Assembly (NCBI RefSeq): GCF_001194135.2
Contig: NC_069001.1
Coordinates: forward strand, 22,437,613 to 22,501,612
Reading direction: 5' to 3'
DNA: 64,000 nucleotides
Origin: Octopus bimaculoides
Taxonomy: Eukaryota
Part shown: positions 1-64,000 of the stretch, one piece after another
Position numbering within the stretch: the stretch's first letter is position 1
Layout of the letters: each line of letters opens with the position of its first letter
The notes under the pieces: model-generated
Seen by the model: the letters and a program-made list of their open reading frames with translations, nothing else
What the model was told of the DNA's origin: nothing
The model's database searches: none
Made by a program: the position numbers and the translations under genes

Positions 1-161
1 GTTTGTATGTATGTATGTATATATATATTTACAGGGGCATGTACAAACATAAATTTATGCAGAGTCAAGGGATCACCAACTAATCGGAATGCACCAAAAA
101 CGCAAGTAACGGGGTTGGCATAGGCAACAACAAGGAGACTTGTATACAGGCTGTGAACAAA

Positions 162-203
<42 letters not shown>

Positions 204-2138
204 AATCGGATGTAAAATAGTGGCGGCGGTGGTGATAATGGTGAAATGAATGTTCCGACGTCAATATGCTACAGTAATCTTGCATGTGTGCATCTGTGTA
301 AGCTCTGCCTAGGTTTCAATACACACGTCAGATTATACAATACATAGCCTGGTAGAGGTGCGTACTGACATCTCCTTCATTATCTGTGTGCAGCAGTATA
401 AGTGGATATAGCTAAGAATATATCACTATATATATTTAACTATGCTCATATGTGTGAATATGCGCATATTTATATTTTCCTGTGTTCTCAGATGAATCAG
501 AATAAATTGTCCAAAGAGGTTTCGCATAAAACAAGGCTTTGTAATATTTTCGCGTCTAGAAATAAGTAATAAGGAAACATTTCTGAAAGTTGAACGCAGA
601 ATACAGAGCCAGTGTTACAAAGTTTTCAGCAAACATTTGATTGATGATGCAAGAAAAGATTAAGGGCTGGAGTTTGTGGACAGGGTTATATGAAGTTGGA
701 ATATGATCATTTATCACAACTACAAGATGAAATGGTAAAAACGAATGTCAGACAGGAAGAGGTTTGAGTGTGAAGATTTGTGTTTCTAGGTCTTATGGCA
801 AGATGAAATGATAATCCAGCATTTTATAGTGACAGTATATACGAAAGTTGCAGAGCATTTTTGAACTATTTGGAACAAAATGAAATTTCAAAAACGAATA
901 TATTCTGTTGCCAAATAAATTATATGTAATGTCTTATAGGTGAGTTTTAACGATATATATTGCTTTCTCCTATGGGTTAAAGACCTTGGTCTATATAGGA
1001 TAGAGAATAATATTGTGAAATGTTTATATTTTTCTCAAGAAGTGTTGAGGTGTTCTGGGAAATTGTTAGAAAGAGGTTTCAAAACATAGCAATACTGGGT
1101 TGATTTTAATGTTTATCCCCAGGTCAGCTTTTAGCTGATAGACTAATGATCAACTGCCCATTCATATATACATATCGGTTGTTCAGTGCTTCTTTAGTAT
1201 CCTTCTTTATTTACGAGAGCAAGGTGTACTTTCAGAAAGGTTTGGCTGCTATATCAAAGAGGTAGAACAAAAATGTAGTGGCTCTCTCTCCTTGGCATGA
1301 GCAGTATTAGGTCTTTATAATATTCCTTTTATATGTCAAACATGATTCAGTCTGAGAAATTCTCTCACTTGTAAATATTTTGCTGGGTAAATTCTAAACA
1401 AGTCGCTTTCTTTCTTAAAAGTTCTTGTTTCACAAAGTGTAAGAAAATTAGTTGCTAACTGATCCAAAACTGATAAGGATGGTGTAAAAAAATATAAGTT
1501 ATCATGAATAAATGGTGAAGAAGTCAGACATTCTAAAGATAATGTATAGTGCTAGGGGCTTCGTATAACGCTTGGTTTCATTTAAATAAGTTCTTTTTTT
1601 TATTAAGGTTTTTTATTAAGTTAATTCAGTTACTGACTGCCTTTGACGATGAAAGTATATTAAAAAGCGATCTAAAAGAAATTTTTTACAACCCATCGAA
1701 AATACGAAATGAGTTAAGCAGAAATTATGTGATCGGTAGTAGATTAATTTTTAAAAGTACATCAGTAGATAATCTAGTAAAAGACTAAATAAGTAGAACG
1801 AGATATCATAATGATAGGTATGGAAACTTTTAAGCTTAATGAAAGTATATCTATTTTCGGTAGCTAACATTTATTCTGATGTTAACGCAGTTTAGTAAAG
1901 AGATATATTAAATACATGGGGCATTCAAAATGTTGATTAGGAATATATTTTCAGTGAGGAAAGGATATAAATACTCAAGCATGGCTGCGAGATTAAGATG
2001 GCAGCTTTGCAACCATGTGGTTTCGAGTTCAGTCTCACTGGGTAATACCTCAAGCATGTGTCTTCTACTACAGCCCTTGGCTGGTTAATGCCTTCTGGGT
2101 GAATATTGTACGCGGAAACTATATAGAAGTCAGTTGTT

Positions 2139-2184
<46 letters not shown>

Positions 2185-3081
2185 GCTTATGTCGATTCCT
2201 CTGTGGTGTTGTCTTTTATTTACAATAACAATGATCTATACCAATTATAAAAATAGTAAAAGAAAATATACANNNNNNNNNNNNNNNNNNNNNNNNNNNN
2301 NNNNNNNNNNNNNNNNNNNNNNNNNNNNNNNNNNNNNNNNNNNNNNNNNNNNNNNNNNNNNNNNNNNNNNNNNNNNNNNNNNNNNNNNNNNNNNNNNNNN
2401 NNNNNNNNNNNNNNNNNNNNNNNNNNNNNNNNNNNNNNNNNNNNNNNNNNNNNNNNNNNNNNNNNNNNNNNNNNNNNNNNNNNNNNNNNNNNNNNNNNNN
2501 NNNNNNNNNNNNNNNNNNNNNNNNNNNNNNNNNNNNNNNNNNNNNNNNNNNNNNNNNNNNNNNNNNNNNNNNNNNNNNNNNNNNNNNNNNNNNNNNNNNN
2601 NNNNNNNNNNNNNNNNNNNNNNNNNNNNNNNNNNNNNNNNNNNNNNNNNNNNNNNNNNNNNNNNNNNNNNNNNNNNNNNNNNNNNNNNNNNNNNNNNNNN
2701 NNNNNNNNNNNNNNNNNNNNNNNNNNNNNNNNNNNNNNNNNNNNNNNNNNNNNNNNNNNNNNNNNNNNNNNNNNNNNNNNNNNNNNNNNNNNNNNNNNNN
2801 NNNNNNNNNNNNNNNNNNNNNNNNNNNNNNNNNNNNNNNNNNNNNNNNNNNNNNNNNNNNNNNNNNNNNNNNNNNNNNNNNNNNNNNNNNNNNNNNNNNN
2901 NNNNNNNNNNNNNNNNNNNNNNNNNNNNNNNNNNNNNNNNNNNNNNNNNNNNNNNNNNNNNNNNNNNNNNNNNNNNNNNNNNNNNNNNNNNNNNNNNNNN
3001 NNNNNNNNNNNNNNNNNNNNNNNNNNNNNNNNNNNNNNNNNNNNNNNNNNNNNNNNNNNNNNNNNNNNNNNNNNNNNNNNN

Positions 3082-3115
<34 letters not shown>

Positions 3116-3399
3116 TGTCTAAGTGGCACTCACTCTCTCTCTTTCTCTCTCTCTCTCTCACACACACACGTCCATTTCGTCTGATGTTTGATACTGTGTA
3201 TGTGTCTGTATATGTGTCTGCGTGCGCGCATGCGTGCGGCGTTCCACATTCGCCATTTATTTCAATCACTCTTGTGAAGATGTTCACGTAACTCATTTTC
3301 CCCATTTAATCCCTATTTTAATTTTCAAAAAGTTTCCAAAAATGTGGATCATCAGTATTCTACAGTGAAGCAAAGACGAATACAGGTAGCCTGATTCAA

Positions 3400-5697
3400 T
3401 GTTGACATCTGCAACTCTGTTAACTCTATCAAGTATGTTTACAAATATATAAACAAAGGTTTAGATGATGCAACATACACTCTTGTGCAGAATGGCAGTC
3501 AGCAGATAAATAAAAATGACTAAGTTTCACAGTATGACAGAGGAAGATACATCAGTACCAATGAGGCCATTTTGGCGCATCGTCAATTTTACCATTCATG
3601 AGAAGCACCCAGCCATCGTTCATCTGAGTGTCCATCTACAGAATGACCACAGGGTTATCTTTACAAAACAAACAACCTTGCAACAAGCATCTTTGCGAAA
3701 AGAAACTACCCTTACTGCCTTTTCTAAGTTGTGTCAAATAGATGGAGATGCAAGAAAACCCCTTTACCAACACCTGGAGAAACAATAAATGGCATAAGAG
3801 GAAACGGGGATGACGTTCTTTCAAGACTGTAAAGTCAACCCAAGCCAAACAGAATGCTACTAATTACGGCTCCTTTTGCATGAAGTACGTAGTCACAAAT
3901 TATTCCAAGATTCGAGGAGGATAAATGGTCACGTGTGTGAAACTAATAGGGAAACATGCTATCAATAAGGTTATTTAGAAAATGACAAGCACTGGGACCT
4001 TGCATTGACTGAAGCATCAGAATCAGATTCTCCAAGGAAACTCTGTAACCTTTTTACAATTATACTGAACATGTGTCAACTTGACAGTCCCCTACAGCTT
4101 TGGATGAAACATTGTGAGGACATAGTTGAGGACTTAAAATATGCAGTTCAACAGGCAAACCCAGATATCAATATTCAGTCCTCTGAAACAATTTTTAACC
4201 AAGCACTGATTGACACTGAAGTTCAAGTTTTGGCCATGGGAGGCAAAAATTTGCAAGAGTCTGGCTCTGGACGGCCAAAAACAAACCGTCAAATTAGTGA
4301 TTTAACTTCAAGAGACATATCAAGAGAGACAAATTATTATATCACAGACTTGGCTGCATTTGTGAATGAACATGAACTTAAACTTCTTCCAGAACAACGC
4401 TGTGCATATCAGAAAATTATTTCGTCACTCAGAGAAAAACAGCTGAGGAATTTTCTTTCTTGATGCTTCTGGTGGCACAGGCAAAATATTTGTAACAACA
4501 TTACTTCTCTCCAAGGTAAAGCAACAAAAAAGAATTGCAGTTGCTGTAGCATCATCTGGCATTGCTGTCACCATTCTCCGAAGAGGACGAACAGCTTATT
4601 CTGCTTTTACATTACTCCTAAACCCGGTTACAAAGGTTCGGGTTCAGCAGAAGTGTTGCGTCCATGCCACCTGATCATTTGGGATGAATGCACCGTGTCA
4701 CATGTAGGTGCAATGGAAGCTCTTGATGAGATCTTACATGACATCAGAGATAACAATAAATTTATGGGACGAATTACATTACTTTTATCAGGAGACTTCA
4801 GACAGACATTACCAGTCATTTCGAGAGAAACAAAGTCTGATGAAATAAAAGCATGCATTAAGTCTTCACACCAATGGAATAAAGTATAGAAATTCTCATT
4901 CAATTCAAACGTGTAAACTTTATTACATGGGGACTAATATGCAGAACAGTTTTCAACCTGGCTCCTCTAATTACGAAATGGGAAAGTACCGTTTAATGGG
5001 AATGATGATATTAATTTGGCTCATTTTGCTCATGGTGAATTCTCCAGGTGAATTGAAGAACAGGGTATCTCCAGATTTAAGTAATAATTATAATACACAT
5101 AAATGGTTGTGTGAAAGGGCAATTCGTAATCCAAAACTTGAGACAGTAGCAAGGATTAACCATAAATTAATGAATGAGATTCCGACAGTCATTAAGTAGT
5201 TCAAATCAGTTGATTAAGTTCTAGATAAAAATCAAGCTGTCCATTAAACAACAGAGTTCCTTAATTCTCTTGAGCCACCTCGAACTTCTCCACATGAGCT
5301 TTTTTCTGAAGGCAGGAATCCTAATAATGCTTCTAAGAAATTTAGATCCTCCTAGATTATGCAATGGAACAAGGTTGAATATGAAGATATTACCTAATGT
5401 GATAAAAGCTACCATCATCACTGGATGTGTCTCTGGGGAAGAGGTTATCATTCCAAGAGTTCCAAACCAACAGACATGCTATTTGAATTCAATTGAACAC
5501 AATTCCCAATGCGACTTTGTTTCGTAATGTCTATTAATAAAGCCCAAGGTCAGACTTAATTGATCCTTGCTTTTCTCCTAGTTTCTCATAGTCAAGTTTA
5601 TATTGGTTGCTCCAGGGCTGGGTGTTTGCAAAACTTACTTGTCAATGCTCCAAAACCAGACGACAAAAATGTTGTTTACCAGGAAGCTCTTACGTAA
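3400..5697 (+). pseudogene. Helitron RepHel C-terminal half (end of Rep + PIF1-family SF1 helicase), many frameshifts and stops
   Basis: Motifs in successive frames: NSIKYVYKYINKG (~3420-3460), HPAIVHLSVHLQN, DASGGTGK (Walker A, ~4462), AVASSGIA..RGRTAYSAF, LIIWDE (Walker B), LLSGDFRQTLPV, IMLLRNLDPPRLCNGTRL, MSINKAQGQT, KNVVYQEALT* (stop 5695-5697). Confidence 0.92.
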
Positions 5698-5762
5698 ATT
5701 CCTTCAACATACGTGATAGAATTTATCTCCTTTCATAAAAGTGGTAAATTTTGCATTTTTGG

Positions 5763-6564
<802 letters not shown>

Positions 6565-6726
6565 TATTCATTTATTTATTTATTATGAATTCAGAATTGA
6601 TTTCTCAATTGAAGAATACATTGAATTTAGAATAACAAAATCCTATACAACGTATTTTGCTTTTTATTTCCAATATATAAAGAACAATTTAATTCCCGAG
6701 CAGCCGGGTTCCTCTGCTAGTATATA

Positions 6727-7644
6727 TTGAGTCATCACACAAAATAAGTGTTAAAAATCTGCATTATTATGCGGTTTTTAACACATATTTTTTCAAAATT
6801 TATATAAACAAAGTTATTTTTTCATTAAAGATAAACCCTCTTTCTTTTTCTACAATGCTTTTCCATCTGTCTGGTTGACTTGCAAGACCTCACTTCTAAA
6901 ATTCACTTGTCCGTGACGAAAAATATTCCTCCAGTACAGTTCCAATCTCGTCTACAGAATTCATATTTTTTCCGTCTAAATAATTTTGAAGACTTAAGAA
7001 TAAATGATAATCAGATGGGGCGATGTCCGGCGAATATGGTGGGTGGGGCATTGTCTGCCATTCAAACTGCTCCAACCTTTGGAATGTCATCCTCGCTCTA
7101 TGTGGCCTAGCATTATCCTGATGGAACAACACCTTTCGTCTTGAAACCAAAGATGGTTGTTTTTCTTCTATCGCTGACTTGAATGACAGTTTGAATGACC
7201 AAATCCAAGCTTCCTCAATAGTTACGATGGGATTTTGTTCCATCAGGGTTTGCAGGACGTCCTCGTCGAGCTCAGCAGATCTTCCAGTACGAGGCTGGTC
7301 TTCTAGGCTGTAGTTTCCGGTTCGGAGTTTCTGGAACCACCGTTGACACTGGCTTACGCGTATTGTCCGATCCCCATATACAGCATTAATATTCCTCGCA
7401 CTTTCGTTGTTGCCTTTATAGAACTCATAAAGCAAAATATGCCGAATATGCCCCTTTGTCACTTATATTATAGCTTTGAAAAAATAACTGTGAAAATCGA
7501 ATCGCACTCTTCAAACTTGTATAAGATTAAGGAAAAGGTAAAATTACTACCTGCTTTTATAGCAAGTTGATGCTGGTAGTTTATCCCATCCCTCTCCGAC
7601 TTTTAGTTCATGTACTTAAAAAGCTATATTATCTATGGGATGAC

Positions 7645-7648
<4 letters not shown>
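6727..7648 (-). mobile_element. Mariner (DD34D, Mos1-like) transposon, internally deleted
   Basis: ORF 6896-7462: HTH region (RHILLYEF..QRWFQK..LEDQPRTGR), FHQDNARPH, PHPPYSPDIAPSDYHLF; imperfect TIRs TTGAGTCATCACAC / TTGGGTCATCCCAT, each flanked by TA; region with the first catalytic D deleted. Confidence 0.9.
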
Positions 7649-7684
<36 letters not shown>

Positions 7685-8270
7685 GCCCAGGGCATATTCT
7701 TTGTAAGCCTAGTACTTATTCTATCGTTCACTTTCGCCGAACAACTAATGCCGGAAAGGAAATAAAACACCAACGTCTTTGTCAAGCGACGGCGGGGGTC
7801 AAAAACAGGCGCGCACACATAAGTACACACACATATACGACGGGTTTTTTTCAGTTTCCGTTTATCGAACCCACTCACGAGGCTTTAGTCTGCCCGAGGC
7901 TATAGTAGAAGACACTTGCCCAAGGTTCCACGCAGTGGGACTGAAGCCGGAACCATGTAGTTGGGAAGCAAGCTTCTTACCAAAGAGCTACCCTTGCACC
8001 TATATATGTATGTAAATGTCGAACGACGAGAATGACTGCTTAACACCGCATTCGTAGGTAAAATTTCTTTATTTGTGTATTAAGGTATTTATATATATAT
8101 ATTTGTACATATATATATATATATAGTCATATGTGTGTGCACGCACGCGTTTCTGTTTGTGTTTGGCTCCCCACTTCTTGACAACCTGTGTCGGTTATTT
8201 ACGTTCCCGTAACTTAGCAGTCCGGCATATGAAAAACGATAAAATATGCACCAGACTTTTTCGACGAAAC

Positions 8271-8627
8271 TAGGGGCTCTCAACCATTTTTTCATCTATG
8301 GATCCCTTTGATTACTATTTTATTCTGCTGGACCTCACCACCACATACGTAGTCATTTGATCTTTAAAAACTACTTTTATTGAAATTTCTTTCAAAATTC
8401 CTATTTTGTTTTTCGCACATTAACTTGTGTAGGTTGAACTATGTAAAATAATAGAGAAAGAAACCTGTTCCTTGAAATACATAGCAATACCTTCATTTAT
8501 AGCAACATTTTCTCAAGGGCCCTCCAAATAATATTGTGCATCTCCAATTTTTTCATTTCTTCCGTTGACCCCCAAAAATCTTATGTGGACCCTCAGGGGT
8601 CACACGGACCCTGGTTGAGAACCATTG
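8271..8627. mobile_element. hAT (Charlie/MER5-like) MITE inserted into a SINE
   Basis: TIRs TAGGGGCTCTCAACC (8271-8285) and GGTTGAGAACCATTG (8613-8627); perfect 8-bp TSD GACGAAAC at 8263-8270 and 8628-8635. Confidence 0.85.
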
Positions 8628-9326
8628 GACGAAACGTTTCAAGATGGTGCCCCAGCATGGACGCTGTTTACTGAAACAAGTAAAAAGTAAAAACTTATTG
8701 ATAATTACTATTTTTTGCATTTTCTGGCAAATAAGGGAGACACACCCAAGCATGTTTTAGTTCATTCCGACCTCAATGAATTTTAACCATCTCTTCAATT
8801 GTCTAATTACATATGAACAAATTCATTAATTCCTTTACAAGAATGTAAATTGTATTGACATGGAAAATAAATTTCTACATGTCATCTCTAATAAGCTATA
8901 ACATCTATAATTATTAAGAATCGTCAGTGGAAACTGAATGAAAAATGAAGCCGGCTGCACTTTAATCATCAAATCGAGTTGTTTGGATTCTAATTTTTAA
9001 AAAGCTTTCCAACGAAACAGAAGTCTTATAATTTAAATTCTATTTAATCTTCCATAATGGTAACACGACTTTTACACTATTTTAAGCAAATCTTTAAAAT
9101 AATTAGGTTATTTACCATTTTCTTTAAACATAATGACGTACAAAATAGATAAATCGCAAGAAAAAATAACTTTTCATTATCAGAAAGCTTTAAATGTAAA
9201 ATGTATAATTATAAAATTTTAAGCATTTTTTTCTTTCTCTGCAAATACAATTGTAAATGGTTGTGTTTATGCGTTTCTAAAAGCTCTTCCTACTCATAAA
9301 TATTTCACACTCCTCTCTATTTTTCC

Positions 9327-9368
<42 letters not shown>

Positions 9369-10257
9369 NNNNNNNNNNNNNNNNNNNNNNNNNNNNNNNN
9401 NNNNNNNNNNNNNNNNNNNNNNNNNNNNNNNNNNNNNNNNNNNNNNNNNNNNNNNNNNNNNNNNNNNNNNNNNNNNNNNNNNNNNNNNNNNNNNNNNNNN
9501 NNNNNNNNNNNNNNNNNNNNNNNNNNNNNNNNNNNNNNNNNNNNNNNNNNNNNNNNNNNNNNNNNNNNNNNNNNNNNNNNNNNNNNNNNNNNNNNNNNNN
9601 NNNNNNNNNNNNNNNNNNNNNNNNNNNNNNNNNNNNNNNNNNNNNNNNNNNNNNNNNNNNNNNNNNNNNNNNNNNNNNNNNNNNNNNNNNNNNNNNNNNN
9701 NNNNNNNNNNNNNNNNNNNNNNNNNNNNNNNNNNNNNNNNNNNNNNNNNNNNNNNNNNNNNNNNNNNNNNNNNNNNNNNNNNNNNNNNNNNNNNNNNNNN
9801 NNNNNNNNNNNNNNNNNNNNNNNNNNNNNNNNNNNNNNNNNNNNNNNNNNNNNNNNNNNNNNNNNNNNNNNNNNNNNNNNNNNNNNNNNNNNNNNNNNNN
9901 NNNNNNNNNNNNNNNNNNNNNNNNNNNNNNNNNNNNNNNNNNNNNNNNNNNNNNNNNNNNNNNNNNNNNNNNNNNNNNNNNNNNNNNNNNNNNNNNNNNN
10001 NNNNNNNNNNNNNNNNNNNNNNNNNNNNNNNNNNNNNNNNNNNNNNNNNNNNNNNNNNNNNNNNNNNNNNNNNNNNNNNNNNNNNNNNNNNNNNNNNNNN
10101 NNNNNNNNNNNNNNNNNNNNNNNNNNNNNNNNNNNNNNNNNNNNNNNNNNNNNNNNNNNNNNNNNNNNNNNNNNNNNNNNNNNNNNNNNNNNNNNNNNNN
10201 NNNNNNNNNNNNNNNNNNNNNNNNNNNNNNNNNNNNNNNNNNNNNNNNNNNNNNNNN

Positions 10258-10289
<32 letters not shown>

Positions 10290-10506
10290 GGCGGGTACTG
10301 AAGAGTTCCTGTCTTTGGATGAAAGAAAATAAAAGCCGATCAGTAAACTATGATTTTACTCAGCATATTCCCCTCACAGATTCACACACTTATTGCAGTG
10401 GTCCTTCGGTTTTTTCTAATTCCTGTAAAAGAACTTGGAAGGTTGAGCCTCCGACTGGGCCTTTAACGACACTCTTAAAGCCAGGAACGTTTTAGCACTC
10501 CTTCGT
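10290..10506. mobile_element. Mariner-type MITE (~215 bp)
   Basis: Imperfect ~28-bp TIRs GGGTACTGAAGAGTTCCTGTCTTT / AAAGCCAGGAACGTTTTAGCACTCC between TA/CA microsatellites. Confidence 0.6.
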
Positions 10507-10579
10507 GTGTGTGTATATACGCATATATATATAATATTGCATCGCACGTTTGACATGCGATATAACGGAATAATAATAA

Positions 10580-12244
10580 TGTCCTCGCAAATCGTTCTAC
10601 TCCTGACACTGGTAACAACCCTCGACAATACGCACCTCTTGGACTCTGCCTTACTGAAGGTTCTCTGTGGCACAGTCCATTAGGAGCCAACAATTAGGGG
10701 TGTTCTACTTCCAAACAACACCTCCCTCTTTTGAGATTATCTTGTCTGTTTTTTTTAATTTATTCTTTTATTTTTATCTATTTTATTTCCTTGGTAAGAA
10801 GCAGGCATATGTCTTTATCTTGACGTTAATTTCTAACATTTCTGTATGTTTTCTTTTCCTGTTCGACCTACGTATCGGTTCTGTTTTCACTTGTGGTTTG
10901 GGACCTCGAACATGTCATACCATATATCCATTGGCTCCTCTCGCCTTTCTTGGTTTTTGGTATATCTTTTCTTTAATTGGTTAAAATGCCTTCTATGTTC
11001 GTATTTTTGTCCTTTTACCATGTACATCACGCTACCCAGACATCCAGTTGTATTACCTTGTTCCCAGTCCTGTTTTCCGTTTTTATATATTTTAAAATAC
11101 ACTTTGTTACCTGTGTTAAAAATTTTCGTTCTACTTCCTGAATTTTGTATTTTCCGTTTCCTACTCGGCAACAATTTGTCAAACACAGAACGAAACTTTC
11201 TGGAGAACATCAAGTCTGCGGGTGATCTACCCGACTCTGCATTTGGATTCGATGTTATTCTGTACATCTGTAAGAACTTTGTCATATTTCCTTCCTCAAA
11301 GGATTCTCGTCTGGTCTTTCTTAAGGCTCTCTTGAATGTGTCGACAAATCTTTCCGCTAACCCATTTGACCTTGGATGATTAGGCGGAGTTAACACATGC
11401 TGGACCGACTTACAGAATCTTTCGAACTCCTTTGCCGTGAATTGTGTAGCATTATCTGACACAATCGTATCTTGTACTCCATAACGGGCGAACAATTCTT
11501 CCGAGAAGTCAGTAGTCACATTTGTGGTTGGCCTTGAGCATTTACACACTTCAAGACATTCGGAATAGTTATCCACCACGATGATATGATAAGAGCCATT
11601 TATTGGTCCTGCGAAATCCACATGCAGTCTAGACCATGCTGAATCCGCTTTTGGCTACGGCTGTATCTGCACTGTGGTCGCCTTTGCTGCCATAGCACAT
11701 CCCCTACATTGTTTTACCAGTCTCTCAATTTGCTTGTCCATATTCGGCCAATACACATAGCTCCTCATGAGGCTTTTCATCCCACATGGAAGTCTTTCAA
11801 TATTCTGTTTTGCAGTGCTTCAGGTATTACCACCCTTTGTGCATATAATAATACATCTTCACATACTGAATGATGCTTTGAACCTGCTTTCCGCTCATTT
11901 ATATTATTTTTCGTGTTACTTTCCCACAATATTTTTTAAATCTTGTTTATGAACATATCTTTTTCCGATTTCAATTTATTTTCTTCCAGCGTTACCGGCA
12001 AATCACGTACTACATTGCACAAAATGTTCTTCAGTTCCATTTCTAGTTTTAACGATGCAATCACCGTGTCTTCAAAAGGTTCCTTATAGTTTGGAATTAG
12101 CCTAGACAGCCCATCTGCGTGTCCCATTTTCTTTGATGTCAAAAATTCCATCTGAAAATCATAGTTCAACAGGGTAGTCCCTCAACGCTATAAGCGGTTT
12201 GCTGAGTGCGTGGGGATACCCTTTTTCGAACCGAAAATAGTACG
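10580..12244 (-). mobile_element. Ty3/Gypsy LTR retrotransposon 3' remnant (RNase H end, integrase, PPT, start of 3' LTR)
   Basis: Minus strand: [33 protein letters not shown] (RNase H end); HHCC zone RSYVYWPNMDKQIE..C..C; rve core DFAGP..VVDNYS..IVSDNATQF..SNGLAERFV; PPT AAAAGAGGGAGG (10721-10732) followed by TGTTG. Distal LTR end not fixed. Confidence 0.9.
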
Positions 12245-12500
12245 TGTGTATATATATATATATGTATATATATGTATATATGTATATATATGTGTGTATG
12301 TATATACATATATATATGTATGTATATGTGTATGTATATACATATATATATATATATATATATGTGCATATATATACATATATATATTTATATATGTGTG
12401 TATACATATATACATATGCATATATGTATATATGGATATGTATCTATATATGCATACACGTACACACACATATATGTAGGAATGCATAAATATTACACCC

Positions 12501-12544
<44 letters not shown>

Positions 12545-12545
12545 T
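12245..12545. repeat. Compound (TA)/(TG) microsatellite abutting the Gypsy remnant
   Basis: Directly visible. Confidence 0.95.
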
Positions 12546-14286
12546 AATAGAACAGACACGCTTCTTAATACACGTCACTTTTACCATCGAACACAATATG
12601 ACAATTAGCAAGCAATCAGGTAATGGGAAAGAGCTATACAATTTAGAAATGAAAAAGCTAATTGACATTTTATAAGAGAATAAAAAATATTCAATTATCC
12701 ATTCAACATGGAAGCCACAACGTCTCTGAACGTGAGCACTGTAGTAACAGAATGACTAGTTTAACCACCTATTCTAAAGACATGGAATAAAAATTGCAAG
12801 AGAGAAAGAGGAAGAGTGTGGGAAAATAAGTGGGTAGAAGATTTATGGGAGAAAGGTTGAGAAATAAATATCGTTATTTTGCAGACGATTTCTTTAAACA
12901 GGGAGCCATTTTGTGATCAACAGCCGGCTGAAATTAGCTGCCAAATCTCGCAAAAGTCGCACCCTAATGTAATGATTATACTTGGTAATATGAACATGAT
13001 ATGCTGATATACGGACGAAGAGATTATCATGACTGAAGCGACTTTTATCAATGTTTTTCAATTATGATCTTGGACTGACGACAACAACTGAAGCATATAT
13101 GTTGGATAGTATTATACTAGTGATAAACAATGACTAGTCTTGGCGGAAATGACACTGATCGGAGTTCGGCTCAGTCATGCTTCATCTAGCTTTAAACACC
13201 GCAAACACCGACCAAATTTCACTGCTAAGCCATTGATCGAACAGGGACTCTCTGAAAGATCGAAGTTTATCACGCAGCTGACTCGAGCCTAGAACTGCTC
13301 ATTTGCACATTAACCTTTAAAATCATAAAGTAATGTCAGATTTTAATTCTGTCTGTCTTAATGTACCGTTTTTTTTTTTTAAACAGTGACCGAATTTTAA
13401 ATAGTAACCGAAGAAAAATTGCAACAGAGTGACTTAACATAAAGTGATATTTATTCTTCCATTTACTTCAAGCGCAGACGTAGCTCTTTGGTAAGAAGCT
13501 TGCTTCCAAACCACATGGTTCAGGTTTCAGTCCCACTCCGTGTCACCTTGGGCAAGTGTCTTCTACTATAACCTCAATCCGACCAAAGCCTTGTGAGTGC
13601 ATTTGGTAGGCGGAAACTGAAAGACGTACGTCGTGTGTGTGTTTGTGTTTGTTTTCGTCCCCACCATTACTTGACAACCGATGTTAGTGTGTTTACGTCC
13701 CTCTGTCTTAGCGGTTCGCAAAAATGACCGATAAAATAGGTACCAGGCTTTGGAAAATCTATTAGTACTAAGGTCGATTCATTCGACTGAAATTCTTGAA
13801 GGCAGAGCTCCAGCATGGTCGCAGTCTGATAACTGGAACATGTAAACGATAAAAGGTAAATATAATTAACGAAAAGCACAGTATTGAATTTTAGAAGATA
13901 GTTTCATTGCGTCAGCCTTTCCACTAATTAGTCACGTGGTGGCTTGATTAATCAGAGGCAAAAGGGGCAGTAACTATGAATTGTTTTATGTCTTTTATGG
14001 GTAGCAGAAACAGGTTATCGTGACTAAAACAGGTTATCATGACTAAAACATTTGCAGCCAAATTTACCCAAGAACTAGCTAGTTGTGTAAAATCAGGCAA
14101 TAGATTTACTCTATTTCCAAAATACGAATGGTTCCTCTGTCAAACTTCCTGGCAAATTCCATCTACCACATTTCATTTTTATAAGTCGTTGAAGATTTCG
14201 GACCTACTATTCGTAATGTTTGTTCAAGGCGCCAACGCCCGCCGATTGTTACTTCCCGATAACATTGTTCTTTTTAAAGAGAAAAT

Positions 14287-15960
14287 GAGGTGTTGAACCT
14301 CTTACAATAATTACAAATTGAGGCACTGAGCCTCTTATCAATCAAAAAAGTTCAGAAAATATTCAACTTGAGGCGCTAAGCCTCTTACCAATCTCCAAGT
14401 TCGAATCGAAGCGCTAGGACCTCTTACTCTGTCTCCCCGATTAAGTCTGTTGCCGCCTACAAGCAATCCTGCAGTCGCAAGCAGGGGTCCCAAAAAATAT
14501 AATTATATTCTTCCTTAATAAAGAAATCCATCACCCTATAGAAGTAATTTTCCCCCAATTCCTCCACAGCCGCTTGCGGAGACCAATCCGGGCTATCAAT
14601 GCAGGTCAGGACCGCCTGTTCCCGACCTTCAAGATTCTTCACAAAGTTCTCTACGGCCCCTCCCTTATGAAAGAAGATCACAAATTCCTCATTTATTACA
14701 CTGTGAGGGGCCACAGTTTCCTCTGTCGGTGGCACAATTCTCACAGATGAGGTTTCGGGACATGCCGGCAGTGTACTGCAAACCGCCGGTAATGTCCCAT
14801 TCTTTTTCTACTTTTTTCTTGTCTTTGATACGGGAGGGGGTAGTTTCCTCACTTTATCCAGAGGATCATCGTTCTCTCCCGCAGCTTTAGGGTCCTTCGG
14901 TGAGCAACCATTGTTGCCCACCTTCTTCCTTTTTTCACCTTTTTTCCGGGGCGGTCTCTACCTTCTCGACTACCTCCATCTCTCCCTCCGGAGGAGGAGG
15001 GGGGCTCTTCCACAACCAACTGTTCCTGCACCCTACTCTGGTCCTGAGGACAGCTCTTTTTTATGTGGCCCGGTTACATGCACAGGTGACACTTGGAGGC
15101 GTCCCTCAAGAATCACTGGGTACCTGCAACCGGCTATTTTCAAAAAATCTGAAAAAACTAGATTCTTGGGTGATCGGGTCCACAGGGTCAAAACAGCTTT
15201 TGACCCAACCCAATCAGCCGCCGGCAAAATTTTAACATTAAGCAGCTTGGAACCGCTGCCACCCAGACCCCAGGGGATAGTGTCCTCTATCTACTGGGGT
15301 TCTATCCCGAGTGGCAACCCGCAGACCCAAGCTCTTGTCAACTTCTTCCCACCATACGTAGGAAGGAACAAACTCTCTTTGCCCTCTAAGGGCTGGCTCG
15401 CAAATTTGCGAGCCTCCTCAGGAGTGTCAAATATCAACCACACCGTTGCAAATTTGATCCCGCTGGAGATGAATTTAATAGTTGGTAAATATTCTGCCAA
15501 CTCTTTTTCAATTTGAGTCTTTTGAAAGAGGGCAATGGTGCTGAGCGACTTTGAGTAAGTCCTTAACACCACAATCCTGTCTTCAAAGTCTTTCATCCAC
15601 TGTTTGGGTGGGACAATCTCCTACTCCAACACAGTGTTATTCGTCTTTTTTGCCATGTTTTGTTTTAAAAAAAGTTCACAAAAAATAGTTCACAGAGTTA
15701 AAAAAAAAGAAACTAAAATGCAGAAAGGAAGGAAGAAGACAAGAAGCAGTTCCAAAACACAGCAAACTCTTCTGTCCATCCTGGTACTCCTGGTCAACTC
15801 AGCAATCCTCTTGGTAATCCAGGCCACAAAACATTCACAACAATTTCACCAAAAAATGATAAAAATTAAGCTCCATTATAATAGGAGGGATACGCCCCCA
15901 AAACACACTTCTCACCGCTAAGTGAGACTTTAAACACCTCCACAGGCAGACAAATGCCCG
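14287..15960 (-). mobile_element. L1/Tx1-like ORF1 derivative (RRM-like + CCHC knuckle), decayed, no ORF2 detected
   Basis: Probable ATG at 15656 (MAKKTNN..); RRM-like FATVWLIFDTPEEARKFA and AWVCGLPLGI; frameshifted CX2CX4HX4C (CHLCM*PGHIKKSC) at 15050-15091; basic tract then acidic tail to 14457. Boundaries approximate. Confidence 0.65.
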
Positions 15961-16183
15961 GAACTCAGTGGAGATTTCTTGTTCGACAAAAATAAATAAA
16001 CACGAGCTACAAACCCCCAATGAATCTCAAAAGACAAATGTCTTATCTTGTAGTTGTGCTTCACTTGTTAAACAATTCACGACGTTGGTGTACAGCGACG
16101 TGACTCCTATCAGTGCAAAGGCAACACTGACCAAGAAAGCAAACTACTTACCACACCCCACGCCTGCGCCTATATACATATAC

Positions 16184-16269
<86 letters not shown>

Positions 16270-17213
16270 CAAATATTCTCTCATTTGAAGAAAAACTAAT
16301 AGAGATAAAGAAAATTTGCTCCTGAAAATTCGATGTGTTTACGTAACTTAAAAATTTGGTAATCCATTCAAAGCTTTCATTTTCTCCAACCTGTATTTAA
16401 TGCAAATCAAAGTAATTTTCACAACAGATTGCGGGTTTTAACTCTGCTATCCCCATGTCTCAGAACGGTTATGAAATTGTTATTTGCACGTGGCAACTTT
16501 GCAGAAACACTTAGAAACTTCCCATTAGATAGAGATTTCGAACAATTAAAGTCTTAAAATTAATCACGTTTCAAATTGCTTTTAAGCGAAGGGAACCAAT
16601 TTTAAAAACTCCGTACACTGTCTATAGTCATAATAATGACAAAAGGGTTTAGGCTTCGTCGTGCATAGTAAAACTTATTCAGTTCTATGGAATTGCTGAT
16701 TATGTATTTTGTGGATATATTCTCTTGTAGATAGTATTGATTCAATACTTAAACAAGTGTACTTTTTTTTCAATTACTAATATCACCAGATTCCCTCTCT
16801 CCAATTCCTACCATGTTATTTATTTATTTGTCTTCCCTACTAGATATAATTTCCCTTCTTAAATAAAATTCTGACTGTCTCAGTAACTCTTTTGTTCTAA
16901 TATGCTATCCACTCAAATTCTTCATTCGTAGAACAGCATCACTTTGAACCATATTTCTTATTCTTAATTTTGTCTTCGAATTATGTCCCATATTTAAATC
17001 CGTAACTTGACATTTTAGTTTTGTAGAATATCATATAGATTTCTACTTATAAATCTATTAGGTTGGATGACCTATTAAATCGTTTTACTTTATATCTTCT
17101 TTAGAAGATATAAACTAAAACGATATATCTACAGATATATCCACATGCAAATACTCTAGACATATGTGTCACCGTGTATATATATATATAATCTTACATG
17201 CGCGTATGTATGC

Positions 17214-17244
<31 letters not shown>

Positions 17245-20200
17245 CACATGCGTGTGTGTATGTATGTATGTATGTATGTATNNNNNNNNNNNNNNNNNNN
17301 NNNNNNNNNNNNNNNNNNNNNNNNNNNNNNNNNNNNNNNNNNTATATATATATATATATATATTACTAATCAACATCAGCGCAGTTGATTGGAAGAATTG
17401 TCAATATATCAGAGAAAGTTCCTCGCAGTATTTCATTCCGGTCCTTTACATTCAAATCTTATCAAGTTCACCCTTCCTTTTTATTTTTATCTTTTCGGTG
17501 TGTATCAAAGAAGATATTAGTCAAGTACAAGAGTCGATTTAATCCAAACTTCATTAGACAATGAAATCACGTTTGAAAATATAGGACAGATAATTTAAGT
17601 ACTGCTTATGCTTTAAAGGTGAATGAGAAAGTAAACTGCAACAGTCAGTTTTTCTTTTAAGATGCAGCGCTCCATTGTATTATTTGCTTTGAAATACAGA
17701 ATGTTGGAACAGTGACACAAGTCCTATAAATTACTGTAAGTATATAGTACAGATGACTTTTCGCCCGATAATAACTGACAAAATAAATCTACGACACATA
17801 TTCATGTAGAAACAATGTGCTTAATCATCAAACAACTTTAATTTTCAATTTTACATTATTTCTCACTTCACTACGGAAATGTTTTAAATATGATTTGAAA
17901 GTCAAATTATTTCACCCGTACAATTGAATTATCTTTCACATATTCTCTTCATGGACAAAGTCTACCATGATAATAATCCCCACTCTAAGACGCCGCTAAA
18001 TCTTTGTTAGAATGTCACCTCGCAGTATAATTTGTTGTTATGTATTGTTCATTGATATAAGTGGGATGGAAAAGGATAAGAGCGATTGTAGAAGTTTCTT
18101 TTCCGTTTAGGCAAGTATTTGTAGTTTAGTCAAAAGGTAGTCCCAAATAAAACCGATTTCCAATCAAATACATTATTTTGTTTTTACATGTACAGAATCT
18201 AGATCTTATATAGTGTTTGTTGCTAGATATAGCGTAAAACTGGGGTACTCTAGTTTGTTGAAACAAATTTGGAGAGCGCTGTGTACGTAATCTGTAGTTG
18301 CGTAGCTGGCGGCCTTGATTAAGCAATGGTTGGCGGCAAGGACACAATGGTAGCTCGATATTAATGAGAGAATTGGATCAATGGTGATTTTGGTGATCAA
18401 TAATACGAGTGGGTGATGATACCGACTTGTTTGAAGGACATCGTTATTGTGGGAAGAGTACAAGATTGAAGAAGGGTCGTGAGTGTAAATATTTCTGAAG
18501 ATGGCGACTAATTAGAAAGGGTTGTACGACAAGCATTGTTGATGAGCTAACTGCAATGTAAGAGATAACTACAATGCTGTTGACTGATGGATGGCTGGAG
18601 GAGTGTGAAGAATGGTAGATGCAGCAGGTGAATTTCAAGAAATGAAGAATTAGAGAATTTGAGTTAGATAAAAAAACAAAAATTGTTGCTGATATACAAA
18701 GTGAAGAAGTGAATGTTGGGGGAAGTGGATTGTAAACGCACAGACCTATTTTCAGAGAAATATTGCTGTTGTTTAACTCTCTGTCATCCCTGACAGAGCA
18801 AATATATGAACAAAGACATTACAACTGTGGTCGCTTTTCGTTTCTTTTCCATTTGAAGGAAGGAAGGAAGGAAGGAAGGAAGGAAGGAAGGAAGGGAGGG
18901 AGGGCCACATATTGAAATGTTTTCTCTATGACAGTAGGAGATGATTTATAAGAAATTTGACTGTATTTTCCAGCGAGTTCAATGATTACAGAGAAACGTT
19001 TTGATTCATTAAAGAAATCTTGAAACATATGGTGGGGCCTTAATACTGGGATTGCTAAATATAAGTGAATGAGAAGTTTGAAATTCGGACAGAAACAAGG
19101 TGTGCGGGAAGCATTTTTCTTTTTCAAAGATCATATAAAGTCATTTTAGATCGACTGATGTTCACATTTATATACAAAGAAGTGAGAGAATTTTCCAGAG
19201 AGTTAGGTGTGATTAGAGTTCGACTTCATTTTTATTTAGTTTCCATTTGAGCGAGAAAAGCGATCACGACTCATGAGCTGCTGATAATCACTCTTGAAGA
19301 AGCAGTCTAGTGAAATGTCGATGGCTGTCAATGGGTTTCTCGGTACTTTGCACTCCCCGGAGGGAAGTTCAAGGCTCCAAGAATATATGATCATGCATTA
19401 GCTGATAGGGTGCTGAGATATTACTAAAGGGGTCTGATTCCTCTCGTATTTAGTGGTATACCCCCACTGAATAATCTTTGACAAATAGTTGCAAGATGTA
19501 AAAGAAAAAGAGTTCGGGAATCAGAACGCCAGGTGACAGTGAAATCTTCTGACTATATACTTTGTCCCAGCGTTTGCAACCATCTAAATTCTGTAATAGC
19601 TATCGAGTATCTTGGAGGCGGTTTGAAACCAAAGTGTGAGGCCTTCAGTCAACATTAAAGAGATTGTTTTATTGGACTCAATGCAATCCCTTCCCCTCCA
19701 CCACCCCTATCACCCCTGTCCACCCTTCTCTCCCCCTTTCCACTCCTCTCTCCCCCTTTCTACCCCTGTTTCTCCCTTTCAACCCCTGTCTCTCCCTTTC
19801 CATCCCCTCTCTTCCCACCCTCTCTTCCCACCNNNNNNNNNNNNNNNNNNNNNNNNNNNNNNNNNNNNNNNNNNNNNNNNNNNNNNNNNNNNNNNNNNNN
19901 NNNNNNNNNNNNNNNNNNNNNNNNNNNNNNNNNNNNNNNNNNNNNNNNNNNNNCCCACCCTCCCTTCCCACCCTCTCCTCACTCTTCCCCATCGCTTCCC
20001 CATGTGTGTCTTCCCCATCGCTTCCCCATGTGTGTCTTCCCCATCGCTTGACAACTGGTGTTGATTTGGTTATATCCATGAAACAACAGTTCTGGAGGAA
20101 AGCCGACGGTATAAGTATCAGGCTTAAAAAAAGTACTGGGGTTTATTTGTTCGACTAAAATCCTTCAGGGCTGTGCCCCAGCATGGCCGCTGACCGATAA

Positions 20201-20801
20201 CTGAAACAATTGAAAGATAAAAGGCAAAAAATGCGCCTTAAAAGCGGAATAATTATAAATGCAATTTTATCGATTCCAGGTCTATCGGATCAGAATTGAC
20301 TTATAGGTCAAACAATGATTTATTTTATCTCTACAGCTTACCATTTATGTCGAATCAATTACTGAATTCCAGAGGAGTAAAAAAAAGGGGGGGGGCAAAA
20401 GGGAGAAGTCATTCTTCGGGGAAGATATGAAGGGCAGCAAACAGAAAGGTCAGCATGTCGAGCTAAATGCTTAGCGGCATTTCGTCCGTCTTTACACCTA
20501 AGTTCAAATTCTTTGTCTTTCATCTTTACGGGGTCGATAAAATAGGTATCAGTTGAACAGTGGCGGTCGATATAATCAACTTACTCATTTCTCCTAAATT
20601 GCTAGCTTCGTGCCAAAATCTGAAACCAACAAAAACGCTTATGGTGGGGTTGTGCAAAAGTGTCTTTCTTTCCGGCTGCTGACATCGTTTGCTACACCAT
20701 TGCTGCAGTTCGTACTCATACATACACATCTACAAACACATACTCTTTCACGAATGCACACATGTGACATATACATACACTTCGTTATTTTTTTCTTTCA
20801 A

Positions 20802-20857
<56 letters not shown>

Positions 20858-20911
20858 ACTCATTTTCTCCATTACTGAAACTAAATTCAGAGCAAAAGCT
20901 TTTACCGACCT

Positions 20912-21150
20912 TTTTACATTACGTATCCCGTAGTCTGGCTGACTGTTGGGGCACCACTAATGACATTGCGACTAGATCCCTCCAATCATCTGTATTCTGC
21001 CTCTCGCATCGCGTCTCTCATCTTAAGGCGTGTCCACTCACAGGTGTTGTTTTCCCACCACTTTCTCTGTCTGCCTCTGCGTCGGCCGCCTATGACTGTT
21101 CTCTGAAGGATTGTTTTGGCCATCCTTGATGAGCCGGTGGCATTCCCAAA
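20912..21150 (-). mobile_element. RTE-clade LINE, 3' end of ORF2
   Basis: Minus-strand translation WFGNATGSSRMAKTILQRTVIGGRRRGRQRKWWENN..EWT..WRDLV..VVPQQSARLRDT*, the typical RTE C-terminus. Confidence 0.8.
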
Positions 21151-21835
21151 CCAACAGATCTTATATCCATAAATAACATTCGAGCTTCTGTATAAGTTAA
21201 CCTAGGAGAAAAGCACTAAATAAACGAGCATAACTTAATTATTTCCTCAGTGTAGTGTACCACTAAGAGAGTAAGTCATGACTGGAGGGATATTCATTCT
21301 CTATTTCTAGCAAGTCTAGTTGCCACTTAGAGCTTCATTTGTTGGCACGTAGTCTGCAAGTGAAATTCCATTTGAGTAAAGAAGTTATAGAATCAATAAT
21401 CCGCCTCACACAACAAACACTTTCTGTCATTATGTTTGCCAAATCAGTTTTCTTTCATTTTCCTATCTACAATTTCTTACTGAGTTTCAATCATTCAGTT
21501 TTAATTTATTCTCGTCACTTTATTTGGTGGTTTCTGGTTGATAAGAATTTCTTTATTCACTTAAGTACATTTAATCTTTCTGAGTTCTAGAATAAACACT
21601 AAATGAAATTGTTATTTGTATAAATTCCTTTTTATGGAAATCATGCTAGTATCATGTTTATTTATTATTCATGATGTTGCAAAGTCTTTTAGTCAGTTAA
21701 GTTCTCCAGTTATTTTAAAATGAGTTGCAATAATGTTGCAACAACAAACAGCATAGCCTAGAGTTGGAGTTGCTTTAAGACACAGAATTCAATACATGGG
21801 AGAATAAAAGAATTTGATTAACTTACTTTGGTCTA

Positions 21836-21901
<66 letters not shown>

Positions 21902-22035
21902 NNNNNNNNNNNNNNNNNNNNNNNNNNNNNNNNNNNNNNNNNNNNNNNNNNNNNNNNNNNNNNNNNNNNNNNNNNNNNNNNNNNNNNNNNNNNNNNNNNN
22001 NNNNNNNNNNNNNNNNNNNNNNNNNNNNNNNNNNN

Positions 22036-22113
<78 letters not shown>

Positions 22114-22629
22114 CACACATATATAATAAAATTAGGACAAACAAGTCTCTGAAAGTACAGTTTCGTGCCCAATAATTTATAACTTTTATAACATACTTCA
22201 TATCAAACTATGCATATCACTCTGCAATATATGAATATATATCATATATCATATAGCACATAACAAAATACGATCATTTTTCCAGTAAGAATTACATTTC
22301 ACATCAATAGGAATATCATCATATATCAACATAGTTTAGTCTGATCTCTACAAGCCAAAACTCAGACAGAAAATGGTAAACGACCTCAAGTACCAAGACT
22401 CTATTTTGAAAAACCACTTTCAAGCCATACAAGTACCTGAAGAAGGATAACAATGACAACGACGATGAAGGCGACAATGATGACAAGGATGAGGATGATG
22501 ATGATGATGATGATAATGATGTACCGGTATGAGATATGAAATAAACCAATATATCTCATAACACTATAACAAAGCTTTCTATCGAACGGTAAAACAATTT
22601 GTTCCATATACAAAGATTGTAAACATTTT

Positions 22630-22699
<70 letters not shown>

Positions 22700-22707
22700 T
22701 ATATAAT

Positions 22708-23480
22708 CAGAGGTTGGACAAAATTATGGAAACGCCTTAAAATTTCAAACAAATTTATTTTAATATGGGCCAGGACCAACTTTGGCAGTAATTATTGCTT
22801 GAATTCTACGAGGTATGGACTCTTACAAAGTTTGAATTGTTTCCAAATGAATTTTTGTCCATTCTTCAGCTAAAACAGTCTCCAGTTCTTGTAATGATGA
22901 TGGTGAAAGAGATCAACTCCTTACTTGTGTTTTTAAAATGCACCATAGATGTTCAATAATATTGAGATCTGGGGACTGTGGTGGCCAGATAAGATATTCA
23001 ACTTCACTAGAATGTTCCTCGTGCCATTCAGTAACAACTTTAGCTGTGTGAATTGGTACATTATCATCCTGAAAGATTACGTTTCCCCCCGGAAACAGTT
23101 CTGCAACCATAGGATGAATTTGATCAGATAAAATGCTTAAATAGTCTTGACTACTAATTCTGCCATGAAGGGAAACCATTGGGCCGGCAGATTTCCAAGA
23201 CATAGTCCCCACCCCCCAAAATCATCACAGAGCTGCCATACGAGCACCAATAAATTGACCTCTTTGAAAGTCCGATAAATCTATCACTTTAATGAATTTT
23301 AATTACCTTTTTCTAATGATATCTGAAAAGAAACAGTAATTTTAGCAAAACATATTAGGCAACATTAATAATAAATAAAAAAAGAAAACAAAAAATAAAC
23401 AAGCTTTTGAAGGTTTTGTAGATATTTCAATATTATGATGCCTTGATGCTAGGTGTTTCCATTATTTTGACAAACCCCTG
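22708..23480 (-). mobile_element. Tc1 (DD34E) transposon, internally deleted
   Basis: ~30-bp TIRs CAGAGGTTGGACAAAATTATGGAAACGCCT / CAGGGGTTTGTCAAAATAATGGAAACACCT; ORF 22913-23212 with IFQDDN..WPPQSPDLNIIEHLW. Confidence 0.9.
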
Positions 23481-23496
23481 TGTATACATATATATA

Positions 23497-23680
23497 TATA
23501 GCTGAAATTTATAGAAAAACAAAACACGAAGAGAGGTGTATGAACAACAAACTAGCGTATTAGTTTGACGCACGGGAAAATGAAAAAGGCCTTTACGTTT
23601 CGAGCCTACCATCTTCAAAAGGAATAAGAGAAAATAAACAGAGAGAGAATGAAGAAAACGTGTCCAGCGGTCAAGTATTC
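23497..23680 (-). mobile_element. Short Penelope-terminus/retrozyme-like repeat with degenerate minimal type I hammerhead
   Basis: Minus strand 23590-23623: CCTT-TTGAAGA-tggtaggctc-GAAACGTA-AAGG (stem I 4 bp, palindromic ACGT stem III); abuts (TA)n. Confidence 0.5.
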
Positions 23681-24151
23681 TTTTATTCTTCTACTTGTTT
23701 CAGTAATTTGACCGCGGCCACGCTGGAGCACCGCCTTTAGTCGAACAAATCAACCCCAGGATTTATTCTTTGTAAGCCTAGTACTTATTCTATCGGTCAC
23801 TTGTGCCGAACAGCTAAGTTACATGAACGTATACACACCACCATCGGCTGTCAAAAGGCATACATACATAAAAGCATACATACATACATACATTTATATA
23901 TATACATATAGGACGGACTTCTTTCAATTTCCGTCTACCAAATCCACTGACAAGGCTTTGGTGGGACTGAGGCTATAGTTTAAAAAATTAAGGTCCAATG
24001 CGCTACGCAGTGGGACTGAACCCAGAACCATGTGGTTGGGAAGCAAGCTTCTTACCACACAGCCATGCATGTATATGTATACACGTATGTATATATGTAT
24101 GTATATTCATATATATATATGTATGTGTATGTATATGCATATGTATGTATG

Positions 24152-24218
<67 letters not shown>

Positions 24219-25141
24219 NNNNNNNNNNNNNNNNNNNNNNNNNNNNNNNNNNNNNNNNNNNNNNNNNNNNNNNNNNNNNNNNNNNNNNNNNNNNNNNNNN
24301 NNNNNNNNNNNNNNNNNNNNNNNNNNNNNNNNNNNNNNNNNNNNNNNNNNNNNNNNNNNNNNNNNNNNNNNNNNNNNNNNNNNNNNNNNNNNNNNNNNNN
24401 NNNNNNNNNNNNNNNNNNNNNNNNNNNNNNNNNNNNNNNNNNNNNNNNNNNNNNNNNNNNNNNNNNNNNNNNNNNNNNNNNNNNNNNNNNNNNNNNNNNN
24501 NNNNNNNNNNNNNNNNNNNNNNNNNNNNNNNNNNNNNNNNNNNNNNNNNNNNNNNNNNNNNNNNNNNNNNNNNNNNNNNNNNNNNNNNNNNNNNNNNNNN
24601 NNNNNNNNNNNNNNNNNNNNNNNNNNNNNNNNNNNNNNNNNNNNNNNNNNNNNNNNNNNNNNNNNNNNNNNNNNNNNNNNNNNNNNNNNNNNNNNNNNNN
24701 NNNNNNNNNNNNNNNNNNNNNNNNNNNNNNNNNNNNNNNNNNNNNNNNNNNNNNNNNNNNNNNNNNNNNNNNNNNNNNNNNNNNNNNNNNNNNNNNNNNN
24801 NNNNNNNNNNNNNNNNNNNNNNNNNNNNNNNNNNNNNNNNNNNNNNNNNNNNNNNNNNNNNNNNNNNNNNNNNNNNNNNNNNNNNNNNNNNNNNNNNNNN
24901 NNNNNNNNNNNNNNNNNNNNNNNNNNNNNNNNNNNNNNNNNNNNNNNNNNNNNNNNNNNNNNNNNNNNNNNNNNNNNNNNNNNNNNNNNNNNNNNNNNNN
25001 NNNNNNNNNNNNNNNNNNNNNNNNNNNNNNNNNNNNNNNNNNNNNNNNNNNNNNNNNNNNNNNNNNNNNNNNNNNNNNNNNNNNNNNNNNNNNNNNNNNN
25101 NNNNNNNNNNNNNNNNNNAGAGAGAGAGAGAGATACATATA

Positions 25142-26005
25142 CAGAGTGGGCCAAAATTAGTGCCCCAACTTTGTGTCCCAATTATACGTGTTTATTATTT
25201 CTGTAGCTTTTTGATGCATGCTGTTATTATTTCTATATGTCATTATTTGTTCGATGTGTCGAATTTTGTGAGAGAATGCTGGCAGAAGCCAGAGATTCCA
25301 GATTTTTTGATCGAATCATTTTCTCCGATGAAGCGACCTTCTATGTTTCCAGTCACATCAACCGCCACAACTGCTTCTATTATTCAGAAGTGGTTTGGGA
25401 AAAAGCAAGTCAGTTCACCTTCTCTCGTCATTTAGGCGGCGATATCATTTTCAGGAATTTGTGCATTCCATACTCAGCGAGAGACGATGAATGGTGATCG
25501 TTACCTGGTGTTGTGTGAAAACACCATCTGGCTGTATTTTCGACACCGTCATTCCAAAATGTTTCTGCAAGATGGAGCACCTCTTCCTTATGACAAACGT
25601 GTAACTTCCTCGACCAACACCTACGAAATCGTTGGATTGGGCGTTGCGGCAGACTTTATGAATATCCAGCAAAGTCTCCGGATTTAACTCCGTATGGCTT
25701 TTTCTCTGGGGGTATCTCAGGGATCAAGTGCACAAGAAAGTGATCCATAATTTGAACCAATTGGAACAAGTAACTATCTCTCAGTCAACTTTCGGAACAA
25801 ATGTGTCGAAATACATTCGCCAGTTTGGCCAGGCGTTACGAGTCATGCATAGCAACGAACGGCCGTTACTTAGAATGACTTGTCAAATTGATCTCTTCGT
25901 GCTTCATGTAATATTTGTAAGTATCACCTCTTTATTTTTTCATTTTCATTACATTTCATGTATTTTTTTCTAAAGCTCAAGCTGGGACTAATTTTGGCCC
26001 ACGTT
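25142..26005 (+). mobile_element. Tc1/mariner-superfamily element (maT/DD37D-like), decayed
   Basis: TIR core GTGGGCCAAAATTAGT at both ends; IIFSDEATFYVSSHINRHN, FLQDGAP, PAKSPDLTP.GFFLWGYL motifs across frames. Confidence 0.8.
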
Positions 26006-26384
26006 TCAGTCATTTGACTGGGGCCATGCAGGAGCACCGCCTTTTGTCGAGCAAATCGACCCCAGGACTTATTCTTTGTAAGCCTAGTACTTTTGTATCG
26101 GTCTATTTTGCCGAACTGCTAAGTTACGGGGACGTAAACACACCACCATCGGTTGTCAAGCGATGGCGAGGGGGACAAAAACGGACACACACACACACAC
26201 ACATATATATATACATATATATATATATATACGACGGGCTTCTTTCAGTTTCCATCTACCAAATCCACTCACAAGGCTTTGGTCGACCCGAGGCTATAGT
26301 AGAAGACGCTCCACCAAGGTGCCACGCAGTAGGACTGAACCCGGATCTATGTGGTGGTTAGGAAGTGTGTGTGTGTGTGTGTGT

Positions 26385-26415
<31 letters not shown>

Positions 26416-28209
26416 CGTGCGTGTATTCCAGCAGATTTTTACATGTCTCACGTAACACCGAAGTAGCTCACTTAATATGATTTTCAGCATTCTTATTTGC
26501 CCACACAGACTCAAACACACTCACACACATGTGCACATAAATCCATACGGAAAAAAACATTAATATATGTGTATGTAGACTTGATTGCATAAAGTTAATC
26601 GCTAAATTCGATTCGTTTTTATTTTGTTATATTAGCATATCTTCCATCTCTTTATACGCATATATTTCTTTCTCTCCATTACTCTAGCGTTTTGTAGACG
26701 GTGTTTTAATAATAAAACAGTGATGCGGAAGATGTTAAAATGTATGGAGCCAGCACGCGTCCTTGCTTAACTTGAGGCTTCACACTTAAAAGTGCAAATT
26801 TTTACCTTCCTCACAAATGTCAAGCAATTATTCTCGTGTAGAAGTTACAGACAAAAAGAAAAAAACCCAAAAAACAGGAATTTAGGTTTCCCGCTAAAGT
26901 TTCTGAGAACAACCAACAGAAGTTTCCTGTTTATTGAATCAAAAGCATTTTTTTAAGGATACACAAATCCAATGAATGATACTTGATATTGCTCACCAGA
27001 GTTTTCCTAAATCTTTACTGTAATGAAAATAATACCGAATGTCTGTCAATCCTTATACAGTCACGTGGTTATATCACAACCTAACATAACACTTCCATAC
27101 ATGAGTTCCATTGTGACACAAAGTAAACAAGTTTGATTCATTGAACATAAACAAATAAACTCCTACGCTTTACTTGAACATCAATGGAATACTGCTGCAT
27201 TTTTGGTATTCCATCCTGGAGTTGGCAATATGGTGAAGATCATAAGCCATTACATATATTGCTGCGATCAGTTTGTCGTGATGGCTGTATGGGTATTTGT
27301 TTGTTTGTCTTAAGTTCAGCTGCGCGTTGTCCCATTATAAACCACTTACAAACGCTGTTGAAATAGCATTTTATTTCATCGAAGTAAATTACAATATTTA
27401 CATATTCACATTACCATTTGTCAGCAGCATAATGTGGTGTGCAAGAACCAAACATAGTCATAATTAAATCACTAGCAATAGAGATTTGCTTCGCGTAAGA
27501 GGCGTGTACAATGCTTGTTCATCCTAGTTGAAGTAAACCTTTTAACATGTGTCTGAACTTCAACCAAGGAACAGTTGTCGGAGGAATGACTTGTTGCTTG
27601 TGCTTTCAAAACGTGCTGGTCTCTGATTTGTTTATGTGCATTGAATTTATGTAGCTACAAAAGCGCAGGAATTTCATAGAATATTGTATGATATGCGGTG
27701 AGTATTTTTTCTGCAAGCTCGGTGATCAGGGTCGTCGCCTGACAGAAGTATGAATCGGGCCCAGTTATCAAAGCTGTGTGGTTTCGATTCTAGACCTCGC
27801 TACAAGTTGTTACATTTGGTTATCTAAAATACAGTATGTAAAGGCTTATTTTGATTGAAGTTGGATTGGTATTAAAATTGAACTATGTGGTAGTGACTAA
27901 GAAACGTTAATTACTCAAAATGATGGAGGTTTCTATGAATATAATGTCTTATAACCAAACTGAGTTGCTTAAAATAATTATTGGTATAAAATACAGATAA
28001 CAAAAGAGTAAAAACAACGATGGAAAGAGAAATGGTTTGATTGATTTTTTAAAAATTGTTAACTATCGATCCATTCAAATCCATCAGTGTATAGTCTTCC
28101 TGAGTTTCAATTGGCATATATCAAAGTAGCAACTTTTTAAAGATTTCATTTCTGAAATTTAGATTACCTTTGTATTGATTAACGTTATTGGAGATGAGGT
28201 TCTTTTCAA

Positions 28210-28352
28210 CTATACATATCCTATTACATTTTGTACAATTTCTGCTATATCTGCATTTCTGAAGTTCTTCCACTTGATGTTGATGTCGAATGCATGTTCT
28301 TTCAAATACTGGAGTAATAGGTAATCTTCATCGCCTTCCTCCTTTCTATATG
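28210..28352 (-). pseudogene. Possible terminal exon with BESS-like motif of a decayed spliced gene
   Basis: Pyrimidine-rich acceptor (AG at 28353-28354) then YRKEEGDEDYLLLQYLKEHAFDINIKWKNFRNADIAEIVQNVIGYV*; in-phase GT donor at 28449. Domain similarity judged by eye only. Confidence 0.3.
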
Positions 28353-30547
28353 CTTAAAGTAAAAGAAAGAAAGACTGAAATAACATCTGCAATGTCTAAA
28401 TAGTACTTAGGAACGATGTTTAGGTTTACTTGGTAACAGTAACATTTACGTTGTACATAATTGCTTCATCTTTGCATGACTGAATCACGGAACAAACATT
28501 TGCATTCTACATATGCAGTTACTTTGGTTCATTTAAATGGTTTCATTGTTAAATCATCCCTATTAGTGGTACAGTTCTGATTTTTAGATTATTTCTATTA
28601 AGAAGTTTTCTCTTTTGCTAGAAGTTTTCTCTATGTAAGTTAGGCTTCGATGTTTCAGTAATGTTCCACCGAATATTTGGGTGAGTAACGAGATTTGGGC
28701 AAGATGCAGTTACTGTGTCTCTTTTTATTATTAGATGTTGGAGATTAAGCGAAAATATGAACGTATATTTTGAATCCACTCTCGTTAAAGGGGTAATTTT
28801 TGAACAAGTCGAAGCGTCAAATATTTCTTAAACAATAACAAAACTGAGATTCTTTTGATTTTTCAGGTAATGTCTTTGAAAATTATGGTAGGACAAAAAT
28901 CAACAGTCAATTCTTAAAAATTATGGTAGGACTGTTAAAAGTGAACGAAATAGAAAATATCGACCGTATATCTATAATGTTAATGGTAATTTTAATTTTG
29001 AATGATTCCGAGGCTTTCATTGCCCTCCCTCTCTCTTTCTTCACTTCTTTTCCTACTGTTAAAAAAAGATTAAAAAAAAAAGAAACTCGGTTTGATATAT
29101 ATAATTCCTAAATGTTTTAATTGAACATTGACCATGTATAATAGTTTCATGATCCCAAGTTGCGTTGCATTGATAAGCTCCAATGAGTGCGAAATAAAGT
29201 TATCTTCAGCTACTAGTACATCCAAAACAAGAGAAAAATGAATTATATGGAAATATTCTTTCATATGTCCTCTCACACATTAAAAAAAAAACATCGCATA
29301 ATAATAGAGCAAAATAATAAAATAATAATAAATAAATAAAACCCTGAACGATTCCTTCCCCTTGAGGGAAATTTCTCCCTCTCTTCTATTTCTTAGCAAA
29401 CTCTTTTCTCTCTATCTCTTACTCTGAAAGCAACTGTAGATGGCACCACCAGCGGTCACCAGTCAAATTTCACACGTGTGTATATAATAATATAGTTTTT
29501 CATTAAGTTTGCTTGTATTTGATTGCAATTGTTTTGAGTATAACAAATAAACTGCAGTTTAGTTAGTGGTGACAGATACATTTAAACCAAATTATTGCAT
29601 CTGATAATTAGTTTATGCCAATTCACACGTTGGGATATAGATATACTAGTATCTTTGTATATACATGTAGCTGCGGCTGTAGTGGCCAGATTCTATGATA
29701 GTGCTTCAACAATTTATATAAACCTCTAAGATCACACTTTTCTGTACAGATAAACGACGAATAAACCACTTAGGTCAGAATTTAATAGACCCGGCGGAAT
29801 TTAGTGGTGCGCACACACATGCACATCACTAAATTGTGTCACTTTTGATCATAGGAATGGACGGAGAATATAGGTAGTGGCGAAAAAGCGGGGGAAATGG
29901 TGCTCTTTTTAAAAATGAAGCCCCTTGTAATATATGTATTTCATCAAATTACAGCTATTCACTTGTTTTTATCTCCTTCAGAAATGCAGGGAAAAGGGAA
30001 CAGAGTACTGGAAAGCTGTAACTAACGACGCTATAGTTCATGAATCGGAATAAAAATATGTAATTAAGAAATACATTGATGTTTGCACACTTCTATTTGC
30101 TTGCTTACACACATGCTTGAATTTTTACATGTATATTCATTATAACTGCCAAAAATACTAAACTCAAACATTAAATTGTATAATCACACTAAAACTCACA
30201 TACTAACTCGCATAGTTAAACAAACACGCATATTAGCATACTTTGATAGTCATTCAAATTGGCCACAAACGCACATACTTACTTCCATACACATAGAAGC
30301 TCACAGAAACTCACATATAACTCATACAACCTCAAAGATACTCATGTATTTTTATACTGACATACAACTATCAAAATCGAAATATTAAAGCTTGAAATTG
30401 TTGCTTAGCAACGTTCAGTTTATAACATAATGAACCATTAAAATTACAATTCTGCGCACTTCTCTCGAGAATTAATAACAATTTTAGAGGGAAGTATACA
30501 AGTTTGATAAAAGTGTGAGGGGCCCTAATATTAATATATATTGGAAA

Positions 30548-30589
30548 TAGATTTATTATCATCATCATCATCATCATCATTATTATTAC

Positions 30590-30649
<60 letters not shown>

Positions 30650-32291
30650 AAAAAGTCATCCAATTTATCTTCTTGTACTACTTGCTCTTGTTTTCCTTTT
30701 GTGGTCGTATTTTCAGTTTTTCCTCATATATTCTTTTTCTTCTTATGATAAGAATAATAATAATAATAATTATTATTATTATTATTATTATTATTGTTAT
30801 GGTTATTAATATTATCACCATCATCATCGTTGTCATCATCATCATCAATACTGATGTTTCTTTTATTAATTACAAGTTTTAAAAGTACTTTTTTCATATN
30901 NNNNNNNNNNNNNNNNNNNNNNNNNNNNNNNNNNNNNNNNNNNNNNNNNNNNNNNNNNNNNNNNNNNNNNNNNNNNNNNNNNNNNNNNNNNNNNNNNNNN
31001 NNNNNNNNNNNNNNNNNNNNNNNNNNNNNNNNNNNNNNNNNNNNNNNNNNNNNNNNNNNNNNNNNNNNNNNNNNNNNNNNNNNNNNNNNNNNNNNNNNNN
31101 NNNNNNNNNNNNNNNNNNNNNNNNNNNNNNNNNNNNNNNNNNNNNNNNNNNNNNNNNNNNNNNNNNNNNNNNNNNNNNNNNNNNNNNNNNNNNNNNNNNN
31201 NNNNNNNNNNNNNNNNNNNNNNNNNNNNNNNNNNNNNNNNNNNNNNNNNNNNNNNNNNNNNNNNNNNNNNNNNNNNNNNNNNNNNNNNNNNNNNNNNNNN
31301 NNNNNNNNNNNNNNNNNNNNNNNNNNNNNNNNNNNNNNNNNNNNNNNNNNNNNNNNNNNNNNNNNNNNNNNNNNNNNNNNNNNNNNNNNNNNNNNNNNNN
31401 NNNNNNNNNNNNNNNNNNNNNNNNNNNNNNNNNNNNNNNNNNNNNNNNNNNNNNNNNNNNNNNNNNNNNNNNNNNNNNNNNNNNNNNNNNNNNNNNNNNN
31501 NNNNNNNNNNNNNNNATATATATATATATATATATATATACATATGTATATATATGTATACATATATGTTTGTGCGTGTTTTATGTTATTGAATATGTTA
31601 TATATTCTATATTAGAAGTATTTTTCTTTTGTGCAATCATTGTTTTATTTTGAAAAGTGCATTGTGTCGTAAAAGGATCAAAGGCAATTCTAGAACAAAG
31701 TATTTCATCACAGACAATAAAAGTTCATTGGAAGATTCGGGGAAAAATCGCGATATTAACATGTTGCAAAGCTGTTCTGAGAGAGGGAACTAACTCTGAA
31801 AGTTTCCACAAAAGTTTTTATATATATGACATCCCATGCTGATCTCTCTTACAAGATCAGAACATTCGAAAATGTTGAACTATGAACCAAAACTTTGGCT
31901 CTTAGGCAAAGATTTTCCATTTGAAGTGGTCTGTGAATATTGTTTTCTATTGTCAGAGATTGGCTGACAATGTAAACCCCCCTACAAAATGGCCGGAGAA
32001 ATATCTCTCGTCAGAAACCATTGTATAAAATAAAATCGTAGTGAATACAACGTTGTGCTACTGTCACCGCCACCACCGCTGCAGCCACCACCGCCATTGC
32101 TACCACCAATACCATGACCAAAAACAGAAATAGTTAAATACACCACCAGCAGCAGCAGCACCACCACCACCACCACAACCACCACCACAAAAATTTGCAT
32201 TACTGATGCTGCCAGAGCTACAAACAAACATTTTCACTATGTGTCTACCAAACGATCACCATGGTCATCATTATCATATCGTCGTCATCAG

Positions 32292-32327
<36 letters not shown>

Positions 32328-33163
32328 TATCATCACTCTCATCATCGCCATCATCACCATCAACGTTGTTGTCATCATTTTCATCGTTGTCGTTAGCATC
32401 ATCATCATCATCATCATTGTCCCCATCATTACCATCGTGATCATGATCATATTCATGATCATAATCACCACCACCACCACCACCATCAGCACGGTCATCA
32501 TCAACATCATCATTATCATTACTTCACCAGCAGCAGCAGCACCACCACCGCCACTATCATCATCATTATCGTCATCATCACTTTCTCTACTAACACCACC
32601 ACTGCTATCATCATCNNNNNNNNNNNNNNNNNNNNNNNNNNNNNNNNNNNNNNNNNNNNNNNNNNNNNNNNNNNNNNNNNNNNNNNNNNNNNNNNNNNNN
32701 NNNNNNNNNNNNNNNNNNNNNNNNNNNNNNNNNNNNNNNNNNNNNNNNNNNNNNNNNNNNNNNNNNNNNNNNNNNNNNNNNNNNNNNNNNNNNNNNNNNN
32801 NNNNNNNNNNNNNNNNNNNNNNNNNNNNNNNNNNNNNNNNNNNNNNNNNNNNNNNNNNNNNNNNNNNNNNNNNNNNNNNNNNNNNNNNNNNNNNNNNNNN
32901 NNNNNNNNNNNNNNNNNNNNNNNNNNNNNNNNNNNNNNNNNNNNNNNNNNNNNNNNNNNNNNNNNNNNNNNNNNNNNNNNNNNNNNNNNNNNNNNNNNNN
33001 NNNNNNNNNNNNNNNNNNNNNNNNNNNNNNNNNNNNNNNNNNNNNNNNNNNNNNNNNNNNNNNNNNNNNNNNNNNNNNNNNNNNNNNNNNNNNNNNNNNN
33101 NNNNNNNNNNNNNNNNNTATATATATATACACATATATGCATGCATGTATATATATATTTTTG

Positions 33164-33209
<46 letters not shown>

Positions 33210-34351
33210 TTTTTGTATAAATATATGTGTATATATTTACGTATCTATTTATATAGTTATTTTGCTATTTGTATATATATACATTTAAATATATGCGTCA
33301 CGCATACGTATAGATATATAAGTATATGTATATGTATGCTTTCATGCATGCATACATACATCTGCATATATATACATATACAACACACTCACACTCGCAC
33401 ACACACACACACACACGTACTAAAATATAAGTTAATCTGACTCATACGCACACATACATATAGACACGTAGTCATACTCATATCTCTATATAGATGAATT
33501 CAGACATTTATAATTCAATGCAAGTCAATGTTGAGGCTTATTGTTAAAAGGGTAACATACTTATATAGTAAATATATAAAACAAACTCTGTGTGTGTGTG
33601 TCTGTGTGTGCCTGTGTTTGTGTGTCTGTGTGTGTGTGTTAGTTGGTGCAATAGATGTGAAATAAATGGATGGATACTTTGGGTATTGATAAATAATCTT
33701 TCTCTCGCTCTTCCTCTTACATACAAAAACACACAATTACAGACATATAATGTCTAAATGTTTTGTAAGAAAATTGCTTCCTAATTGAGTTTGTATTCAA
33801 TGCTAGGTTTACAGTTTTAGATTTTGGTTTTGCTGATGCCTTAACTGTATCTTTTGTTTGGGATATCAACACTATTGTATTCTAAAAGAGATGGAAGAAT
33901 GGTTTTGTTGTTGTTGGCATGCTGATTCTGGTGTGTTTAATTTCGGACAACAAAACGACAGAGAACTGTGTATGAAAATAAAAATATAGAAAATAACTGA
34001 ATAAATAAAACTAAAATAACAATATAGCTTGTGTGTGTGTGTGTTTGTATGGCTGTGTGGGGGGGGGGAGGGAGGCTGTGTGTGTGTGTGCGGCTGTGTG
34101 GCCGTCTGCATGCGTTTGTATTTTTTTTTATAAACAGTTGAAAGGAGAATGATATATGTGACTAAGAAAAAAATCAATAATGGCAAAGAGAATAATGAGA
34201 TAGATAGACAGACAGACAGATAGATAGATAGGGAGAGAGAGTGACAGACAGACAGAGAAAGAGAGAGGGTGGAAGAGGAGAGAGACGAGAGAGAGCGACA
34301 GATAGACTGACAGAGATAGGCAGATAGATAGATAGATAGATAGGTAGATAA

Positions 34352-34403
<52 letters not shown>

Positions 34404-34530
34404 GTAGATAGATAGATAGACTGAGAGAGAGTTTAAGAGAGAGTGAGAGAGAAAGAGCTCTAAAGATTTAATATAAACGAGAGAAGGAAGTAAAGATTGA
34501 TGATTAGGAGACTGATAATGAAATATAAAG

Positions 34531-34582
<52 letters not shown>

Positions 34583-34639
34583 NNNNNNNNNNNNNNNNNN
34601 NNNNNNNNNNNNNNNNNNNNNNNNNNNNNNNNNNNNNNN

Positions 34640-34685
<46 letters not shown>

Positions 34686-34700
34686 GAGAGATAGAGATTA
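30548..34700. repeat. Microsatellite/low-complexity block: (ATC)n, (ATT)n, (CAC)n, (TA)n, (GATA)n, (GA)n, with three assembly gaps
   Basis: Directly visible; the source of the homopolymer ORFs in the ORF track. Confidence 0.95.
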
Positions 34701-35082
34701 GGAGGTGAATATGTAAAATAAGGTATAGAGGAGAAGAATGATTAAGTTATATTGTTGAAATTGTTCAGGCAAGACTTGTGTGAAATGTGGGAACTAAAAT
34801 TATATTTGAAGAAAAAGTTTATGAAAGAGATGTAGAAGTGCAGGAAAGAGTATTAATGGCTGTGTTTGTGCATGTGTGAGAAAGAGAGAAGAAGTGAGAG
34901 AGAGGATGGAGAGAGGGAGAGAGAGAGAAGAATAGGAGGGATATGAAAGAGTAAGAGAAGTGTAACACTTACTGTCTAGAAATTAGGAAGAGAGGCAGAA
35001 ACTATTATGCAGAGAATGAGAGGGAAGAGCAAAATATGGCGTGAAGAGAAGAAAGACTGTGCGAGAAGCGAAACTTAATGTC

Positions 35083-35308
35083 TAACTCTTTAGCATTTGA
35101 ACCAACCATGTCTGGCCTAAATATTCTGCCTGTCTTATGTTCACACCAGTGAGATCCAGCCTCTCACACTTATTCTACAATGTCATTTTAAAAATAAACA
35201 GTCACATCATAAAAATCTTGGTACTGTGAAACGATGCGTGGTTAATTCAAAACAAATAAGCAAAAATGCGTTGCATGCGACACAGTAATCTGAATGTTAA
35301 AGAGCGAA
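35083..35308. mobile_element. piggyBac-type MITE (second, truncated copy at ~52956-53115)
   Basis: Ends AACTCTTTAGCATT / AATGTTAAAGAG; the homologue at 52956 begins TTAACCCTTTAGCATT. Confidence 0.6.
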
Positions 35309-38300
35309 AGAAAGAAACATAGCACTTAATATCCAGGACAACAGGGCGAGAGGTAAACTAAAGAAAGAGGCTAAAACTTTATGTTTGAAGAGGTAACGTT
35401 TTTGTTGCAGACTAAGAGAGAATGATACCTGAAATGCATGAGTAAAATGTTCCGATTAAAAGAAAGACATGGATGGCTATCTTGTCTGTTATATCAAGCA
35501 TAGCGCGTCTAGGGCTACACTATTTAGCGTTCCTTTATTTAAGATTATCATTTACGTTAGGCGGCTATTTCTAACTAGCGAAATGTCCAAGTACACGTTC
35601 AGTAATTGGCTCATTTGTTTTGCTTTTTCTTTTATAAGTATAAATATAAATATACTTTCTACTAAAGGCACAAGGCCTGAAATTTGGGGGTGGGGTGGGG
35701 GTAAGTGGATTGCATTGATCCCAGTGTTTCATAGGTACTTAATTTATTGACCTCGAAATGAAGAAAGGCAAAGTCAACATTGGCAGAATTTGAACTCAGA
35801 ACGTAAGGGAGGATAAAATGCCGCTCAGAGTTTTGCTTGGCATTCTAACGATTTTGCCTGCTTTCTACCTTCATAAATATAAATAATAAGATGAAATGAT
35901 GTTTTCCAATTTTAAAGACGTAGGTTAATCAATGACATTGACACTAGAATGCAATTGGTACTTATTTCATAGATCCTGAAAGAATGTAGACCAAAGCAGA
36001 TCTTAGAGGAATGTAATGAGTCAGAAGCTTCTCGGTATTTTGTTCAACACTCTTATGGTTCTGCCAGTTCACACTGCCTTTGATGTGCTAACAGTTCTGC
36101 CAAATAAAGAACGGAATAACGCTAATAATCCGTTCAGTATTAGCAAAAAGAACTCAAAGAAGTACAAAAAAAAGTACAATTGACAAAGAAATTCTAATGA
36201 GTCAACTTACAAGAAGATGGGGGATACACACAATTTATACAGAGGCAAGAAATGGGATAAAAACAAGGCACAAGATATAATTAAAGGAAATGGAAGTAGC
36301 TAATATTTACAGAGAATAAGTTTTTAAAAATGTATGACAAAACACTATAGATGCATTCTCCACATTATGGATTTCTCTGCTTATGGAATATAATGCTTAT
36401 GGAAATTGTAAAGTATGGCCACTAATTTCACTCATATGGAAACTTGCATAAATTTTGACAATTTAGCAACTATACATTCCTTTTAACTAAAAGGCCACCA
36501 CTTGGTGTTTTAGCCTCTCCAGAATCATGTTTCTGTATTGTGTCACAAAGGTAAATTACCTACCAGAGGTTGGCATCGTTTCTGATGTCCCTAGCAGTGA
36601 CTTTTGTGCTCCTTCCTCACAGACAGTGTGGACCCACTTTATAGACACTATTTTAGACGATGAAAGGCAACATATATGTTATCATATGTTCTCTCTCTTC
36701 TAGTAAATGATTTTTCACCTAGAATATCTGCTTCATTTGATTCCAAATATCAGTTATTTGGATGAGAAAAGCTGCAGTGGCTTTGATGAAGCACAGTTAA
36801 GTTACATTTCTTCTCTCACATGTCTCTCTAAAGGATTGTAATAGATTGGCACGACGTGTGTTGTGGACAAAGCACTACTAATATCTCGTTCTTTCAGCAA
36901 AATGTTCCATACTGAGAGTCTGTTGCTGAAAGGCTTTTTTGAGGAATACATTTTCATTACTCATATTCAAGTTTGATATAGCTTATGTATATTTACTGTA
37001 AATATTTATATTTACAGTAATTATTGTTGTTGTTGTTGTTGTTGTTGTTACTCTTGCTAAACGTGTTGCTTTTATTCTGTATTTTTATGTTTGGGTGTTC
37101 CTTTTGTGACTTCTGTCATTTATTTAGTTGTCCATTCATTAATATATTTTACCTCCTCAAGGCGTACAGACGTACCTCAGTCTGATCCATTCATAATTTC
37201 TTCTTACAGCTTTTTAACATATCTTTGCTGAGGCATTAACTATTTTTCAGTTAGATGGACCAAAAATGTCACTACCTGAACATTATAATTTTCTTCTGAT
37301 GCTATCAGCCAACGTTACATATTCCTATGGAAACCTTAACATTTCCCTTACCGAAACATTTTATCTTCCTTCTTTTATGATATTCTAACATATCACTGCT
37401 TGAATCAGATATTTCTTCTTCATGAAAAACATTATATATCTGTGCTTGAACTATTCAATATGCCTTTTTATATTCTTGCATATTAAGATACCATAATGTT
37501 TTCTGTGTACAGAACACCCATTTGTTTTCTTTCATTTTTTATTTCTCATTTTAATATTTTGAAAACTGATTGAGTTTAATATTCTTTTAATGTCTGCTAT
37601 TGACACATTAAATGAATTATAATTTGTTATGTTTAACTTTTACATGAATCAGATCTGACTTAGTCAGTAGACTGCAAAGTTTAATATTTGTATCTCTTGT
37701 AGTGTGCACTTTACGCAAATAAAACACTGAACTCTTTCTTCACCAATCAACTTACTATATAAATTTTACCATGAAGTGATTTAGATGAGTGCGACAAATA
37801 ATCAGAATATGACAATATCTATGAGTTTTGGCTGCCTGCAAATTCTCAATGGCTGTTGTTGTTTATTTCTTGGTCAACTCTGAATGAGCCAGCATATGAT
37901 CAGAATGTTCTAGCCATGACCCTCCCATTGATTTTTATATCCTGAACTACATTGTCCAATGTGTTTTTTTTTCTTTTTAGGACAATATGAAGAGAATAAA
38001 AGAAAATTGGTTGCTATTTCTTAGCAGGACAGTGGCCTTGATGAAACAGTAAATGAAGGTCTCTGTGACATTGATTTTCTCTTGATGGCTATGACATCAA
38101 CATCAATTGATGACCAGACAATCCAATAAATCAGAAAATGGATTATGTATTGAATGACATATGCAAATATTTTTCAAACTACAGAAATTTGCCTTTATAT
38201 CGAGAAAAAAAAAAGAGCACTGCTGTTAATTGTTAGAGACTTTGAAAGGAAAATGTGAAACAGAATAATTTCAATAAAGGAAATATCATTTTCAGAAAAA

Positions 38301-39831
38301 TTAGTTTTTGCGCTTGGGGGCAAATCAGATTTTTGTTTAGAGGTAAGGTAACAACCACTGCCATGTTTCACTCTTATCACTCCTCATTAACAAAGTACTG
38401 CCAAACTCAACTCTATTTGATCTGTTGGCAAAGATATATACATATACCTACTGAAAAATATCTACAGAGAGTCTTTGTTAAGACATGCATAATTAAAACA
38501 TAGAGTTAAAGAAAATAACTCAAGAAGGAAAATAGTATGAAATTATATAAATCAGTTAAGAATTAGTATGGTGAATGAAGTACCCAAAAGGATTCTTGGT
38601 TAATTAAAATCTACTCTTTATTTCAAGACAGAAAATGAAAACCTAGCAATAATTGCTGGTGACATACAAAGGAAAGAAGAGATAATTTGAAGGAAGTAAG
38701 AATTAATTTCACCTAGCTTATTCACTATCTAATATTAATACGTCAATACTGCACTACTTATGATGGTATATATTCTTACTTTAGTTACTAATCCTGTTAT
38801 CAATAAATTAACTCTTTCAAGAACACAGCTGTTGATAAAATTCAGTAATGTCAACTACCTATAACTATTCTATCTTTATCTTCTAGTATAGAGACATTAA
38901 TCTTTCTTCGTGTCAGCATCTGTTGTTAATACTTTGTCAAGGTTAATATGTGTTTCAAGTTCACTTTATCTTTGTAGTCAAAGAATTACCAGCCCTTTCC
39001 AGCTCACAGCTACTTGCAGTCTTCTGTAATGGCTGTTACATCTGAATATTTTAGTGCTATTTCTATTGTCATTGCTAAACCTTTTAAACTCACAGCTACC
39101 TGCAGCGCATATAATCATAATAATAATAATAACAACAACAATAATAATACTAATACTACTAATAATAATAATAATAATAATACACAACTGTAACAATAAC
39201 CTTTATATATTACTTGTCTGACATTTTTTTTTATTATAGTAGGTGTCTCAATGAAAGCCTGAGAAACTTAGAGTATATAGAATAAAATAATTTGTATCAA
39301 GCTGTTTACAAGTCATTTTGCTACAGTGAGAATTCTAGCTGCTGTCGTCACCTATTTTGACTTTGAAATTTAACAAGATTATAATGATAAATGAGAGTTG
39401 CCAGCTGAAAGGTTGATGGTTTAGATTTTCCCAGTATTGCAGCCTTGGCCAAAAGCATTTATTTTTCACTGGTTCAGTCTACTGAAGTTCAAATATGTAC
39501 CAAAGATTACTACTAATCATGTGTCAGCAGGAGCACTCGCATTTGTACTGAAATTAAATCTTTCATCAATCGAAGATGTCTTATACTGCCAGAGTTCTAC
39601 TTATGTTTCCTTTGTGCAAAACATGACACAAAAAAAAGAAACTTCCTTGTAATCAGTCTCTATGAGTCTCTATGACAAGTATGTGAGATGTGTGAGCATA
39701 AATATCTAAGTCAGTTTAACAGAGCATTCAAGTAAACAGGCAAGTAAAATGTGTTTGAGGGAGCATACAAGTAGATATTGAAACATGTACAAAGGCTGCA
39801 TAGTAGCATCATTAGTGTTGTTAATATATTT

Positions 39832-40280
39832 AAGGCGGCGAGCTGGCAGAAACATTAGCACGCCAGGCGAAATGCTTAGCAGTATTTCGTCTGTCTTTGT
39901 GTTCTGAGTTCAAATTCCGCCGAGGTCGACTTTGCCTTTCATCTTTTTGAGGTTGATAAATTAAGTACCAGTTGCGTACTGGGGTTGATCTCAGCGACCG
40001 GCCCCCTCCCCCAAAATTTCGGGCCTTGTACATTGAGTAGAAAAGAATTACTATATATAAGGCGGCGACAGGCAGAAACATTAGCACACTGGGTGAAATG
40101 TTTAGCGGTATTTCGTCCGTCTTCATGTTCTGAGTTCAAATTCCACCGAGGACAACTTTGCCATTCATCCTTTCAGGGTTGATAAATTAAGTACAAGTTG
40201 CATACTGGGGTCGAAACAATCGACAGACCCCCCCCCCCATCACCAAAATTTCGGACTTTGTACCTAGATTAGAAAAGAAT
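39832..40280 (+). mobile_element. Two tandem tRNA-derived SINEs with Nin/Deu-like domain (octopus OR-like family)
   Basis: Each starts AAGGCGGCGA, has a B-box-like GAGTTCAAATTCC and the core GACTTTGCCTTTCATCCTTT..GATAAATTAAGTAC. Other copies: ~20440-20620(+), 35640-35870(-), 47000-47220(-), 47328-47760(+, dimeric), 47980-48130(-), 50465-50690(+), 60345-60530(+). Confidence 0.85.
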
Positions 40281-40351
40281 TTATATATATATGAGGGTAT
40301 TATTGTTTATAATAATATCAGTGACTTAGCATGCGTAAAAAAAGCCATAAC

Positions 40352-40640
40352 GGTAAAAAATTATCAATTAATAATTAAGGATACGAACAAGCAAATGAAA
40401 AAAAATCCTAGAACCCCGTACCAATTATAAAAATAATCGAAAATTGAAAAGCTAGACGTACCCGTATCAGCGTGATTTCGAACTTTGAGAAAAACAGAGT
40501 TTATCTTCAGCGAGTCAAAATTTGAAATCACGGTGATACGAGTATGTCTAGCTTTTTCAATTTTCGATTATTTTCATCATTGGTATGGGTTTTAGAATTT
40601 CTATTCACTTGTCCACTTTCTAATTGATTGGCCTTTACTA
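40352..40640. repeat. Long imperfect palindrome (foldback MITE-like), arms ~115-135 bp, 26-nt loop
   Basis: 40430-40488 is the near reverse complement of 40515-40574 (AAAATAATCGAAAATTGAAAAGCTAGAC..); weaker pairing extends outward. Confidence 0.9.
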
Positions 40641-40735
40641 TAAGTAGGTTATCTCCCTTGGCTAGGCGGTGCTCCATGTAGACAATTAAACTTCCGCAGA
40701 CTATCCACGCTATTGTTATTGTTTTACGTCTTATC

Positions 40736-41014
40736 ATGGATATAAAGCAGCTCAATGATTCAGCTATCGAAGTATTTACTGTGCCTGAGTTAAAGAAATA
40801 TTTAAGATTATATGGACAGTATGTTACTGGAAGAAAGGCGGACTTGATTGAAAGGTTGAAAGGTATAAAAATTCTGTCAATGAAGAATGTCAACAAAGTA
40901 AATTCATCGGACGATAAGTCTGAAGTATCGGACGATACTTCAGACAGGAATAAGCAGAAGCTTATAACTCCTCTCAGTGAAGTATTGCCTTATCCCAGTC
41001 TGCTTCCAGCATAG
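40736..41014 (+). CDS. SAP-domain ORF (92 aa), probably truncated transposon accessory gene
   Basis: FTVPELKKYLRLYGQYVTGRKADLIERLK matches the SAP consensus (L+V.ELK..L...GL...G.KA.LI.RL). Confidence 0.75.
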   Translation: MDIKQLNDSAIEVFTVPELKKYLRLYGQYVTGRKADLIERLKGIKILSMKNVNKVNSSDDKSEVSDDTSDRNKQKLITPLSEVLPYPSLLPA

Positions 41015-41759
41015 CCTTCAGCAACCATTCACTGATTTGGCCATGAGCATGATGAGGTGTAGAAGAGGTAGGGACAGTCACACTATAAAGTGTAATAATT
41101 AGAGGAATATTAGATTCAATGCTGTAAATTTATTATTTAATCAAACAAACACACACACATATATATATACANNNNNNNNNNNNNNNNNNNNNNNNNNNNN
41201 NNNNNNNNNNNNNNNNNNNNNNNNNNNNNNNNNNNNNNNNNNNNNNNNNNNNNNNNNNNNNNNNNNNNNNNNNNNNNNNNNNNNNNNNNNNNNNNNNNNN
41301 NNNNNNNNNNNNNNNNNNNNNNNNNNNNNNNNNNNNNNNNNNNNNNNNNNNNNNNNNNNNNNNNNNNNNNNNNNNNNNNNNNNNNNNNNNNNNNNNNNNN
41401 NNNNNNNNNNNNNNNNNNNNNNNNNNNNNNNNNNNNNNNNNNNNNNNNNNNNNNNNNNNNNNNNNNNNNNNNNNNNNNNNNNNNNNNNNNNNNNNNNNNN
41501 NNNNNNNNNNNNNNNNNNNNNNNNNNNNNNNNNNNNNNNNNNNNNNNNNNNNNNNNNNNNNNNNNNNNNNNNNNNNNNNNNNNNNNNNNNNNNNNNNNNN
41601 NNNNNNNNNNNNNNNNNNNNNNNNNNNNNNNNNNNNNNNNNNNNNNNNNNNNNNNNNNNNNNNNNNNNNNNNNNNNNNNNNNNNNNNNNNNNNNNNNNNN
41701 NNNNNNNNNNNNNNNNNNNNNNNNNNNNNNNNNNNNNNNNNNNNNNNNNNNNNNNNNNN

Positions 41760-42017
41760 AGATACTTTGTTTGGAAAAACGGATGGCAAGGGGTGATCTT
41801 TCGATGGTCCATTAAAATTGACGAAATGCTGGGAACATATTTGGCTATTTGCAGTGTAAACAAAGTCTTTCCTCACAAGTCTCGATCTCTGAATCCAAAT
41901 AAGACGAATAGCTACGTTTGCAGGATATGTATGTAGTGAAATAACTTTGCCGTCTACATTCTTCCCTCTATAGTGGCTGCATATACAGCAGTATTTGCGT
42001 GATTTCTTCGGAGACAT
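41760..42017 (-). CDS. THAP (C2CH) zinc-finger ORF, runs into assembly gap; probably the transposase N-terminus
   Basis: MSPKKSRKYCCICSHY..SLHTYP.N...R..WI...R..F...ICSQHF...P.PSVF = THAP pattern C-X2-C..P..W..C-S-X-H-F..P.P. Confidence 0.85.
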
Positions 42018-43687
42018 ATTAACCAGTCAGTACAGTATGTGAGTCGTTAGTCTGCGGAAGTTAAAGCAAGTCACTGAGCATGCATACATGTCATACGGGA
42101 GAGTTTCAATCAGGGGTGGATAACAAGCTTATAGGAACCCCCTATAACAGAAACGTATATTGCAACAGTTACAAAAAAATAAAAAGAAGTGTAAAACCGA
42201 TAACTATATAATCCAACCAAAATATCATATGTTCTCGATTCTGTTAATGTCTATCTCTCTTATTTTGAAAATACACTTCTCTTTGGTCCTGACTCATTTG
42301 TTCTATCCTTTGCTGATTTCTTTCCCTCCTATGCCGTAGGATACGTTCCCTCTCCGCTTGGTTTATTTCGCTTCTTTTCTGTCTCAACCACGCGCGATTT
42401 TGATTCCTTATTTCCTCAGCTGTTACTCGCACAACCGTTCTCTCCTACGCTGATGCTCTCGTGCTGCATCCCTCATGCGGTTAACCATATTTTGTTAAAA
42501 CAATAAATCTCCAAAATGATTCAAAGTGTTTCAAATGAAAAACATATACGAATGTATTAGACAGTTTTTGTTTAAAAAGTGAAAATATTTCTGAAATACT
42601 CACCTAATATGCAAGGACACAGTATGTAGGGTACGCTAATTAATTATATTGTAGGGAAGTAAAAAGTAAAGGGAAAAAATAAAATTAATATTTTTGATTT
42701 TGTTCGACTCTATGAATTCAATTTTTTTAAAGCTTTTGTCAATTGCTTGATACAAGAAAAACAGAAATTGGAAAAGTCCCGACCAAAACAGAAAAATTCT
42801 AACTTTACAAAAAATATAGAAAGAGAAAGTTGCGCTTATTTCCCTCACGCGACACTTGTTGTTACACACACACGCACACATACTTTTATATATGTGTGTG
42901 TGTGTGTGTGTCTTTTAGTTTTTGTTTACTTATACACATCAACAAATGAGCCAATTGTGTGGTTGTTCAATTTGCTAGAAATAACAGCCAAATCTCTCTC
43001 ATACTATGCTCTTGTTAGTATTAAAGAAAGGGAAGAATAGAATTGATATTTTTGACTTTGTTCGGCTCTATGAATTCAATTTTTTTTTTAATGCTTTCGT
43101 CCATTACTTGATACAAGAAAAAAGAAATTGGAAAAATCCTGACCAAAACAGAGAAATTGTAACTTAACAAAAAATATAGAAAGACAAAGAAAAGGTTACA
43201 TTCGGAAGCCAAAATTTCTTTTAGCTGAGGTGTAATTTTATAGTAAAAACAAATTCAAAGTTTAAATTTCGGAACATAAGACTTAACATGTTATTTGTTA
43301 TATGACCGAATTCAAATGGGTAGAAGACCTAAAACAAATGTGTGTGTCTGTGTGGGTGTCAATATCAGTTCAGTCGTAGAAAAGAATTCAAATACCTATC
43401 AGCCACTCTCTCTCACTCTCTTTCTCTCTCACTTTCCCTCTTCCTTGCTCAACATGCCAAATTTAAGTATCTTAATTTTCTCATTAAGGTCGTCGCCGCT
43501 TCGGTGGCCCAGTAGGCATAGGTGTTGAGAAGTAGTAGTGCAACACATATGTGGTGGCTTCAAATGTCTTCCTGAAATTACAAGAGATCAAGTTAAAAAC
43601 TTTTTATTTAACCAACATTTCTTTCAACAATTTTTCCTCTTAGGAGTGACACACGCATCAGGTACATACAAAAAATAAATTGGCGTA

Positions 43688-43722
<35 letters not shown>

Positions 43723-43798
43723 AGATTATATATAGATTTATTAAAATATTTATATATATATATATACATACATTCATACAGGTATGTGTGTGTGTGTG

Positions 43799-44400
43799 AG
43801 GGGTACTCAAAAGAAACCAGAATTTAACAATATTATTTTATTCACCTAGCTTTATATGCTTACACTTTTACCGCTCTCAAAGTATTCTCAATTTAAAGCA
43901 TTTTCCACTATTCGAAGCAGTGATGGAACTCTTACAAAGTGATGCCTTTCAACGCCTCTGTTTTTTTTTTTTTTTCACCTCCTTCACATCTGGAAATTTT
44001 GCTTTCATTACCAGTGATGACCTTTGAAAAAAGGTCCGGTTCAACTTGCAACTGTTCTTTCAGTTCATGACACACAGTCAGTCGTGACTGCTTTTGATCT
44101 TTCGTTTGCAAGCGGGGCACAAATTGTGCTGCAACTCTTTTCATTCACAATTCCACACTCAAAATTCGTTGGTAGGAGTTCCAGGATACACCACTCGTGT
44201 CAACAAGTTCATCAATTGTTCAGTAACGGTCCTCCAAGATCAATTCATGAATGTTCTCATGATATTTTCATTCATTCGGGAGGTCACTAGTACATTTTAC
44301 GTCGAACGAACACTAGTGCTTTTTACTCAATCAACAAATTACACTAAGCCATCTGTGCATCATACTAAATATATATACAAGACTGCTGTGGCTTTTATCT
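43799..44400 (-). mobile_element. Mariner-like transposon remnant, internally deleted
   Basis: MKRVAAQFVPRLQTKDQKQSRLTVCHELK..PDLFSKVITG(N)ES; C-terminal FHHCFE*W-like end; TIR-like GAGGGTACTCAAAAGAAACCAG at 43799. Confidence 0.75.
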
Positions 44401-44811
44401 GAGAGTAAATTTCAGTCATATTGTGATCAAAACACAATAAATACTGAAGAAAACAGAATTGTCACAATTTTGACTTATAAGAACATTAGGAATATTTTTG
44501 CATACTTTGGCGTTGCAGTGAGACTGAACCTGAAACTATGTGGCTAGAAAGCAAACTTAATCCCACACAGCCACACCTGCACCTACAAGGAGATTTCTCT
44601 GTTTTTGTTCTGGCTGATCAGCAACCGTATTTCAATAAATAATTCTAGGTTGATACAATAAGAATGACTGTATAGTTAAGTAACTTAGTACGCAGCCATT
44701 TGCCCTTGGATTTGACCTTACTGCATAACATCAAGAACAAGCGTTTTCTATCTTAGCCCTGAAATCACCAGTACATCCTGAGTGAAATTTAGATGGCAGA
44801 AACAGTAATCA

Positions 44812-45220
44812 TTATCCTCATTATCATTTAACTCCATTCTCCATACTGGCATGGCTTGGACAGTTTAACTGAAAACTGGTAAGCTTGGGAGCCGCACCAG
44901 GTTTCAATCTGATTTGGCATGGTTTCTACAGCTCGATGTCCTTCCTAATGCCAACCACTCCAAGAGTGTAGTGGGTGCTTTTTACTTGTCACCAGCATGG
45001 ATGCCAGTTATGAAACACCAGCATCAGCCACGACTATGATCTCACTTGGCTTCACTGGTCTTCTCAAGCACAGTATATTACCAAAGGTCTCAGTCACTTG
45101 ACTCTGCTTTCGTGAGTCCCAATGTTCAAAGGGTGCTTTTTATGTGCCACTGCCATGGGTGCCAATTAAGTAACACTAGCATTGACCCATGACTATGATT
45201 TCATTTGGCTTGATAGGCTT
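44812..45220 (-). mobile_element. Interspersed repeat with (GAT)n-type tail and internal ~80-bp duplication (RTE-associated SINE/LINE fragment)
   Basis: GGGTGCTTTTTA..GACTATGAT.TCA.TTGGCTT occurs at ~44972 and ~45131; ATCATTATCCTCATTATCAT at the left end. Confidence 0.45.
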
Positions 45221-46327
45221 TGTAATAAACACTATTTGACATTTTAGTTAGGCACTAAAATCTGATAACACTTTTCTTGGTTTCACAACAGTTGTGTTGC
45301 CCATGATTTAAATAGAGCTCAGCAGATGTTGGATTTGATCACTTCTTTGCACCAATACACCTAGAAATAGTTAGTAGTTAGATATAATTTTCCACAAATG
45401 AATTTTATAGATTTATATATTCATGTATGGAGTTTGAATAATTCAACAGAATATGTTTCGCTTGCTATATATTTCTGAGTTTGTATCAATGTAAGAAACA
45501 ACTTAGTGAGGTTTCTCTATATTTGAACTAAATATATAGCCATAATTTCAGAAATTGTCTTTGACAGTTTTCTTCTTTTTTTTTCTTTTTTTTTTTTGAT
45601 ATTTACAAAATAATTTGGAGAGCCCTTATTGGAGAAATGAAATGAAATGATTCATTATGATAAAAAGTTAGAAAAACTAGAAACAACAAAGGATGCGGCA
45701 AGATTACTATTTGTTCTCCATTGATGATTATACATACATATAAATATGTACACACACTCACGCATTCACAAACACATTCATAAAGATGTATATGCATCTG
45801 TTTTTTTATCATACATACGCATTATTCCTTGAGATAAAAGACATAGTTTAGACAAATATCTTTCGGTAAATAGACACAAGACAACAAAGAGAATTGAAAA
45901 ATTATTTTATTTTGTATATTTATATTAAAGTCAAATACGTAAAGTATTGTTTTGAGCTATTTCTGTTTTCTTTCCTTTTCATTTGTTTGTTATTTGTTAA
46001 CGTTTAACATTATCTATGACATAAAATAATAATTAGATAATAGAAGAAAATAAATAAATAAATGACTGAAACAAATAGACTAAAGAGAAATAAAAGTAAG
46101 GTCGATATAAAATTTGTGTTCATGATCTTTTAAAATAATATATTCTGAGAAACATTCAATAACAAGCATAGCTGCGTAGTTAAGAAATTGGTTTCATGAT
46201 TGTAAGGTTTCTGATTCAATCATACTGCTTGACCCCTTCTGTTAGTGTCTTTTAATATAGGTTCATATTGACCAGAACATCACAAGTGAAAACTAGTAAT
46301 ATATATATATAATTGGCCAATTGGCTG

Positions 46328-46388
46328 GATAACTGAAGAGATGTTGGCGTGGGCTCCCACCCTGGCATCCGAAACTCGGAGTTTTATC
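46328..46388 (+). ncRNA. Type I hammerhead ribozyme fold with extended stem II, inside a ~175-bp (TA)n-flanked element (46313-46487)
   Basis: GATAA(stem I)-CTGAAGA(core)-31-nt stem II-GAAA-CTCgGAG(stem III)-TT(GUU site)-TTATC(stem I'); one-base register slip at the base of stem II. Confidence 0.7.
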
Positions 46389-46482
46389 ATGGCTACTGAA
46401 TAAGTGTCACATATTTTTACAGATAAATTCCTCTATTTGCATAATATCGAGGTTTATTTCTTTCTTTTGTTGTCCTTCCTGT

Positions 46483-46558
<76 letters not shown>

Positions 46559-49537
46559 TATACACAAACATGAAAGGCTTCTTTCAGTTTTAGTCTACCA
46601 AATTCACTCACAAGGTTTTGGTCAGCCTAAGGCTATAGTAGAAGACACTTGCCCAAAGTATCACACAGTGGGACTGAACCAAGAACCATGTGGCTGGGAA
46701 GCAAACTTCTTTCCACACATACATGCCTGTGCCTATGTATATATATATATATAGAGAGAGAGAGAGTGAGAGAGTGTGTGTGAGAGAGTGTGTGTGAGAG
46801 AGTGTGTGTGAGAGAGAGAGAGAGTGAATGATAAATAGATAGTGAAAGAGAAAGACAGATAAATAGATAAGTAGATGTATGTCAATTGCTGCATGAAAAA
46901 ATTACCCTAGTCTTATATGCAAATCTGGGCCTGCCATAGGCTTTAATAGACTAAAAGCTTTTTTTATTTTGACATTTGCTGCTGAAGGAGTGTTTCCAAA
47001 ATTTTTTTTTCTACTGCAGGCATAAGATCCGAAATTTTGGGAGAGGGAGCCAGTCAATTAGATCGACCTCAGCACTCAACTGATACTTAATTCATCGATA
47101 CTAAAAGGATGAAAGGCAAAGTCGACCTCAGCGAAATTTGAACTCAGAACATAAACACAGACGAAATACCACTAAGCATTTTGCCCAACATGCTAACATT
47201 TCTGCCTGCTCACCACCTTATGCACAGGAATTTTCGAAGCACTCCTTTCTACTATAGGCACAATCCCTTATTTTCAGGCCTTGTGCCTAAAGGAAAAGGA
47301 GTGCTTCCAATATTCGTGTGTGTGCATAAGGTGGCGAGCTGGCAGAAACATTAGGACGCTGGGCGAAATGCTTATCAGCATTTCGTCTGCCGTTACATTC
47401 TGAGTTCAAATTCCACCGAGCTCGACTTTGCCTTTCATCCTTTCGGGGTCAATAAATTAAATACCAGTTACGCACTGGGGTCAATGTAATCAACCTAATC
47501 CCTTTGTCTGTCCTTGTTTTCCCCCTCTATGTTTAGTCCCTTGTGGACAATAAAGAAATAAGAAACATTAGCACGCCTGGCGAATTGCTTAATGGTGTTT
47601 CGTCTGTCTTTACGTTTTGAGTTCATATTCTGCCAAGGTCGCCTTTGCCTTTCATCTTTTTGGGGTCGATAATTTAAGTACCAGTTGCATACTAGGATCG
47701 ATCTAATCGACTGGCCCCCTCTCCAAAAATTCGGGCCTTGTGCCTAGAGTAGAAAATAATATTCCTGTGCTTGTTTTATGACATTCAAGAATCACATGTG
47801 CCATATGAAATACTCGATAGAAATCACATATTTTTTTTACCTGATTTCAATTCAATGACTGCAACCAATAAAATGATACATGAATCATTGGCATACAAAA
47901 TCTATTTGTAATATTGGTTTCAAATTTTGGTACATTTTGGCAGCTATTTTGAGGAAGAGGCTAAGTTGATTACACTGACGCCATTGCTCAAATGGCATTT
48001 ATTTCATCGACCCCAAAAGGATAAAAGGCAAAGTCGACTCCGGTGGAATTTGAATTTCATAAAGATGGATGAAATGCTACTAAGCATTTTGCCTGTATTG
48101 CTAATTATTCTGCTTGATCTCTGCCTTCAATGTCCATTTGTAATATTGATAGGTGATCAGTTTGACAGACAAATGGATAGATAGTAACATTACTGGCCTC
48201 GGTGATATATGTTTAGACTACAAGCCAAATTTAAAGATGGCAAAATTACTGGTCATTGACCTAAGTGATAGATAACTAGGCTCCTAGTCAAATAAGCTTA
48301 TGTTGAAGTTATTGATAAAATCAATATACCATTAATCTATTGGTTAGACTGTTAGATCGTGAGGTCACTGTCTCAAATGAGAAATGCTAACGTTACTGGT
48401 CAGTCTACTGTGAAAATTGATAGATGGTTGGTATATTAGTGAAATTGATAATTGGCTACTAATTGAGAGTGGTTACTAATCAAATTGATTAGAGGTTAAT
48501 CTATTGACTAAATTTATTGATGAGCTGACTGGGTCACAGATGGTGACTATACGAGGCAAACTGAGAACTGCTCAGTCTATTTGTCATGTGGTTTAGCAAA
48601 ATGATAGGGAGTGAGATTCCTGGTCAACCTGACATATGGTCAAGTTATATTTTATCCCATATCTTTTAACTTTTACTTGTTTCAGCCATTTGGTCATGGC
48701 CATGCTGGGGAACCATCTTGAAGAGTTTTAGCTGAATGAACCAACTCCAAAAAACATTTTTTTTAGCCTGGTGCTTATGCTACTGGTTTATTTTGCCAAA
48801 CCACTAAGTTACAGGGATGTAAAGAAATTAGTGTGGTGATGGTGGTGGTGGTGGACGAATGCACACACATGCACATGCACACACACACACACACACGTGA
48901 GACAAGCTTCTTTCCGTTTCTCTCTACCAAATCCACACATAATCCTTTGATTGGCTAAGGTTAGAAAAGACGTCACTTGCCCAAGTTTCTACATAGTGAG
49001 ACTGAACCTAGAACCATGTTGTTGAGAGGTAAAATTATCACAGAGTTGTGCCTGAACTTATAATGGTGAAGTTACTGGACAGATTGAAAAGCTATCAGCT
49101 TGTGGTCCACCAAGGCTCAATTAAAAAAAACATCATTTCTTAAATCTTTTGCAAATATGCTTGCTTCTCATTGGTGCACTAAGTTTAACTAAACAATGAG
49201 TGTGTTTCAGCACATTCAATAATTACAGTATATCTGAACTCAGATCTCTTGAATCGCAAGAATGACACTTAACAATATTCCTCTCCAGAGGAAACAATGT
49301 TTTATTAATTACGCAGCCAGAAAAGAAAACATTCAATAAATTATCAGTACTATATTACAGGTTTATAGAAGAGATGTTTTTCCACTTATGCAGACAAAGA
49401 ACACAGATGTTGTTTCTACGTTTGTGTCAAGTTGTGAGTTTATTCATGGGAATATATATTTCTTCACTGTTGCAGCCAAAAGAACAAAGCTGCCAATCAC
49501 ATATTTGTGCCATGTTTTGTGATCTAGTTGTACTCTT

Positions 49538-50900
49538 CTATACAAGGTATTGAGGTTAAATTGGACAGTTTGCATAAAAGGAGAATAAAGCACATTATCC
49601 CATCCAAAAATTAAAAAAAAAGTATTTTAAAAAATAAATGATGGCTGAGAGGATAATAGTTTATTCAAAGTAGCTGCCCTCAGCTTCCACCATGGCCTGA
49701 AGACAGCTCTGGAACATGGTACATGCATTCTTCACTGTGTTTGTGTGAAGATCTTTGAATACCTCCTTGATGTTTGTTTTTCTCAGCTGTGCTTCTCATA
49801 CAGTAATCCATAGAATTCTTAAAGTTACCTTCTCAAATTATACCAACTCATAACGGCTGGTTTCCCAGTTCCGTGGCGTTTATATTCCCCACCTGAATAG
49901 GATGCTAGTCCGTTGCAGGATTACTAATCTTTACCACCTGTGTGGACTGGAGCAATATGAAATGAAGTATCTTGCTGAAGAACATAATGCCTCGTCTGGT
50001 CTAAGAATCAAAATCACAACCCTACGCTCATGAGTACAACATTCAAACCAGTAAGCCACATGCCTACACTCTCTACAGAATTACAATTGAGGGAATTGGG
50101 AGTAAGGGCTGGTGAAGCTGAAGAAATTCTCTGAAAACCACTTTCTGACTCATTCTGGAGGTATGGCAAGCAACCAAATCCTGCTGCCACACATATATGA
50201 CCTAGCTGGAACCCTCTCTAACCAGGGTTTAACCAATCTCCAAGCATTTGAATTGAGCCTTAGGCCCTGTTCTGTATTTGTTAGATGAATTCTAGTATGT
50301 AGACAAAGTCAGAATGCCTGCCGCATCAGTGCCATCTGGCCACAGCTGCCTTACAGCTTTTACAGTGTTCACAGAGCATTGAGTAGCAGTCATGCTGTTA
50401 GCATTTTGATGCCCAGCACAAATCATCATGATACAGGTAACTTTATTTCCAATGTTCAGATAGCTTAAGGCAGCAAGCTGGCAGAATTATCAGTACAACA
50501 GGCAAAATACTTGGCAGCATTTCAACTGTCTTCATGTTCTGAGTTCACATTCTGCTAAGATTGACATTGCCTTTCATCCTTTCAGGGTCAATAAGATAAG
50601 AACCAGTTGAGCACTGGAATCGATGTAGTCGACTTATCCACTCCCATAAACAAGCTGGCCTTGTGCCAAAACTTACAATCAAAATTCAGATAGTTTCCAG
50701 CGCTCTGTGTCAGCTTTCTCACAGCTACAACTTGAATCTTTATGCTCTCCAACGCCACTGACTGTTCATCAATACTTCAAACCGTTTCTGAAAAAAGGAG
50801 ACATAAAAGTTGTCAAATTTAATCCACACACTCTGTATGTCTTCTATGTTGATTAGCATCTGCTAGTTGTGATAATGAACTTTCCATAGTTTTTAATGTC
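49538..50900 (-). mobile_element. maT/DD37D-like transposon remnant interrupted by two SINEs (~49830-50075, ~50465-50690)
   Basis: VKPWLERV..VWQQDLVACHTSRMSQKWFSENF..; C-terminus NACTMFQSCLQAMVEAEGSYFE*. Right boundary approximate. Confidence 0.7.
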
Positions 50901-51439
50901 TTTACGCCACTAATTTTCATTTGAATTCAGTCTGTATCATCATTTAAATACAATGTTTATGCTACGCACATCTCTGACATTTATGAATTTCTCATATTTA
51001 CTGCATACGTCTTTCTTGCAAACATCATCTACAAACTGTATTCTACAGAAATTTCTGACAGAGAGAAACAATGTGTAAAGAAGAATAATAGTTTGCTAAC
51101 TGTAAGACCAAAAGGTCATTCTTTAATGTTTAAAAATATCTACCACATCCACTTCCTCCAATCCCTATTTGGTTGGAAAACATAATTTCTGAAACTGTTG
51201 CTTGATATCTAATTTCCCTGTCCCCTCCTTTATTTTATTGGCATATTCTGTTATCTAAATCTCCATCAACAATGTTCATGACTTGTTTGAGAGATGATAC
51301 ATAAGTAAGATTATAGGTCAAACTTGTCCATTTCTACTTCATTTATAACTAATTCTCTTTATTCCAAGAACTTTTCTATAGCTCCACTCAACCAGAGTGT
51401 GCATATACCACAACTAACTCTTTCACAGCAACAGCCTCT

Positions 51440-51665
51440 ACAGGATAGTGAAGGAGCCCATATGTGTCTCATTTAGCATGCTAGAAATATCAGTCTAATC
51501 TCATTCAAATAGCAAGCTACCATCTTAAAAAATATGGATCATTTGATAATGTGTCAGACAGTCTTAGATGCGATATACATGATATGATGTGATGACCTCA
51601 GCTAGTATCCCTATGACCATAGATTTTCTCAGTTAAGGCTGACTTTGGGTTAAATGACAGTTACC
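51440..51665 (+). mobile_element. Further dispersed repeat family (GCTAGAAAT..CAGCCAAATCTC core); copies ~1090-1270(-), 12915-13090(+), 37855-38030(-), 42955-43010(+)
   Basis: Shared core and CAACAAC-type tail recognised by eye in five places. Confidence 0.45.
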
Positions 51666-52849
51666 AAAAGATATTGATTCATAGTTTGTTGTTTCAATTT
51701 CTTTGTTATTTATGCTTTCTGTAGGCACAGACATGATTGTGTGGTTACGAAACTCACATTGCAACCGCAGATTTATGGATTCAGTCCCATTGCACAGTAC
51801 CTTGAGCAAGTGACTTCTTCTCTAGTCCTGGCCGACCAAAGGCTTGTGATTGCATTTCATTCAGACAGAAACTGTGTGGCAGCTTGTCACATACATGTGT
51901 GTGTGTGCGTGTGTGTGTGTGTGTGTGAGTGTTTATCCCTCCTGGCTGCCACTGTTTGACAGCAGCCAGTGTTGGTTTGTTTATGCCTCTGTAACTTTGT
52001 GGCTTGTCAAAAGGAACTGATAAAATAAATATATGAATACCAGACTTCAAAACAAAAGTAGGTCTTTGATTTGATTTATCTAACTAAACCTTTCAAGACG
52101 ATGCTCCAGCATGGTCTCTGTCCAATGACTGAAAGAAGTGAAAGATAAATGATAAAAGATCTGCCGAGCCATCATCATCTAAAAAATTATTTATTTATTT
52201 ATTTATTTTAATGCAGCAAGCCATTATGATTTTTAAAAAAAGGTTTCATTGATTGCTGCACTAATATATGACACTATGAAGATGAACAAGGTGAAAGGTC
52301 ATATCACTTAGATTTTTGTGAGCCTGATTAATTCTTTTGAGTTAAACTTTCATGTCTAATGAAATCATTATAGTAATGTCATGTTTAATGATGAGAATTC
52401 TCCATCACTTTGATATTTGTATCTACTGAACAGCCAACAATATTGGCTGAATGATACTTTCAGGGCAATAAATGTGTATAAATGGAGCTCCTTACATTAG
52501 ATATAAGAAGGAGAAGAATTTTTTTTCCCTTCCAAAGTTCTATCTGAAATAAAATTTTTCGTCTTTTTGTAATTTTATTTTTCACATGAATATTTTGAAA
52601 AGTTTCAAATTTTATAACATTTTCAACATCCAAAATTAGGAAAAATAAATAAATAAATAAAATAAAACAGTAAAACCACTTTACTCTGATAAATTACAAG
52701 TAAATGAGTTTTCAGGACTTTTTCCAAAAATATTTTAAAGAAGTTAAATATTGACAGAGAAAAAAAAGAATTCCATGGAATTATTACTTTTGGTTTACTT
52801 TTAAGAACTTTCTAACCTCAGCACATGCTCACACACACATGCACACACA

Positions 52850-52887
<38 letters not shown>

Positions 52888-53109
52888 AATTCAGTACTTT
52901 ATGAAGTGCAGATGAAAGCAAAAAGAACTACTTTGGTCAATATGTATTATATCTATTAACCCTTTAGCATTTAGACTGGCCATAGGCCATATACAGTCAA
53001 AGTATTCTACCAGTTTTGCATTCAAACTGGCCAGATCTGTCCTCTTACACCTGCACTACAATGTCATTCTCAAAATAACCAATTACATCATTAGAATCTT
53101 AAAGCTATA

Positions 53110-53350
53110 AGACAGTGCTACTGTAGTTTATAGACCCAGGAAGACATCTCCTCTAGCTGGCTAATGACACAATGTGCCCAATCAATATTTATGCGGGTAA
53201 ATCATTGTTCCTGGGTCCGTGTGTATCACGTAAGGCTAGAGATGAGAACGATGATTTCCCTTCACAGATACTTATCGGGCACAGACAACGTGTCATTAGC
53301 CAGCTGGAGGAGATTTCTTCCTGGGGCTATAAACTACAATAGCATCGTCT
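53110..53350. mobile_element. Palindromic MITE with ~100-bp inverted arms
   Basis: GCTACTGTAGTTTATAGACCCAGGAAGACATCTCCTCTAGCTGGCTAATGACAC vs reverse complement of GTGTCATTAGCCAGCTGGAGGAGATTTCTTCCTGGGGCTATAAACTACAATAGC. Confidence 0.8.
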
Positions 53351-53435
53351 CATATGGAACACCCACATTTAAGTAGCAAACATACTTCACGATGTCATAC
53401 TGCTACTGTTTATATATATATATATATATATATAT

Positions 53436-53837
53436 CTTTTACTCTTTTACTTGTTTCAGTCATTTGACTGTGGCCATGCTGGAGCACCGCCTTTAGTCGA
53501 GCAAATCGACCCCAGGACTTATTCTTTAGAAGCTTAGTACTTATTCTATCAGTCTCTTTTGCCGAACCGCTAAGTTACGGGGACATAAACACACCAGCAT
53601 CGGTTGTCAAGCGATGTTGGGGGGACAAACACAGACATACAAACACATACACACATACATATATATATACATATATACGACGGGCTTCTTTCAGTTTCCG
53701 TCTACCAAATCCACTCACAAGGCTTTGGTCAGCCCGAGCCTATAGTAGAAGACACTTGCCCAAGATGCCACGCAGTGGGACTGAACCTGGGACCATGTGG
53801 TTGGTAAGCAAGCTACTTACCACACGGCCACTCCTAT

Positions 53838-53903
<66 letters not shown>

Positions 53904-54122
53904 GTATGTGTATATATATTCTTTTATTCTTTTCTTTCATTCTTTTATCTGTTTCAGTGATTTCAGTGCGGCCATGCTGGAGCACTGCCTTTAGTCGAAC
54001 AAAGCGACACCAGGACTTATTCCTTGTAAGCCTAGTACTTATTCTATCAGTGTCTTAAGCCGAACTTCTAAGTTACGGGGATTAAACACATCAACATCGG
54101 TTGTCAAGTGATGGTGGGGGAG

Positions 54123-54162
<40 letters not shown>

Positions 54163-54520
54163 GATGGGCTTCTTTCAGTTTCTGCCTACCAAATCCACTG
54201 ACAAAGCTTTGGTCGATCTAAGGCTATAGTAGAAGAAACTTGGCCAAGGTGCCACCCAGTGGGACTGAACCCGGAACCATGTGGTTGTTAAACCGTGTCT
54301 GTGCCTATATACATGTTCCTTTATTCTTTTCTTTTATACTTTACCCTGTTTCAGTCATTTGACTTACTTATTTCATTTGACTTATATTTTTGGTCTCGTT
54401 TGCCAAACCGCTATGTCACAGGGTTGTTAACAGGCAAACGTTGGCTGTCAGGTGACACGGCTGGTGGCGAGGAGACAAACAGAGACACAAAGACACTCAC
54501 ACATATATACATACATGCAT

Positions 54521-54557
<37 letters not shown>

Positions 54558-54558
54558 T

Positions 54559-54606
<48 letters not shown>

Positions 54607-54745
54607 GATGAGCTTCTTTCAGTTTCTGTCTACCAAATCCACTCACAAGGCTTTGCCGAAGGTGCTATGCAGGGGGACTGAACCTGGAACCAAGTGGTTG
54701 GGATGCAAGCTTCTTACCACAAACCCGTGCTTCTTCCTATACGCG
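53436..54745 (-). mobile_element. Three head-to-tail tRNA-derived SINEs (octopus OK-like family)
   Basis: Three consecutive copies of the family seen full length at 62589-63000. Confidence 0.85.
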
Positions 54746-54747
54746 CG

Positions 54748-54802
<55 letters not shown>

Positions 54803-54804
54803 GT

Positions 54805-55400
54805 ATATCCTCTTTGGTCACAAATGACTATAGGATTGCACTTAGAAATTTCTCTTCTGAGGCACAAGGTTGCTTGTGGTAGACCAGCAGTCACACATGC
54901 ATACCACCCTCCCCTCTCCATGCCACAGATGTTGTCCGAAAGAAAAGTTGATACAGCTAGGCACCAGTGACATTATAACTCATCTCTACAGCTGAGTAAA
55001 CTGGAGCAATGTGAAATAAAATATCTTGCTGAAGAACACAATTCACAGCCTGGACCAAGAATTGAGCTCACAACCTCACATCTGTAAGCCCGATACCCTA
55101 ACCACTGAGCCATATACATGTGTGTGTGTGTGTGTGTTAGTGACGGTCCGTGGCTTAGTGGTCAGTGTTTGTTTCATGACCGTAAGGTTGTGATTTCACA
55201 AACCGTTGGTGCATTGTCTTTGAGCAAGACACCTTTATTTCATATCGCCCCAGTTCGACCAGCTGGCAAATGGGAGTTGTACCCGTAATTCACAGGGGCC
55301 AACCTTGTCACACTCTGTGTCATGCTGAGTCTCCTCGAGAACTACGTTAATATCACGTGCAGGCTGTTGTGTTGAACAGATGAACTGGAATGCTCCACCA
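54805..55400. mobile_element. Divergent pair of V/Meta-domain-like tRNA SINEs (54805-55112 minus, 55142-55400 plus); related copy ~49830-50075 minus
   Basis: A-box-like TGGCTCAGTGGTTAG / TGGCTTAGTGGTCAG; core TGAGCAAGACAC..TTTATTTCA..GC.CCAGTT. Confidence 0.6.
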
Positions 55401-55507
55401 TAAGCGTTAGCCTACCAGTTGTGTGTGTGTATGTGTGTATGTGTGTATGTGTGTGTATGAGAGAGAGGAAAAAAGAGAGAAAGAAAGAAAGAGAGAAGGA
55501 AAGAGAG

Positions 55508-55568
<61 letters not shown>

Positions 55569-56564
55569 GACACAAGTTTATATCATTTGTTTTCGTATAT
55601 GTTTTGCCATTGTGGTTGTTTGGAACGTTTACATTGGATGTTCTAAGTCTTATATGATGTTTAACAACAACGGATCATCAGGGGAACAGTTTATTGCATT
55701 AAGTTGCAGGGGACTAATTTGGATAAATGGCATTTATAATTTGGAGAGGGAATTAGATAGAAAGCAAAAAGCAGAAAGACGAAAGACAAGAATGGTTGTC
55801 TAATTCAGTTTTTCCTTCTTTCATTCTTTCTTTATCTTTCCTTCTTTCTTTTTTTCTTCCTTTTTTCTGTCTTTTTCTTTTTTCTGTCTTTTTCTTTTTT
55901 CTGTCTTTCTCCCTTTCTTTCTTTTTTTCTTTCTTTCTTCTATTCCCTCTCTTTTCTTTCTCTCCTTTTGCTTCCTGCAGTCTAATGACTGAAACAAGTA
56001 AATAATAAAAAATAAAGATATATATATATTTATCAACACGTTGAATAATTTTTAGTAGAATAACTCAACGCCAGTACTTACTGTTTTTAAGCCTGGCACT
56101 TATTCTATCATCCCTTTTGCCAAACTGCTTACAAGGAGATAAATACTACAACACCAGTTATCAAGCAGTAGCTGGGGCAGAAAGACACACCCATATANNN
56201 NNNNNNNNNNNNNNNNNNNNNNNNNNNNNNNNNNNNNNNNNNNNNNNNNNNNNNNNNNNNNNNNNNNNNNNNNNNNNNNNNNNNNNNNNNNNNNNNNNNN
56301 NNNNNNNNNNNNNNNNNNNNNNNNNNNNNNNNNNNNNNNNNNNNNNNNNNNNNNNNNNNNNNNNNNNNNNNNNNNNNNNNNNNNNNNNNNNNNNNNNNNN
56401 NNNNNNNNNNNNNNNNNNNNNNNNNNNNNNNNNNNNNNNNNNNNNNNNNNNNNNNNNNNNNNNNNNNNNNNNNNNNNNNNNNNNNNNNNNNNNNNNNNNN
56501 NNNNNNNNNNNNNNNNNNNNNNNNNNNNNNNNNNNNNNNNNNNNNNNNNNNNNNNNNNNNNNNN

Positions 56565-56605
<41 letters not shown>

Positions 56606-57211
56606 GAAGGAAATAAGTAACAAGGATGTCAAGATATTAGTGCATTATGGCCATTTCAGGCAGCTCCATTTAATCAAACAATGCAAGCATTACATCGATT
56701 TGAAATACACCACCATCTTTGGATGCATAAGGCCATATAGGTTTTCAACATACAGGAGACTCCATTATAATTTTTTTAGCAAATTTTTCATCAGAACAAG
56801 GGAATAGAAGAATTACATACTTTTTGCTACTATTGTAGCAGAAATAACTTAAAGAGAAAATGACCGAACTATAATTTGGAGTCGCAGAAGAGAATAACAA
56901 TGGGGTGGGGGCCATGAGATGGTAATATAGCTACATTTATCTATCTCCTTATCACCATCAAAAGATCTAAAGTAGCTAGGATACTACAGCCACTAAGAAT
57001 TAAAACCACTGAGAATTGACTGTTAAGGTTTAGCTGTTGATGATAAATTAATTACTGTCAGAAACTCCCCCAAACACCTAATTTACTATGGCTGTAAATT
57101 CGCTATGACATTTTATTCAACTTACTTTGAGCTGCGCGGATAATAACCGGACTGACGTGGTGCCTCAACTTAAGTACCTAATTCAAGTGAATGTTAATTA
57201 TTTCTTATATA

Positions 57212-57478
57212 TATACATGTCGTTGGTATGATGCAAATATGTCATAAGTCCAAAAACGTTGCTTTTTCAGAAAAATGGGAAAATAGTTGCACCATTCCAT
57301 AGCAAAACCGTTGTACTGCACCTTGATAATTTTTGATATCTTGACATCTGAAGCATCTGGAGATACGATAGTTTGACTAAAAGAACCGTCTATTGCAAGT
57401 AAAAATGAATATTGAAAAAACGACACATGTGGTCAAATTTCGACATACGACAGTTTAACATAATAGCAACGATATATA
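57212..57478. mobile_element. Putative MITE with ~40-bp imperfect TIRs
   Basis: TACATGTCGTTGGTATGATGCAAATATGTCATAAGTCCAAA vs reverse complement TATATATCGTTGCTATTATGTTAAACTGTCGTATGTCGAAA. Confidence 0.45.
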
Positions 57479-57491
57479 TATATGTGTGTGT

Positions 57492-57525
<34 letters not shown>

Positions 57526-58529
57526 NNNNNNNNNNNNNNNNNNNNNNNNNNNNNNNNNNNNNNNNNNNNNNNNNNNNNNNNNNNNNNNNNNNNNNNNNNN
57601 NNNNNNNNNNNNNNNNNNNNNNNNNNNNNNNNNNNNNNNNNNNNNNNNNNNNNNNNNNNNNNNNNNNNNNNNNNNNNNNNNNNNNNNNNNNNNNNNNNNN
57701 NNNNNNNNNNNNNNNNNNNNNNNNNNNNNNNNNNNNNNNNNNNNNNNNNNNNNNNNNNNNNNNNNNNNNNNNNNNNNNNNNNNNNNNNNNNNNNNNNNNN
57801 NNNNNNNNNNNNNNNNNNNNNNNNNNNNNNNNNNNNNNNNNNNNNNNNNNNNNNNNNNNNNNNNNNNNNNNNNNNNNNNNNNNNNNNNNNNNNNNNNNNN
57901 NNNNNNNNNNNNNNNNNNNNNNNNNNNNNNNNNNNNNNNNNNNNNNNNNNNNNNNNNNNNNNNNNNNNNNNNNNNNNNNNNNNNNNNNNNNNNNNNNNNN
58001 NNNNNNNNNNNNNNNNNNNNNNNNNNNNNNNNNNNNNNNNNNNNNNNNNNNNNNNNNNNNNNNNNNNNNNNNNNNNNNNNNNNNNNNNNNNNNNNNNNNN
58101 NNNNNNNNNNNNNNNNNNNNNNNNNNNNNNNNNNNNNNNNNNNNNNNNNNNNNNNNNNNNNNNNNNNNNNNNNNNNNNNNNNNNNNNNNNNNNNNNNNNN
58201 NNNNNNNNNNNNNNNNNNNNNNNNNNNNNNNNNNNNNNNNNNNNNNNNNNNNNNNNNNNNNNNNNNNNNNNNNNNNNNNNNNNNNNNNNNNNNNNNNNNN
58301 NNNNNNNNNNNNNNNNNNNNNNNNNNNNNNNNNNNNNNNNNNNNNNNNNNNNNNNNNNNNNNNNNNNNNNNNNNNNNNNNNNNNNNNNNNNNNNNNNNNN
58401 NNNNNNNNNNNNNNNNNNNNNNNNNNNNNNNNNNNNNNNNNNNNNNNNNNNNNNNNNNNNNNNNNNNNNNNNNNNNNNNNNNNNNNNNNNNNNNNNNNNN
58501 NNNNNNNNNNNNNNNNTATATACACACAC

Positions 58530-59120
58530 CCAGAACCACGCTAATAGCTTAGGAGTGAAAATTAAGATTTCTCGGTTTTCTGTGAATCGATTTTGATAAA
58601 ACTTTCCCAGCTGCTTTGCACACTATAGCAAGCAACACCATTGTTATGTTTAAATCATTCTGTGTAACGTCCTTTCTTTTTTATTTCAGATTCTTCACGT
58701 TTTGAGTGAACCACGCTAAAATCTTTTCAATGAAAATCGCCCATCTAGACATCTTTTGATGTAAATTGGTGTCCATCGGCATAAACACCTTGTTTAATGA
58801 TGGACCAAAAATTTTCGATAGGATTGAGATCTGGAGATGCTAGCGGTCACACCATCAACCTTCCCCCTTGTATGCCGTAAAATCCTAGGAATGTTTGGAT
58901 TGTCCTAGCAGAGTGGGTGGGAGCGCTGTCATGCATGAATATGAGATTCCTTAGAAGTGACAGAAGTATGACATCTAGGCAGGGATGGAGGTGTGTACCA
59001 CAGAATTGATCTCCTACCACTTTTATTAGGAAAATTTGGGGAAGTATGATTCCTTGTATATGCTAGGAGAGATACAGGATTTTATATAAGTATTCCTAGA
59101 TCTAGTATTATGCGTGTGGG
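58530..59120 (-). mobile_element. Tc1 (DD34E) transposase remnant
   Basis: Minus strand ~58740-58940: FMHDSAPTHSAR..LMV*PLASPDLNPIENFWSIIKQGVY..GHQF. Ends approximate. Confidence 0.75.
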
Positions 59121-59156
59121 TGCTAGGCGCACGCGAGGTTGTCTAACTATAGTGTG

Positions 59157-59641
59157 AGGGGTAAAATATAGGAAACCCAGTATACCCATCATGACTACCC
59201 ATCTGATAAGGATACACCAGGCACATGCATCACAACCATATGTGCGCGGCATGGTGATCTCATATCAAGATAAACAGTACATGACCTCGCAGGTGAAGCC
59301 TAGTTAGAATTTTATTCAGGTCGCGTAGCCCATTCTGCTCAAAAGGTCCCTGAATAAGGGATGTTGAATGAAACACCCATGTTTCCAAAGAATTCCTCTT
59401 AACACATGGCTAGGATGCTCTTCCACTGCTTCTGGTCCTGCTCAAAGATGCACATACTGTCACCCATCAGGGGGCATGCTCAACTGGTGAAGGTCAAGCA
59501 ACTGACAAGCAAATTCATGGTACTGAGCAGATTATTTGCTATTGCCCATCTTTTATACTAACACAAAACACAAGAAAACACTTCTAATCAATTAAGATGA
59601 AAAGCCATGAGAGCCAGTGCATGGTACTGCGTCTGGGCATG

Positions 59642-59704
<63 letters not shown>

Positions 59705-60276
59705 CATTATTATTATTATTATTATTGAGTGGAAGAGCAGTGCATTCCATCAAAGTGACACTGGGGTAAAATGTACGAAGCCCAGTATACCCATCATGAT
59801 TACCCGTCTGATAAGGGTACACCAGGCACATGCATCACAACCACATGTGCATGACATGGTGATCTCATATCAAAATTAACAGCACATTACCTAGCGGTTG
59901 GACCCAGTTCGAATTTTATTCAGATCGAGTAGCCTATCCCACTCGAAAAGTCCCTGAATAAGTATGTTGAAGTATGTTGAACGAAGCTCCCACGTTTCCA
60001 GAGGTGAATTATATAAATTCTATAGAATTCTTCTCGGCACATGCCTATGATGTTCCTCCACTACTTCTACTCGTGATCAGAGATGTACATATCGTCAGTC
60101 ACGAAGGAACATGTTTAACTGGCTCTGGAGAAACAACTGACAAGCAAATCTATGGTACTGAGCAAAATATTTGCTGTAACCCATCTTTTATACCAAAACA
60201 AAACAATGTACATAACACTTCCGATCAGTTAACATGAGAAGCCATGAGAAGCCACGAGAGCCAGTGTCTGGTACAT
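59157..60276. mobile_element. Two tandem copies (59157-59643 truncated, 59727-60276) of the (TTA)n-embedded ~550-bp element
   Basis: Homologous to 5926-6481 throughout; separated by (TTA)n 59643-59726 and followed by (TTA)n. Confidence 0.8.
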
Positions 60277-60530
60277 TATTATTATAATTATTATTATTAT
60301 TATAATTATAATTATTGTTATTATTATCATTATTATTATTATTATTAAGGCGGCGAAATGCTTAGTGGTACTTGGTCCATTGCTATGCTCTGAGTACAAA
60401 TTCCACCGAGGTTGACTTAGCCTTTCATCCTTTAAGGGTTGATAAATTAAGCACCAGTTGCGTACTGGGTCGATCTAATCGACTGGCCCCCTCCCCCAAA
60501 ATTTCGGGCCTTGTGCCTAGTGTAGAAAAG

Positions 60531-60587
<57 letters not shown>

Positions 60588-60589
60588 TC

Positions 60590-61710
60590 TATTATTTCCT
60601 TTTTTTTGTATTCATTCTTTTCACAACAATATTTTTTTTTTTTGTTTGTTTTCACATTTCATTTTCAACATCTCTTTCATCATTCCTAATGCACCTACTA
60701 TTACGAGGATTATTTCTGTTTTCAATCCACACATTTTGCTCATCTTTTTCTAGATGTTTATGATGGATATTTGGTTCAGTTCGTTTAAAGATATATTTTT
60801 GTCTGTTGAAAGTAATACATTGATTAGCAGATATAATTTTTTCCTGATGGTCTTTGAATATAATATCTGGGTGATTTACCTTAATCTATGTCTGCCTGTC
60901 TGAATTGACGTTTCAGACGGTATGGTCAGTGTCATTCTCTGAAAGCTTTTGTTGTTTCATTGTATGTACCACCCCTCTTTTCTGTTGTTATTCTATAATA
61001 TTGGAAACTATTCCAGTAAAAGCTCTAACTCACTCATTCCTGTGTATATATTTCCTTTTGATTAAGACTAGGCAGTCAGAAAGAAAGTGATTGATTGTTT
61101 CTTCACCACCTCCACATGTTCTGCAGTTAGTTTATATTCTGTTGCCTGATAAGTTTTTGGTAGTTTCTGCTAAGAAAGATTTGTTCTTTTACTGCAATAA
61201 AAGCCCTGTGTATATTCTTTATCAGTTTTCATTTTGTTGTTATCTATTATTGGCCATGCATAAGCTTTCTCACATTTTTACCATAATATTTTATAGTTCC
61301 ATTTGTAATTTACTTTATCATTTCTACTATTGTTTCTCTATTCTGTCTACAATTGTTTGTTACATGAATCTCCATTTATACACATCCGTTGGTTTTCCTG
61401 TTTTGTAACTAGTATACATTGTAGTAACTTTGCTTTATTTTCTACTATTTTTGTACTTCTAACGTAGTTATTGCATAAAGTTTTCTAGTTACAGAAAATC
61501 CTTTGCTACATTTGTATTTAATATTATCTTTCAGTAACAGCTTTTCAGTATAAGCACAGCATCATTTTCCTTGTTGACTTATCTAGTCATTCTAATTGAC
61601 TTAACTTATAGTTAAGAATATTATAATTATAAGTTGTTAGTGGAATTACTGATCCATTGTTACACCATTATCATATTTGACATTTAGCGATTTTAAGCAT
61701 CAATCTAATG
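60590..61710 (-). mobile_element. R4/Dong-clade RLE non-LTR retrotransposon, C-terminal ORF fragment, decayed
   Basis: Thumb region VIPLTTYNYNILNY..LE*LDKSTRK; CX2CX8HX4C finger CRTCGGGEETINHFLSDC (61072-61125); NHPDI (PD motif, 60862-60876); IVGALGMMK (~60690); 3' side abuts (AAT)n. Confidence 0.8.
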
Positions 61711-63650
61711 CTGTTATTCTCAAACTTTTTTCAGACTGCCACCCACTTGGAACCCAGACCATTTTCCTAGCGCCCCACCCCAACTTCCACACACACCGCC
61801 ACAAATATAACCCTTATTCTACTGCAAATCCAAAGCAACTGTATTTTACAAACAAAATTTAGTTAACCGATTATTTTGCTCTTTTTAAAGTAAGAGTAAA
61901 GAGTAAATTTACATCTCACCTGTAATGACGTTGTTATCATATTTTTAATGCAGTGGAGGTACATTGTGCAGGAATATCAGCTTCCCAACATCAGTGGGGA
62001 AGGTACTAAGAAGTAGTCTTAGATCCTTGCATTCAGTAATTTTCAGTCTGCTTCTTTGCTTAGAAAGAAGTTAGACAACTGCACTGAAGTCCCGCTCTAT
62101 AAATTTGATGTTGGAGAGGCAATGAAGTTCATCTTACTTTGTCCCATGGTGCAGACTAGCAGCCAGAAATGTCCTTTAGCAATCAAATACGTAGACATGA
62201 TTTTTTGAACTTTGGTCTCGGCTCTATATCATTTTAAAGTGAAACCAGTTCTTCCTTTACTATTCTTGTTTCCTCATTAGTGATATCTAGGAAACACCTA
62301 GACTGATATTTTAAGCAAAAATATCCTGAAATCTGTCAGGCATGTCTTTTTTCAGCCCATCTAGGTGTGAACAACACACTTGAATGTCATCTTCCGGGAT
62401 GTGCTTTTCCTTCACTAATTCAGGGAAGCTCAGAAACTAGAAGAACTGACATCAGCTTATGGTACATTTGAATAACTTCAACTTGGACAGAGATGTGGAG
62501 AAGGCTGATTTTACTTTGATATGGTTCAGCCTAATCTCCTTGCAGTTGCAAATTAACTTCATTAAAATTTATGAATATATTTCCCATAGGCGCAGGAGTG
62601 GCTGTGGGGTAAGTAGCTTGCTTACCAACCACATGGTTCCGGGTTCAGTCCCACTGCGTGGCTCCTTGGGCAAGTGTCTTCTACTATAGTCTCGGGCCAA
62701 CCAAAGCCTTGTGAGTGAATTTGGTAGACGGAAACTGAAACAAGCTCGTCGTATATATGTATATATATATATATGTATGTGTGTTTGTATGTCTGTGTTT
62801 GTCCCCCCACCATCGCTTGACAACCGATGCTGGTGTGTTTACGTCCCCGTAACTTAGCGGTTCGGCAAAAAAGAGACCGATAAAATAAGTACTAGGCTTA
62901 CAAAGAATAAGTCCTGGGGTCGATCTTTTCGACTACAGGCAGTGCTCCTGCATGGCTGCAGTCAAGTGACTGAAACAAGTAAAAGAGTAAGAGTAAAGAG
63001 TATATAAGCAATGTTATGATTGATGTTTCTTTGTTCATCACAAGCAATAGAATAAGAGTTTTGCAAGAATTCAGCAACTGTTTTAAATAAAGAATAGAAA
63101 CTTTCTTGTAGATTCCTTTTAATGGCCACTGAACTTTTGTGTACAACAACAAATGTTCAAAATCTATATGATTCTAAGTACAGAGCTGTTGAAAATGTTG
63201 GGAATAGTGAGCTTGTGCCTTGATTTTATTTACTGCTGTGATGACAGATTTCAACAATTTGTTAGGTTTCCCATTTAGGTTATTAGCAACAAGATGTTGC
63301 CTGTGGATTACACAGTGTACTGTAAACACACAAGGTATAACTTTTTCAATAAAGTGTCATCTATTGCACCAACAAGAAATACTGTCTCCTATGTTGTATC
63401 TGTTTTTAGTTGTCTTACAAATAGTCGCTCTTGAACTAAACGTTAATATTTGATGAAGCAAACGTGGTAGAAACATACTATTATTGCTTCGTAAAAGGGA
63501 CTCTCTTCCCTGTAAGCTAAATTTGGTTGTTAAAAGTATGTTACACATTATATCTTCAATGTCAAAGTATTCCTACTTTCAAACACTTTTAATATGCATT
63601 TCTAAAGAAAAGAAATTTTGTACTTCCACCTCTTCATATTAATATTTACG
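61711..63650 (-). mobile_element. hAT transposon (Charlie/SCAND3-like transposase remnant), interrupted by a SINE at 62589-63000
   Basis: VHCVIHRQHLVA..AVNKIKA..LLLYTKVQWPLKG; C-terminal dimerisation region FIASPTS..RDFSAV..LLSKQRSRLKITECKDLRLLLS; TIR-like CTGTTATTCTCAAACTTTTTT at 61711. The other end was not found. Confidence 0.8.
62589..63000 (+). mobile_element. Full-length tRNA-derived SINE (octopus OK-like) with internal TA/TG microsatellite
   Basis: A box TGGCTGTGGGGTAAG, B box GGTTCAGTCCC, CCTTGGGCAAGTGTCTT core, (GTAAAAGA)n tail. Other copies: ~1978-2138(+), 7683-8010(-), 8130-8690(+), 13472-13860(+), 20040-20225(+), 23680-24065(-), 26006-26365(-), 44505-44585(-), 46570-46735(-), 48670-49050(-), 51725-52130(+), 56070-56190(-). 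Confidence 0.9.
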
Positions 63651-64000
63651 ATAAAATTCTGAGAAAAAGTAAAAAAAAAAAAAAAAAGATAGCGGTTAGT
63701 GTTCTGAAGGAATGATGAGGGGAGGGACGGGTAGATGTTTAAAGATGCATGAATTAAAACGATTTAAAGAAAGTCCACCCACTAATGTTTTTAAATGTGG
63801 AAAATCTCAAGGAAACCTTCCTGAAATTCCAATAAGACAGTTATTCTGAATGTTCAACGGACATAAATGAAAAATAAAAAAATTAATAATGATAGAGTTT
63901 CTAAAACATAGATTTGAAAAAATTGTGGGAAACACCAAAACACACACAAAAAAAAAATCTGGCTGGTTAAATGGTAAGCTCCAGTTGGAATTCCACTAGG

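Follow-up and report, generated by a model that had tools for sequence, protein, structure and literature searches.

Why do two short open reading frames (ORFs), one encoding a SAP domain and the other a THAP domain, face each other on opposite strands of Octopus bimaculoides DNA, each behind the same inverted 15-nt motif? The first-pass annotation of the window (the whole 64,000-nt stretch that was analysed) had proposed an internally deleted two-gene DNA transposon, with ISL2EU and Kolobok as models, and had considered that it might be a regulator or an undescribed cephalopod family. Our analysis indicates that window positions 40629-42143 are very probably one copy of a multi-copy ISL2EU-type (PIF/Harbinger-related, 'PHIS') cut-and-paste DNA transposon of this octopus.

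Architecture and bounds of the window copy

The window copy displays only the outer parts of an element, a left arm with part of a SAP gene and a right arm with a THAP exon, on the two sides of an assembly gap:

40627..40628, no strand: left target-site duplication AT, read from the sequence
40629..40666, + strand: left terminal block of an imperfect terminal inverted repeat (TIR), beginning TGGCCTTTACTATAAGTAGGTTATCTCCCTTGG; matches both the right end of this copy and the relatives' termini in alignments
40689..40703, + strand: left subterminal motif AACTTCCGCAGACTA; its core, ACTTCCG, lies 61 nt from the element end, and the 15-mer ends 32 nt before the ATG
40736..41014, + strand: SAP ORF, a 92-codon N-terminal remnant of the accessory gene (Pfam SAP, E = 1.1e-7)
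41015..41171, no strand: stretch without detectable family homology; its last part (41142-41171) is a (CA)n(TA)n microsatellite next to the gap
41172..41759, no strand: assembly gap of 588 N, its length an estimate; the SWIM-like, YqaJ, HTH and DDE regions would fall here if present
41760..42017, - strand: first transposase exon, a THAP zinc finger of 86 codons without a stop (Pfam THAP, E = 1.2e-6)
42048..42062, - strand: right subterminal motif AACTTCCGCAGACTA; core 82 nt from the element end, 15-mer ending 30 nt before the ATG
42078..42109, - strand: THAP-arm-specific blocks, GCATGC and TTGAAACTCTCCC (the GGAACTCTYC block), conserved in the THAP arms of L001, L002, L003, L004 and L008
42110..42143, - strand: right terminal block of the imperfect TIR (reverse complement AGGGGGTTCCTATAAGCTTGTTATCCACCCCTGA), placed by alignment to the left end and to relatives
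42144..42145, no strand: right target-site duplication AT, read from the sequence

The SAP ORF, starting at 40736 (+), and the THAP ORF, starting at 42017 (-), are convergent as annotated, with profile matches to Pfam SAP and THAP, respectively, and both domains are free of stops, as had been remarked. In particular, the SAP domain occupies residues 14-42 of the 92-aa ORF, which is 46% identical to residues 4-83 of a 565-aa S. woodiana protein (P0022; E = 1.4e-16). The family homology of the ORF stops at 41005, and a TAG stop follows at 41012-41014. Past 41014, no coding continuation in any frame significantly matched the family, and a 'PFTD' resemblance spotted there by eye was unsupported by homology search. 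The accessory gene of the window thus keeps its SAP N-terminus, while the remainder lies in the gap or is deleted.

In the right arm, the C2CH signature of the THAP domain is intact by direct reading (C10, C13, C61 and H64), together with P32, W41, F65 and a PSVFP box; the N-terminal THAP domain that characterizes the ISL2EU transposase is therefore present in the window exon. The exon shares 72% identity with its counterpart in the S. woodiana THAP-HTH-DDE gene and enters the gap about four codons short of the exon end seen in paralogues, of which P0014 and P0017 read on as ...PNKVFKISV. The GCATGC of this arm is a remnant of GCGCATGCG, seen in relatives, a block that is presumably NRF1-like.

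Because both ORFs run into the gap from opposite strands, neither needs a reading frame that continues through it. A 294-aa ORF listed across the gap is spurious and arises because N was translated as X. No other family copy and no DDE or YqaJ remnant was found in the 64-kb window; the DDE region of the window copy itself would sit in the gap. The annotated internal deletion, with loss of both catalytic domains, is no more than a possibility, because the gap, whose length is an estimate, falls exactly where these domains would be.

The outer limits of the copy, 40629 and 42143, lie beyond those annotated (40652 and 42102). Specifically, inverted similarity between the arms reaches both positions (TGGCCTTTACTATAAG.GGTTATC versus AGGGGGTTCCTATAAG..GTTATC), and the Logan contig L001 begins at the base equivalent to 40629. 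Cross-species alignment of nine arms gives the terminal consensus AG.CCTTTCCAATAAG..GTTATC.CCC. The two terminal blocks of the window copy have diverged, with about 10 matches in the first 16 positions; its ends begin with TGG and AGG, and those of relatives begin with AGG, AGC, AGT, AGA, TGT or TCG. GG is found at positions 2-3 of some ends, and since ISL2EU repeats only 'usually' begin with GG, this is not decisive. Aligning arms across species showed that the words TCTCCC and TGCTC, annotated as shared outer words, do not form the homologous pairing: the counterpart of the left TCTCCC is CCACCC in the right GTTATC-NCCC block, and the right TCTCCC is part of the THAP-arm-specific GGAACTCTYC block.

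The dinucleotide AT, the 2-bp duplication of ISL2EU, flanks the window copy at 40627-8 and 42144-5 and adjoins all 16 ends read in the window copy and relatives. No conserved A..T was seen outside the flanking AT at these ends, and no paralogous empty site matching the joined flanks of the window copy was found to prove the duplication. A scan for tRNA and SINE sequences around the locus found nothing.

Two-gene relatives in molluscs

Relatives were compared at seven mollusc loci from bivalves and gastropods: S. woodiana (L003), H. cracherodii (L004), Mercenaria (L005), Gigantopelta (L006), H. rubra (L007), Mya (L008) and Batillaria (L009). At each of these seven loci, a SAP-(SWIM-like)-YqaJ gene and a THAP-HTH_Tnp_4-DDE_Tnp_4 gene are convergent, with the HTH and DDE catalytic region present throughout. 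The genes start 76-132 nt inside a terminus and read inward, and the elements span 4.6-7.7 kb in the five relatives for which both ends are in hand. The S. woodiana transposase matches DDE_Tnp_4 (1e-43), HTH_Tnp_4 (2e-14) and THAP (3e-8), and the termini of its element carry a perfect 19-nt repeat. THAP exons of other lineages are 37-55% identical to the S. woodiana exon. Full-length accessory proteins comprise 550-600 aa; YqaJ was detected in five of the seven full-length relatives scanned (E from 4e-12 to 8e-19), with a weaker, partial match in P0060 (1.7e-8), and the SWIM match in P0022 fell just under the cut-off.

These relatives identify the octopus element as a two-gene transposon of the ISL2EU type, as first proposed, with convergent genes at seven loci and AT at every end read. 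The domains that follow SAP and THAP, left open by the annotation, are YqaJ and DDE_Tnp_4 in the mollusc relatives. The annotation had further considered that SAP and THAP homologues might never be linked elsewhere and might lack the shared motif; instead, they are linked in seven of seven relatives and the motif is conserved. The suggestion of an undescribed cephalopod family is replaced by a lineage found across molluscs.

Alternatively, the sides of the gap could stem from two copies, one contributing its left end and the other its right end, through either an error of scaffolding or a genuine rearrangement. In favour of this are the repetitive family, an assembly with 12 gaps in 64 kb, the divergence of the terminal blocks described above, and AT flanks that, being present at every insertion, are not diagnostic of a single element. 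We nevertheless regard this origin as improbable: orientation, order and arm types exactly match a single element, as seen in all five relatives with both ends, both arms carry the same lineage-specific changes (CTATAAG for CAATAAG, and the identical 15-mer), and the left contig runs out in a microsatellite, where gaps commonly arise.

Octopus paralogues and an improbable domestication

The SAP ORF has paralogues in 13 O. bimaculoides gene models in UniRef (69-95% identity), and the THAP exon has five relatives, namely three O. bimaculoides paralogues (82-94%) and two contigs (66-67%). The paralogues include truncated and chimeric forms, and deleted derivatives of the element are present in the O. 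bimaculoides genome. In particular, the tail of the paralogue P0020 aligns to window positions 42053-42130, linking both ends of the element within the species. Splicing could produce this tail only with a copy-specific acceptor, and a contiguous deletion junction is simpler; the S. woodiana intron lies three codons downstream of the point equivalent to the P0020 junction, not at the junction. An amplified octopus deletion derivative appears, from protein models only, to be without the right-arm motif, which argues against the motif being needed at both ends for mobilisation.

A domesticated SAP and THAP pair, kept as host regulators after loss of the catalytic domains, would account for the lack of stops inside either domain and for the conserved promoter-like motifs. 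However, a copy with 82-94% identity to its paralogues would be expected to keep 86-92 codons intact by chance. A domesticated THAP or SAP host gene is expected to be single-copy, intact and without transposon ends; here the family is multi-copy with truncated and chimeric members, SAP homology breaks off at 41005, ahead of the stop at 41012, transposon termini and the AT duplication are retained, and no orthologous single-copy gene was seen. For these reasons we consider domestication highly improbable; nothing supports a domesticated regulator, and the annotated possibility of one falls away. The window locus and the dozens of short O. bimaculoides models named 'SAP domain-containing' or 'THAP-type domain-containing' are transposon fragments, not host regulators, and should be masked.

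Conservation of the inverted 15-mer

The annotated 15-mer, described as a perfect inverted repeat about 30 nt upstream of each ATG, is exact, with spacers of 32 nt and 30 nt. No further match to AACTTCCGCAGACTA with two or fewer mismatches occurs in the 64 kb, and two matches were obtained in none of 100 shuffles. Within the long, imperfect terminal repeats, the 15-mer represents the inner of the conserved blocks; as a putative control block it recurs close to both ends in all relatives examined, which makes the word real in an otherwise ordinary element. Its core ACTTCCG (CGGAAGT on the other strand), which corresponds to the canonical ETS core, occurs without mismatch in 13 of 16 arms and with one mismatch in the other three, against a chance expectation for a 7-mer on either strand of about 0.013 exact matches per arm. 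The motif that the annotation saw in both arms is thus a conserved subterminal element.

The offsets of the core from the end, 61 and 82 nt, are identical in octopus and Sinanodonta; across arms, the distance from core to ATG (17-53 nt) is less variable than that from core to end (21-92 nt). The 8 nt after the core are identical at 7.2 of 8 positions between the arms of an element, compared with 3.8 of 8 between lineages, a covariation reached by 1 of 120 permutations, and the core-to-terminus distance shows phasing that peaks at 10.5-10.75 nt (Rayleigh p ~0.003); both tests are post hoc and use 5-11 non-independent arms, and the Gigantopelta 'pair' comes from two neighbouring copies. Batillaria keeps the core alone, in flipped orientation and with unlike flanks, which argues against a universal element-specific flank.

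Possible roles of the subterminal block

Judged from sequence comparison, the 15-mer block is best read as a promoter or operator for the two inward-facing genes. Upstream of each gene, the element has no DNA other than the stretch from terminus to ATG, so the promoter of that gene must lie in its arm, and some promoter role of the block is reasonably probable. The block is most likely the core cis-element of each promoter, where a host ETS-family factor would bind, and the symmetry of the arms would lead to matched expression of both genes.

Because the flank covaries between arms and the motif is phased at ~10.5 nt to the terminus, the site may also be recognised by a DNA-binding protein that the element itself encodes, and we give such binding an even chance. 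In the transposase the candidate reader is the THAP or the HTH domain, and in the accessory protein it is the SAP/SWIM-like part; reading by any of these would resemble the internal THAP-binding sites of P elements. That the block combines a promoter role with binding of an element protein is a tentative proposal. Under this proposal, the ETS core of a dual-use operator would fire both promoters and the phased, lineage-specific flank would be read by the element's own THAP/HTH or SAP/SWIM-like protein, an arrangement that is conceivable but rather unlikely. Occupancy by the transposase could then couple or shut off expression of both genes. If true, molluscan ISL2EU elements would share a conserved autoregulatory design that is so far undescribed in this group.

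The same covariation and phasing, together with an arm spacing (61/82) that is unequal yet conserved, would also be expected if the motif were purely a site at which transposase or accessory protein assembles the transposition complex, with no promoter role. Such a site would be like the internal THAP sites of P elements, which provide a precedent, or to the subterminal Myb-protein sites of Harbinger. Several observations speak against it, and we hold it to be unlikely: the 7-nt core is invariant although THAP exons are so divergent from the S. woodiana exon, it equals the canonical ETS core, Batillaria keeps it alone and flipped, the amplified octopus derivative seems to be without the right copy, and its distance to the ATG varies less than its distance to the end. 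The promoter or operator reading is the one that we prefer.

Comparison with known systems

Some Kolobok lineages carry a THAP domain. Kolobok differs in its TTAA duplication and in its DDE family; there is no TTAA at the ends of the octopus element, which has AT flanks, and the relatives' transposase matches DDE_Tnp_4 at 1e-43, which removes the Kolobok option of the annotation.

PIF/Harbinger proper shares a related DDE_Tnp_4 plus HTH transposase and two genes, one of them for an accessory protein, and the Harbinger accessory protein is said, in work of Sinzelle and colleagues from 2008, to bind subterminal sites. It differs in having a 3-bp TWA duplication, a Myb/SANT accessory protein and no THAP domain, whereas the element described here has AT/AT flanks and a SAP-(SWIM-like)-YqaJ accessory protein, and membership was rejected.

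The Drosophila P element resembles the octopus element in the N-terminal THAP domain of its transposase, in the frequency of internally deleted non-autonomous copies and in the unequal spacing of its internal transposase-binding sites (9 versus 21 bp; PMC7776569), to be compared with 61 and 82 nt to the core here. It differs in that it has one gene only, duplicates 8 bp on insertion and encodes a GTP-dependent transposase from a different fold family. The two genes, the 2-bp AT flanks and, in the relatives, the Harbinger-type DDE_Tnp_4 domain exclude the element from the P superfamily.

The closest match is ISL2EU, a group of the PHIS (PIF/Harbinger-ISL2EU-Spy) superfamily (Repbase; Han et al. 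2015, PMC4482050; Han et al. 2014, PMC4122938), which has a THAP-HTH-DDE transposase, a YqaJ second ORF and a 2-bp AT duplication (PMC4482050, PMC4122938). The element shares with it, as judged from its relatives, the THAP + HTH + DDE_Tnp_4 transposase, the YqaJ ORF and a size of several kb, and further the AT duplication and an animal host. It differs in its outermost bases: the first is A or T and the second is G, or C in one arm, compared with the 'usual' GG. Oyster entries of ISL2EU are already in Repbase, and no paper in the literature searched names ISL2EU together with octopus. The role of the YqaJ partner in ISL2EU is still called unknown (PMC4482050), and neither PMC4482050 nor PMC4122938 describes the SAP and SWIM-like modules of the YqaJ protein, a convergent order of the genes or a conserved ETS-like block near the ends. 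The mollusc ISL2EU lineage offers a clean comparative set for how a two-gene DNA transposon coordinates expression with end recognition.

Convergent SAP and THAP reading frames face an assembly gap

The ISL2EU-type copy at 40629–42143 carries two convergent reading frames, which are separated by a gap of 588 N (41172–41759) and preceded by an inverted motif.

40736 to stop at 41012–41014, plus strand: SAP ORF, 92 codons, Pfam SAP E=1.1e-7
ATG at 42017, into the N gap at 41759, minus strand: THAP ORF, 86 codons without a stop, Pfam THAP E=1.2e-6
40689–40703, plus strand, and 42048–42062, minus strand: 15-mer AACTTCCGCAGACTA

The THAP signature (C-X2-C...C-X2-H, the conserved P, W and F, and the PSVFP box) is legible in the window sequence itself. 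Across the 64-kb window the 15-mer has exactly two perfect copies, inverted relative to each other, and two matches are found in 0 of 100 dinucleotide-preserving shuffles, even with two mismatches allowed. Because the ORFs converge and the motif is positioned 32 nt (SAP) and 30 nt (THAP) 5′ of the ATGs, the arrangement described in the first-pass annotation, with each ORF behind the same inverted 15-mer, is confirmed.

A gap-crossing "ORF" of 294 aa was rejected as an artefact of reading N as X in translation. Because the SAP and THAP ORFs are on opposite strands, frame need not be kept through the gap for either of them. A (CA)n(TA)n microsatellite (41142–41171) forms the gap-side end of the left contig and is an ordinary cause of a short-read gap. 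The window contains twelve N gaps (57–991 nt); similar microsatellite runs recur elsewhere in it more than ten times, and two or more of these adjoin other gaps. In order, orientation and arm type, the two gap sides match a single element in every relative for which both ends are in hand.

Full-length relatives in molluscs encode YqaJ and DDE proteins

An exhaustive HMMER search with the gene model P0004 identified relatives of 550–600 aa, in which an N-terminal SAP domain is combined with a YqaJ exonuclease domain (lowest E, 8e-19). In P0022, the 565-aa accessory protein of S. woodiana, a SWIM-type finger scores 17.5 bits, slightly below cut-off, and the UniRef cluster is named 'SWIM-type domain-containing'. 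The hosts of the full-length relatives are all molluscs (Sinanodonta, three species of Haliotis, Mercenaria, Gigantopelta, Mya, Batillaria, Solemya, Mizuhopecten and Ruditapes), and the relatives are multi-copy inside each species. At seven of seven genomic loci, the SAP-YqaJ gene on the plus strand is followed by a convergent minus-strand gene with a THAP exon, HTH_Tnp_4 and DDE_Tnp_4, which answers, for the relatives, the earlier question of what follows SAP and THAP.

In S. woodiana, the element (L003 9901–14464, 4564 bp) is bounded by a terminal inverted repeat of 19 nt without mismatch, and both of its genes are intact; a Pfam scan of its ORFs gives DDE_Tnp_4 at 1e-43, HTH_Tnp_4 at 2e-14 and THAP at 3e-8. 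The other four elements with both ends in hand span 5.5–7.7 kb. The window THAP exon shares 72% identity with its S. woodiana counterpart (42017–41760 versus L003 14346–14056), whereas the SAP ORF is 46% identical to residues 4–83 of the accessory protein; this contrast between octopus and freshwater mussel points to uneven constraint, or possibly to horizontal transfer of the element. In Gigantopelta aegis (L006 ~6690–6810), a second terminal arm of opposite orientation lies beside the THAP gene where the right end should be, pointing to a second copy that is nested, in tandem or rearranged.

Termini and classification

The alignment comprises nine arms, each covering the sequence between the terminus and the ATG; the window and six further sources supplied them. 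The H. rubra, Gigantopelta, Mya and Batillaria arms were read apart from this alignment. The arms have in common a terminal block, AG.CCTTTCCAATAAG..GTTATC.CCC, whose first base in the window is 40629 on the plus strand and 42143 on the minus strand. The bounds first proposed, 40652 and 42102, do enclose sequence of the element, but its true ends are 23 nt and 41 nt further out. Both octopus arms read CTATAAG rather than CAATAAG, a lineage-specific change. AT directly flanks 16 of the 16 ends read, and the Logan contig L001 begins at the equivalent of the element's first base.

By published definition, ISL2EU combines a transposase of THAP-HTH-DDE type with a second ORF for YqaJ, and its insertion duplicates 2 bp, AT (PMC4482050; PMC4122938). 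The window element is an ISL2EU-type transposon, and the two-gene DNA transposon proposed in the first pass was right in outline: the relatives supply the THAP-HTH-DDE and YqaJ genes, and the ends are AT-flanked. The repeats start with A or T and then G (in one arm, C), not with the GG generalised in the paper, a minor difference. Three other assignments were rejected on their defining features: Kolobok on TTAA, P elements on 8 bp and one gene, and Harbinger proper on TWA and a Myb partner. No paper joining ISL2EU and octopus was found in the literature searched, Repbase being outside its scope.

Several other features lie near the element. About 30 nt left of its end, 40408–40597 holds a foldback or MITE-like palindrome, ~190 nt long and near-perfect, with arms of 39–49 nt at 84–90% complementarity and, as single-stranded DNA, a fold of -59 kcal/mol (z = -15.7 versus shuffles). 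Two similar ~50-nt segments (poly-C ... AAAATTTCGG.C.TTGTAC...TAGAAAAGAATT) surround, by eye, a SINE-like stretch at 40000–40290, in which ARAGORN finds no tRNA. Directly right of the element, a 62-codon Arg/Glu/Gln-rich ORF (42244–42432, minus strand; MRVTAEEIRNQNRAWLRQKRSEINQAERERILRHRRERNQ...) is possibly a fragment of another repeat.

The window copy and its octopus paralogues

Similarity to the full-length accessory protein stops at 41005 (...LPYPSLL), with TAG next at 41012, and the 157 nt between the SAP ORF stop and the gap match nothing in the transposon family. The THAP exon is intact as far as the gap. No DDE or YqaJ remnants occur elsewhere within the window. Taking the estimated 588 N as correct, the copy would measure ~1.5 kb, lack the YqaJ and DDE regions, and be a non-autonomous deletion derivative distinct from the amplified SAP...CNC type described below; should the estimate be off, a longer copy is possible.

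The SAP peptide matches 13 O. bimaculoides gene models (69–95% identity) and the THAP peptide five relatives (66–94%; three O. bimaculoides models and two contigs), all matches in these searches being short (52–151 aa). The window element thus belongs to a repeat family in this species. Several gene models translate upstream DNA (P0013, ...IKLPQTIH...; P0014 and P0017, ...VTCFNFRRR...), showing that the motif is kept beside both exon kinds in other copies. In many models, a second coding stretch (...AKQQLRSGIFYHDRHVHSIEYHD...VHSADCNC) is fused to the SAP exon. After CNC, model P0020 continues with SSKSLSMRTCHTGEFQSGVDN, the plus-strand reading of window 42062–42130 in the right terminal region, and therefore the SAP side and right terminus are linked in other octopus copies. 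Evidently, an internally deleted derivative has amplified in O. bimaculoides (models P0003, P0004, P0006, P0007, P0010–12 and P0019–21). Judged from protein models only, it passes from the left arm, ending at the CNC codons, straight into the outermost ~80 nt of the right arm, and has neither the THAP exon nor the right-hand motif.

On the same protein models only, the derivative's junction is the equivalent of window ~42062, where the right 15-mer has its inner boundary, and the S. woodiana intron begins 3 codons past the codons equivalent to the CNC break; both breakpoints fall at landmarks of this kind. P0023, an O. bimaculoides model of 278 aa, is a chimera of SAP and adjoining SWIM-like-region exons, Kazal_2-containing sequence and an acidic tail, and is either a prediction artefact or an exon capture by a host gene.

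Stop-free runs of 86–92 codons are the chance expectation for a copy 82–94% identical to its paralogues. The transposon family has many copies, with paralogues that are truncated or chimeric. Nothing suggests domestication of the locus, and the "possible regulator" of the first-pass annotation is not borne out. The window element is an ordinary transposon fragment.

A subterminal block is conserved in both arms

It had been considered that SAP and THAP homologues elsewhere might never be linked and might lack the shared motif. They are linked at all seven loci, and a core, ACTTCCG, lies between terminal block and ATG in every arm (exact in 13 of 16, one mismatch in 3 of 16), against a chance expectation of about 0.013 exact matches per ~100-nt arm. 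In Batillaria attramentaria (L009 6925–7006 and 14501–14597), the core is flipped in both arms, with CGGAAGT toward the gene; its flanks there are dissimilar between arms, unlike other lineages. In Haliotis cracherodii (L004 11326–11352), the core occurs twice in tandem in the THAP arm, 20 nt apart (AACTTCCGCCGAGTACAGTCAACTTCCGTC).

The 8 nt after the core are near-identical in both arms of one element and different between lineages.

Core flank by lineage
Octopus: CAGACTA[T/A]
Sinanodonta: [G/C]GGGCTAT
H. cracherodii: CCGAGTA[A/C]
H. rubra: GAGATGTT

Flank identity is 7.2/8 within elements versus 3.8/8 for the same arm between lineages, and the true pairing alone among 120 permutations reaches 7.2/8. 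The inter-block DNA is dissimilar, indicating block-wise constraint and not homogenisation of the arms. The core-to-tip distance is 61 nt (SAP arm) and 82 nt (THAP arm) in octopus and Sinanodonta alike, and across 11 arms, which are non-independent, the distances show a period of 10.5–10.75 nt (Rayleigh p about 0.003, post hoc). THAP arms have additional blocks in common, GGAACTCTYC and the palindrome GCGCATGCG.

Possible roles of the subterminal block

Each gene starts 76–132 nt from a terminus and reads inward, and therefore its promoter must lie in the arm. We take CGGAAGT to be the canonical ETS-family core, and GCGCATGCG presumably resembles an NRF1 site. The reading we favour most is that the block serves as a promoter/operator. 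A host-factor promoter element is favoured by a core that is invariant and survives flipped in Batillaria, and by the amplified octopus derivative, which apparently does without the right copy; some promoter role is rather probable. Recognition by an element-encoded protein is favoured by the flank, which covaries arm to arm, and by the helical phasing, and we give such binding an even chance. That the block combines both roles seems doubtful. A conserved, covarying, phased ETS-like subterminal block in both arms, across molluscan elements, is of modest interest. For recognition by an element protein, the P element offers a precedent: the internal sites bound by its THAP transposase are spaced differently at either end (PMC7776569), as the core here lies 61 versus 82 nt from the tips.
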